From Halalkalibacterium halodurans (GTDB lineage: Bacteria > Bacillota > Bacilli > Bacillales > Bacillaceae_D), in contig NZ_SNUY01000009.1 of assembly GCF_004376175.1 (NCBI RefSeq), positions 1 through 32,000 of the forward strand: a DNA stretch of 32,000 nucleotides, in the 5' to 3' direction. The notes below the pieces were generated by a model. The model was not told the origin of the DNA. It did not search any database and saw only the letters and a program-made list of their open reading frames with translations. Shown in pieces: positions 1-32,000 of the stretch. Within the stretch, counting starts at the first letter, position 1; each line of letters starts with the position of its first letter. Made by a program: the position numbers and the translations under genes.

Positions 1-142
1 CTGTTTTAACCTTATCAGAAATGGATTCTTTTTTCATTTATTTGATGCATGGACCATTTAGCTCAATACCTTGATAGATAAGCATTATTTGGTTATCAAA
101 GATTTTTTATGAATAATTCAGGTTTATCTTCCTGTCATAAAC

Positions 143-192
143 TTCACACGATCATCATTCTCTGTTCATCGTTCATTAAAACTCATTTGATA
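143..192 (+). promoter_or_regulatory. Candidate PhoP-type Pho-box array upstream of the PhoX-like gene
   Basis: Five hexamers lie exactly 11 bp apart: TTCACA(143), ATCATT(154), TTCATC(165), TTAAAA(176), TTGATA(187). They resemble the TT(A/T/C)ACA direct repeats with 5-bp spacers bound by Bacillus PhoP. The array ends about 58 nt before the start codon. The repeats are degenerate. Confidence 0.35.
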
Positions 193-249
193 GATTATCC
201 ATGACGGCTTCAATGTTTTCACTTCACTAAAAACGAAGGAGGAATATTG

Positions 250-1677
250 ATGGGTAAAGGTGCAATGAATAGACGAGACTTTTTAAAAGTAGGCGGAATG
301 AGTACACTCGCATTAACATTAGGCTCGACAGGACTTTTTTCTTTAGAAGGACAAGCAAAAAACTCTTCCAATCCAACGAGTGGGTTTGGGGGGTTCGGGC
401 CTCTCGTAAAAGACCCGAACGGAATTCTCGATCTACCAAAGGGATTCAAATACAAAATCCTCTCAAGAACAGGAGACCGAATGACCAACGGTGACCTTGT
501 CCCTTCCATGCACGATGGAATGGCGGCGTTCCAAGGGCCGAGAAACACGACGATTCTCGTTCGTAATCATGAAAATGGGACAAACGCCGACTATCCGGTC
601 AACGGAAAAAATCCGTGGAGCAAGGGCGCCGCGGGAGGAACGACAGCACTCGTAGTCGGTCCAAATCGGGAAGTTATTCGTGAATATGTGACGAACTCTG
701 GGAACATTCGAAATTGTGCCGGCGGTCCATCCACTTGGGGAACTTGGTTAACCTGTGAAGAAACACGGGACATGGGTCACGGCTTCGTGTTCGAAGTAAA
801 CCCTCATGAACCTGAAAATGAAATGTCGAAAACACCGATTCGGGACATGGGTTACTTTTCCCATGAAGCCTGTAATGTGGACCCCTCGACAGGAATCTGG
901 TACTTAACTGAAGATAACAGCCCGAGCTTCTTTTATCGATTTACCCCTCACGATCGTAGCCAAACACTCGGTTCCTTACAAAAAGGTGGAATCTTAGAAG
1001 CGGCAGCAATTGATGAATTGCCCCATAACCAAGCAAGCAACTTTACGAGTGGCCAAAAAATCGGCATCGTTTGGAAAAAAGTGAACCCTGAGCGCGCAAA
1101 GGAAGATGCTCGTGATCTAGGCTGCATTCGATTTAGCCGTTTAGAGGGATCTTGGTTCGCAGGCGGTGCCTTCTGGTTCGATGATACTAATGCAGGTGAA
1201 AAAAATTTAGGGCGCATTTATCGCTATTTTCCAGCAACGAATACGTTAGAGCTATTCTATGAATCTTCTGATCATAACGATTTAGAAATGCCGGATAATA
1301 TTACGATTACGCCATGGGGCGATCTTTGGATTGCAGAGGACGGCAACATTGGCCGTGATCGGATGATTGGTTTAACGCCTGAAGGAAATGTGTATACGTT
1401 TGCTGAGAACAGGCTGAACAACTCAGAGTTTGCCGGACCTGCATTCTCACCTGATGGAAAAACGTTCTACCTCAACATGCAAACACCTGGCATTACCTTT
1501 GCGATTTGGGGGCCGTTCGCACGAAGAAATGCAGCGCGTCAAGTGGCCATGAGCCATGCTGCCCCACCACCTGGATATGGACCACAAGTATCCGATAAGT
1601 TGGCGGACTATGCAGAAAGGCATGGAATGTCTCCGTTAGCCGCAGCGGCATTGGAGCGCCACGGCTTCATCGTGTAA
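250..1677 (+). CDS. phoX: Tat-secreted PhoX-family (DUF839/COG3211-like) phosphatase
   Basis: GGAGG at 238-242 sits 7 nt before ATG 250. The twin-arginine signal is [19 protein letters not shown]. The [17 protein letters not shown] motif and overall beta-propeller-like composition are typical of PhoX/DUF839. A dedicated tatA-tatC pair follows. Confidence 0.75.
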
Positions 1678-1709
1678 TCGGTTTTCAATCTGAATTGGAG
1701 GGATCTATA

Positions 1710-1916
1710 TTGTTTCAGAACATCGGTATCCCAGGATTAATTCTTATTTTGGTCATCGCTCTCATCATTTTCGGGCCATCCAAACTTCCGGAAATCGGAC
1801 GAGCGTTCGGAACAACCCTTAAAGAATTTAAGCGGGCCACATCCGACCTCGTGAGCGAAGATAGCTCTTCCCGCGAAGGAACAAAGGAATCAAAAGAGAC
1901 AAAGCTAGAACCATAA
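1710..1916 (+). CDS. tatA: Twin-arginine translocase subunit TatA/E
   Basis: GGAGGG at 1697-1702 precedes TTG 1710. The product [34 protein letters not shown] closely matches the canonical TatA TM plus amphipathic helix (FGPSKLPE). The track ORF start at 1695 has no SD. Confidence 0.9.
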
Positions 1917-1995
1917 CTTTTTGCACACACATTCGATCACGATGGGAAGATGTAGACATCTGTCTGCATCTTTTCCCTTAAGAGGAGCTGATTCG

Positions 1996-2721
1996 ATGGA
2001 TAAACAAGAACGACCATTTATCGATCATTTAGCCGAACTGCGGAAACGAATCATTGTCACCATGCTAACCTTTATAGTCGCTCTGATTAGCACCCTTATC
2101 TTTGTTAAAGACGTTTATCTTTATCTAGTGAAGGATCTAGACGGCAAATTAGCCCTCCTTGGTCCTGGCGACATCTTGTGGGTCTATATGACAATTGCGG
2201 CGGTATTGGCTACCGCGGCGACGATTCCCATTGCGGCCTATCAAGTGTGGAAGTTTGTCCAACCTGGATTAACAAAGGGAGAACGGCAAGCGACATTAAT
2301 CTTCATCCCAGGGCTATTCTTCTTTTTTATTGCCGGCATTGCGTTTGGCTATTTTGTTCTTTTCCCTCTCGTTCTTACGTTTTTATCAAATTTAGCCGGC
2401 GACCAATTCGAAACTATGTTTACGGCAGAGAAGTATTTTCAATTCATGCTCCATCTCACGTTGCCATTTGGCTTTTTGTTTGAAATGCCAGCAGTGATTA
2501 TGTTCCTTACAAAGCTAGGCGTACTCACCCCTGAAAAACTATCGAAAGGAAGAAAGTATGCCTATTTTCTTTTAATCATCCTCTCCGTCGTCATCACACC
2601 ACCTGACTTTTTATCTGATGTGCTCGTCATCGTTCCTTTGTTTATCCTCTATGAAATTAGTGTCTCTCTTAGTAAATTGATCTACCGAAAAAAAGAGTCG
2701 AGCGAATTATCGGTGGCTTGA
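1996..2721 (+). CDS. tatC: Twin-arginine translocase subunit TatC
   Basis: AGAGGAG lies before ATG 1996. The product MDKQERPFIDHLAELRKRII... is a typical TatC N-terminus, polytopic, 241 aa (TatCd-like size). The track extension 1921-1995 has no SD. Confidence 0.9.
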   Translation: MDKQERPFIDHLAELRKRIIVTMLTFIVALISTLIFVKDVYLYLVKDLDGKLALLGPGDILWVYMTIAAVLATAATIPIAAYQVWKFVQPGLTKGERQATLIFIPGLFFFFIAGIAFGYFVLFPLVLTFLSNLAGDQFETMFTAEKYFQFMLHLTLPFGFLFEMPAVIMFLTKLGVLTPEKLSKGRKYAYFLLIILSVVITPPDFLSDVLVIVPLFILYEISVSLSKLIYRKKESSELSVA

Positions 2722-2726
2722 CGATG

Positions 2727-2758
2727 AAAGATCCCTTATAACAGGGGTCTTTTCTTTC
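2727..2758 (+). terminator. Rho-independent terminator after tatC
   Basis: AAAGATCCC (2727-2735) pairs with GGGGTCTTT (2744-2752), 9 bp with one G-U. TTCTTTC follows. Confidence 0.6.
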
Positions 2759-2811
2759 ACATGAAGAAGCTCTTAAATTGACCACTTGATTTGCTAGACG
2801 ATCCGCTATTA

Positions 2812-2840
2812 TGTTAACCTTTAATTAAAAATAGTTAACA
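2812..2840 (+). promoter_or_regulatory. BirA-type biotin operator (bioO)
   Basis: Inverted repeat TGTTAAC (2812-2818), N15, GTTAACA (2834-2840), with an AT-rich spacer. It lies 35 nt upstream of the bioF start and matches the Bacillus BirA half-site pattern TGTTAACC/GGTTAACA. Confidence 0.6.
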
Positions 2841-2874
2841 ATAGAGACTTCCCCACGGATTGGAGGAACATAAG

Positions 2875-4062
2875 TTGAATACGGATTGGTTACATACGTT
2901 AGAGGAAAAGCTCACGAGATTAAAAGAGCGGGGCTCGTTTCGCCAACTTGTGCCAACATCCGAGGCAGCACTCCCTTGGTTAACACGAGAGAACAGCAGG
3001 CTCCTTAATTTGGCGTCCAATAATTATTTAGGAATTGCCGGTTCAAACGAATTCATCGAAAGAACCGAACAACTCGCTTCAGCTTGTGCTATCGGCTCGA
3101 CTGCTTCCCGTTTCATTATCGGCAACCACCCTCTTTATGAGGAAGCCGAATACGAATTGTCAAAGTGGAAAAAAACTGAAGCTGCTCTGATTTTTGGTAG
3201 TGGTTATATGGCGAATGTCGGTATTATTTCCTCGATTGTAGGGCGCGGGGATGCCGTATTTAGTGATAAGTTAAACCATGCCTCCATTGTTGATGGCTGT
3301 CAGCTGAGCAGGGCCGACCATCTTCGCTTCCGGCATAACGATATGGATCACCTTGAAACCCTGCTACAAAAGTCACCCCATAAACAGAAGCTTATCGTTG
3401 TAGACGCCCTCTTTAGCATGGACGGCGACCACGCAAACCTTCATGATCTTGTCACACTAAAAGAGCGATACGGAGCCATTTTAATGGTTGATGAAGCTCA
3501 CAGTGGCGGTGTGTACGGGGCAACAGGCGGCGGACTTGTGGAGGAGCTGGGCTTAAACGATCGCGTGGACATTCAAATGGGAACGTTTAGTAAGGCTCTA
3601 GGTAGCTATGGTGGATACGTTGCTGGGGCTAAACCGTTCATCGAGTATCTTCTCAACCATGCACGCAGCCTTATTTTTACGACGGCCCTCCCCCCTTACA
3701 TCGTCGCATCCCATCTAGCAGCTTTGCAAATCGTTCAGGAGCAGCCGTGGAGGCGGGAAAAAGTTCAGGTGCTGGGAGAGCGCCTACGCAACGGACTTGA
3801 GCAGCTTGGATTCTCGTTATGCGGTAGTGAATCCTATATCGTGCCTGTCCTCATTGGCGACAACCATGACCTCCTCCTTGTGAGTGAATCGTTACAAGCA
3901 GCAGGAATAGCAGCGATTCCGGTGCGGCCCCCTACCGTTCCTCGCGGTGAAGGTCGCATTCGCTTAACAGTGACCGCCTCCCACACGGAGGAAGATATTG
4001 ACTGGGCGATTGAACAGTTTCAGAGATTGCCACTCGTAGGACGAAGGGAGTTAACACCATGA
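2875..4062 (+). CDS. bioF: 8-amino-7-oxononanoate synthase (PLP-dependent)
   Basis: GGAGGA at 2862-2867 sits 7 nt before TTG 2875. It has class-II aminotransferase features (GSGYMANVG, DEAHS, GTFSKALG with PLP lysine). The stop overlaps the next start (ATGA at 4059-4062). Confidence 0.85.
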   Translation: MNTDWLHTLEEKLTRLKERGSFRQLVPTSEAALPWLTRENSRLLNLASNNYLGIAGSNEFIERTEQLASACAIGSTASRFIIGNHPLYEEAEYELSKWKKTEAALIFGSGYMANVGIISSIVGRGDAVFSDKLNHASIVDGCQLSRADHLRFRHNDMDHLETLLQKSPHKQKLIVVDALFSMDGDHANLHDLVTLKERYGAILMVDEAHSGGVYGATGGGLVEELGLNDRVDIQMGTFSKALGSYGGYVAGAKPFIEYLLNHARSLIFTTALPPYIVASHLAALQIVQEQPWRREKVQVLGERLRNGLEQLGFSLCGSESYIVPVLIGDNHDLLLVSESLQAAGIAAIPVRPPTVPRGEGRIRLTVTASHTEEDIDWAIEQFQRLPLVGRRELTP

Positions 4063-4784
4063 ATGTATTATGGATACCGGGTTGGAGCATTCCGTTCGAT
4101 CGTTGGAAGGAGCTTTGTCGTCCTTTTCAAAAAGCTGAGCTTGAGGAAATGTTCATCGATTTTCGTGCATGCCAGAGGCGCGAAGACTTTCTGCAGCTCG
4201 TTCTCGATACAATCGATGGTCACCAAGGAGAGTGGATTTTAGCTGGTTGGTCGATGGGGAGCATGATGGCCGTCGAAGCGGCTACCCTGAGAAAAGCGCG
4301 GGTAAAAGGATTGTTTCTCCTTTCAAGTGCATTGCAGTTTTCTCAATCAGATCATCACCCCGGCGGAATCCCGTTAGCGGTTATTCGCCACATGTCGCGT
4401 CAACTTAAACGGAATCGGACCGAGACGTTGACGTCCTTTTACGAGCAAATGTTTTCGGATTCGGAAAAATCGCTAGGGCTCGATCAGGCTTTTTTACAAA
4501 CACTAGAGGCTGGCGACCCTTTCTATCATTGGCAGAATGAAAGTTTAATAGCTGGACTCGACTACTTAGCAAATGTCCAATTGCTTCAGGGTTGGCCTAC
4601 CGTTTCAGTGCCGATCACATGGATTCATGGGAGTGATGATACGATCTGTCCTTCTCCTGCTTCCGGGTTATTTTCGCCATCGAAGCGGCTCATCATCGTT
4701 GAGGGGGCAGGACATGTTCCCTTCTATACTCAAGATTCCGTTGTCATCAGCGCATGGGAGGAGTTGCTAGGTAATGTTTATTGA
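4059..4784 (+). CDS. bioH: Alpha/beta-hydrolase, BioH-like pimeloyl-ACP methyl ester esterase
   Basis: Nucleophile elbow GWSMGS, C-terminal GAGHVPF (His of the triad), about 240 aa. It sits between bioF and bioC as in the B. cereus-type bio operon. SD GAAGGGAG is at 4043-4050. Confidence 0.7.
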   Translation: MNVLWIPGWSIPFDRWKELCRPFQKAELEEMFIDFRACQRREDFLQLVLDTIDGHQGEWILAGWSMGSMMAVEAATLRKARVKGLFLLSSALQFSQSDHHPGGIPLAVIRHMSRQLKRNRTETLTSFYEQMFSDSEKSLGLDQAFLQTLEAGDPFYHWQNESLIAGLDYLANVQLLQGWPTVSVPITWIHGSDDTICPSPASGLFSPSKRLIIVEGAGHVPFYTQDSVVISAWEELLGNVY

Positions 4785-5589
4785 TAAACAAACGGTCGAG
4801 CGTCATTTTAGTAAAAGCGCTCACCTCTATGATGGCGTGAATCACGTTCAGCGCAAAATGGCTCATCGGCTCGTACAGCTTTTAGACGAAAAGCGACGCG
4901 ATGCAAAAGACGAGCCCCGTGCAATTCTTGACATCGGCTGTGGCACCGGCTGGTTAACACGTGAATGCTTAAAATCCTTTCCTCAGGCAACGATCGATGC
5001 TGTCGACCTTTCGAAGCAAATGCTCGAGGTAGCAGAGAAAAACGTCTCCTTTCATCCAAACGTCCAGTTCATCCAAGGGGACATTGAGAAGATGGTACGA
5101 GAAAAGCCTTCAGCTAAGACGTATGATGTTATCGTCGCTAACGCCGTTTTCCAATGGTTAGATAAACCGACCGAGACGGTGGCGCAACTTCGTTCTTGGC
5201 TAAAACCAACTGGCCTCCTCCTATTTTCTACCTTCGGACCTGATACGTTTTATGAACTCCACGATTCGTTCCTGCTTGCAGCTAAACAGCTCGGAATCAT
5301 CGACGAACGACGGGGGCTCGATTATCTCTCAAAAAGCGAATGGAAACGCACATTGGAGAGACTTTTTGCCGAGTTGACCATCCACGAGGAAAAAGCAATT
5401 GAATCCTATTCAACGGTTGAACAATTTTTGCACACGGTTAAGAAAATGGGCGCGACCTATTCCCAATCCTCCCGCCCTTTATCGAAACGGTACTATCAAC
5501 TCATGAAGGAGATCTACGAACAGCGCTATCGAACAGAGGACAGTATCCCTGCCACGTACGATTGCCTTTATGTGTTGTGCCAAGCCTAA
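4774..5589 (+). CDS. bioC: Malonyl-ACP O-methyltransferase
   Basis: SAM-binding motif ILDIGCGTGWLT. The N-terminus (FIDKQTVERHFSKSAHLYDGVNHVQRKMA) is typical of BioC. It overlaps the bioH-like stop by 11 nt. Confidence 0.8.
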   Translation: MFIDKQTVERHFSKSAHLYDGVNHVQRKMAHRLVQLLDEKRRDAKDEPRAILDIGCGTGWLTRECLKSFPQATIDAVDLSKQMLEVAEKNVSFHPNVQFIQGDIEKMVREKPSAKTYDVIVANAVFQWLDKPTETVAQLRSWLKPTGLLLFSTFGPDTFYELHDSFLLAAKQLGIIDERRGLDYLSKSEWKRTLERLFAELTIHEEKAIESYSTVEQFLHTVKKMGATYSQSSRPLSKRYYQLMKEIYEQRYRTEDSIPATYDCLYVLCQA

Positions 5590-5593
5590 GTGC

Positions 5594-5636
5594 AAAGGAG
5601 TCCTCCTCAGTCAAACGAGGAAGACTCCTTTTTTAA
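5594..5636. terminator. Bidirectional rho-independent terminator (bioC / convergent small gene)
   Basis: AAAGGAGTCCTCCTC (5594-5608) pairs with GAGGAAGACTCCTTT (5617-5631) with one mismatch. TTTTT follows on the + strand. Confidence 0.75.
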
Positions 5637-5914
5637 TAGTTATCAAGCGGATCGTACGAGACGATGACGGGAAAAAAGCTTGGCGTCACAAGAAAGCCTT
5701 GATGACTCCCTTCCCGATCCTTAAGCACGACGGAATAATCCCCAAATCCTTTCGCATATTCTACGGAAACATACGTTAAATCATGATCATGATAGTTCAA
5801 TGTCGTATAGATTTTAACCGTCGTAATGGCTAACGATTTTGGCGAAATTATGGCCCATCCTGCGCAAACGATGACGAGAGCCACTCCTATCATCAAAACC
5901 ATTTTTCTCTTCAT
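5633..5914 (-). CDS. Small hypothetical protein with N-terminal signal/anchor helix
   Basis: 93 aa. MKRKMVLMIGVALVIVCAGWAII is a signal or anchor segment. A weak SD (GAGAGGAAAG) lies upstream. I recognise no family with confidence. Confidence 0.45.
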   Translation of the reverse strand: MKRKMVLMIGVALVIVCAGWAIISPKSLAITTVKIYTTLNYHDHDLTYVSVEYAKGFGDYSVVLKDREGSHQGFLVTPSFFPVIVSYDPLDNY

Positions 5915-6085
5915 GCAGCACTTTCCTCTCTCTATTCAACCCGTTAAACATGATTCCTTGTTTAATTATAAGGTGGATTTCAGGAGTCGAACATCATTTT
6001 TTCCAAAGTCGCTTCCTATATAGCTAATCCCCATTTTTTACTATACAATGAAAAAAGAATGAGCGCGTAAGTGTGGTGAACGAAA

Positions 6086-6781
6086 ATGTTTAAAATTATG
6101 GTAATTGAAGATGACCATACATTGTTTAGTGAAATAAAGGAACGCCTTTCCCAATGGTCTTACGATGTCCATGGAGTGAGTAACTTTGAAAAGGTGATCG
6201 AGGAGTTTACGAGCCATAAGCCAGATTTGGTGATCATCGACATTCAGTTGCCGAAGTTTGACGGCTTTCATTGGTGTCGCATAATTCGCCAACACTCCAA
6301 TGTCCCGATCATCTTTTTATCTTCACGCGATCACCCAACTGATATGGTCATGTCGATGCAGCTTGGCGCCGATGACTTTATTCAAAAACCGTTCCACTTT
6401 GATGTCCTCGTTGCAAAAATCCAAGCGATCCTTCGCCGAGTCCATAATTACACGAGCGAACAAACACAGCTAAAAACATGGTGCGGCGCGACCGTTGATT
6501 ACGAAAGCAATACAGTTAGCAACCATGTCGGATCGATCGAACTATCAAAAAACGAGTTTTTTATTTTAAAGCGGCTCATTGAACGTAAAAACAAAATTGT
6601 CACCCGTGATGATTTGATTCGTAGCTTATGGGAGGATGAGCGTTTTATTAGTGATAATACCCTTACCGTTAATGTCAATCGATTGAGAAAGCGATTGGAC
6701 GAGCTCGGATTAGGTGCTTACATTGAAACAAAGGTCGGTCAAGGATATATGGCAAAGGAAGATGGGAACATCAATGATTAA
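6086..6781 (+). CDS. OmpR-family response regulator, BceR-like
   Basis: Receiver domain (MVIEDD...DLVIIDIQLPKFDG) plus a winged-helix output (TLTVNVNRLRKRL...IETKVGQGY). It is followed by an intramembrane-sensing kinase and a BceAB-type ABC transporter. Confidence 0.9.
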   Translation: MFKIMVIEDDHTLFSEIKERLSQWSYDVHGVSNFEKVIEEFTSHKPDLVIIDIQLPKFDGFHWCRIIRQHSNVPIIFLSSRDHPTDMVMSMQLGADDFIQKPFHFDVLVAKIQAILRRVHNYTSEQTQLKTWCGATVDYESNTVSNHVGSIELSKNEFFILKRLIERKNKIVTRDDLIRSLWEDERFISDNTLTVNVNRLRKRLDELGLGAYIETKVGQGYMAKEDGNIND

Positions 6782-7778
6782 AACCTTTTTAAAAGAACGA
6801 GGAAGCTGGATTCTGATCATTATCTTCCTCCAATGCTTCACTGTTTTTATAGCATATCTCGATTCAGCGATCCCGTTAGCACCTGTCTTCTATAGTGTGT
6901 TTTTATCATCGATGATCTTCTTCTTTTTTCTAGCCGTGCGATATAAAAAAGAAACAACATTTTATCGAAAGCTTGAGGAATGGGACAAAGATTTGGACGT
7001 AACCAATTTAGTTGCCGCCGAAAGCCCGTTTGAACGTATCATTGAGCAGACGATTGTTAAACAAACCGGCTACTTGCAAGAGAAAGCCCATCGACATGAG
7101 ACCGCGTTGGAACAGGAAAAGGATGACTTACTCGCATGGATTCATGAAATCAAAACACCGCTCACGGCGATGCATTTAATTATCGACCGTCTCGAAGACA
7201 GAACCATTAAAGGCCAGCTCACGTATGAATGGATGCGAATCCACCTACTGCTCGATCAGCAGCTCCATCAAAAACGAATTCCCTTTATGGAAAACGACCT
7301 TTACGTGGAAAAGGTAAACCTTGAGAGTGTACTCCATCAAGAAATCAAGACACTGCAATCGTGGTGCATCCAAAAAGGGATCGGCTTCGACTTACAGTTA
7401 GAAGTGACAGACGTGTTGACAGACGCTAAATGGCTATCGTTCATTTTACGGCAGCTTCTCTCCAATGCGGTCAAGTATAGTGAAGCGTCTGACATTATCA
7501 TTAAAAGCGATGTGGTTTCTGGGAAAACCGTCGTTGAAGTGACAGACTTCGGTCGAGGGATCGAGCCGAAAGACCTTCCTCGTATTTTTGAGAAAGGTTT
7601 TACTTCAACGAAAACCGATCAAACGAATGGGGCAACGGGGATGGGGCTATACTTAGCCAAAAGAGTCGCCGAACCATTATTGATTGACCTAGCCGTAAGC
7701 TCAACAGTAGGTGAAGGCACAACATTCACCTTGACCTTCCCGAAAGAAAATGAGTTTGTCCGGACGCTCGGCATGTGA
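6774..7778 (+). CDS. Intramembrane-sensing histidine kinase, BceS-like
   Basis: ATG 6774 overlaps the regulator stop (ATGA). It has two N-terminal TM helices with almost no extracellular loop, an H-box (WIHEIKTPLTAMH), and N/G boxes (LLSNAVKYS, DFGRGI, GMGLYLAK). About 334 aa, as for BceS-type kinases. Confidence 0.88.
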   Translation: MIKTFLKERGSWILIIIFLQCFTVFIAYLDSAIPLAPVFYSVFLSSMIFFFFLAVRYKKETTFYRKLEEWDKDLDVTNLVAAESPFERIIEQTIVKQTGYLQEKAHRHETALEQEKDDLLAWIHEIKTPLTAMHLIIDRLEDRTIKGQLTYEWMRIHLLLDQQLHQKRIPFMENDLYVEKVNLESVLHQEIKTLQSWCIQKGIGFDLQLEVTDVLTDAKWLSFILRQLLSNAVKYSEASDIIIKSDVVSGKTVVEVTDFGRGIEPKDLPRIFEKGFTSTKTDQTNGATGMGLYLAKRVAEPLLIDLAVSSTVGEGTTFTLTFPKENEFVRTLGM

Positions 7779-7794
7779 CAAAAGTGTCACATGC
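7771..7794 (+). promoter_or_regulatory. Perfect palindrome GCATGTGACA-N4-TGTCACATGC; candidate BceR-type binding box for the ABC transporter promoter
   Basis: A 10-bp perfect inverted repeat overlaps the kinase stop codon (TGA 7776-7778), about 100 nt upstream of the ABC ATPase start. BceR-family regulators are known to bind TGTGACA/TGTCACA-type inverted repeats upstream of bceA-like genes. It could also act as a weak terminator hairpin, since TTTTAT follows. Confidence 0.6.
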
Positions 7795-7894
7795 TTTTAT
7801 CTGTTTGTTCGTTTAATCGAAGGAAAAAAACATGGAACCCTTTTACGATAAAGATGGCTTCACCATTTCTAGACATGACAAGGAGTGAAAATAC

Positions 7895-8656
7895 ATGGCA
7901 ATACTTGAAGCGACAAACATTCATAAAAGCTATGGTACTAAGCTAAATAAACAAGAGGTCTTAAAAGGAATCGATATCCGTGTGGAAAAAGGGGAATTCG
8001 TCAGCATTATGGGGGCCTCAGGTTCAGGAAAAACAACGCTCCTGAATGTCCTGTCTTCCATCGACAAGCTAAGTAACGGCTCAATAAAAATTGAAGGCAG
8101 CGAAATGACACGGTTGAAAGAAAAGGAGCTTGCCCAATTTCGTAAAAAGCACTTAGGCTTTATTTTTCAGGAGTACAACCTGCTCGACACGTTGACCGTA
8201 AATGAAAACATTTTGCTTCCGTTATCGATTACAAAAATTCCGAGAAAAGCAGCAGATGAAAAGTTCAAACAGGTTGCAACAGAATTGGGAATTTATGAGA
8301 TTAAAGATAAATATCCAAACGAGATTTCCGGTGGACAAAAGCAGCGGGCTTCAGCAGCACGAGCGTTCATTCATGAACCGAGTATTATATTTGCCGATGA
8401 ACCAACAGGTGCGCTTGATTCTAAGTCCGCCTCCGATCTATTAGGTAAGTTACAGCAATTAAACGAGAAGCTGAGAGCGACGATTGTGATGGTCACACAT
8501 GATCCTGTCGCTGCAAGCTATTGCAGCCGGGTGATCTTTATTAAAGACGGGCAAATTTATACGCAGCTTCATAAAGGGGACGAATCGCGACAAACCTTCT
8601 TTAAAGACATCATGAAAACACAAGGTGTGTTAGGTGGGGTGCAAAATGACCATTAA
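7895..8656 (+). CDS. ABC transporter ATP-binding protein, BceA-like
   Basis: Walker [10 protein letters not shown], signature ISGGQKQR, Walker [13 protein letters not shown], MacB/FtsE-type. SD AAGGAG is upstream. Confidence 0.9.
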
Positions 8657-10592
8657 TCACCTCATTCTTCAAAACTTGAAGAAAAATTTGAAGAACTATT
8701 ACCTGTACGTATTTGCCCTTATGTTTAGCGTCGCCCTTTACTTTGCGTTCGTCACCTTGCAATATGACCCAGCGATGGATGACGTTCAGGAAGGCATTAA
8801 AGGGGCTGCCGCCATGAAAGCCGCATCCGTACTACTTGTCGTGATCGTGACCACGTTCTTGCTTTATGCAAACAACATTTTTATTAAGCGTCGTAGCAAG
8901 GAAATCGGCTTGTTTCAAATGATCGGCATGACGAAAGGGAAAGTATTTCGGATTTTAAGCGTAGAAAACTTGATCCTTTATTTTGCCTCACTGACAGGCG
9001 GGGTGTTTATCGGATTTGTCATCTCCAAATTTGTGACGATGATCCTGTTTAAGCTGACCGGATTGGACCGAATCGCAACCCTTTCTTTTTCGGTACCTGC
9101 ACTTGTTCAGACAGTGATTGTATTTACTTTGATCTATGGGCTCATCTTGCTCGCAAATTATCTTTTTGTAAAACAACAAACGATATTGTCCCTCTTTCAC
9201 GTCACTTCATCATCAGAGGATCGGGTGAAAAAAGTATCGCTCTTCGACATCATTATCGGTAGCCTCGGAATTGTGTCCATCCTTGTCGGCTACTTTGTAT
9301 CATCGAAATTGTTCGGGGGTACCTTTACCTCAATGGAGACACTCTTTATAGCAATGATCTTCATTCTCGGATCGGTCATTATTGGGACGTACTTTTTCTA
9401 TAAAGGCTCCGTTACGTTTCTTTTTAATTTGATCCGAAAAAAGAAAAACGGCCATTTAGCTGTGCGAGATGTCCTATCGTTATCGTCGATTATGTTTCGC
9501 ATGAAATCGAATGCACTCATACTGACGATCATTACAACCATCTCAGGACTCGCTATTGGCTTATTATCGCTAAGCTACATTTCTTATTATTCAGCGGAAA
9601 AAACGGCGGAACATTATGTCCCCTCTGACTTTACTTTAACGGATATGGAAGATGCGGCATATTTTAAGGAGGCACTAGATGCTCATGGCATCGCCTATAA
9701 CGAAACGGTGATCGATGTTCTTATAGCGGAAGTTTATGTTAAAGACATTTTGGAAGAGCCTCTAGACGGTGTTGATTTTGATTCAGATATTATGATCCTC
9801 CCCGTCATACGTGATACTGCGGTCGAAAGTGTGAACGTGGCGCCAGAAGAAGCCGCCTTTACCGGTTATAACGATATGATGCAACAATTTATGTCGTTAA
9901 AAGATTCCGGATTCATTGAACTAAGGGGAAAACAAAAGGTTATCCCGCAAAACTATATCGGGTTACACAGTGAATATCTCGTATCTACTTATTTCTCAAG
10001 TGGTGGCTTGCCTTTAGCTATTGTGAATGAAACGACGTTTTCCCAATTACAAGATGACATTGACCCTGAGATTCAGCTCAATTCGTCGGTTCATATCGGC
10101 ATTGATATTAAAGATGCAGGACAGCTAGAAGAAGCGATTACTCTATTTCATGAAACACCTTTTACGAGTGAAACACCTCAATATGCTCAATTTGAAATGA
10201 GCCAAAGTCAGAAGCAAATCTTTGGACTGGCCATGTTCATCGTTGGCTTTTTAGGACTCACCTTTCTTATCACGTCAGGATGCATCCTCTATTTTAAACA
10301 AATGGATGAAAGTGAAGAGGAAAAAGGGAGCTACACAATATTACGAAAGCTCGGCTTTACCCAAGGAGATTTGCTGAAAGGAATACGAGTAAAGCAAGTA
10401 TTTAACTTCGGAATCCCGCTTTTGCTCGGTCTCAGTCATAGCTATTTTGCAGTCAAATCAGGTTGGTTTTTCTTTGGCACCGAATTGTGGACACCGATGA
10501 TCATGGTCATGTTACTCTATACAGCTCTCTATTCCATCTTCGCCATTCTATCGGTTCTCTATTATAAGAAAGTGATTAAAGACGCCCTGTAA
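8646..10592 (+). CDS. FtsX-domain ABC permease, BceB-like (10 TM with large extracellular domain)
   Basis: ATG 8646 overlaps the ATPase 3' end. About 648 aa, with a large non-hydrophobic domain (about aa 320-520) between TM blocks. This is typical BceB architecture. Confidence 0.88.
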
Positions 10593-10598
10593 TCAACG

Positions 10599-10637
10599 AA
10601 CCAAAGCTCCCTTCTCTCTGGGGCTTTGGTTTCTTTT
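10599..10637 (+). terminator. Rho-independent terminator after the permease gene
   Basis: AACCAAAGC (10599-10607) pairs with GCTTTGGTT (10623-10631). TCTTTT follows. Confidence 0.75.
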
Positions 10638-10994
10638 ACTAGACTTGAAATTTCTGAAATATCTTTTTTGCTATATGTGAAGTTATGTACAATATTCAAA
10701 CATAGTAAATTTCTTCAAAAATGAATGATTCAATTTTTAAACATTTTAACACCGTCGATATATAGATATAACAATATTATTAGTCCTCCATAGGCTATAA
10801 ATACTATCTATTTGAAGACACGAGCAACCCCATTAGCTTTTATTACTTGACCTCTTAAAATAAGATAGATTTTTCGCCATAATATTTAAGGTGAATATAT
10901 CCACAAACTACAAAAATATTCCGTTTTTCTCTGAAATTATTCATGATATGATAGTTTTGCACTCCATATGAACTAGGTAGAAAGGATTGATCAA

Positions 10995-12987
10995 GTGATT
11001 AGCAAGCTCTCATTTTTCAGAAAATCCATCAATTTGAAGTTTATTGTTTATTTTTTACTCGTTGGATTGATCCCTCTCATCATTATGTCCTACATGATGT
11101 ATCAATCGAGCGCAAACGAGATTGTCGCCAAAGAGCGTGAAGCAACGGAGAGCCAGACCGTTAGTACCGTTGACGGAATGGAACAATGGCTTGAAAAGCG
11201 TCTAGACGAAATTAAAATTGTCGCCAGCTCTGAAGCGCTTCAATCTGACCGATTAGAAAGCAAGCTACAATTAATGAATGTAATCAAAAACCAAGACGAT
11301 AGTTATGAAACTGTCGTTTTTACAAGGGCAGATGGAATTGTTCAAGCCCATACAAATGAGGAGCATATTGGCGTCCTTGATCTATCCGATCGGGAATATT
11401 TTCAAAATGGGATGGCCGGACAGGACACCATTTCTAGTGTCCTTATTTCAAATGCAACCGGGAATCGTTGCCACCCCTGTTCTCTCTTCTTCTGGAGAGA
11501 CACTAGGGGTTATGTCCGCATCGATCAATTTTGAGCAACTGATTGAGCAATATTTACATGGAGACCAATTTAACCAGCATGAAGTGATCTTTATCGATGA
11601 TCAAAATACCATCCAAGCTCATCCGAACGATGAACTCATCGGGATTACCGTGGAGGAGTCTGGAATTGAAAGTGATTTAGTCTCTTTATTTGCAACAGGA
11701 AAAGAAGAGTCCGGTACGTCCATCACTCGTGTGGATGGCGAGGAGATGGTGATTAGTTACGCGCCGATTGAAAAAGCAGGATACGGCATTTATCTCCTTA
11801 CTCCCCTTTCTTCCGTTTTAGCCGTAACAGACCATATTCAAATGATTACGATCATGATTATGGCTGTTTTTACTGTCATCATTGTTCTCTTTGCCATTTG
11901 GATTGCGAGAAGTATGAGCCGGCCCATTCGCCTCATTACAAGTCACGTCCAAACGATCGCCAGTGGAGACTTAACAAGTTCTGATTTACAGATTAAAAGA
12001 CAGGACGAAATCGGGATTTTGGCTCACAATGTGAATCAAATGGCTACCAATTTAAAGGAAGTGATTCATCAAGTAGGAGATAGTGCTGATCGCGTAGCCG
12101 CTTCTTCGCAACAGCTTTCGGCAAGCTCTGAGGAAGTAAGTCGTTCCAGTGAGCAAATTTCTGAATCAATCCAACAAGTAGCCAGTGGCTCAGAGAAACA
12201 ATCAAGCGGGGTAAATGAAAGCACTCTTTCCCTTGAAGAAGTCTCGTCCAGTGTTCAACAAATTGCTGAAGCGTCGGTACAAATTACTAAATCGGCCAAT
12301 TCAACGATTGAAAAAGCAAAAGAAGGCGGACAGTCGGTTGAAAACAACGTCGAAACGATGAACAAAATCCATGAGTCTGTCACCGATTCTGTTCAAATTA
12401 CGAAGATGCTCGCTGAACGCTCTAAAGAGATTAACAACATCTTAGATGTCATCACATCGATTGCTGAGCAAACGAACTTACTCGCTTTAAATGCAGCGAT
12501 TGAAGCGGCTCGCGCAGGTGAGCACGGAAAAGGCTTTGCCGTCGTGGCAGACGAAGTGAGAAAGCTAGCGGAAAGCTCTCAACATTCATCACAGCAAATT
12601 TCTGAAATTGTCGTAGAAATTCAGAAGGAGATGGATCGGACAAGTACGGCAATGAATGGGGTCATGGAAGAAGTGAAAGATGGCCTAACCGTTGCCAACG
12701 AGACGAAAACCCATTTCCAAGAAATTATTCAATCAACTAACCAAGTGGCGGAGCAAATTGAGTCAATGGCTGCTACTTCTGAGGAAATTTCCGCAGAGGT
12801 CGAGCAAGTTTCTGCTTCCTTCAATGAAATTGCCGTCATCGCGGAAAATACATCTGATAGCGCCCAAGATGTAGCTGCCGCATCTGAAGAACAGCTGGCA
12901 ACCATGGAAGAGGTAACCTCTTCTGCTCAATATTTAAGCCAAATGGCTACCGATTTGCGTGAACTCCTTAGCAAATTTAAAGTGTAA
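10995..12987 (+). pseudogene. Methyl-accepting chemotaxis protein (TM, dCache-like sensor, TM, HAMP, MCP signalling domain) split by a +1 frameshift
   Basis: ORF 10995-11534 carries the N-terminal TM and first half of the Cache-like domain. ORF 11305-12987, in the next frame, carries the rest: HAMP, methylation heptads, and the hairpin motif [36 protein letters not shown]. Deleting one G from the GGG run at 11460-11462 restores ...[22 protein letters not shown]... Confidence 0.8.
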
Positions 12988-12998
12988 CTAGTGATAAA

Positions 12999-13046
12999 GC
13001 AAGCCCCTCGACGTGCATTTTAGCACAACCGAAGGGGCTTTTTTGT
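12999..13046. terminator. Rho-independent terminator between the convergent MCP and manA genes
   Basis: AAGCCCCT (13001-13008) pairs with AGGGGCTT (13033-13040). TTTTTG follows. Confidence 0.8.
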
Positions 13047-13086
13047 TTAGACTTGCGTATATGGGCAACGACAGCTCTGCTGCCCT

Positions 13087-14034
13087 TTAAGGATGGGAAA
13101 CGATCAATTGACATTGGCCTTCAATGTTAAAATCATTAAACCCTACTGGGATTAGGAGGTGGACCCCTTTTTCAAAAGAGTATCTCTCCCCTTGATACGT
13201 AAGCCTACCTGTTCCTTCAATGATACTTACTAGTAAATAACGATCGTCACTAGAGAACGAAGCCTGTCCGTGAATGTCCCATTTATGGACGGAAAAGAAC
13301 TCCGTTTCTACAAACGTCGTCACAACGGCTTGGTCTTTTATCGTCACTTTTGGACAGACGTCTGGATCTTGATGGGGCACTGTCGTTACGTCAATCGCCT
13401 TCTCTAAATGAAGCTCCCGTAAATTTCCCGCTTCATCTCGGCGGTCGTAGTCATACACGCGATACGTCGTATCCGAGCTTTGCTGAGTTTCTAAGACGAG
13501 CGTTCCCTCGCATAGTGCGTGGATCGTCCCACTCGGCACATAGAAAAAATCTCCCGGCTTGATCTTTACCTTTCGCAATAAATCATCCCATGCCCCATCT
13601 TCAATACATTTCTCTAATTCTTCTCTCGTTTTTGCATGGTGACCTAATATCATCTCTGCATCTTTCTTACAATCAAGGATGTACCAGCATTCCGTCTTTC
13701 CTAATTCCCCATTTTCATGGCTGTTGGCATATGAGTCATCGGGGTGAACCTGCACGGATAAATCCATATTGGCGTCTAAAATTTTCGTTAATAACGGAAA
13801 CACGTCTGATGAAGGATTTCCAAATAGTTGCGGCTGTTCCTTCCAAAGCTCTGCTAATGATTTTCCAATAAATTCGCCATTAGCAACAATAGAGGAGCCG
13901 TTCGGATGAGCAGAAATGGCCCAGCACTCTCCCGTTTTATCGGATGGAATATTGTAGCCAAACTCCTGCTTAAGCAGAGTCCCTCCCCAAATACGCTCCT
14001 TAAACACAGGTGTTAAAAAAATCGGTTGCAACAT
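13087..14034 (-). CDS. manA: Class I mannose-6-phosphate isomerase (GmuF/ManA-like)
   Basis: GGGGGAG SD precedes ATG 14034. The product MLQPIFLTPVFKERIWGG...GECWAISAHPNG...QVHPDD...ECWYIL is the characteristic type-I PMI cupin motif set. 315 aa. Confidence 0.88.
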   Translation of the reverse strand: MLQPIFLTPVFKERIWGGTLLKQEFGYNIPSDKTGECWAISAHPNGSSIVANGEFIGKSLAELWKEQPQLFGNPSSDVFPLLTKILDANMDLSVQVHPDDSYANSHENGELGKTECWYILDCKKDAEMILGHHAKTREELEKCIEDGAWDDLLRKVKIKPGDFFYVPSGTIHALCEGTLVLETQQSSDTTYRVYDYDRRDEAGNLRELHLEKAIDVTTVPHQDPDVCPKVTIKDQAVVTTFVETEFFSVHKWDIHGQASFSSDDRYLLVSIIEGTGRLTYQGERYSFEKGVHLLIPVGFNDFNIEGQCQLIVSHP

Positions 14035-14392
14035 ACAGTCTCCCCCATTCGGTTCATGTTTTTTCTTCCTGTAATGTATGGTTTGCAAATAGTAACGTGC
14101 CTGTAATGCCCGTCGAACCCATCAGCTTGAGCTGACAATAGACGATAAAAACTCAGGTAACACACATTATCGTTTAACTTTTCTGACAAATGATTATACA
14201 CTATGGACCAAAGGGCAGATTCTATGGTGTCAAGTTCATACGCTAAGAATAACCGAATCATTTCGCCAACTGTTTCACGTGGAACAGTGGTAGGAATTTG
14301 AATTGCATCCGAAATTTATCCTTTCTCCACCCTATTTGCACTACAAATTTCGTCCACAAGCTTCAATTCTAGCTAACATGTCCACGCCTTCA

Positions 14393-15109
14393 CTAGGACC
14401 GTTTCATATTGATGGTCGTCACCTCAAATTTATCGTACCGATGACGAGAAAAGGAATATTCGAACGGCACACCATTATTTAAGAAACCTACATGTTCCAC
14501 TTCCAAAATCGGATCATCCGCTTCACAATGCAAATGTTCTATCTCTAACGCCTCTGCTTTACAGGCACGAATTTTCCGGTGAGATCCGGCTATCGTTAAC
14601 CCTAACGTGTCAATCAGATAAGAATAGATCGAGCCGTGCAACACCTCATCATTAATCCCTGGAATGAGTGGGGTCGGCATGTACGTTTTCTCTATCACAT
14701 AAGGCTCACCGTCGACGAGCCGTAAGCGGATAATATGATAGACTGGCGTTTTTTGGTCAATGGCTAAATGGGCTGCCACTTCTTCCGCTGGAAACTCCAC
14801 ATTAAATTGGATGACTTTACTCGTTACCTGTTTATCCTTTAACAAATTGGACAACCCTTTAACTTCATTGGTCAGTACATTGACACGGCTCGTATGGATG
14901 GCCGATTGAACAATAAACGTCCCATGCCCTCGCTTTCGATAAAGAAGCCCTTCCATAACCAAAATGTCCAGCGCTCTTTTCATCGTCATCCGGCTACAGC
15001 CAAACTCTTTTGAAAGGGAGATTTCATCTGGTATCGGTTGATCTACAGGATAGTCGTTTTCTTTTATTCTCTTTTTTATTTCCATTGAAATGGCCTCGTA
15101 CTTTTTCAT
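14393..15109 (-). CDS. GntR/HutC-family transcriptional regulator (GmuR-like)
   Basis: GGGGGA SD precedes ATG 15109. It has a winged HTH (LSKEFGCSRMTMKRALDILVMEGLLYRKRGHGTFI) plus a UTRA-like C-terminal domain. The track extension to 15250 overlaps the upstream gene and lacks an SD. Confidence 0.85.
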   Translation of the reverse strand: MKKYEAISMEIKKRIKENDYPVDQPIPDEISLSKEFGCSRMTMKRALDILVMEGLLYRKRGHGTFIVQSAIHTSRVNVLTNEVKGLSNLLKDKQVTSKVIQFNVEFPAEEVAAHLAIDQKTPVYHIIRLRLVDGEPYVIEKTYMPTPLIPGINDEVLHGSIYSYLIDTLGLTIAGSHRKIRACKAEALEIEHLHCEADDPILEVEHVGFLNNGVPFEYSFSRHRYDKFEVTTINMKRS

Positions 15110-15182
15110 CGCATCCCCCACCCACCTTTTGCAAAAGACTTTGATTGATCGGTAAAAAAAGATGGTCAGGGTCGACCATCTT

Positions 15183-16583
15183 TTAAAATCCATTATTCTC
15201 CGAAAGGGTCTTATACCATTTTCCGCTCTTTTTAATTGTCCGTTCACCATTCTTGTCTAAATTGACAGACACCAACCCATAGCGGTTTTTATAGGCATTC
15301 GCCCAGGACCAGTTATCCATAAACGTCCATAGGTGATACCCCTTAACGTTAGAGCCTTCCTGAATCGCCCGATGCACCCATTTTAAATGATCTTGGATGA
15401 ATTCGATTCGGTAGTCATCATGGATCACACCATTTTCATCACGAAACTTCTCTTCTCCTTCAACCCCCATTCCATTTTCGGAAATAAAGCATTCAATGTT
15501 TCCGTAATGTTCCTTCAGATTGATGAGAATATCATAAATTCCTTTTTCGTAGATTTCCCATCCACGGTGAACGTTCATTTTCCGACCAGGCATCGCGTAG
15601 TGATCAAAATAGCGCTCTGGCATAAAAGGTGCATCCGGATTTGGGAGGGCCTCTTTTGCCTTCACACGTCTCGGTTGATAATAATTCACACCTAAAAGAT
15701 CCACCGTATGTTGGCGAATAATCTCTAAGTCTTCTTCTTCTATAATAGGCATAAAGCCTTCTTCTTTCAAGATTTGAACGAGCTCTTCTGGGAACTCCCC
15801 TTTAACCGACGGGTCTAAAAAGGAGCGGTTAAAAAAAGCATCTGCGATCTTTGCTGCTTTTAAGTCCGCAGGGTGATTACTTCGCGGATAGGAAGGAGTC
15901 AAATTTAAAATGATCCCGATTTTGCCACCCTGATTCAATTGTTTGTAAGCCCTAATCGCTTTTGCACTTGATAACACCGTATGATAACCTACCTGAATCG
16001 CCTTTTGAAAGTCTACTTCGTTCGGGTAATGGAAGTCGTACAAGTATCCTCCCTCTACCGGAACGATCGGCTCGTTATGCGTAAACCATTTTTTTACGCG
16101 ATCCCCAAATCGTTCAAAGCATGTTTTCGCATAAGCTTCATATGCATCGACAACTTCGCGATTTGCCCAGCCGCCAATCTTTTGAAGTTCCATCGGCATG
16201 TCAAAATGAAAGAGGTTAACAAAAGGTTCAATCCCTTGACCTAGCAGTTCGTCAATGACATTGTTATAAAACTCTACTCCTTTAGGGTTCACTTCCCCTC
16301 GTCCATCGGGAATAAGCCTTGACCATGAGATGGAAAAACGAAATGAGTTGTGCCCGACCTCTTTCATTAATTGAATATCTTCTTTATACCGCTCGTAAAA
16401 TTGAGACGTGTCTTGTGGGCCGACACCTTGAAAAAAGCGACTCGGCTCAACTTCGTACCAATGATCCCAAATATTTTTTCCTTTCCCATCACGATGAGCC
16501 GCTCCTTCTGTTTGCGTTGCGGAGGTAGCAGACCCCCACCAAAACCCTTCTGGAAAGCGATAAGTAACAGTATCTTTTGTCAT
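15183..16583 (-). CDS. GH1 6-phospho-beta-glycosidase (GmuD/BglA-like)
   Basis: FPEGFWWGSATSATQTEG N-terminal signature, acid/base TFNEP-like motif (FTHNEP) and nucleophile motif ISENG. AAGGGGAG SD sits 9 nt before ATG 16583. Confidence 0.9.
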   Translation of the reverse strand: MTKDTVTYRFPEGFWWGSATSATQTEGAAHRDGKGKNIWDHWYEVEPSRFFQGVGPQDTSQFYERYKEDIQLMKEVGHNSFRFSISWSRLIPDGRGEVNPKGVEFYNNVIDELLGQGIEPFVNLFHFDMPMELQKIGGWANREVVDAYEAYAKTCFERFGDRVKKWFTHNEPIVPVEGGYLYDFHYPNEVDFQKAIQVGYHTVLSSAKAIRAYKQLNQGGKIGIILNLTPSYPRSNHPADLKAAKIADAFFNRSFLDPSVKGEFPEELVQILKEEGFMPIIEEEDLEIIRQHTVDLLGVNYYQPRRVKAKEALPNPDAPFMPERYFDHYAMPGRKMNVHRGWEIYEKGIYDILINLKEHYGNIECFISENGMGVEGEEKFRDENGVIHDDYRIEFIQDHLKWVHRAIQEGSNVKGYHLWTFMDNWSWANAYKNRYGLVSVNLDKNGERTIKKSGKWYKTLSENNGF

Positions 16584-16599
16584 ACAAGGCATCTCCCCT

Positions 16600-17892
16600 T
16601 TAAGCAGCGTTTTTTTCTTTTTGTTCTTTCTTTAGATTAAATCGGTCCATCGATTTTAAGAACGGATACCAAATCATAAACACAATCATTAGATTAACAA
16701 GTTGCAGTAGACCCCCCGCAATCGAATTGGTTGCCATAATCCCATTTATGAAAAACGGGACGGTCCAAGGAACAGCAACACCTGTCGGTGGAGGAACAAG
16801 CCCTGAGGCCATTGAAAAGTAAGTAACTAACGTCACGATCATGGGCGACAAAATCCACGGAACGATGATGAGCGGATTCATCACAATCGGGAGTCCGAAA
16901 ATAATTGGTTCGTTTACGTTAAATAATCCCGGTCCGATCCCAAGCTTTCCGACCTGCTTCAACTGCTGGCTTTTCATGAACAGAAGGATGGCAAACACAA
17001 CGGCTAGTGTCATCCCTGTTCCACCCATTCCAACCGTAAAAATCTCGATAAATGGCTTGGAAATTATATTCGGGACGGGTTCCCCGTTCGTATACGCTTC
17101 CAAATTTTCAATCATGAGTGTGTTCCAGATAGGGTCCATGACCGAGTTTATAATGACCTGGCCATGCAAGCCGAAAAACCAAAGAATCTGAATAAAGAAT
17201 ATGGCGATTAACGTCGGGATAATTCCGCTTCCGAGCCCTACTAACGGCGCTTGTACCGCTTGATAGATCACATCGTGCATGTTCGTATGGAACAGCTGGG
17301 AAACGAAAACATTAATCGCTAGAAAAACGGTTAAGGTCAATACAGCAGGGATCAACGCAGCAAAGGACTTCGCAACAGCTGGCGGAACCCCCGGAGGCAT
17401 TTTAATGGTAATGTTCCGTTGAACGATGCGCCGGTAAATTTCCGCCGAAAGAAAAGCGGTCATCATCGCAAGAAACATCCCCTTAGCTCCCAACCGATCT
17501 AACGGAATAACACCTTGAACCACTTCGCCAGCTTCCGTTTCCACCATAAAAGGAGTTAAAATGAAAAACGAGACAAGGGCGATGGCCCCACCGAAGATCG
17601 CTTCCACATTGTAACTCTTCGATAAATAATACCCGATTCCGAAAGCCACAAACACAGACATCATTCCCATCGTGGCAGAAGAAGCAATGCTAAAACTTTC
17701 TCGAAATGTAGCAAGAGCTCCTTCATTCATGAGCTGGTCAAGGAATGGTAAATTCGTTAAAACGACAAAAATAGAACCAAAAATCGTCAATGGGAATGCT
17801 AACATAAATGCGTCTCGCAACACGGTTAAATACCGATTGTTGTTCAATTTACCGGCGAGGGGTACCAAATAACGGCTTAGTTTTTCAAACAT
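16600..17892 (-). CDS. PTS lactose/cellobiose-family EIIC permease
   Basis: Polytopic protein. The N-terminus MFEKLSRYLVPLAGKLNNNRYLTVLRDAF is typical of LicC/GmuC/CelB EIIC. ATG 17892 is preferred over TTG 17913, which has no SD. Confidence 0.88.
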   Translation of the reverse strand: MFEKLSRYLVPLAGKLNNNRYLTVLRDAFMLAFPLTIFGSIFVVLTNLPFLDQLMNEGALATFRESFSIASSATMGMMSVFVAFGIGYYLSKSYNVEAIFGGAIALVSFFILTPFMVETEAGEVVQGVIPLDRLGAKGMFLAMMTAFLSAEIYRRIVQRNITIKMPPGVPPAVAKSFAALIPAVLTLTVFLAINVFVSQLFHTNMHDVIYQAVQAPLVGLGSGIIPTLIAIFFIQILWFFGLHGQVIINSVMDPIWNTLMIENLEAYTNGEPVPNIISKPFIEIFTVGMGGTGMTLAVVFAILLFMKSQQLKQVGKLGIGPGLFNVNEPIIFGLPIVMNPLIIVPWILSPMIVTLVTYFSMASGLVPPPTGVAVPWTVPFFINGIMATNSIAGGLLQLVNLMIVFMIWYPFLKSMDRFNLKKEQKEKNAA

Positions 17893-17917
17893 GGGACGTT
17901 CGCTCCAATTCAAATGA

Positions 17918-18247
17918 TTACTTTTTCATTTTGAAAATCTCTAACAACTCTTTCACTAAATCTTTCATTGTTAACGTAGACATTAGATGATCCTCTGCAT
18001 GCATGAGCAACAAGGACAGCTCCGTTTTTTCTCCAGTAGCCTCTTGTTGTACGAGCTTAAAGTGAATTTCGTGAGCTACATTCAAATCCTTTTCCGCCTC
18101 CACGAGAAGGTCGTTTGCTTCCGCTTCCTTCCCTTCACGATACTCCCGCAATGCTTGCAGTATTTTGCTTCTCCCGTTTCCGCTATGGAGAATAATCATA
18201 AACGGAATTTGATCACTCGATAATTGGTCAAAATCAATCGCTTCCAT
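17918..18247 (-). CDS. PTS lactose/cellobiose-family EIIA
   Basis: 109 aa three-helix-bundle type (IILHSGNGRS...AHEIHF...LLMHAEDHLM with phospho-His). GGAGG sits 6 nt upstream. The start overlaps the EIIB stop (TAATG). Confidence 0.88.
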   Translation of the reverse strand: MEAIDFDQLSSDQIPFMIILHSGNGRSKILQALREYREGKEAEANDLLVEAEKDLNVAHEIHFKLVQQEATGEKTELSLLLMHAEDHLMSTLTMKDLVKELLEIFKMKK

Positions 18248-18558
18248 TAACGTCCTCCTATGAGGGACAAGGCTTGCTCATATGCTTTTTTGCCATCTGC
18301 CATCCCGTATGCCATCATGTCAATGACATCCACTTGAATGCCATATTGCTCCGCTTCTTTTTGAAATTCCCCTTTTAAAAAGCTCATTTGTGGCCCGATC
18401 AGTACTACATCGGCGTTCGCCATTTCCCGCTTCGCCTGATCCTGTCCAACTGCCCAAATCTTAACCTCATCTCCGATGGATGCTGCGTACTCTTCCATTT
18501 TTGTCACTAAAAGACTTGTTGACATTCCCGAACTGCAAGCCAATAAAATCTTTTTCAT
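18247..18558 (-). CDS. PTS lactose/cellobiose-family EIIB
   Basis: MKKILLACSSGMSTSLLV carries the active-site Cys. AAAAAGGAG SD precedes ATG 18558. 103 aa. Confidence 0.88.
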   Translation of the reverse strand: MKKILLACSSGMSTSLLVTKMEEYAASIGDEVKIWAVGQDQAKREMANADVVLIGPQMSFLKGEFQKEAEQYGIQVDVIDMMAYGMADGKKAYEQALSLIGGR

Positions 18559-18578
18559 TACAATCAGCTCCTTTTTTA

Positions 18579-18593
18579 TGATAAGCGCTTTCA
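18579..18593 (-). promoter_or_regulatory. cre-like (CcpA) element in the PTS operon leader
   Basis: The minus strand reads TGAAAGCGCTTATCA, about 20 nt upstream of the EIIB start. The left arm and core match the cre consensus TGWAANCGNTNWCA. The right arm is offset by one inserted base. Confidence 0.4.
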
Positions 18594-18603
18594 CTCTCCT
18601 ATA

Positions 18604-18640
18604 ATTATAATCAATTAATTTTAAATGTCTATACTTTTAT
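18604..18640 (-). promoter_or_regulatory. Candidate sigma-A promoter of the PTS operon with overlapping HutC/GntR-type operator
   Basis: The minus strand reads TAGACA-N16-TATAAT. The -35 region lies inside AAGTATAGACATT, which contains GTATAGAC (+ strand 18627-18634). This matches the GT-N-TA-N-AC core of HutC-subfamily operators. Confidence 0.4.
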
Positions 18641-18844
18641 TTAATAATGTTTGTATCTTTTGCATCTTAACATCATGAGAATAGGAGTTGTTTGACGATA
18701 TAAAATGAACTAGTTTATCAATCGAAGAGACATCAGCTGATGCCCACTCCAAGGTTTTCAATTCATGTGGAGAACGCCATTTATTTCATCGTGCTCGGTA
18801 AGTCTCGGTGTTCCGCTAACTAATTTGCATAAAAAGGTTGTTAA

Positions 18845-18935
18845 ATGCCCCAGCGACCGCCAAAAGCCCAATAGACGTGAATCATGCTAACAATGAATAA
18901 TACGATGACAAACTATACGCGAAGAGAGCCATAAG
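18845..18935 (-). pseudogene. Degraded remnant of a DUF3995-like small membrane protein gene
   Basis: AGGAGA then ATG (18930) opens MALFAYSL..., which stops after 16 codons. The next frame reads VIVLFIVSMIHVYWAFGGRWGI*, containing the H-x-YWA-x-GG-x-WG motif I associate with DUF3995. Downstream frames are all interrupted. Confidence 0.3.
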
Positions 18936-19050
18936 CAAAAATCTCCTGCCAAAGTTGTCTTGTTAAACTTGAACCTTAATTTTATGTTGAGGCTCCTGGT
19001 GGTTTTACAGTAGAAGTAATGTGTTGATTTTAGAGTAAATACTCAAAATT

Positions 19051-19087
19051 AAACAAGCGGCCATTTTGAACAAAGTGGCCGCTTGTT
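19051..19087 (-). terminator. Strong 13-bp perfect hairpin (terminator-like) inside decayed sequence
   Basis: AAACAAGCGGCCA (19051-19063) pairs with TGGCCGCTTGTTT (19075-19087). On the minus strand TTAATTTTGAG follows. Confidence 0.55.
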
Positions 19088-19129
19088 TCCTGAACTTTAT
19101 TGAAAAGAAAGATACGGAGACAAAAGGAA

Positions 19130-19229
19130 GGAGAGAAGCTTCAGCAATATGGTTTGTCGATACTTTTCTAGCACCTAACTCGTTGAACAGCTCAATTGCT
19201 TTATACAATATACGCGTCTTTGTGTTCAC
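19130..19229 (-). pseudogene. N-terminal fragment of a TetR-family regulator
   Basis: MNTKTRILYKAIELFNELGARKVSTNHIAEAS is a typical TetR HTH start. After about 33 codons the frame degenerates into low-complexity sequence and runs into the hairpin at 19051-19087. No ligand-binding domain is present. Confidence 0.45.
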
Positions 19230-19358
19230 AATATCAACCCCTGTTCGACTTCCCTTCCGTCTACAGAGACTCTCTAATTGACTGTCAATGCAGATACATT
19301 ATATCGTTAAAAAAGACTACACAAGAGAGCCTCCTCTTCTCCGTGTAGTCCTAAAATT

Positions 19359-20261
19359 TTATTCTCCTAATACTGTTTTGGCGATGTTTTTGTCCAGTGC
19401 TTCAAAATCATCATACGAAATCGTTTCATACAGTTCTTTTCTTGTTTGCATATCTTCTATACCGGCTTCCTGAGTTCCTTCATCTTTTATTAACTGAAAG
19501 ATTCGTTCATAGGCTTTGGCAGCCACTCGCAATGACGTAACTGGATAGATCACCATTTGAAAGCCTGCATTTTGTAATCCTCCTGCGGTCATCAAAGGAG
19601 TTTTCCCGAATTCCGTCATATTTGCAAGCAATGGCGCAGATACATTTTCCGCCACGAGGCGAAATTCTTCGGCCGATTGTAATGCTTCTGGGAAAATAGC
19701 ATCCGCTCCAGCCTCAATATAGGCGTTTGCCCGTTCTATCGCCCCATTTAGCCCTTCATTTGCGCGAGCATCGGTTCTAGCCACAATCACTAATGTGGGT
19801 GCCACCTTTTTAATCGCTTGAATTTTTTGCTCCATTTCTTCTTTGGAAACGAGCTGCTTCCCATTTAAATGGCCACATTTCTTCGGTAGCTGTTGATCTT
19901 CTATTTGAACAGCGGCCACATTTGCTTCTAACATCTCCTGTGCAGTACGAGCTACGTTTAAAACACCGCCAAATCCAGTATCAATATCTACAAGGACCGG
20001 TAAATTGGTTGCCCGCACAAGATCTTTTGCCCGATCAGCAACCTCCGTAGACGTCACAATCCCTAAGTCCGGTAAGCCCCTACTCGCGGTATAGGCGCCA
20101 CCCGATAAATAGAGGGCCGAGAAGCCAGCCTTTTTAGCAACGAGTGCGGCCATCGCATCATGGGCACCAGGGATTTGTAAAATGGCTTCTTCTTTCATTA
20201 GCTGCCTAAACCGGTCAGCTAATTCCTTCTGTGATTTCGGTTGCTCGACGATCCACGCCAT
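19359..20261 (-). CDS. prpB: 2-methylisocitrate lyase
   Basis: Isocitrate lyase/PEP mutase family. It has the IEDQQLPKKCGH active-site motif, is 300 aa, and has a GGAGG SD. It is last in the citrate-synthase-like/PrpD/PrpB order. Confidence 0.88.
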   Translation of the reverse strand: MAWIVEQPKSQKELADRFRQLMKEEAILQIPGAHDAMAALVAKKAGFSALYLSGGAYTASRGLPDLGIVTSTEVADRAKDLVRATNLPVLVDIDTGFGGVLNVARTAQEMLEANVAAVQIEDQQLPKKCGHLNGKQLVSKEEMEQKIQAIKKVAPTLVIVARTDARANEGLNGAIERANAYIEAGADAIFPEALQSAEEFRLVAENVSAPLLANMTEFGKTPLMTAGGLQNAGFQMVIYPVTSLRVAAKAYERIFQLIKDEGTQEAGIEDMQTRKELYETISYDDFEALDKNIAKTVLGE

Positions 20262-20278
20262 TTTCGTGTCCTCCTTAT

Positions 20279-21715
20279 TTACTTCACAAATAACTCTATA
20301 AATTCATTGACATTCATTGCTGCTAACCGATCATAATCATAGCTAACCGCTTCAATTTGCTCTAGTTGTTTTTTTGCATAGTGCGTTCCTAAATTCGCTG
20401 CATATTTTTCCACTATTTTTGGAACAGCTTCTTCTCTCCGAAAGCGGTGGCCTAACGGATACTGGCGTTCAATGTTAGCTGTTGAAGTTCCATCTTTAAA
20501 ATGAACTTGGACTGCATTGGCAATAGATCGTTTTTTCGGGTCTAAGTAATCTTTCGTATAGTCTTTGTTTTCTGTAACGACCATTTTATCCCGAAGTCGA
20601 TCGATCCGAGGATCTGCTGCGGCCTCATCCTCATAATCCTCCGCCACAATTGCTCCTTTTAATAACCCCACTGCTGTTATATATTGCAGACAATGATCCC
20701 GATCAGCAGGGTTATATAATGGACCCCTCTTATCAATAATCCGAATGGCAGACTCATGAGTTGAAATCGTAATATGGTCAATCTCATCGAGACGGCCTTT
20801 AACTTCAGGATGAAGCTCTATTGCAGCCTCTGCTGCCGTTTGCGCATGAAACTCAGCTGGAAACGACACTTTAAATAACACATTTTCCATCACATAGCTA
20901 TCAAGCGGCTGATTCAATACGAGTTTTTGTTTATTAAATAACACATCTTGAAAGCCCCAGCCCGGTGCACTTAAAGCTGTTTGATAGCCCATCTCTCCTT
21001 TTATCGCCATAATCGCTAAACGAACGGCACGGCTTGTGGCATCACCAGCAGCCCATGATTTACGTGAGCCCGTGTTAGGCGCTTGACGATACGTACGTAA
21101 GCTCGAGTTATCGATCCATGCGTTCGATAATGCATTGATGATTTCTTGCCTATCTCCTCCAAGCATTTTCGTTACGACGGCTGTCGTGGCAATTTTTACA
21201 AACAATACATGATCCAGCCCTACACGATTTAAACTGTTTTCTAAAGCTAGTACTCCTTGAATCTCGTGGGCCTTAATCATCATTTCCAAGACGTCTTTGA
21301 CCTTTAATGGTTCCTTGCCTTTTGAAAGGTTCTCTTGACTGATAAAATCGGCAACGGCTAATATCCCGCCCAAATTGTCCGATGGGTGGCCCCACTCAGC
21401 AGCAAGCCACGTATCGTTATAATCTAACCAGCGAATCATTGTGCCAATGTTAAACGCTCCTTGGACAGGGTCCAACACGTAAGAAGTCCCTGGCACCCTT
21501 GTTCCTCTTGGGACGATCGTTCCTGGAACAATTGGTCCGAGATGCTTCGTGCACTCGGGATAGTTTAATGCTAGAATTCCGCACCCAATCGTGTCGATTA
21601 ATACGTAATGAGCAGTCGAAAAAGCCTCCTCACTTGTAATCTCATGATGAAGGACGTAATCTGCGATCTGCTCTAACAAAATATCTGTCGTTCTCTCATC
21701 TTTTACTTGTACCAT
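20279..21715 (-). CDS. prpD: 2-methylcitrate dehydratase (MmgE/PrpD family)
   Basis: 478 aa with PrpD-family composition and size. It lies between prpC-like and prpB genes. GGGGGA SD. Confidence 0.85.
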
Positions 21716-21731
21716 GTTGATCCCCCTTTGC

Positions 21732-22838
21732 TTAGTAGCTTTCCCCGATATAACTTACTCGCGGACGGAAAATACGATTATTCTGATGCTGTTCCATGAC
21801 ATGTGCGGCCAAACCAGCTGTTCGGGCTGTAAAGAATATGGGTGTATATAATTCAATTGGAATCCCTAACATCCAATAGACAGGTGCTGCATAGTAATCT
21901 AGGTTCGGATACAATCCTTTTTCCTCAAGCATCGTTTTTTCTCCAGCCTCACATCTATCTAACAGAGAATAATCTCCTTTTTTCTCACACAGCTGCTTTA
22001 AGGATTCCTTCATTTCTAGTGCACGCGGGTCCATTTTCTTCATATAAACTCTGTGACCAAAGCCCATTACTTTTTCTTTATTGACTAGCTTCTTCTGGAT
22101 TAATTGCTGGAACTCAGCAGCTGAATCAACCGACTGTAACATATACATCACGGCTTCATTGGCACCACCATGAAGATTCCCTTTCAATGAAGCGACTCCC
22201 CCTGTTAATGCTCCATAAAGATCAGAATGGGTTGAAGCAATGACCCTAGCCGTAAACGTTGAGTTAGGCATTTCATGTTCACTATATAAAAGTAAAGACC
22301 GGTCAAAAATCTTCACTTCAAATGGCTTTGGCTCTTTCCCGGTGATCATGTAAAGAAAATTGGCGCTATATGAAAGAGTCGGATCAGGCTGTACCGTTTT
22401 TAGACCGTTTATAAGCCGGTAGCTATTTACCGTAATAGCTGGCAATTTCCCTAACAGTTTATAAGCCCGTGCTTTGTTTGCTTCAGTGGAGCGACTCTCG
22501 ATCTCTTTGTCAACCGAAGAAAGCGCTGACAATCCTGTGCGTAAGCCGTCCATTGGATGTGTTGTCTCCGGTAACAAACTCAATATTTCCATGACATATG
22601 AAGGGATGTCGTAATGTTTCTTCAGCGTGTCTTCCAATGCGGATTTTTCTGAGGCATTTGGCAATGTTCCGTCTAATAATAAATGAACGACGTCTAGATA
22701 ATCGTTGCTTACGGATAAATCAATTAAGTCATGACCTCTAATAATAATCTTTTCTCGTTCTGTATCAAGAAAAGATATCGCGGTCTCTGCTGCAATCACG
22801 CGATCTAAACCAGGAACGAACGGCTGTTTTATGCTCAT
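21732..22838 (-). CDS. prpC: 2-methylcitrate synthase / citrate synthase family
   Basis: AAGGAGGG SD precedes ATG 22838. Citrate-synthase motifs are present ([18 protein letters not shown]-like [12 protein letters not shown]). It is first in the operon with prpD and prpB. Confidence 0.85.
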
Positions 22839-22887
22839 GAACACCCTCCTTATTTCATCCAATCATTTCTATATACCTATTATAAAA

Positions 22888-22916
22888 TTGAAACCAAGAT
22901 TGGAAAAATATATAAT
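22888..22916 (+). promoter_or_regulatory. Candidate sigma-A promoter of the LysR gene (TTGAAA-N17-TATAAT) with embedded palindromes
   Basis: TTGAAA is at 22888-22893 and TATAAT at 22911-22916, with exact 17-nt spacing. The spacer contains CCAAGATTGG (22894-22903). The 10-bp inverted repeat TTGGAAAAAT (22900-22909) / ATTTTTCCAA (22935-22944) brackets the -10. Confidence 0.5.
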
Positions 22917-22963
22917 TTTAATGAATAACCATAAATTTTTCCAATAACAAAGGGGTGTGTTCC

Positions 22964-23833
22964 ATGAGAATGCAAGATTGGGAAATGTTATCGACCTTGT
23001 ATGACACCACAAATATTACGAAAGCGGCTCAGCGCCTTTTCTTATCGCAGCCCACCATAACGTCTCGATTGCAAAAATTAGAAAGCTACTACGGTGTGCA
23101 GCTTATTATTCGTAAGCAAAGGGGAGTAACGTTTACACCTGAAGGCGAAAAGTTAGCGTTACACGCAAAAAAAATGCTACTTGAACAACGAAAGATAGAA
23201 GAACAATTGCATAATATGAGCGAAGAAGTATCTGGATCGATTCGGGTGGGCGTGTCCAATTTTTTCGCTCTTAATAAAATGCCAAAATTGCTTCGCCTTT
23301 TTAAACAAACGTATCCGAATGTCGAATTTCAAGTGGTCACTGGTTGGAGCAGCGAAATGCACCGGCTTATTCTCAACCATGATGTGCACATTGCCTTTAT
23401 AAAAGGGGATTACCTTTGGAATGAAACGAAGCATTTGCTTTACGAGGAAGAAATCTGCATTGCAGCGCCGTGGGAATTCACTTGGGAAGATCTCCCCACA
23501 CTCCCTCGGATTGATTATCATACAGATGAAAAAATGAAGAGCATCGTCGATCAGTGGTGGTACAACCAGTATAAACAAAAGCCAAACGTTACGATCCAAG
23601 TAAATCAAGTCGAAACGTGCAAAGAAATGGTCATTCATGGCTTGGGCTACGCCATTATCGCTAACCTTGTTGTCCGTCCGTACCCTGAGCTTATCATTAA
23701 ACCGCTACACCACCCTTCAGGAAAGCCAATTACTCGCAAAACATGGATGTATTATCATAACGACATGTTGCAGTTAAACATCGTGAAAGCATTTGTACAG
23801 TTTATTCAATCAATCGATGTAAAAGCACTATAG
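22964..23833 (+). CDS. LysR-family transcriptional regulator, divergent from prpCDB
   Basis: N-terminal HTH (ITKAAQRLFLSQPTITSRLQKLE) plus a LysR substrate-binding domain. AAGGGG sits 9 nt before ATG 22964. The arrangement is a divergent activator-operon pair like citR-citA. Confidence 0.85.
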   Translation: MRMQDWEMLSTLYDTTNITKAAQRLFLSQPTITSRLQKLESYYGVQLIIRKQRGVTFTPEGEKLALHAKKMLLEQRKIEEQLHNMSEEVSGSIRVGVSNFFALNKMPKLLRLFKQTYPNVEFQVVTGWSSEMHRLILNHDVHIAFIKGDYLWNETKHLLYEEEICIAAPWEFTWEDLPTLPRIDYHTDEKMKSIVDQWWYNQYKQKPNVTIQVNQVETCKEMVIHGLGYAIIANLVVRPYPELIIKPLHHPSGKPITRKTWMYYHNDMLQLNIVKAFVQFIQSIDVKAL

Positions 23834-24034
23834 CGGAATTGAATGGCAATGAATAACCACTTGTGAAGTGATGGCTAAGTTCATGTGACTTATCACAATC
23901 GTCCTTATTTATTTCTTTTTTTAGTACCTATAGCCATCATCAGGACACCTCCTTCGTTCAATAATAGGCGTGGTGGTGCCTTTAAATTACAAGAAGCCCG
24001 GCCTTAGGCAGAGCTTCTCTATCGGGTATATTAT

Positions 24035-25462
24035 TTATTGATTGATTGGTTTTCCTGCCGATCGTGCCAGCTCCGCCTCTCGGTAAAAGTTCGTAAAATA
24101 ATCATTCGTCTCGTTTACAATCACTTTCCAGAGAAGCAATAGGCCGATTAAGTTTGGAATCATCATAAGAGCATTTGCCATATCCGCGAATGCCCAAACA
24201 GTGCTAAGATTAGCAACCGTTCCAATTCCGCAAGCCGCAATGTACACAAGGCGGTAACTTGCAATCCCTTTTGAGCCCACTAAGTATTCAAAGCACTTTT
24301 CTCCGTACACATACCAACCGACAATCGTCGAGAAGCCAAAGAAAATGACAGAGAACGACACAATGTATTCACCGACAATACCGAGAACCGATCCAAAGGC
24401 CGCACTCGTAAGGGCTCCGCCTTCCAGTGTGGCATCATGAGCAACCCCGGAAAGTAGCCCGCCCGACGGATCCCAAAAACCTGTGATCAGAAGGGTTAAG
24501 CCTGTCATCGTACAAACGATGATCGTCACGATGAACGTACCGGTCATTGCGACAAGCGCCTGTTTCACAGGGTGGTCGGCCCTAGCATTGCCAGCAATTA
24601 AAGCCGCAGTTCCTAAACCAGCCTCATTTGAAAAAATGCCGCGCGCCACTCCATTACGGATGGCCTCTGAGACGACGATTCCGAGGAATCCACCGGCTGC
24701 GGCAACCGGGTTAAACGCATAGTAAAAAATAAGCCCAAACGCTGGAAGGATCATGTCGTAATTTAAAATTAATATGAGCGTAGCTCCTCCCATGTAAAGA
24801 AACGCCATAATCGGAACAAAGAAGCTGGCTACCGTACTAATTCGTTGAATTCCACCGAACACGATTACACTGACTAAGGCCACCAATAGAACCCCTGTCA
24901 GCCAATGGGGCATCGAAAAGCTATTTTTCGTTACATCCGCAATCGTATTTGATTGGACGCTGTTCCCAATCCCTAACGCGGCAAATGCACCAAAGAACGC
25001 AAAGGCAATTGCCAGCCATTTAAACTTCTGACCGAGCCCTCGTTCAATATAATACATCGGACCACTTGAATACTCACCTTTTGCGTTCTTTACCCGGTAC
25101 TTGACAGCTAAAAGAGCCTCTGCGTACTTTGTCGCCATTCCGAGTAAGCCGACAATCCACATCCAAAAGATCGCTCCAGGTCCACCGAGTGTAATAGCGG
25201 TAGCCACTCCAGCGATGTTCCCGTTTCCGATCGTAGCCGCAAGCGCTGTCATTAATGCTTTAAAATGACTGACATCTCCTTCAGCTGCAGCATCCTTGCT
25301 ATCTTCTTTACCAAATCCGATCTTAAAAGCATAGAGAAGTCGGCGAAATTGCAATCCTCTTAAGACAATCGTTAAAAATAAGCCTGTCCCAAACAACAAT
25401 ATTAAGCTAGGTGGTCCCCATAACACACCATTGATTTGCTCTAACATCTTCAAAACATCCAT
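24035..25462 (-). CDS. Alanine/glycine:cation (Na+) symporter, AGCS family
   Basis: 475 aa polytopic protein. The N-terminus (INGVLWGPPSLILLFGTGLFLTIVLRGLQFR) and the motif GNIAGVATAITLGGPGAIFWMW are typical of AGCS. GGGAG SD. Confidence 0.88.
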   Translation of the reverse strand: MDVLKMLEQINGVLWGPPSLILLFGTGLFLTIVLRGLQFRRLLYAFKIGFGKEDSKDAAAEGDVSHFKALMTALAATIGNGNIAGVATAITLGGPGAIFWMWIVGLLGMATKYAEALLAVKYRVKNAKGEYSSGPMYYIERGLGQKFKWLAIAFAFFGAFAALGIGNSVQSNTIADVTKNSFSMPHWLTGVLLVALVSVIVFGGIQRISTVASFFVPIMAFLYMGGATLILILNYDMILPAFGLIFYYAFNPVAAAGGFLGIVVSEAIRNGVARGIFSNEAGLGTAALIAGNARADHPVKQALVAMTGTFIVTIIVCTMTGLTLLITGFWDPSGGLLSGVAHDATLEGGALTSAAFGSVLGIVGEYIVSFSVIFFGFSTIVGWYVYGEKCFEYLVGSKGIASYRLVYIAACGIGTVANLSTVWAFADMANALMMIPNLIGLLLLWKVIVNETNDYFTNFYREAELARSAGKPINQ

Positions 25463-25559
25463 CGTTGTTCACTCCCGCTGAAATAACACCTGATCATGAA
25501 GTACACGAGTGTTATTTTACCACAATCACGATGTTGTTGATTTGTAGTTAACAACAAAA

Positions 25560-25575
25560 ATGAAAGCGCTTTATT
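25560..25575. promoter_or_regulatory. cre-like element in the symporter / aldo-keto reductase intergenic region
   Basis: ATGAAAGCGCTTTATT matches WTGNAANCGNWNNCW in all but one position. It shares the TGAAAGCGCTT core with the sites at 25720 and 18583. Confidence 0.35.
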
Positions 25576-25718
25576 TGTAGGTTGTAAACAAATCACTAGA
25601 ATGACTCGGACCAATTGGATTAAAAAAATGAAGCGAAAAGAAGGAATCTTCTTGTTTTCTAGCGAATATTAACAAACTCTGCAAACAAACACTCACCACT
25701 TTTCGCCGGGTCTCCGTT

Positions 25719-25734
25719 TTGAAAGCGCTTCGTT
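25719..25734. promoter_or_regulatory. Second cre-like element, upstream of the aldo/keto reductase gene
   Basis: TTGAAAGCGCTTCGTT has one mismatch to WTGNAANCGNWNNCW. It lies about 55 nt upstream of ATG 25787. Confidence 0.3.
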
Positions 25735-25786
25735 TAACGGGATGTCATCTACAATTAGAAATTTGAAGGAGGCTTTTGATTCAATC

Positions 25787-26704
25787 ATGAGAACGATTAA
25801 ACTAGGAAGCAGTTCATTAGAAGTACCTGTTGTCGCAGTCGGTTGCATGCGGATAAACGCCATCAGCAAAAAAGAGGCTGAACGCTTTGTCCAAACGGCG
25901 CTCGAACAAGGAGCAAATTTTTTTGATCATGCCGATATATACGGTGGCGGGGAATGTGAGGAAATTTTCGCAGATGCGATTCAAATGAACGAGGCCGTTA
26001 GGGAAAAGATCATTCTTCAATCCAAGTGCGGCATTCGTGAAGGACGATTCGATTTTTCAAAAGATTACATTTTACAATCAGTGGATGGAATCCTTCAACG
26101 GTTAAAGACCGATTATTTAGATGTTTTATTGCTACACCGACCAGATGCTTTAGTCGAGCCGGAAGAGGTAGCAGAAGCGTTCGATCTTCTAGAAAGCTCA
26201 GGTAAAGTGCGGCACTTCGGGGTCTCGAACCAAAACCCGATGCAAATCGAATTGCTAAAAAAGTTTGTGAGGCAACCGATAGTAGCTAACCAGCTTCAAT
26301 TAAGTATCACTAACGCGACCATGATCTCTAGCGGAATCAATGTAAACATGGAAAACGAGTCTGCGATTAACCGAGATGGTAGTGTGCTTGATTATTGTCG
26401 TCTACACGACGTGACGATACAGCCTTGGTCCCCGTTCCAATACGGCTTTTTTGAAGGAGTCTTCCTCGGGAATGATTCGTTCCCAGAGCTGAACAAAAAG
26501 ATTGATGAACTAGCAGAAAAGTATGAGGTGAGCAATACAACCATTGCGATTGCCTGGCTGCTTCGTCACCCAGCCAACATGCAGCCAGTGATCGGCACGA
26601 TGAACCTTAAGCGCTTAAAGGATTGCTGCAAGGCTAGCGAGATCCGACTCACACGCGAAGAATGGTACGAAATTTATCGCGCAGCTGGTAATATTCTTCC
26701 ATAG
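25787..26704 (+). CDS. Aldo/keto reductase family oxidoreductase (YdhF-like)
   Basis: MRTIKLGSSSLEVPVVAVGCMRI..., DHADIYGGG, LLLHRPD and VRHFGVSN are AKR catalytic-tetrad contexts. The start is ambiguous: ATG 25787 lies 14 nt after GGAGG, and the track start 25742 has no SD. Confidence 0.85.
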   Translation: MRTIKLGSSSLEVPVVAVGCMRINAISKKEAERFVQTALEQGANFFDHADIYGGGECEEIFADAIQMNEAVREKIILQSKCGIREGRFDFSKDYILQSVDGILQRLKTDYLDVLLLHRPDALVEPEEVAEAFDLLESSGKVRHFGVSNQNPMQIELLKKFVRQPIVANQLQLSITNATMISSGINVNMENESAINRDGSVLDYCRLHDVTIQPWSPFQYGFFEGVFLGNDSFPELNKKIDELAEKYEVSNTTIAIAWLLRHPANMQPVIGTMNLKRLKDCCKASEIRLTREEWYEIYRAAGNILP

Positions 26705-26828
26705 GATCAGTTCAGCCGAGCACAGAGCCCCTGAACGAGCAAGCTTCAAACCGATGATAACGGATGCAGAACGCTCTCGGAAAGTCTTCTAATTTCATTC
26801 TGATGGGCTTCTATCCTTCGAAAAATGA

Positions 26829-26872
26829 GAAAAAGATAGTGTACTCACGGATGTCGGTAGACTATCTTTTTC
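26829..26872 (+). terminator. 12-bp hairpin downstream of the reductase gene, abutting the truncated gene remnant
   Basis: GAAAAAGATAGT (26829-26840) pairs with ACTATCTTTTTC (26861-26872). The downstream T-tract is weak (TATGTTT). Confidence 0.45.
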
Positions 26873-26881
26873 TATGTTTAA

Positions 26882-27347
26882 TTGGGCATAAAGAAAATCA
26901 GCGTCATTGGCTCCCCATTTACCGGACCATTTCAGACAATTGATTATGTCTATTACCCGCACAAAGACAATGACGTAGATTCGTCCCCTGTTACAACTCT
27001 TCAGGTCCATTCGACCATCCAGCAGCCGCTCCATATGGATATCCTCGATACTGGCACTCACACTATTAGGGGAATTGCATGGACTGGCGCAGGTTCGATC
27101 ACCTCCGTTAAAGTCAGCACAGATCAAGGTCACACGTGGAGGGAAGCCTCGATGGAAAGCCACGATCCGAAAGGCTATGCTTGGATTCCGTGGTCAATCG
27201 AATGGAACGTATCAAGTAAAAGGGGAATACACCATCATGTCGAAGGCGACCGACTCGGCGGGACGCACGCAGCCGGCAGCACCCTTCTGGAACCGAAAAG
27301 GCTATGGCTACCACGCAATCGATCAAGTGAAAGGAAAGGTGGAGTAG
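26882..27347 (+). pseudogene. 5'-truncated, frameshifted remnant of a sulfite-oxidase-family molybdoenzyme (dimerisation/Ig-like C-terminal domain only)
   Basis: Frame A reads ...IRGIAWTGAGSITSVKVSTDQGHTWREA...YAWIPWSIEWN. Frame B (27075-27347) continues KGEYTIMSKATDSAGRTQPAAPFWNRKGYGYHAIDQVKGKVE*. Removing one A from the AAAA run at 27218-27221 joins them. There is no SD, and only about 175 bp lies upstream where a Mo-binding domain of roughly 200 aa (my estimate) would be needed. Confidence 0.65.
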
Positions 27348-27367
27348 AAGAACGTCATAAATAAAGG

Positions 27368-27395
27368 AAGGACAGACGCCCGTTCGTCTGTCCTT
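27368..27395. terminator. Hairpin terminator between the remnant and the convergent radical-SAM operon
   Basis: AAGGACAGACG (27368-27378) pairs with CGTCTGTCCTT (27385-27395). On the minus strand the T-rich CCTTTATTTAT follows. Confidence 0.7.
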
Positions 27396-27410
27396 TGAGA
27401 TGAGCTGCTG

Positions 27411-28049
27411 CTAGCCTTGTTCTTTAAACTTCGTTGGACTTAATTTTTTAAATTCCGTTTTATGAAATAATTCTTCTAACGTTTGTTGAGTTGCCATCCC
27501 ATTAACAGAGACCAATCCATCTTCAAGTATACGAATTTCAATCTTGTTGCTGATGGACGCTATTTGCTGTTCTAGATGTTTATACTTATCCGTTAAAAAA
27601 TGATAGCGCTGGTTTGATGATCCAGTCCAAGGCCTGCTTAAATCCAGCTTCTCTTTTACAAAGGGGCCATCAATTAGTAGATCGATAGCTGAAAGGAACA
27701 GCTGACAGTCCTCCCTTTGTTTAAGATCCTCATACATGTAACCTGAGAAAGACATAACCGTCAGCCCTAAGCTTTTTACCTTTTGTGCAAGCTCTCCTAG
27801 CGCCTCGGGTTGGTCAAAGGGCTCCCCGCCCAGAAAGGTAACGCCCTCAATATCGTGGTTCTCTTTGCTTTCCTTAATCTCATGAAAAAGCTGGTCAATG
27901 CTTATGACTTTTCCATTGTCTACTGACCATGTCCATGGGACTGCACACCCTTCACACCGAATCGAGCATCCTTGAACCCAGAGGCAAAAACGTTTCCCTG
28001 GGCCCTCCACTGAGGTTAAAGGTAAATACCGATGAATACGTAAATCCAT
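27411..28049 (-). CDS. NrdG-like radical-SAM activase (glycyl-radical-enzyme-activase fold) with about 55-aa C-terminal extension; no cognate GRE nearby
   Basis: SVEGPGKRFCLWVQGCSIRCEGCAVPWTW carries CX3CX2C in an NrdG-type context. GVTFLGGEPF and LLIDGPFVKEKLDLSRPWTGSSNQRYHFL are colinear with E. coli NrdG motifs as I recall them (NGPGTRCTLFVSGC..C..C, LSGGDP, VLVDGKF...IWRGSSNQ). The start overlaps the upstream stop (TAATG at 28047-28051). Confidence 0.8.
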   Translation of the reverse strand: MDLRIHRYLPLTSVEGPGKRFCLWVQGCSIRCEGCAVPWTWSVDNGKVISIDQLFHEIKESKENHDIEGVTFLGGEPFDQPEALGELAQKVKSLGLTVMSFSGYMYEDLKQREDCQLFLSAIDLLIDGPFVKEKLDLSRPWTGSSNQRYHFLTDKYKHLEQQIASISNKIEIRILEDGLVSVNGMATQQTLEELFHKTEFKKLSPTKFKEQG

Positions 28050-28795
28050 TAGAAATCCAAGACTCTCCCCGCTGGCGCCTTGTTCGGTTCACGAGTTCCT
28101 TCTCCTTCGTTGAGCTTTCCGTTACTAGGAAACGACAGATGAGGCCTAATCTTTTCTGCAAGGTGTGGCTTAATCGAAAGAACCTCAACAAAATGATCAA
28201 AAGACTTGAAAGAGCCCACATCATTTCGAGCGGAGATGATTCGGCGCGCATACAAGCTGCCAATAGCAGGAATTCTTGCAAGTTCCGCTTCCGACGCGAT
28301 GTTAATATTTACAGAAGAACGCTCATTCAAACGTTCCTCAACCTCACCTTTCTCTATAGGTGCGTTGGCTTTCATATTTGGTCGAGGTGATTCTACTTGG
28401 TTAATCGCGTGATGTGCCGTAAGCTTTTGTTTCGTTTCTGTAGCTACCCTTTTCTTTAAGTGGTCATATTTTGACGACCCCATGGCTTCCAATCGAATTA
28501 AGTACTCTGGGCGAATTATGAACGCATGGACAATTGAGACGATCCAAGCAATGATGTGAATAGTTGACACAACGTTATAAATTGGGTGGTCTGAATGGAA
28601 AATGTCATAAGAAACCATAGTGATAATAAATAGTGCTGCATAAATTAGTGCGGCAATCGTCCACTTTCTTTGCTTCACTTTATAACCAGCGTAAAAAAAT
28701 GAAATATAACTTAACATACCTAACGGAAAAGTCCACATGATCCAAATTGAGTTTCTTATTTCCCAACCCTTCCCTTTACTTGTGATATTCGCCAC
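28049..28795 (-). CDS. Membrane protein: three N-terminal TM helices plus a C-terminal ComEA-like helix-hairpin-helix DNA-binding domain
   Basis: GTG 28795 lies 8 nt after AAAGGAGG. TM segments are IWIMWTFPLGMLSYISFFYAGY, WTIAALIYAALFIITMVSY and VVSTIHIIAWIVSIVHAFII. The HhH is VNINIASEAELARIPAIGSLYARRIISARNDVGSFKSFDHF. The C-terminus is ...APAGRVLDF*. Confidence 0.75.
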   Translation of the reverse strand: MANITSKGKGWEIRNSIWIMWTFPLGMLSYISFFYAGYKVKQRKWTIAALIYAALFIITMVSYDIFHSDHPIYNVVSTIHIIAWIVSIVHAFIIRPEYLIRLEAMGSSKYDHLKKRVATETKQKLTAHHAINQVESPRPNMKANAPIEKGEVEERLNERSSVNINIASEAELARIPAIGSLYARRIISARNDVGSFKSFDHFVEVLSIKPHLAEKIRPHLSFPSNGKLNEGEGTREPNKAPAGRVLDF

Positions 28796-28798
28796 ACG

Positions 28799-29011
28799 TT
28801 ATTCCTCCTTTATCGTTTGTTTATTTTGCTTGTGTGTTACAATTTCAGATTCATAATATTCATGCGTAAAATTGGAATCGACTGTTTCAGCGTCAAGCAA
28901 TTCCTCTAATAACTGAATGTATTCAAGGCACTCTTTTCCCTTGATACCTAATGTCTCAGCAAAGATCTCTCCATCTTCTGTTATGCGGATTTGTAGCTTT
29001 TTTTTATCCAT
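28799..29011 (-). CDS. DUF2997-like small protein
   Basis: MDKKKLQIRITEDGEIFAETLGIKGKECLEYIQLLEELL fits my recollection of the DUF2997 pattern (I-x-I-x-x-DG-x-I...G-x-x-G-x-x-C...LE). GGTGGTGGA lies before ATG 29011. The alternative ATG 29041 would overlap the upstream gene by 17 nt. Confidence 0.6.
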   Translation of the reverse strand: MDKKKLQIRITEDGEIFAETLGIKGKECLEYIQLLEELLDAETVDSNFTHEYYESEIVTHKQNKQTIKEE

Positions 29012-29024
29012 TTCATCCACCACC

Positions 29025-29465
29025 TTACGACTGTACTTCAAAGGTTAATAAAATCGAACGGTCTTTTTGAATAGCTTCCGATTCAAGCTCCAACCCATTT
29101 TTCTTTGCACGCTCCACTAGCCTTGTGTAAGTTTCTTGCTGAATAAGATATTTGTACTCAGTATGCAAATTCTCGATGAACTCTAATGCATGCTCTTGTT
29201 CTACACTTTCATCAAAAATGGCTTCAAAAACCCCTTCTTCATTTTGGTAGAAGCCGATCTTGATATCACCAACTTCGGTTTGATAGTTTGTCTCGTCGCC
29301 TTGAACACTACAGCCATATTGTTCGATTGCCTTCTTTAACAGATGCTCCTTTTTCATGACCGTTTGAATCGTGTAAGCTTTATTTTCATTTCTCTTATCA
29401 ATTAATGTAGCTACTTTTTGACCAACAGCAATGCCAATTGGAATTAAAATTAGTTCTATACTCAT
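29025..29465 (-). CDS. DUF1257/Ycf35-like protein with N-terminal hydrophobic segment
   Basis: AAGGGAGA sits 6 nt before ATG 29465. The alternative ATG 29486 overlaps the AAA stop. The core YTIQTVMKKEHLLKKAIEQYGCSV...IKIGFYQNEEGVFEAIFD...ARLVERAKKNGLELESEAIQKDRSILLTFEV resembles the DUF1257 layout. This is a family call from memory, not a search. Confidence 0.55.
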   Translation of the reverse strand: MSIELILIPIGIAVGQKVATLIDKRNENKAYTIQTVMKKEHLLKKAIEQYGCSVQGDETNYQTEVGDIKIGFYQNEEGVFEAIFDESVEQEHALEFIENLHTEYKYLIQQETYTRLVERAKKNGLELESEAIQKDRSILLTFEVQS

Positions 29466-29485
29466 ATCGTTCTCCCTTCTACTCA

Positions 29486-31147
29486 TTAAAAATCAATCGT
29501 TCGACCACCGCGTGAAGAATGAATGTCCTCTGGCTCTGAATCCATTGGGTTCGCAGAGACTTCTATTGTCGGGCTCTCTGCATATTCCTCGCGATCCTTT
29601 CTCGGAGTAGCAGCAACCGCTCTAACATTCGCCCAGTCTCTGATCTGTTTAATTTGTTCGGCTTGTGTGACTGATAATGGGATAAACTGATTACAAATTT
29701 TTTCAAAGTCTGCTAACGTGACACTTCTCTCTTCATAAAACGCTTCAAACAATCCACTAATGACCACTTGCTCAATTTCAGCACCAACAAAGCCCTCTGT
29801 CAGCCTTGCAAGTCTCTCCAAATTGGATTCTGAAATCTGAAAGTCCCCAATGACACCAGGGTCCTTTAATCGTTTGTCTAAATGTACTTTAAAAATATCC
29901 ATTCGCTCACGAAGTGTAGGTAAATCTACAAAAAAGATTTCATCAAATCGGCCTTTACGCATCATTTCAGGTGGTAGCCCGGAAATATTATTTGCGGTAG
30001 CAATGACGAAGACAGGCTTCTCCTTTTCTTGCATCCACGTTAGAAAGTTCGCAAAAATTCTGGAAGATGTTCCACTATCCCCAGCGCCATTAACTCCACC
30101 AAACCCTTTTTCTATTTCATCGATCCACAAGATGGAAGGGGCGATAGCTTCTGCTGTTTGAATGGCCGAGCGCATCCGTTCTTCACTGCTCCCGACTATC
30201 CCACTATAAATCTTCCCAATATCGAGCCTTAACAATGGAAGCTTCCACATATCACTGATTGCCTTGCTAATTAAACTTTTCCCACAACCTGGAACTCCAG
30301 TAATCATCACACCTTTAGGGGAAGGCAAGCAATATTTTTGCGCTGAATCTAACCATGATTTGTTTCGCTTTTCCAGCCAACGCTTTAAATTTTCAAGTCC
30401 ACCTACATCTTCAATATTGAGGTCACTCGTAACAAATTCTAAAATACCTGTTTTTTTAATAATTTGTTCTTTCTCTTGTAGAATAATCGGTACGTCATTA
30501 ATCGAGAGGTTGCCATCTTCAACCATTGCTCTAGCAAATGCATTTTCCGCCTCAGCTAACGTTAACCCTAAGCTTGCCTTAACTAATTTTTCTTTTTCTT
30601 CTTCCGTAATTTGAAAGTCTAAGCTTGTTTTTTGATTGACTGCTATCATTTCATCTAAACTTTGCTTAATTTCTTCAAAAGTAGGCAATCCAAAATCAAA
30701 TATCGTAATATCTTTTTCCAAATCATCCGGTAAAACAAGCTTTGGTGAGATGAATACGATGTTTTTCGGGTTTGGGCTTTGCTTGAGACTAGAAACAAGG
30801 TCCCTAAGCTTTCGAATAATCTGTTGGTCTGGAACTCGTCCGTCTTCCCCGAAAAACACATGAAAATCAAAAAGGATAAAAATGGCAGGTCCCTGATAAT
30901 TTTCAATATGTTCTAATGCTTTCATCGCTGACCGTGTATCACCTTTACTGGTTTGGTCCCCGCAAATGCCCGTTGTGATCTTCCAAGTGATAACCTTTCT
31001 TGGTGTTTTAATTAACTCTTGATTAGCTGCGACTGATTCGACCAAAGCACGTGCCCGATCCTCTTCCCAAGTAGAAATATAAAGGAATGGAAACCGCGCC
31101 CTAAATAGATTTGCCATTAATCTTTGTTTCTTTTGTCTAACATCCAC
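29486..31147 (-). CDS. Classic-clade AAA+ ATPase, Ycf46-like, with about 260-aa N-terminal domain
   Basis: GAGGAGG sits 9 nt before GTG 31147. Walker A is GVPGCGKS, Walker B is ILWIDEIEKG, and the second region of homology is ATANNISGLPPEMMRKGRFDEIFFVDLP. The N-terminus RARFPFLYISTWEEDRA resembles cyanobacterial and plastid Ycf46. The C-terminus is ...SSRGGRTIDF*. Confidence 0.85.
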   Translation of the reverse strand: MDVRQKKQRLMANLFRARFPFLYISTWEEDRARALVESVAANQELIKTPRKVITWKITTGICGDQTSKGDTRSAMKALEHIENYQGPAIFILFDFHVFFGEDGRVPDQQIIRKLRDLVSSLKQSPNPKNIVFISPKLVLPDDLEKDITIFDFGLPTFEEIKQSLDEMIAVNQKTSLDFQITEEEKEKLVKASLGLTLAEAENAFARAMVEDGNLSINDVPIILQEKEQIIKKTGILEFVTSDLNIEDVGGLENLKRWLEKRNKSWLDSAQKYCLPSPKGVMITGVPGCGKSLISKAISDMWKLPLLRLDIGKIYSGIVGSSEERMRSAIQTAEAIAPSILWIDEIEKGFGGVNGAGDSGTSSRIFANFLTWMQEKEKPVFVIATANNISGLPPEMMRKGRFDEIFFVDLPTLRERMDIFKVHLDKRLKDPGVIGDFQISESNLERLARLTEGFVGAEIEQVVISGLFEAFYEERSVTLADFEKICNQFIPLSVTQAEQIKQIRDWANVRAVAATPRKDREEYAESPTIEVSANPMDSEPEDIHSSRGGRTIDF

Positions 31148-31271
31148 CTACCGCATCCTCCTCATTTAAACATCTGTACGACCATAGACCTATGAACATG
31201 AAAAGTGACACACCGACATGATATGAATAGCCCTTTACCAAACGACTACACAGCCCCTTAATTGCCATCAT
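31137..31271 (-). CDS. Unannotated 44-codon ORF (hydrophobic, Cys-containing peptide) overlapping the AAA+ start
   Basis: It is below the ORF-track size cut-off. AAGGAG (31279-31284) sits 7 nt before ATG 31271. My reading is MMAIKGLCSRLVKGYSYHVGVSLFMFIGLWSYRCLNEEDAVGGC*. Its last codons contain the AAA+ SD and its stop overlaps the AAA+ GTG (GTGGATGTTAG). My base count at 31081-31141 disagreed by one nucleotide with the track, so the exact 3' end must be recomputed. Confidence 0.35.
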   Translation of the reverse strand: MMAIKGLCSRLVKGYSYHVGVSLFMFIGLWSYRCLNEEDAVGGC

Positions 31272-31293
31272 TTAACTACTCCTTATAGTCTAT

Positions 31294-31322
31294 ATACTAT
31301 ATTTCTACTATTGTAATGTCCA
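31294..31322 (-). promoter_or_regulatory. Candidate sigma-A promoter of the AAA+/radical-SAM operon with adjacent near-palindrome
   Basis: The minus strand reads TGGACA (31317-31322), N17, TAGTAT (31294-31299). The near-palindrome TATAGTCTATATACTATA (31284-31301, 16/18 symmetric) overlaps the -10 and the TSS region. Confidence 0.3.
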
Positions 31323-31451
31323 CATTTTCTCATGTTTTTTTGTACCTTAACAAGATTCAATATCTCTAGCCACTTTTCTCCCTTTATCTGAACTGAGTCA
31401 CTTACAATCCAAATCGTAATTCATGACCGAAAACGCAGGAAAACGGAAATA

Positions 31452-31481
31452 AAGCCGGACAGCAATAAGAGCTATCCGGCT
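31452..31481 (-). terminator. Terminator of the GNAT gene, insulating it from the downstream operon
   Basis: AGCCGGA (31453-31459) pairs with TCCGGCT (31475-31481). On the minus strand TTATTTCCGTTTTCC follows. Confidence 0.55.
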
Positions 31482-31491
31482 ATCTTCTACT

Positions 31492-32000
31492 TCACGCTTG
31501 CGATATTTTTGGAAATCGAGCGAGCGGAGGAAACCCTTTCGTCGTCGTCCGAACCATCCAGCTACTAGTCGAATCAATTTTCGCTGTTAGCTGCTTCACC
31601 GAATGATCAGGGGTGAAATGACAGACGACCGTTTTTGTTGCGCGCGGCGCAATTTGTTCTACCAGTTGTTCCACATTCACTTTTGCTGGTGAGAAAATGT
31701 CGTACAAGTGGAGCACGTCCCCTTCTAGTTGAAACATCACATGAACGTCTTTATTGACTTGGTAGATAAAGTCACGAAAGCCTGCCGTATAATAAAACAT
31801 AAGGATATGCTCGTCCCCTTGGGCAGATAAAACCGTCGATAAAGGGCAAGATCCCTTCTTTACTTCCACCATGGCTTCAGGTGAAACGTCCGCCCGTCTC
31901 AACGGTTTATCCAAAAGAGTATAGCCTGCCATATCGATTTCATAACAATTCTCTTCAATCAATTGAAAGCCACATGTTTCGTAGAGAGGAATCGCCTCTT
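31492..32000 (-). CDS. GNAT-family N-acetyltransferase with C-terminal extra domain (5' end outside window)
   Basis: The frame stays open upstream of the track start to the window edge. It reads ...EAIPLYETCGFQLIEEN..., the canonical GNAT motif-B end (A-x-x-LYE-x-x-GF). About 150 aa of non-GNAT C-terminal domain follows. Confidence 0.7.
   Translation of the reverse strand, partial: EAIPLYETCGFQLIEENCYEIDMAGYTLLDKPLRRADVSPEAMVEVKKGSCPLSTVLSAQGDEHILMFYYTAGFRDFIYQVNKDVHVMFQLEGDVLHLYDIFSPAKVNVEQLVEQIAPRATKTVVCHFTPDHSVKQLTAKIDSTSSWMVRTTTKGFPPLARFPKISQA

Follow-up and report, generated by a model that had tools for sequence, protein, structure and literature searches.

A mobile five-gene cassette joining the Ycf46, Ycf35 and DUF2997 families to a radical-SAM enzyme and a membrane HhH protein

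In this study, we have explored a 32,000-nucleotide stretch of the Halalkalibacterium halodurans genome (hereafter the window), the minus strand of which carries five packed genes, preceded by a promoter-like site and closed by a hairpin terminator. The same five families travel together across about ten phyla, on chromosomes and on plasmids, and the best reading of our data is that they encode an uncharacterised, mobile, membrane-associated unfoldase/radical-SAM machine that would act on DNA-bound targets. That the cassette is a self-contained, horizontally mobile operon for a single multi-protein machine, with the mechanism proposed below, is in our judgement evenly balanced. The original prediction held that the operon fits no pathway or defence system, and profile searches of four collections (Pfam, NCBIfam, PHROGs and PADLOC v2) indeed assign none of the genes to a characterised system; the PADLOC-type matches were the weak, generic IetA and pVip only, in a release (v2.0.0) that dates from 2023, and a later catalogue could already list the system. 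A literature search returned no description of the cassette.

Layout and boundaries of the operon

The open reading frames, junctions and terminators lie where the original prediction had placed them:

31453..31481, minus strand: hairpin resembling a terminator, assigned to the upstream gene and taken as the 5' limit of the unit
31294..31322, minus strand: promoter-like site TGGACA-17-TAGTAT on the 5' side of the operon (consensus scan)
31137..31271, minus strand: "leader" ORF of 44 aa that has a strong Shine-Dalgarno sequence; doubtful gene
29486..31147, minus strand: Ycf46-type AAA+ ATPase, 553 aa, GTG start (Pfam AAA 1e-28, plus AAA_lid_3)
30443..31147, minus strand: its degenerate D1-like domain, residues 1-235, without Walker A
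29618..30424, minus strand: its active D2 module, residues 242-510 (invariant columns)
29489..29512, minus strand: its C-terminal tail, RGGRTIDF-COOH
29025..29465, minus strand: divergent DUF1257 (Ycf35-family) protein, 146 aa, with a conserved N-terminal extension MS(I/V)x(L)xL(I/V)P
28799..29011, minus strand: DUF2997 protein, 70 aa (Pfam DUF2997 3e-15)
28049..28795, minus strand: membrane-anchored HhH protein, 248 aa, GTG start (precomputed Pfam YxeC, PF27171, plus HHH_3)
28136..28318, minus strand: its ComEA-type helix-hairpin-helix DNA-binding domain, residues 160-220 (Pfam HHH_3 8.7e-15)
28052..28069, minus strand: its C-terminal tail GRVLDF-COOH, which repeats the motif of the AAA+ tail
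27411..28049, minus strand: NrdG/PFL-AE-like radical-SAM enzyme, 212 aa (Pfam Fer4_12 3e-36, Radical_SAM 6e-10)
27945..27968, minus strand: its CX3CX2C cluster motif C28, C32, C35 (from the translation; conserved in 41 homologues)
27414..27578, minus strand: its C-terminal extension, residues 158-212, with a DUF2997-like beta-hairpin IEIRILEDGLVSVNGM
27368..27395, minus strand: intrinsic-terminator-like hairpin at the operon end, an 11-pair stem followed by a T-rich tail

The five genes are translationally coupled. The 13-nt gap upstream of the DUF2997 ATG holds a Shine-Dalgarno sequence (GGTGGTGGA), and direct reading of the sequence gave the 3-nt spacing between the DUF2997 and HhH genes (AAAGGAGGA-TAA-cgt-GTG) and the TAATG shared by the HhH and radical-SAM genes; the three junctions lie as foreseen. 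The AAA+ stop had been described as adjacent to or overlapping the next start; the stop at 29486 stands and the overlap does not, since the DUF1257 gene most likely begins at ATG 29465 (MSIEL...), 20 nt past that stop, rather than at ATG 29486, as indicated by an AAGGGAG Shine-Dalgarno sequence, the family-wide N-terminus MS....P and the 146 aa given by the gene callers. The two hairpins said to bracket the unit were both located on the minus strand (31481-31453 and 27395-27368) and, together with the junctions, they suggest that the five genes would be co-transcribed. The region holds as many promoter-like sites as shuffling predicts, and it is position alone that singles out the one at 31294..31322. 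The cassette has a GC content of 39.5-40.6%, against 42-48% in its flanks, and the decayed gene reported beside it is the frameshifted remnant of a Mo-co oxidoreductase.

The leader ORF fared less well as a sixth gene. Its TAG (31139-31137) does overlap the AAA+ GTG start, as read from the sequence. We found no homologue outside H. halodurans and no match in Pfam, PADLOC or NCBIfam, and in strain CP040441 the ORF holds a 17-nt frameshifting insertion. Because it is restricted to the species and frameshifted in one of its strains, it is probably not a gene.

Conservation and mobility of the cassette

The proposal of a conserved neighbourhood was borne out, as the five genes travel together across phyla. 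All five families occur together in more than 40 loci from about ten phyla. A search with the AAA+ protein yielded 80 loci, 33 of which hold the complete set, as does each additional locus that we inspected. The hosts of the 33 are Bacillales, Paenibacillus, Clostridium, Actinomycetes, Bacteroidota, Riflebacteria, Absconditabacteria, Muiribacterium and Methanobacteriaceae, so that the cassette spans many bacterial phyla and some archaea. At least three gene orders exist, the DUF1257 and HhH genes are at times duplicated, and the five proteins diverge in step with one another (correlation of pairwise divergences, rho 0.62-0.80). No flanking family is common to more than five loci. Given this co-occurrence, the adjacency of the five genes is not due to chance. 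An accidental adjacency, or a lineage-specific fusion of unrelated genes, found no support and is refuted by the 33 of 80 loci, the spread over phyla, the permuted orders and the unrelated flanks; we regard its probability as negligible.

The cassette is also mobile. Copies flanked by IS4 are carried by Bacillus cereus/thuringiensis megaplasmids, and others lie on plasmids of Paenarthrobacter, Arthrobacter and Rhodococcus; the surroundings of the cassette were inspected on a single Paenarthrobacter plasmid and include an integrase, an HNH gene, a toxin-antitoxin pair and IS3. One copy sits 3 kb from a D5-primase, a large serine recombinase and RadC, and another lies at one end of a prophage contig from IMG/VR, adjoining an endolysin-like gene. 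Most cassettes sit among housekeeping genes, and of 143 flanking proteins only a minority match PADLOC families. The one region that resembles a defence island is that of Priestia megaterium, where an Old nuclease (PADLOC 8e-42) lies on one side of the cassette and, on the other, a PDC-M38A/PD-Lambda-5-like gene that has Mrr_cat as a neighbour.

Sister architectures exist. In one, the AAA+ and DUF2997 genes are kept, as is the radical-SAM gene where the fetched sequence reaches, and the place of the HhH gene is taken by two others, one for an MkoA-like (Mokosh-type) helicase (PADLOC 1e-85) and one whose product weakly matches a PLD nuclease (DrmC). In another, seen in locus L064, the HhH gene gives way to a C5 DNA methylase, which directly follows the radical-SAM gene, and in L071 the trio of Ycf46, DUF1257 and DUF2997 adjoins a MiaB-like radical-SAM enzyme. 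This trio is a recurrent ancient module.

The five proteins and a shared C-terminal tail

The AAA+ protein was expected to be a classic-clade, Ycf46-like ATPase, and the domain calls agree. Residues 11-504 are 36-39% identical to cyanobacterial homologues, and searches of PDB sequences returned a VAT/p97 D2 match (8e-49). The "N-domain" of the original prediction is Ycf46-like, as stated, and can be refined to a degenerate D1 AAA+ domain, because the model aligns over its whole length to p97/Cdc48/Rix7 D1-D2 (Foldseek, TM 0.65-0.68, over about 545-560 columns of these tandem AAA+ proteins). The D1-like domain (AF2 pLDDT about 85-92) has an alpha/beta plus helical-lid topology and a conserved TWEE.R at the expected P-loop place, a position judged by eye rather than by superposition. 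In D2, the motifs are intact (Walker A G284-S291, Walker B D343-E344, Arg fingers R397/R400). We read Ycf46 here as a tandem AAA+ unfoldase of the p97 type, in which D1 is dead and D2 active.

The family calls for the two small proteins also agree with profiles, although the DUF1257 match is sub-threshold (Pfam 1.6e-3, 19.1 bits, under the gathering score). Aligned with the canonical DUF1257 neighbours of Ycf46-like genes, this protein gives an hhalign probability of 91.7% (E 8e-7, 104 columns), and its family comprises 677 representative clusters at 50% identity. Comparison of its AF2 model (pLDDT 80.5) with PDB and BFVD gave no informative fold neighbour, and for DUF2997 we found no relative in PDB. 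The latter conserves an I.I..dG.I hairpin, G.KG..C and T.EYY. A natural DUF1257-DUF2997 fusion in L071 points to the two as partners.

The radical-SAM enzyme carries the expected NrdG-type motif set (CX3CX2C, GGEP and GSSNQ), and we saw no NrdD or other glycyl-radical enzyme in the 16-20 kb around cassettes with annotated flanks. Its profile scores rank NrdG far above PFL-AE, and PFL-AE far above QueE or viperin; it reaches 120.2 bits against TIGR02491 NrdG (cut-off 126.1), 2e-9 against the PFL-AE structure 3c8f and 2e-33 against the PHROG "anaerobic RNR small subunit". These scores and motifs are what an ordinary NrdG (the class III ribonucleotide-reductase activase), or another glycyl-radical activase with its enzyme encoded elsewhere, would give if it merely shared an operon with unrelated genes. 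We consider this very improbable, since the gene is always linked to, and co-diverges with, the other four, has no glycyl-radical enzyme within the 16-20 kb examined around the cassettes with annotated flanks and is found in aerobes such as Chitinophaga. It also has a family-specific C-terminal extension, which is conserved in both cassette classes and aligns with DUF2997 (hhalign probability 82.6%, E 1e-5, 23 columns).

For the fifth protein, Pfam HHH_3 and hydrophobic segments at 43-68 and 71-97 (and a weaker one at 17-38, by hydropathy) agree with the predicted membrane HhH protein. It matches the ComEA structure 8dss (7e-6) and, under their cut-offs, TIGR00426/TIGR01259, and its HhH domain probably points into the cytoplasm. 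A disordered tail, …GRx[IV][DE]Φ-COOH, is common to this protein and the AAA+ protein. The AAA+ proteins end in RGGRx[IVL][DE][FIL] in all 33 core loci and in RGGRx[IVL]DF in 120 of the 120 best database homologues, and this tail is disordered in the AF2 model (pLDDT 33-44). The 39 HhH-protein tails of the core loci have R at -4, [IVL] at -2, [DE] at -1 and a hydrophobic last residue, and in nine further loci no ORF besides these two bears the motif. Position -1 co-varies between both tails, with E/E only in Bacteroidota-type loci, which is essentially a single clade. Among the HhH tails the glycine is not invariant, an argument against a glycyl radical there.

An HhH protein beside a radical-SAM enzyme could also belong to a DNA modification or repair machine, possibly the modification arm of a restriction-like system, in which HhH would position DNA at the membrane for base or backbone modification or lesion reversal by radical chemistry, with the AAA+ protein as loader or remodeller. 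Radical-SAM plus HhH on DNA has precedents in spore photoproduct lyase and in TIGR03916, the HhH region of which matches weakly (E 0.006), and the methylase of L064 and the helicase and PLD-like partners fit this explanation. Nevertheless, the enzyme is of the small protein-activase type, without a DNA-binding or auxiliary-cluster domain, the cassette has no restriction partner, and an unfoldase is unexpected for a simple modification enzyme; we therefore find it improbable.

A proposed machine and its known relatives

We infer a complex in which the ancient trio would form the core, joined to the NrdG/PFL-AE-type enzyme and the membrane-anchored HhH protein. The tails of the unfoldase and of the HhH protein would both plug into one receptor, for which the DUF1257/DUF2997 pair and the radical-SAM enzyme are candidates, and would thereby tether the unfoldase to a DNA-bound membrane protein or deliver that protein to it. 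The radical-SAM enzyme, of a kind that abstracts hydrogen from protein, may dock via its DUF2997-like hairpin, and its target would be a partner in the complex or the bound DNA, not a free metabolite.

Concerning its role, we tentatively propose, at slightly less than even probability, a conflict system against phages or plasmids that would sense or attack DNA at the membrane. The mobility of the copies, the Priestia megaterium surroundings and the sister architectures with a helicase or a methylase speak for it. The cassette has no nuclease, protease or other classic effector; this, the mostly housekeeping surroundings and the occurrence of the trio in plastids and cyanobacteria, in which its role is assumed to be physiological, speak against it.

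These observations bear on another possibility, a physiological Fe-S/redox module that would be the bacterial counterpart of cyanobacterial Ycf46/Ycf35/DUF2997/Fed7. In a stress or metabolic function, a [4Fe-4S] enzyme, here the radical-SAM protein, would be loaded, gated or recycled at the membrane by the unfoldase with the two small adaptors. The trio does adjoin unrelated Fe-S proteins (NrdG-like here, MiaB-like in L071, Fed7 in cyanobacteria), DUF2997 conserves the Cys of G.KG..C, and the chromosomal contexts are mostly housekeeping. Ycf34 is also an Fe-S protein. In red-algal plastids, ycf35, ycf46 and ycf34 show similar, habitat-linked retention and loss (PMC5940233). However, a patchy cross-phylum distribution, copies on plasmids and mobile elements, unconserved flanks and the exchange of partners for the helicase and PLD-like proteins or the methylase sit poorly with such a module, and Fe-S handling by itself would scarcely account for the HhH DNA-binding partner and its tail. 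On balance, we think it unlikely.

Returning to the membrane-associated unfoldase machine, the tails could work as in p97, whose cofactors are recruited by C-terminal tails. The cassette may also give a bacterial way into the unexplained plastid genes ycf46 and ycf35. In cyanobacteria, a DUF2997-ycf35-fed7 arrangement has been noted (PMC4284462); the Fe-S neighbour of the trio is the ferredoxin Fed7 there and an NrdG-like radical-SAM enzyme here.

Layout and boundaries of the operon

In Halalkalibacterium halodurans (related genome CP040441), the cassette is a compact gene set that spans 31322-27368 on the minus strand, with a GC content of 39.5-40.6% against 42-48% in its surroundings. Its features are as follows:

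31481-31453 and 27395-27368, minus strand: terminator-like hairpins
31322-31294, minus strand: promoter-like site
31147-29486, minus strand: AAA+ ATPase, 553 aa
29465 (most likely ATG start) to 29025, minus strand: DUF1257-like gene
29011-28799, minus strand: DUF2997 gene
28795-28049, minus strand: membrane protein with a helix-hairpin-helix (HhH) domain, 248 aa
28049-27411, minus strand: radical-SAM protein, 212 aa

Read from the sequence, the junctions are those of the original prediction: the HhH and radical-SAM genes share a TAATG overlap, DUF2997 and HhH are spaced by 3 nt with the Shine-Dalgarno AAAGGAGGA falling within DUF2997, and a 13-nt gap lies 5' of DUF2997. One boundary has to be moved. 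The DUF1257 gene had been started at an overlapping ATG at 29486, and most likely starts at ATG 29465, because this codon is preceded by the Shine-Dalgarno AAGGGAG and opens an N-terminus, MS(I/V)x(L)xL(I/V)P, that is kept family-wide (MS start in 129 of 145 representatives, Pro9 in 124 of those 129). The small leader ORF upstream of the AAA+ gene (44 aa, 31137-31271, minus strand) is indeed present, but its standing as a sixth gene is doubtful: it has no homologue beyond H. halodurans, and in strain CP040441 a 17-nt insertion within it (L001 9860-10008) shifts its frame in otherwise identical surrounding DNA, so that it is unlikely to be a genuine gene. An Rfam scan of the operon and leader returned one noise match and neither a riboswitch nor a leader RNA, and inverted or direct repeats of the kind that mark transposons were not found flanking the cassette.

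The decayed gene said to adjoin the operon was also found. Directly downstream lies a frameshifted, N-terminally truncated Mo-co oxidoreductase pseudogene (26882-27364, plus strand), called from the Mo-co dimerisation domain PF03404 (3.8e-9) on the equivalent ORF of L001. Between it and an aldo-keto reductase gene, a 17-nt inverted repeat (26828-26873, 94% complementary, 12-nt loop) is probably the terminator of the reductase gene. Further away, at 19359-23833, methylcitrate-cycle genes (citrate synthase, PrpD, PEP-mutase/isocitrate-lyase family) with a divergent LysR regulator are ordinary metabolism, unconnected with the cassette.

Conservation, mobility and genomic context

The AAA+ protein was searched against one genome per species, which gave 80 loci, and iterated profile searches of their six-frame ORFs found the five families together in 33 of the 80 (the core loci). 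These belong to Bacillales, Paenibacillus, Neobacillus, Clostridium, Actinomycetes, Bacteroidota and Chitinophaga, and also to Riflebacteria, Absconditabacteria, Muiribacterium and a Methanobacteriaceae archaeon. Paenibacillus has a permuted gene order (radical-SAM, DUF1257, HhH, AAA+, DUF2997) and Clostridium yet another, and the HhH and DUF1257 genes are duplicated on occasion. Each further locus fetched beyond the 80 carried the full five-gene set, and the pairwise identities of the four partners rise and fall with those measured for the AAA+ protein (Spearman 0.62-0.80). Flanking families recur in at most 5 of the 33 core loci, which leaves no candidate for a sixth conserved gene. The joint occurrence of the families, their correlated identities and their unrelated flanks together show that the unit consists of exactly these five genes and that their adjacency is not accidental. 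With the cassette-type DUF1257 profile, 1.84 billion representatives yielded 677 clusters at 50% identity, so the system is widespread without being abundant.

Several copies sit on mobile DNA. The cassette is found on megaplasmids of B. cereus and B. thuringiensis with IS4 copies on either side, and on plasmids of Paenarthrobacter, Arthrobacter and Rhodococcus; on the one Paenarthrobacter ureafaciens plasmid examined, an integrase, a toxin-antitoxin pair, an HNH gene and IS3 lie near it. In Aneurinibacillus it stands 3 kb from a D5-primase, a large serine recombinase and RadC, and an IMG/VR prophage contig ends with the cassette next to an endolysin-like gene. The Priestia megaterium copy has an Old-family nuclease (PADLOC 8e-42) on one side and, on the other, a PDC-M38A/PD-Lambda-5-like gene with an Mrr_cat neighbour. 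The remaining contexts are mostly housekeeping, and a pooled PADLOC scan of 143 flanking proteins returned scattered matches (mad8, SspH, a type I restriction enzyme, PbeA, BrxL, DpdF), so that the genomic context is suggestive, not strong, evidence for defence. No near-identical DNA was found in the plasmid and phage collections.

Matches to the ATPase also occur elsewhere on mobile DNA. About 680 plasmids, 575 of them conjugative (mostly Klebsiella, Escherichia, Citrobacter and Salmonella), gave partial-coverage matches to the AAA+ ATPase module. Ycf46-like AAA+ genes of near full length and 33-35% identity are present in the Streptococcus satellite phage Javan368 (L087 7986-9563) and on a viral contig, surrounded by helicase, primase and methyltransferase genes (L089 7902-9563); at both, the annotation and the ORFs scanned showed no other cassette gene.

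The five proteins and their shared features

The assignment of the ATPase to the classic AAA+ clade is borne out by its Pfam matches (AAA, 1e-28, and AAA_lid_3) and by motifs that are invariant in 65 sequences: Walker A G284-S291, Walker B D343-E344 and the arginine fingers R397/R400. Against cyanobacterial Ycf46 (tblastn; Crocosphaera, Moorena and Cyanothece loci) it is 36-39% identical over residues 11-504, a full-length homology including the N-terminal domain that places it in the Ycf46 type (COG0464), and JGI names its close homologues "SpoVK/Ycf46/Vps4 family". An AlphaFold2 model built with 65 homologues has a confident N-terminal alpha/beta and helical-lid domain (pLDDT ~85-92), then the active AAA+ module and a disordered stretch of 35 final residues. 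In Foldseek, 545-560 columns of the 553-aa chain align to p97, Cdc48, Rix7 and AFG2 (TM 0.65-0.68, E 1e-24), with two stacked AAA+ folds (D1-D2) in a single chain as in p97-like (type II) tandems. Residues 1-235 contain no Walker A or B motif, and the model has no N-terminal cofactor-binding domain, the chain beginning directly with the D1-like fold. The resemblance of the N-terminal domain to Ycf46 therefore stands as homology, and the whole-chain match refines the domain itself: the Ycf46 "N-domain" is a degenerate D1 ATPase domain without Walker motifs, and the protein a p97-like unfoldase with a dead D1 and a D2 with intact motifs.

The DUF1257-like protein, which NCBI names "DUF1257 domain-containing", misses the gathering score of Pfam PF06868 (19.1 vs 22.2 bits, E 1.6e-3), though hhalign matches it to canonical DUF1257 proteins whose genes, in other phyla, have Ycf46-like and DUF2997 genes on either side (probability 91.7%, E 8e-7, 104 columns). 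On this profile homology the original DUF1257/Ycf35 call can be kept: the cassette protein is a relative of Ycf35, though a divergent one, and has an additional segment at its N-terminus. Its AlphaFold2 model (pLDDT 80.5) found no fold neighbour below E 0.01 in the PDB or BFVD with Foldseek, and so gave no functional lead. The N-terminus was considered as a membrane anchor and as an N-terminal Ser nucleophile, neither of which is claimed; residues 2-7 form a sheet strand in the model. The DUF2997 assignment is secure (Pfam PF11211, 56.2 bits against a cut-off of 24.1, E 3e-15). A natural DUF1257-DUF2997 fusion of 194 aa in a Clostridia locus (L071, 9596-11541), followed by a MiaB/RimO-type radical-SAM protein (UPF0004 and Radical_SAM), argues for a physical interaction of the two.

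The membrane HhH protein was likewise correctly recognized: an HHH_3 domain (Pfam 8.7e-15; match to the ComEA structure 8dss, 7e-6) is carried on a YxeC-like anchor, and the distribution of positive charges (positive-inside) suggests that the domain is cytoplasmic. It shares its C-terminus with the ATPase. The AAA+ protein of each of the 33 core loci ends in RGGRx[IV][DE][FIL], and the HhH protein of these loci in (G)Rx[IV][DE][FYIL]; in the window the two tails are SSRGGRTIDF and APAGRVLDF. The ending RGGRx[IVL]DF closes all of the best 120 database homologues of the AAA+ protein, whereas Ycf46 relatives without an HhH partner are also without the tail, and in nine additional loci, among ORFs of at least 60 aa, the tail ending was found only on the AAA+ and HhH proteins. 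HhH tails have Glu at position -1 in 9 of 12 cases where the AAA+ tail has Glu too, against 0 of 27 otherwise; as one clade accounts for most of this pattern, it is no more than a hint that the two tails co-evolve. The tail of p97 (…DDLYG) recruits PUB/PUL cofactors, and by analogy the shared tail may be the peptide by which both proteins dock on one receptor. The RGGR of the AAA+ protein raised the idea of a glycyl radical on the tail, which is weakened by the replacement of the Gly in some HhH tails. In a Clostridium locus (L093 12487-15797), two HhH proteins have a GYF_2 N-terminal domain in place of the YxeC-like anchor, yet end in …SRLIDY.

The radical-SAM protein (Pfam Fer4_12/Radical_SAM) resembles the activases NrdG and PFL-AE in its small Fer4_12-type fold, in its motifs CX3CX2C (C28/C32/C35), GGEP and GSSNQ, and in its HMM ranking, in which NrdG comes before PFL-AE, with QueE and viperin far lower. 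This likeness suggests hydrogen abstraction from a protein substrate. That the enzyme is an ordinary NrdG is nevertheless highly improbable. Its best match, NrdG TIGR02491, reaches 120.2 bits and thus stays below the equivalog cut-off of 126.1; no NrdD or other glycyl-radical enzyme was found in the cassette or, for the loci checked, in those flanks that were annotated or scanned with profiles, as had been suspected for this motif set from the window; and the gene is always linked to the AAA+ and DUF genes. It also has a conserved C-terminal extension of ~55 residues, whose hairpin IEIRILEDGLVSVNGM matches the N-terminal hairpin of DUF2997 (hhalign probability 82.6%, E 1e-5, 23 columns), which suggests that the extension and DUF2997 dock in the same way.

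Sister architectures, proposed role and comparison with known systems

The trio of Ycf46-like AAA+, DUF1257 and DUF2997 is the constant part of several related architectures. In the helicase class (gamma-proteobacteria, Campylobacterota, spirochaetes and Thermoplasmata), the AAA+ protein, with the tail …KLKQE..NPF, and DUF2997 go with an MkoA-like SF1 helicase (PADLOC 1e-85), an unknown protein and a weak PLD (DrmC) protein. An NrdG-like radical-SAM gene is present in every locus of this class whose fetched sequence extends to its position, namely the non-gamma loci (L048, L059, L062, L068, L069); the gamma-proteobacterial loci as fetched end just after DUF2997, before its position. A Paenibacillus taichungensis locus (L064 7977-12315) combines AAA+, canonical DUF1257, DUF2997 and an NrdG-like radical-SAM gene with a C5 cytosine DNA methylase that has an N-terminal extension of ~150 residues, and in Thermodesulfobacteriota-type loci the gene after the trio encodes an Hsp70-like or HEAT-repeat protein. 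In cyanobacteria, DUF2997-ycf35 adjoins the ferredoxin gene fed7 (PMC4284462), and in red-algal plastids ycf35 and ycf46, along with ycf34, have a similar habitat-linked retention and loss (PMC5940233). Two regularities emerge from these architectures: the trio stands repeatedly beside Fe-S proteins of unrelated types, and the variable partner in the mobile versions is a nucleic-acid-directed protein.

Within the helicase class, the systems at L054 7767-17059 and L068 111-9350 represent Shewanella, Vibrio, Photobacterium, Brachyspira and Thermoplasmata; the helicase has ~1150 aa, L068 adds a 173-aa protein and the NrdG-like radical-SAM, and in Shewanella the system directly follows guaB-guaA. 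In the gamma-proteobacterial loci among L049-L067, an ENPF motif is common to the AAA+ C-terminus (…E(G/S)ENPF(I/V)) and the start of the neighbouring helicase (M(E/D)NPFF), which could be terminal mimicry or chance; the mimicry is treated as unproven and is absent from non-gamma members.

The cassette is thus a conserved, mobile five-gene unit whose DNA-directed partner is modularly exchanged. We propose that the five proteins would form one membrane-associated complex in which the AAA+ and HhH tails would bind one receptor, so that the unfoldase would be either anchored to the HhH protein on its DNA or supplied with that protein, and the radical-SAM enzyme would act on a component of the complex or on DNA. 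The latter substrate would suit a role in DNA modification or repair, as would the HhH domain and the C5 methylase of the sister locus; the likeness to protein activases points to the former, and we consider DNA modification or repair improbable, although it could itself belong to a defence system. A conflict or defence system is the reading we rank first, as quite possible, if short of probable. Its specific form is more doubtful, namely an unrecognised class of anti-phage or anti-plasmid immunity, in which the unfoldase, the Ycf35 and DUF2997 adaptors and a protein-directed radical-SAM enzyme would be assembled on a membrane-tethered DNA binder through the shared C-terminal tail, with radical chemistry on a protein partner or DNA; by homology, ycf46 and ycf35 would then be an unfoldase-adaptor pair serving an Fe-S enzyme.

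If this immunity reading is true, the long-unexplained roles of ycf46 and ycf35 in plastids and cyanobacteria would be revealed by homology. As a conflict system, the cassette would bring a mechanism new to known bacterial immunity: a p97-like unfoldase paired with a radical-SAM enzyme of the protein-activase type, without any nuclease, protease or NADase effector. The shared tail is a testable interaction code for which a handful of mutants would be enough, and the compact operon should transfer to Bacillus, making ycf46 and ycf35 far easier to study than in cyanobacteria or plastids. The trio is conserved from Bacillus plasmids to red-algal plastids, and its recurrence beside unrelated Fe-S proteins suggests that Fe-S or radical enzymes have an unfoldase-adaptor system of their own, a principle of interest to the radical-SAM and AAA+ fields with or without a role in defence.

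Among characterised systems, Mokosh (MkoA helicase and MkoB PLD nuclease) resembles only the sister architecture with its MkoA-like helicase and weak PLD protein; as described, it has no AAA+, DUF1257, DUF2997 or radical-SAM gene, and neither an MkoA helicase nor a PLD nuclease is present in the window (Pfam, PADLOC). The known radical-SAM defence enzyme pVip and the classic-clade AAA+ defence ATPase IetA gave weak PADLOC matches, to the radical-SAM core only (27.6 bits) and to the AAA+ module only (62.5 bits), and NCBIfam scores lie far below the cut-offs (viperin 26.5 vs 180; IteA NF042959 52 vs 510). Unlike these systems, the cassette has no viperin C-terminal domain and no IetS protease, nor any other protease gene among its ORFs (Pfam). 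ComEA also carries HHH_3 on a membrane anchor, but scores low against the HhH protein (TIGR01259, 43 vs a cut-off of 152), which differs in its multi-pass YxeC-like anchor, its putatively cytoplasmic HhH and its conserved C-terminal tail, and no com (competence) genes lie near the cassette. With p97/Cdc48/VAT and Rix7/NVL the ATPase shares the whole-length D1-D2 fold, the classic-clade D2 and a flexible tail with a conserved terminal motif; it differs in a D1 without nucleotide-binding motifs, in lacking the cofactor-binding domain and a ubiquitin-like system, and in a different tail motif that is common to its putative partner or substrate.

That the operon fits no named system, as first supposed, agrees with PADLOC-DB v2.0.0 (2023), which gives no family-level match for the gene set (no match for DUF1257, DUF2997, HhH or the small ORF, and generic ones only for AAA+ and radical-SAM). 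No NCBIfam equivalog or PHROG annotation describes the five genes, and searches of the full-text literature, supplementary tables of recent large-scale screens excluded, brought up no paper that links DUF2997 or Ycf46 to radical-SAM enzymes or defence. For NrdDG, viperin, IetAS, Mokosh and ComEA alike, defining features that were tested are lacking, and the cassette belongs to none of these families; as a five-gene system it is outside every characterised kind tested.

Its closest relative is the uncharacterised Ycf46/Ycf35/DUF2997/Fed7 set of cyanobacteria and plastids, which has three families in common with it and an Fe-S protein encoded alongside (PMC4284462). A physiological Fe-S or redox module like that set is worth weighing, even if we think it unlikely as an account of the cassette. 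The cyanobacterial genes are chromosomal or plastid core genes with ycf46 not adjacent to the others, their Fe-S partner is a ferredoxin and the cassette's a radical-SAM enzyme, and they come without the HhH membrane protein, the RGGRxIDF tail and the extra conserved N-terminal segment of DUF1257 that distinguish the mobile five-gene unit.

Follow-up and report, generated by a model that had tools for sequence, protein, structure and literature searches.

A single C-terminal motif closes two otherwise dissimilar proteins of one Halalkalibacterium halodurans operon, a Ycf46-like AAA+ ATPase and a variable HhH partner. The motif is real, conserved, and specific to the AAA+ and HhH gene families. 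With moderate confidence, it is read here as a docking peptide through which both proteins would reach one common receptor site, probably on the AAA+ ring. The tail offers an initial, testable way into a machine of bacteria and large phages that is still uncharacterised.

The cassette and its two tailed proteins

The window is the whole stretch of DNA analysed, 32,000 nucleotides in length. It carries one terminator-bounded operon of five minus-strand genes, which encode the AAA+ ATPase, a DUF1257-like protein, a DUF2997 protein, the HhH partner, and an NrdG-like radical-SAM enzyme. A promoter-like site, TGGACA-17-TAGTAT (31294..31322, minus strand), sits in the interval bounded by the upstream gene's terminator (31453-31481) and the AAA+ start; it is a consensus match only, and the count of such sites in the region is not above that in shuffled sequence. 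The closing end of the operon is an intrinsic-terminator-like hairpin of 11 pairs followed by a T-run (27368..27395, minus strand). The same cassette recurs in Bacillota, in one Desulfuromonadaceae MAG, and on viral contigs.

The AAA+ ATPase (29486..31147, minus strand) is a protein of 553 amino acids that starts at GTG behind the ribosome-binding site AGGAGG and is 100% identical to one H. halodurans protein. JGI names it 'SpoVK/Ycf46/Vps4 family AAA+'. Its active AAA domain spans residues 280-408 and is followed by the lid (Pfam AAA, 9.6e-29, and AAA_lid_3), while the degenerate, D1-like N-terminal half has no AAA-domain match in Pfam. The AlphaFold model (pLDDT 92.4) aligns in Foldseek with the D1-D2 regions of p97, Cdc48, Rix7, and Drg1 over ~545 columns, with TM scores of 0.62-0.67 and 17-21% identity. 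A flexible linker at about residues 515-545 (29513..29605) has a pLDDT of 58-60 at 521-540, falling below 50 at 526-528, and differs in length and sequence between homologues. The tail, RGGRTIDF-COOH, is made up of residues 546-553 (29489..29512). The C-terminus reads ...HSSRGGRTIDF*, with the GGRTIDF codons at 29489-29509, followed by the stop codon (29486-29488).

The HhH partner (28049..28795, minus strand; HHH_3, 8.7e-15) has 248 amino acids arranged as an N-terminal helical membrane domain, an HhH DNA-binding domain, a flexible linker, and the tail. Its homologues have precomputed matches to PF27171 (Pfam YxeC) and PF12836. AlphaFold places helices at residues 6-131 and the HhH domain at residues 160-220 (28136-28318, pLDDT 85-88). 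The disordered linker, residues 222-241 (28073-28132, minus strand), leads into AGRVLDF-COOH, residues 242-248 (28052..28072, minus strand), in a C-terminus that reads ...NKAPAGRVLDF*. Residues 225-248 all fall below pLDDT 50. The original prediction that both tails follow probably disordered linkers is thus in keeping with the models.

The DUF1257-like protein (29025..29465, minus strand) has 146 amino acids and matches Pfam DUF1257 only weakly (E 0.0016, below cutoff). Its start was set at ATG 29465 from the N-termini of homologues (MSIEL...) and a GGGAG ribosome-binding site, and it opens with a hydrophobic helix (MSIELILIPIGIAVG...). The DUF2997 protein (28799..29011, minus strand; Pfam DUF2997, 3.2e-15) has 70 amino acids counted from ATG 29011 and conserves the motifs dG....ev.G.kG..C and EYYE. 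Genes of these two families adjoin the AAA+ gene in 73 loci (DUF1257-like, by a purpose-built family HMM) and 71 loci (DUF2997). The radical-SAM enzyme (27411..28049, minus strand; Fer4_12, 3.4e-36; Radical_SAM, 6e-10) has 212 amino acids and a CX3CX2C motif formed by C28, C32, and C35. It scores 120.2 bits against the TIGR02491 NrdG model, under the cutoff of 126.1, and its nearest solved structure is the PFL activase 3c8f (E 2.3e-9). These three products end in ...LTFEVQS, ...QTIKEE, and ...KFKEQG and, as had been noted, lack the motif.

Conservation and specificity of the tail

Translation of the minus strand confirmed the same C-terminal motif on the AAA+ and HhH proteins. The two are dissimilar elsewhere, as originally claimed: BLASTP found no significant similarity (best E 0.47), and the 7-residue tail match was among the listed segments. 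From residue frequencies in the window, a C-terminal G-R-x-[ILV]-D-F is expected in about 1.9e-6 of proteins. Among the 77 window ORFs of at least 60 amino acids, the AAA+ and HhH proteins are the only two that end in a loose form of the motif, R-x-[ILVM]-[DE]-hydrophobic-COOH.

Counts across 170 loci give the same picture. The loose form ends 54 of 163 AAA+ proteins, 28 of 37 HhH proteins, and 5 of 7933 other ORFs, and a medium form, R.[ILV]D[FYLIV]$, ends 40/163, 27/37, and 2/7933, respectively. The strict motif was found on 18/163 AAA+ proteins, 5/37 HhH proteins, and a single unrelated ORF of the 7933, which is a frameshifted AAA+ fragment. None of the DUF1257, DUF2997, or radical-SAM proteins of these loci ends even in the loose form. 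Background frequency had been raised as a concern about the original prediction; since the expected frequency and the counts in unrelated ORFs are so low, chance is excluded.

The tail is also kept among orthologues of both proteins. RGGR[TAP][IVL]DF ends 120/120 of the best AAA+ homologues (65-100% identity), with R546, G547, G548, R549, D552, and F553 invariant or nearly so in the alignment. GR[IV][ILV]DF ends all 13 aligned HhH sequences, where G243, R244, D247, and F248 are invariant. Across the wider AAA+ family, a hydrophobic-[DE]-hydrophobic ending was seen in only 16-24 of 123 diverse representatives. On the sequences compared, the tail is a trait of an AAA+ subclade, not of the whole family. 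No column of the AAA+ alignment was found to follow the presence of the tail strongly.

The N-terminus of the partner varies (YxeC membrane domain, GYF_2, and others), with the HhH domain and tail kept. YxeC+HhH partners in Bacilli keep the tail, e.g., in the Bacillus cereus and Aneurinibacillus cassettes, where the AAA+ protein ends ...GGRTIDF and the partner ...SGRMIDF or ...SGRVIDF. Two GYF_2+HhH partners of Clostridium both end in SRLIDY. In the Desulfuromonadaceae MAG, a 353-amino-acid partner with a different N-terminus ends in VRAPIDF beside an AAA+ protein that ends in GGRPIDF. Strict residue-by-residue co-variation was not found in the cassette clade; two loci pair an AAA+ RRVEF with a partner RILDL. 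A few sequences run one or two residues past the motif (GRTIDFE, GRIVDFSL, GGRVMDFA), and one partner lacks its final residue (...GGRTID). A free carboxylate on the last hydrophobic residue may therefore be dispensable.

In one large-phage clade of seven loci, the AAA+ protein and its upstream neighbour clearly switch tail together. The upstream partner ends in [FY][AST]D[IL][ED][ILF], with an extra final F in one locus. The AAA+ protein ends in D/E-[IL]-[DE]-[FLI] plus 0-2 residues in six loci and in LLFDFN in the seventh (L159). Three further groups suggest, more weakly, a likeness between AAA+ and partner tails. Locus L135 pairs GRALEV with AGMIEV. In the phrog_11021 clade, the AAA+ ending R-x-L-D-[LIV] accompanies a downstream partner ending in ...RRIEV, ...RDVEV, or ...LELF, a weaker likeness, and the likeness is also weaker in the clade with a ParB-like partner. 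Tail-similarity scores of at least 16 were reached by 24 of 524 near ORFs (same strand, at least 150 amino acids, within 2.5 kb of the AAA+ gene) vs 6 of 1404 controls (odds ratio 11, p 2e-9).

A proposed docking role and its candidate receptors

We infer a binding role for the tail, a receptor that probably lies on the AAA+ ring, and competition between the two tails. The consensus docking motif, [G]-R-x-[ILV]-[DE]-hydrophobic-COOH, would be shown on a flexible linker, with one receptor site in the complex serving both tails. On the ring, this site would be filled by the tail of the ATPase itself, in cis or on an adjacent subunit, and the partner's matching tail would compete for it. The partner tail could tether the ATPase to the HhH protein, itself bound to membrane or DNA, or present the HhH protein as a client.

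Two observations were counted for the AAA+ protein as the site of the receptor. In the AlphaFold monomer, a modest signal, the AAA+ tail is partly ordered, with pLDDT up to 76 (541-550) and 67 (551-553) and a beta-bridge at R549, whereas the HhH tail folded alone reaches 34-38 with no secondary structure (shallow alignment, 13 sequences). The second is a set of 11 tailed AAA+ loci, each with at least 5 kb of flank on each side, in which DUF1257, DUF2997, and radical-SAM genes are all absent within 6 kb.

These observations also bear on HbYX-style docking in which both tails enter pockets of a DUF1257-like/DUF2997 oligomer or the radical-SAM enzyme, a reading we regard as unlikely. DUF1257-like and DUF2997 genes do occur with the AAA+ gene in the cassette, large-phage, and ParB-partner clades and in L135. 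In cyanobacterium-like loci, an AAA+ gene for a protein with the ending ...QRMEF is immediately followed by a DUF1257 gene, and the translational coupling of the cassette genes in the window was counted for a third-component receptor. However, besides the 11 loci and the partial ordering of the tail in the AAA+ monomer model, 31 loci have DUF1257/DUF2997 with an AAA+ protein that lacks the tail, and no recognisable peptide-binding domain is present in the DUF1257-like, DUF2997, or radical-SAM proteins. The DUF1257-like and DUF2997 proteins, present in most tail-sharing clades, are candidate receptors too.

The original prediction had also offered the tail as a substrate site of the adjacent radical-SAM enzyme, which would abstract hydrogen from, or otherwise modify, a residue of both tails, either the conserved Gly or another. 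This now appears very improbable. The gene shares the operon and its start overlaps the stop codon of the partner (TAATG), HhH-tail partner loci with full flanks have it in 7/7 cases, and RGGR is invariant among cassette-clade AAA+ tails. Against this, the Gly is replaced in the partner tails SRLIDY, KRVVDI, DRIVDF, ERKVDL, ERNIDL, and VRAPIDF. The context differs from the canonical RVxG[FY], as had been pointed out. The expectation that the tail occurs only where the radical-SAM gene is present did not hold: tailed AAA+ genes have it nearby in 9 loci and lack it in 13, and 21 loci have the enzyme with an AAA+ protein that lacks the tail. In phage clades, the enzyme is well conserved (HMM E 1e-58 to 1e-72) and the tails are FADIEL or KKIRVGE, with no GR. 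Presence of the AAA+ tail does not depend on that of the radical-SAM gene.

ClpX-type unfoldases classically recognise peptides at the C-terminus, and a shared degron or host-factor tag would let a housekeeping protease, an unfoldase, or another host protein link how the two proteins are turned over or localised. In the ParB-partner clade, the basic tails (KKKRRKKIRVGE, KKTRRRIMS) resemble basic C-terminal recognition tags, and near some tailed AAA+ genes no cassette partner is recognisable. Yet the motif is near-invariant in hosts as distant as Bacillales, Clostridium, and Desulfuromonadaceae and also on viral contigs, which favors an intra-system receptor over a host tag. The AAA+ protein and its neighbour switch motif jointly between clades, and the 7933 unrelated ORFs have no enrichment of the motif, unlike what a widely used host tag would give. 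A tag is accordingly judged improbable.

Comparison with known systems

HbYX tails, found on PAN/Rpt, archaeal Cdc48, Blm10/PA200, and Pba1-2, are likewise end motifs after a flexible linker, and in these systems an AAA+ unfoldase and unrelated cofactors share the motif and use the same partner pockets. The proposal of a common docking site analogous to these tails is supported in outline by the conserved motif, the flexible linker, the partner domain swaps, and the large-phage co-switch; membership in the HbYX class is not. HbYX is hydrophobic-Tyr-X, whereas the cassette tail is R-x-hydrophobic-[DE]-hydrophobic, with Asp or Glu, not Tyr, as its penultimate residue. The cassette encodes no proteasome-like partner (no 20S or HslV-like gene), and its candidate receptor may be the ATPase itself, whereas HbYX pockets lie on a separate partner.

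Glycyl-radical enzyme/activase pairs (NrdD-NrdG, PflB-PflA, GrcA) resemble the cassette in having a small NrdG-like enzyme and a Gly near the C-terminus. They differ in that the cassette has no RVxG[FY], no conserved partner Gly, and no dependence between tail and radical-SAM gene.

To our knowledge, Ycf46, Ycf35 (DUF1257), and DUF2997 have no established function. The same families are found in cyanobacteria and plastids, where Ycf46-type loci have neither the HhH partner nor the radical-SAM gene. Canonical DUF1257 proteins (start MSHF...) lack the N-terminal hydrophobic helix of the cassette protein. DUF2997-DUF1257(ycf35)-fed7 clusters have been described (PMC4284462).

TPR co-chaperones recognise the EEVD-COOH end of Hsp70 and Hsp90, which is also one docking handle on two unrelated proteins. 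The cassette tail differs in chemistry, with one Arg, one acidic, and two hydrophobic residues, and, unlike in the EEVD system, the cassette proteins gave no match to TPR or to another known peptide-binding domain.

DNA-associated proteins share C-terminal peptides, such as sliding-clamp-binding motifs and the SSB DDDIPF tail, to reach a hub. The cassette tail is unlike QL[SD]LF and the acidic DDDIPF, and the cassette has no clamp or SSB gene; its partners (HhH, ParB-like) are DNA-binding as well.

In the p97/VCP/Cdc48 family, peptides at the very C-terminus serve to recruit cofactors; this, with the alignment of the cassette AAA+ protein to p97/Cdc48 D1-D2 along its whole length, was counted for the docking reading. 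The cassette AAA+ protein differs from it in having no N-domain, an unrelated tail sequence, and a D1-like half outside the Pfam AAA match. It resembles p97, whose tail is bound by PUB/PUL-domain cofactors, in its disordered C-terminal extension and conserved end peptide.

A five-gene operon and its shared C-terminal peptide

The operon is composed of five genes arranged head-to-tail on the minus strand of the window, from 31147 to 27411. The first encodes a 553-aa AAA+ ATPase (31147..29486). It is followed by genes for a DUF1257-like protein (29465..29025), a DUF2997 protein (29011..28799), a 248-aa membrane and helix-hairpin-helix (HhH) protein (28795..28049), and a 212-aa NrdG-like radical-SAM enzyme (28049..27411). 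The genes abut or overlap, and the stop of the HhH gene and the start of the radical-SAM gene are combined in TAATG. A promoter-like site is located at 31294-31322. One terminator-like hairpin (31453-31481) marks the end of the gene upstream of the operon, and another (27368-27395) closes the operon. A Halalkalibacterium halodurans protein is 100% identical to the AAA+ protein.

The flanking genes are those of ordinary metabolism and signalling, e.g., PhoX, an aminotransferase, an MCP, a PTS component, PrpD, and citrate synthase, together with a LysR regulator, an alanine symporter, and an aldo-keto reductase. The five genes therefore form a self-contained insertion. The interval between the aldo-keto reductase gene and the operon terminator (26760-27364) holds no intact gene. 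Two plus-strand ORFs (26882-27364 and 27075-27347) overlap there, each in its own frame, and resemble what is left of a frameshifted gene; this may be a scar of the insertion.

The AAA+ ATPase ends in RGGRTIDF (29489-29512) and the HhH protein in AGRVLDF (28052-28072). The original prediction that two otherwise unrelated proteins have a C-terminal peptide in common is borne out, and the peptide is real, conserved, and specific. BLASTP found no similarity between the two proteins besides this tail (best E 0.47). AlphaFold models of both place a low-confidence linker before the tail, and the remaining three operon products have different C-termini that lack the motif.

From the residue frequencies of the window, the strict motif (G-R-x-[ILV]-D-F at the C-terminus) is expected at a frequency of about 2e-6 per protein. 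Of the 7933 unrelated ORFs (60 aa or longer) in 170 loci, a single one carries it, and this is a frameshifted AAA+ fragment. The looser motif R.[ILVM][DE][FLIVYMW]$ is found in five of these ORFs, compared with 54 of 163 AAA+ ORFs and 28 of 37 HhH ORFs. The match between the AAA+ and HhH proteins is far beyond chance.

The tail is also kept among homologues. The best 120 AAA+ homologues (65-100% identity), whose named sources are Bacillales, Clostridium, a Desulfuromonadaceae MAG, and one record labelled Rhodococcus, all end in RGGR[TAP][IVL]DF. In an alignment of the HhH protein with 12 homologues (38-51% identity to it), 13/13 sequences end in GR[IV][ILV]DF, with G, R, D, and F invariant. 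Across all loci carrying the five-gene cassette, AAA+ tails read GGR[TAMSPR][ILV][DE][FLVIY]. The tails of the partner, i.e., the variable tail-bearing protein encoded beside the AAA+ gene, include GRVIDI, KRVVDI, GRVVDF, DRIVDF, GRRIEF, GRRVDL, ERKVDL, ERNIDL, and GRRIDY. Glycine is usual but dispensable in partners, and the sequences suggest a working consensus of basic-x-aliphatic-acidic-hydrophobic-COOH.

Some tails depart from this length. The AAA+ proteins of loci L019 (...GRTIDFE) and L024 (...GRIVDFSL) run one or two residues beyond the motif, and the partner ORF of L010 (...RPGGRTID) is missing the final hydrophobic residue. P0138 and P0242 are also among the sequences extended or shortened in these ways. 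Either these tails come from assembly errors, or they indicate that the motif does not strictly depend on a free carboxylate at its last residue.

Distribution of the cassette and its variable partner

The same five families are linked in Priestia megaterium (beside OLD-type, RelA/SpoT, Mrr, and ParB_N genes), Bacillus cereus (close to a transposase), Aneurinibacillus (close to a serine recombinase and RadC), Clostridium, and a Desulfuromonadaceae MAG. They are also linked on about 25 metagenome contigs and two viral contigs, where the AAA+ protein is at least 46% identical. The five-gene set is a coherent, mobile cassette. Gene order is shuffled among loci (e.g., L006, L007, L008, L090, L091, L094, L098, L155, L161, L170, and L171), and the cassette occurs on many viral contigs in IMG/VR, some of them 100-380 kb long. 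Cultured-phage genomes have only distant AAA+ relatives (30-37% identity). In PADLOC-DB v2.0.0, the cassette proteins match no known defence system; the AAA domain has partial matches to IetA, the radical-SAM protein has weak matches to pVip, and the other three proteins have no matches. The literature searched (Ycf46, Ycf35, DUF1257/DUF2997, radical SAM, defence, and cyanophage/ParB topics) yielded no publication on the cassette and no function for the AAA+/DUF1257/DUF2997 set (Ycf46, Ycf35).

The variable component of the cassette is the HhH partner. In Bacilli, it combines a YxeC membrane domain with HhH. Clostridium has two GYF_2 and HhH partners, each ending in SRLIDY. The partner of the Desulfuromonadaceae MAG is 353 aa long, has an unrelated N-terminus, and ends in VRAPIDF, next to an AAA+ protein ending in GGRPIDF. 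A search of genome contigs with the HhH protein alone returned one true locus and otherwise unrelated ComEA-like matches. A homologue search with the HhH domain and tail as query, which share few words with other sequences, gave no matches. Orthology to ComEA (TIGR01259) was rejected, as the score of 43.1 bits is below the 152.35 cutoff and the match is confined to the HHH_3 domain.

In distant clades, the AAA+ C-terminus again resembles that of an adjacent, otherwise unrelated protein. On large viral contigs (L141, L155, L159-161, L166, and L168), the order is radical-SAM, partner, AAA+, a small protein, DUF1257, and, further on, DUF2997. The partner (281-411 aa) has no match in Pfam or PHROG and ends in [FY][AST]D[IL][ED][ILF], with an extra F in L166. 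At six of seven such loci, the AAA+ protein ends in D/E-[IL]-[DE]-[FLI] plus 0-2 residues; that of L159 ends in LLFDFN. The two tails of L135 are GRALEV and AGMIEV. Likeness is weaker in the phrog_11021 clade, where AAA+ proteins end in R-x-L-D-[LIV] and the downstream phrog_11021 protein in ...RRIEV, ...RDVEV, or ...LELF; DUF1257, DUF2997, and radical-SAM genes are absent nearby. It is weak in a ParB-like clade with basic tails (KKIRVGE versus RRRIMN).

The pattern is supported by a blind test of tail similarity. A score of at least 16 was reached by 24 of 524 near ORFs (same strand, at least 150 aa, within 2.5 kb of the AAA+ gene) compared with 6 of 1404 others (odds ratio 11, p 2e-9).

In the ParB-like clade, which is viral, the ParB-like protein is encoded directly upstream of AAA+ (L098:7053-7973; also L093, L096, L097, L101, and L103). 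It carries ParB_N and HTH_ParB domains and the basic tail KK(K/R)IRVGE, and a RecA/KaiC-like P-loop protein (GGDACGKTS) is encoded directly downstream of AAA+. The ParB-like neighbour suggests that the variable partner is generally DNA-binding.

Cyanobacterium-like loci (L061, L068, L069, L079, L083, L086, and L088) have an AAA+ protein ending in ...AEYQR[ML]EF, and this hydrophobic-Glu-Phe ending resembles the core of the window tail. Most have a canonical DUF1257 gene immediately downstream of AAA+. The upstream protein of about 115 aa ends in ...EE(E/Q)LVPC, and these loci contain no radical-SAM or HhH gene.

The radical-SAM enzyme and the substrate question

The radical-SAM protein is best described as a NrdG-like paralogue from its sequence. 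It misses the equivalog cutoff of TIGR02491 (NrdG, the class III RNR activase), scoring 120.2 bits against 126.1. Its conserved motifs are GPG.R, QGC...C.GC, GGEPF, and GSSNQR, the last being family-specific. C28-x3-C32-x2-C35 and GGEPF are present and are conserved across an alignment of 59 radical-SAM sequences. No NrdD-like glycyl-radical enzyme is encoded near the gene (27411-28049).

One of two readings in the original prediction took the tail for a substrate site of this enzyme. The tail would then be expected to be kept only where the radical-SAM gene is present. The tail is not restricted in this way. When only loci flanked by 5 kb or more on both sides are counted, tail-positive AAA+ loci number 9 with the gene nearby and 13 without, and tail-negative loci number 21 with it nearby and 40 without. 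The radical-SAM protein is well conserved across clades (HMM E 1e-58 to 1e-82), whereas the tails change completely. The tail context is [G]GRxΦDΦ and lacks RVxG[FY], and in partner tails the glycine is replaced by S, K, D, E, or V/A. A substrate site is accordingly very improbable. As a glycyl-radical site, the tail was rejected on its variable glycine, the missing RVxG[FY], and its independence of the radical-SAM gene. The DUF2997 protein (28799-29011) has a conserved G-x-K-G-x-x-C element and EYYE; that it could be the real radical acceptor is pure speculation.

The AAA+ ATPase as the probable receptor

The second reading, a common docking site, stands in outline. Membership of the HbYX type fails. 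A shared docking peptide for one receptor is a reasonably likely role for the tail.

The AAA+ protein is a classical AAA+ ATPase (Cdc48/FtsH/PAN clade) and is Ycf46-like, with Walker A, Walker B, arginine fingers, and a lid (PF00004 9.6e-29, PF17862 2.8e-7). GVPGCGKS and MRKGRFDE are invariant or nearly so in alignments. The AlphaFold model (pLDDT 92.4, pTM 0.87) aligns by Foldseek over the whole chain, about 545 columns, with the D1-D2 portions of p97, Cdc48, Rix7, and Drg1 (TM 0.62-0.67), which indicates a predicted double-tier, tandem D1-D2 architecture. The N-terminal, D1-like half appears degenerate because it has no AAA-domain match in Pfam. The presumed pore-loop-1, at about residues 309-320 (30190-30225), reads DIGKIYSGIVGSSEE. 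It is an expanded form of the K-[YW]-x-G-ES-E loop of classical AAA+ unfoldases that keeps the aromatic Tyr, and its sequence is compatible with substrate threading.

In the AAA+ monomer model, the linker has a pLDDT of 58-60, with a dip under 50 at residues 526-528. Confidence rises again in the tail, to 76 (541-550) and 67 (551-553), with a beta-bridge at R549, so the model suggests that the tail adds as a beta-strand onto the ATPase body. When the HhH protein is folded alone, its HhH domain reaches 85-88 and its tail is without structure at 34-38. The AAA+ protein is also the sole component common to all tail-sharing clades, and some of the AAA+ genes that encode the tail lack neighbours from the cassette. 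This distribution, together with a tail that is partly ordered in the AAA+ model but not in the HhH model, favours the AAA+ ring as the site of the receptor. The docking receptor is thus probably on the ring. Among 395 weighted AAA+ sequences, no alignment column tracks tail presence (best difference 0.35), and no receptor signature emerged.

The DUF1257-like and DUF2997 proteins are plausible but rather unlikely alternatives as the receptor. A PDB sequence search returned no solved relative of either. In the radical-SAM/HhH cassette, DUF1257-like proteins have a hydrophobic helix at the N-terminus (MSIELILIPIGIAVG...; residues 1-22, 29400-29465 in the window), also seen at L006:9705-10148, L008:2258-2974, and L170:4745-5200; canonical Ycf35-type DUF1257 proteins (MSHFT...) lack it. 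Some reach 238-271 aa through large insertions. The helix and the YxeC membrane domain of the partner together point to a membrane-associated complex.

With the receptor on the AAA+ ring, the shared tail would connect the ATPase with its variable and usually DNA-binding partner. Two tails, that of the ATPase and that of the partner, would then compete for one site on the ring, and the outcome could be autoinhibition, ring stabilisation, or recruitment of adaptors or clients. A more specific mechanism is tentatively proposed, and is possible at most: a Cdc48-like double-ring ATPase would be restrained by its own tail and be freed or recruited when the identical tail of a sensor or adaptor at the membrane or on DNA (HhH, ParB-like, or others) displaces it, in a modular cassette that also has DUF1257, DUF2997, and an NrdG-like radical-SAM enzyme and is exchanged between bacteria and large phages. 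If this tail-mimicry switch is true, it would be that of a previously undescribed machine and would provide a first mechanistic handle on the long-unexplained Ycf46 and Ycf35 genes of cyanobacteria and plastids.

Relation to known systems

In cyanobacteria and plastids, the families of the cassette are represented by the unexplained genes Ycf46, Ycf35, and DUF2997. The AAA+/DUF1257/DUF2997 set is conserved from plastids through Bacillota to phages of jumbo size. Its radical-SAM-containing version can now be seen as a coherent, mobile five-gene cassette whose one variable component is always tied to the ATPase by a common C-terminal peptide. The peptide is a concrete and cheaply tested starting point for mapping the contacts among the components and the targeting of the ATPase to DNA or membrane, and the analysis steers away from the tempting but poorly supported idea of a glycyl-radical site.

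HbYX tails are tripeptides of hydrophobic-Tyr-any residue, whereas the tails here end in I-D-F or L-D-F. Every cassette-clade sequence has Asp or Glu in the penultimate position, where HbYX has Tyr. No peptidase family, and so no 20S-type peptidase ring, is found in the five operon products, their neighbours, or the related loci. HbYX membership was rejected on the missing Tyr and the missing peptidase. To our knowledge, the tail sequences do not match sliding-clamp or SSB-type motifs either, and that idea was also rejected. The likeness to known systems is in logic, i.e., C-terminal docking peptides common to ATPases and cofactors, such as HbYX on proteasomal ATPases, EEVD on Hsp70/Hsp90, and the p97 tail; the tails here belong to none of these families, differing in both sequence and partner. 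The best-supported mechanism is therefore a known docking principle in a new variant, found in an uncharacterised, widely distributed cassette.
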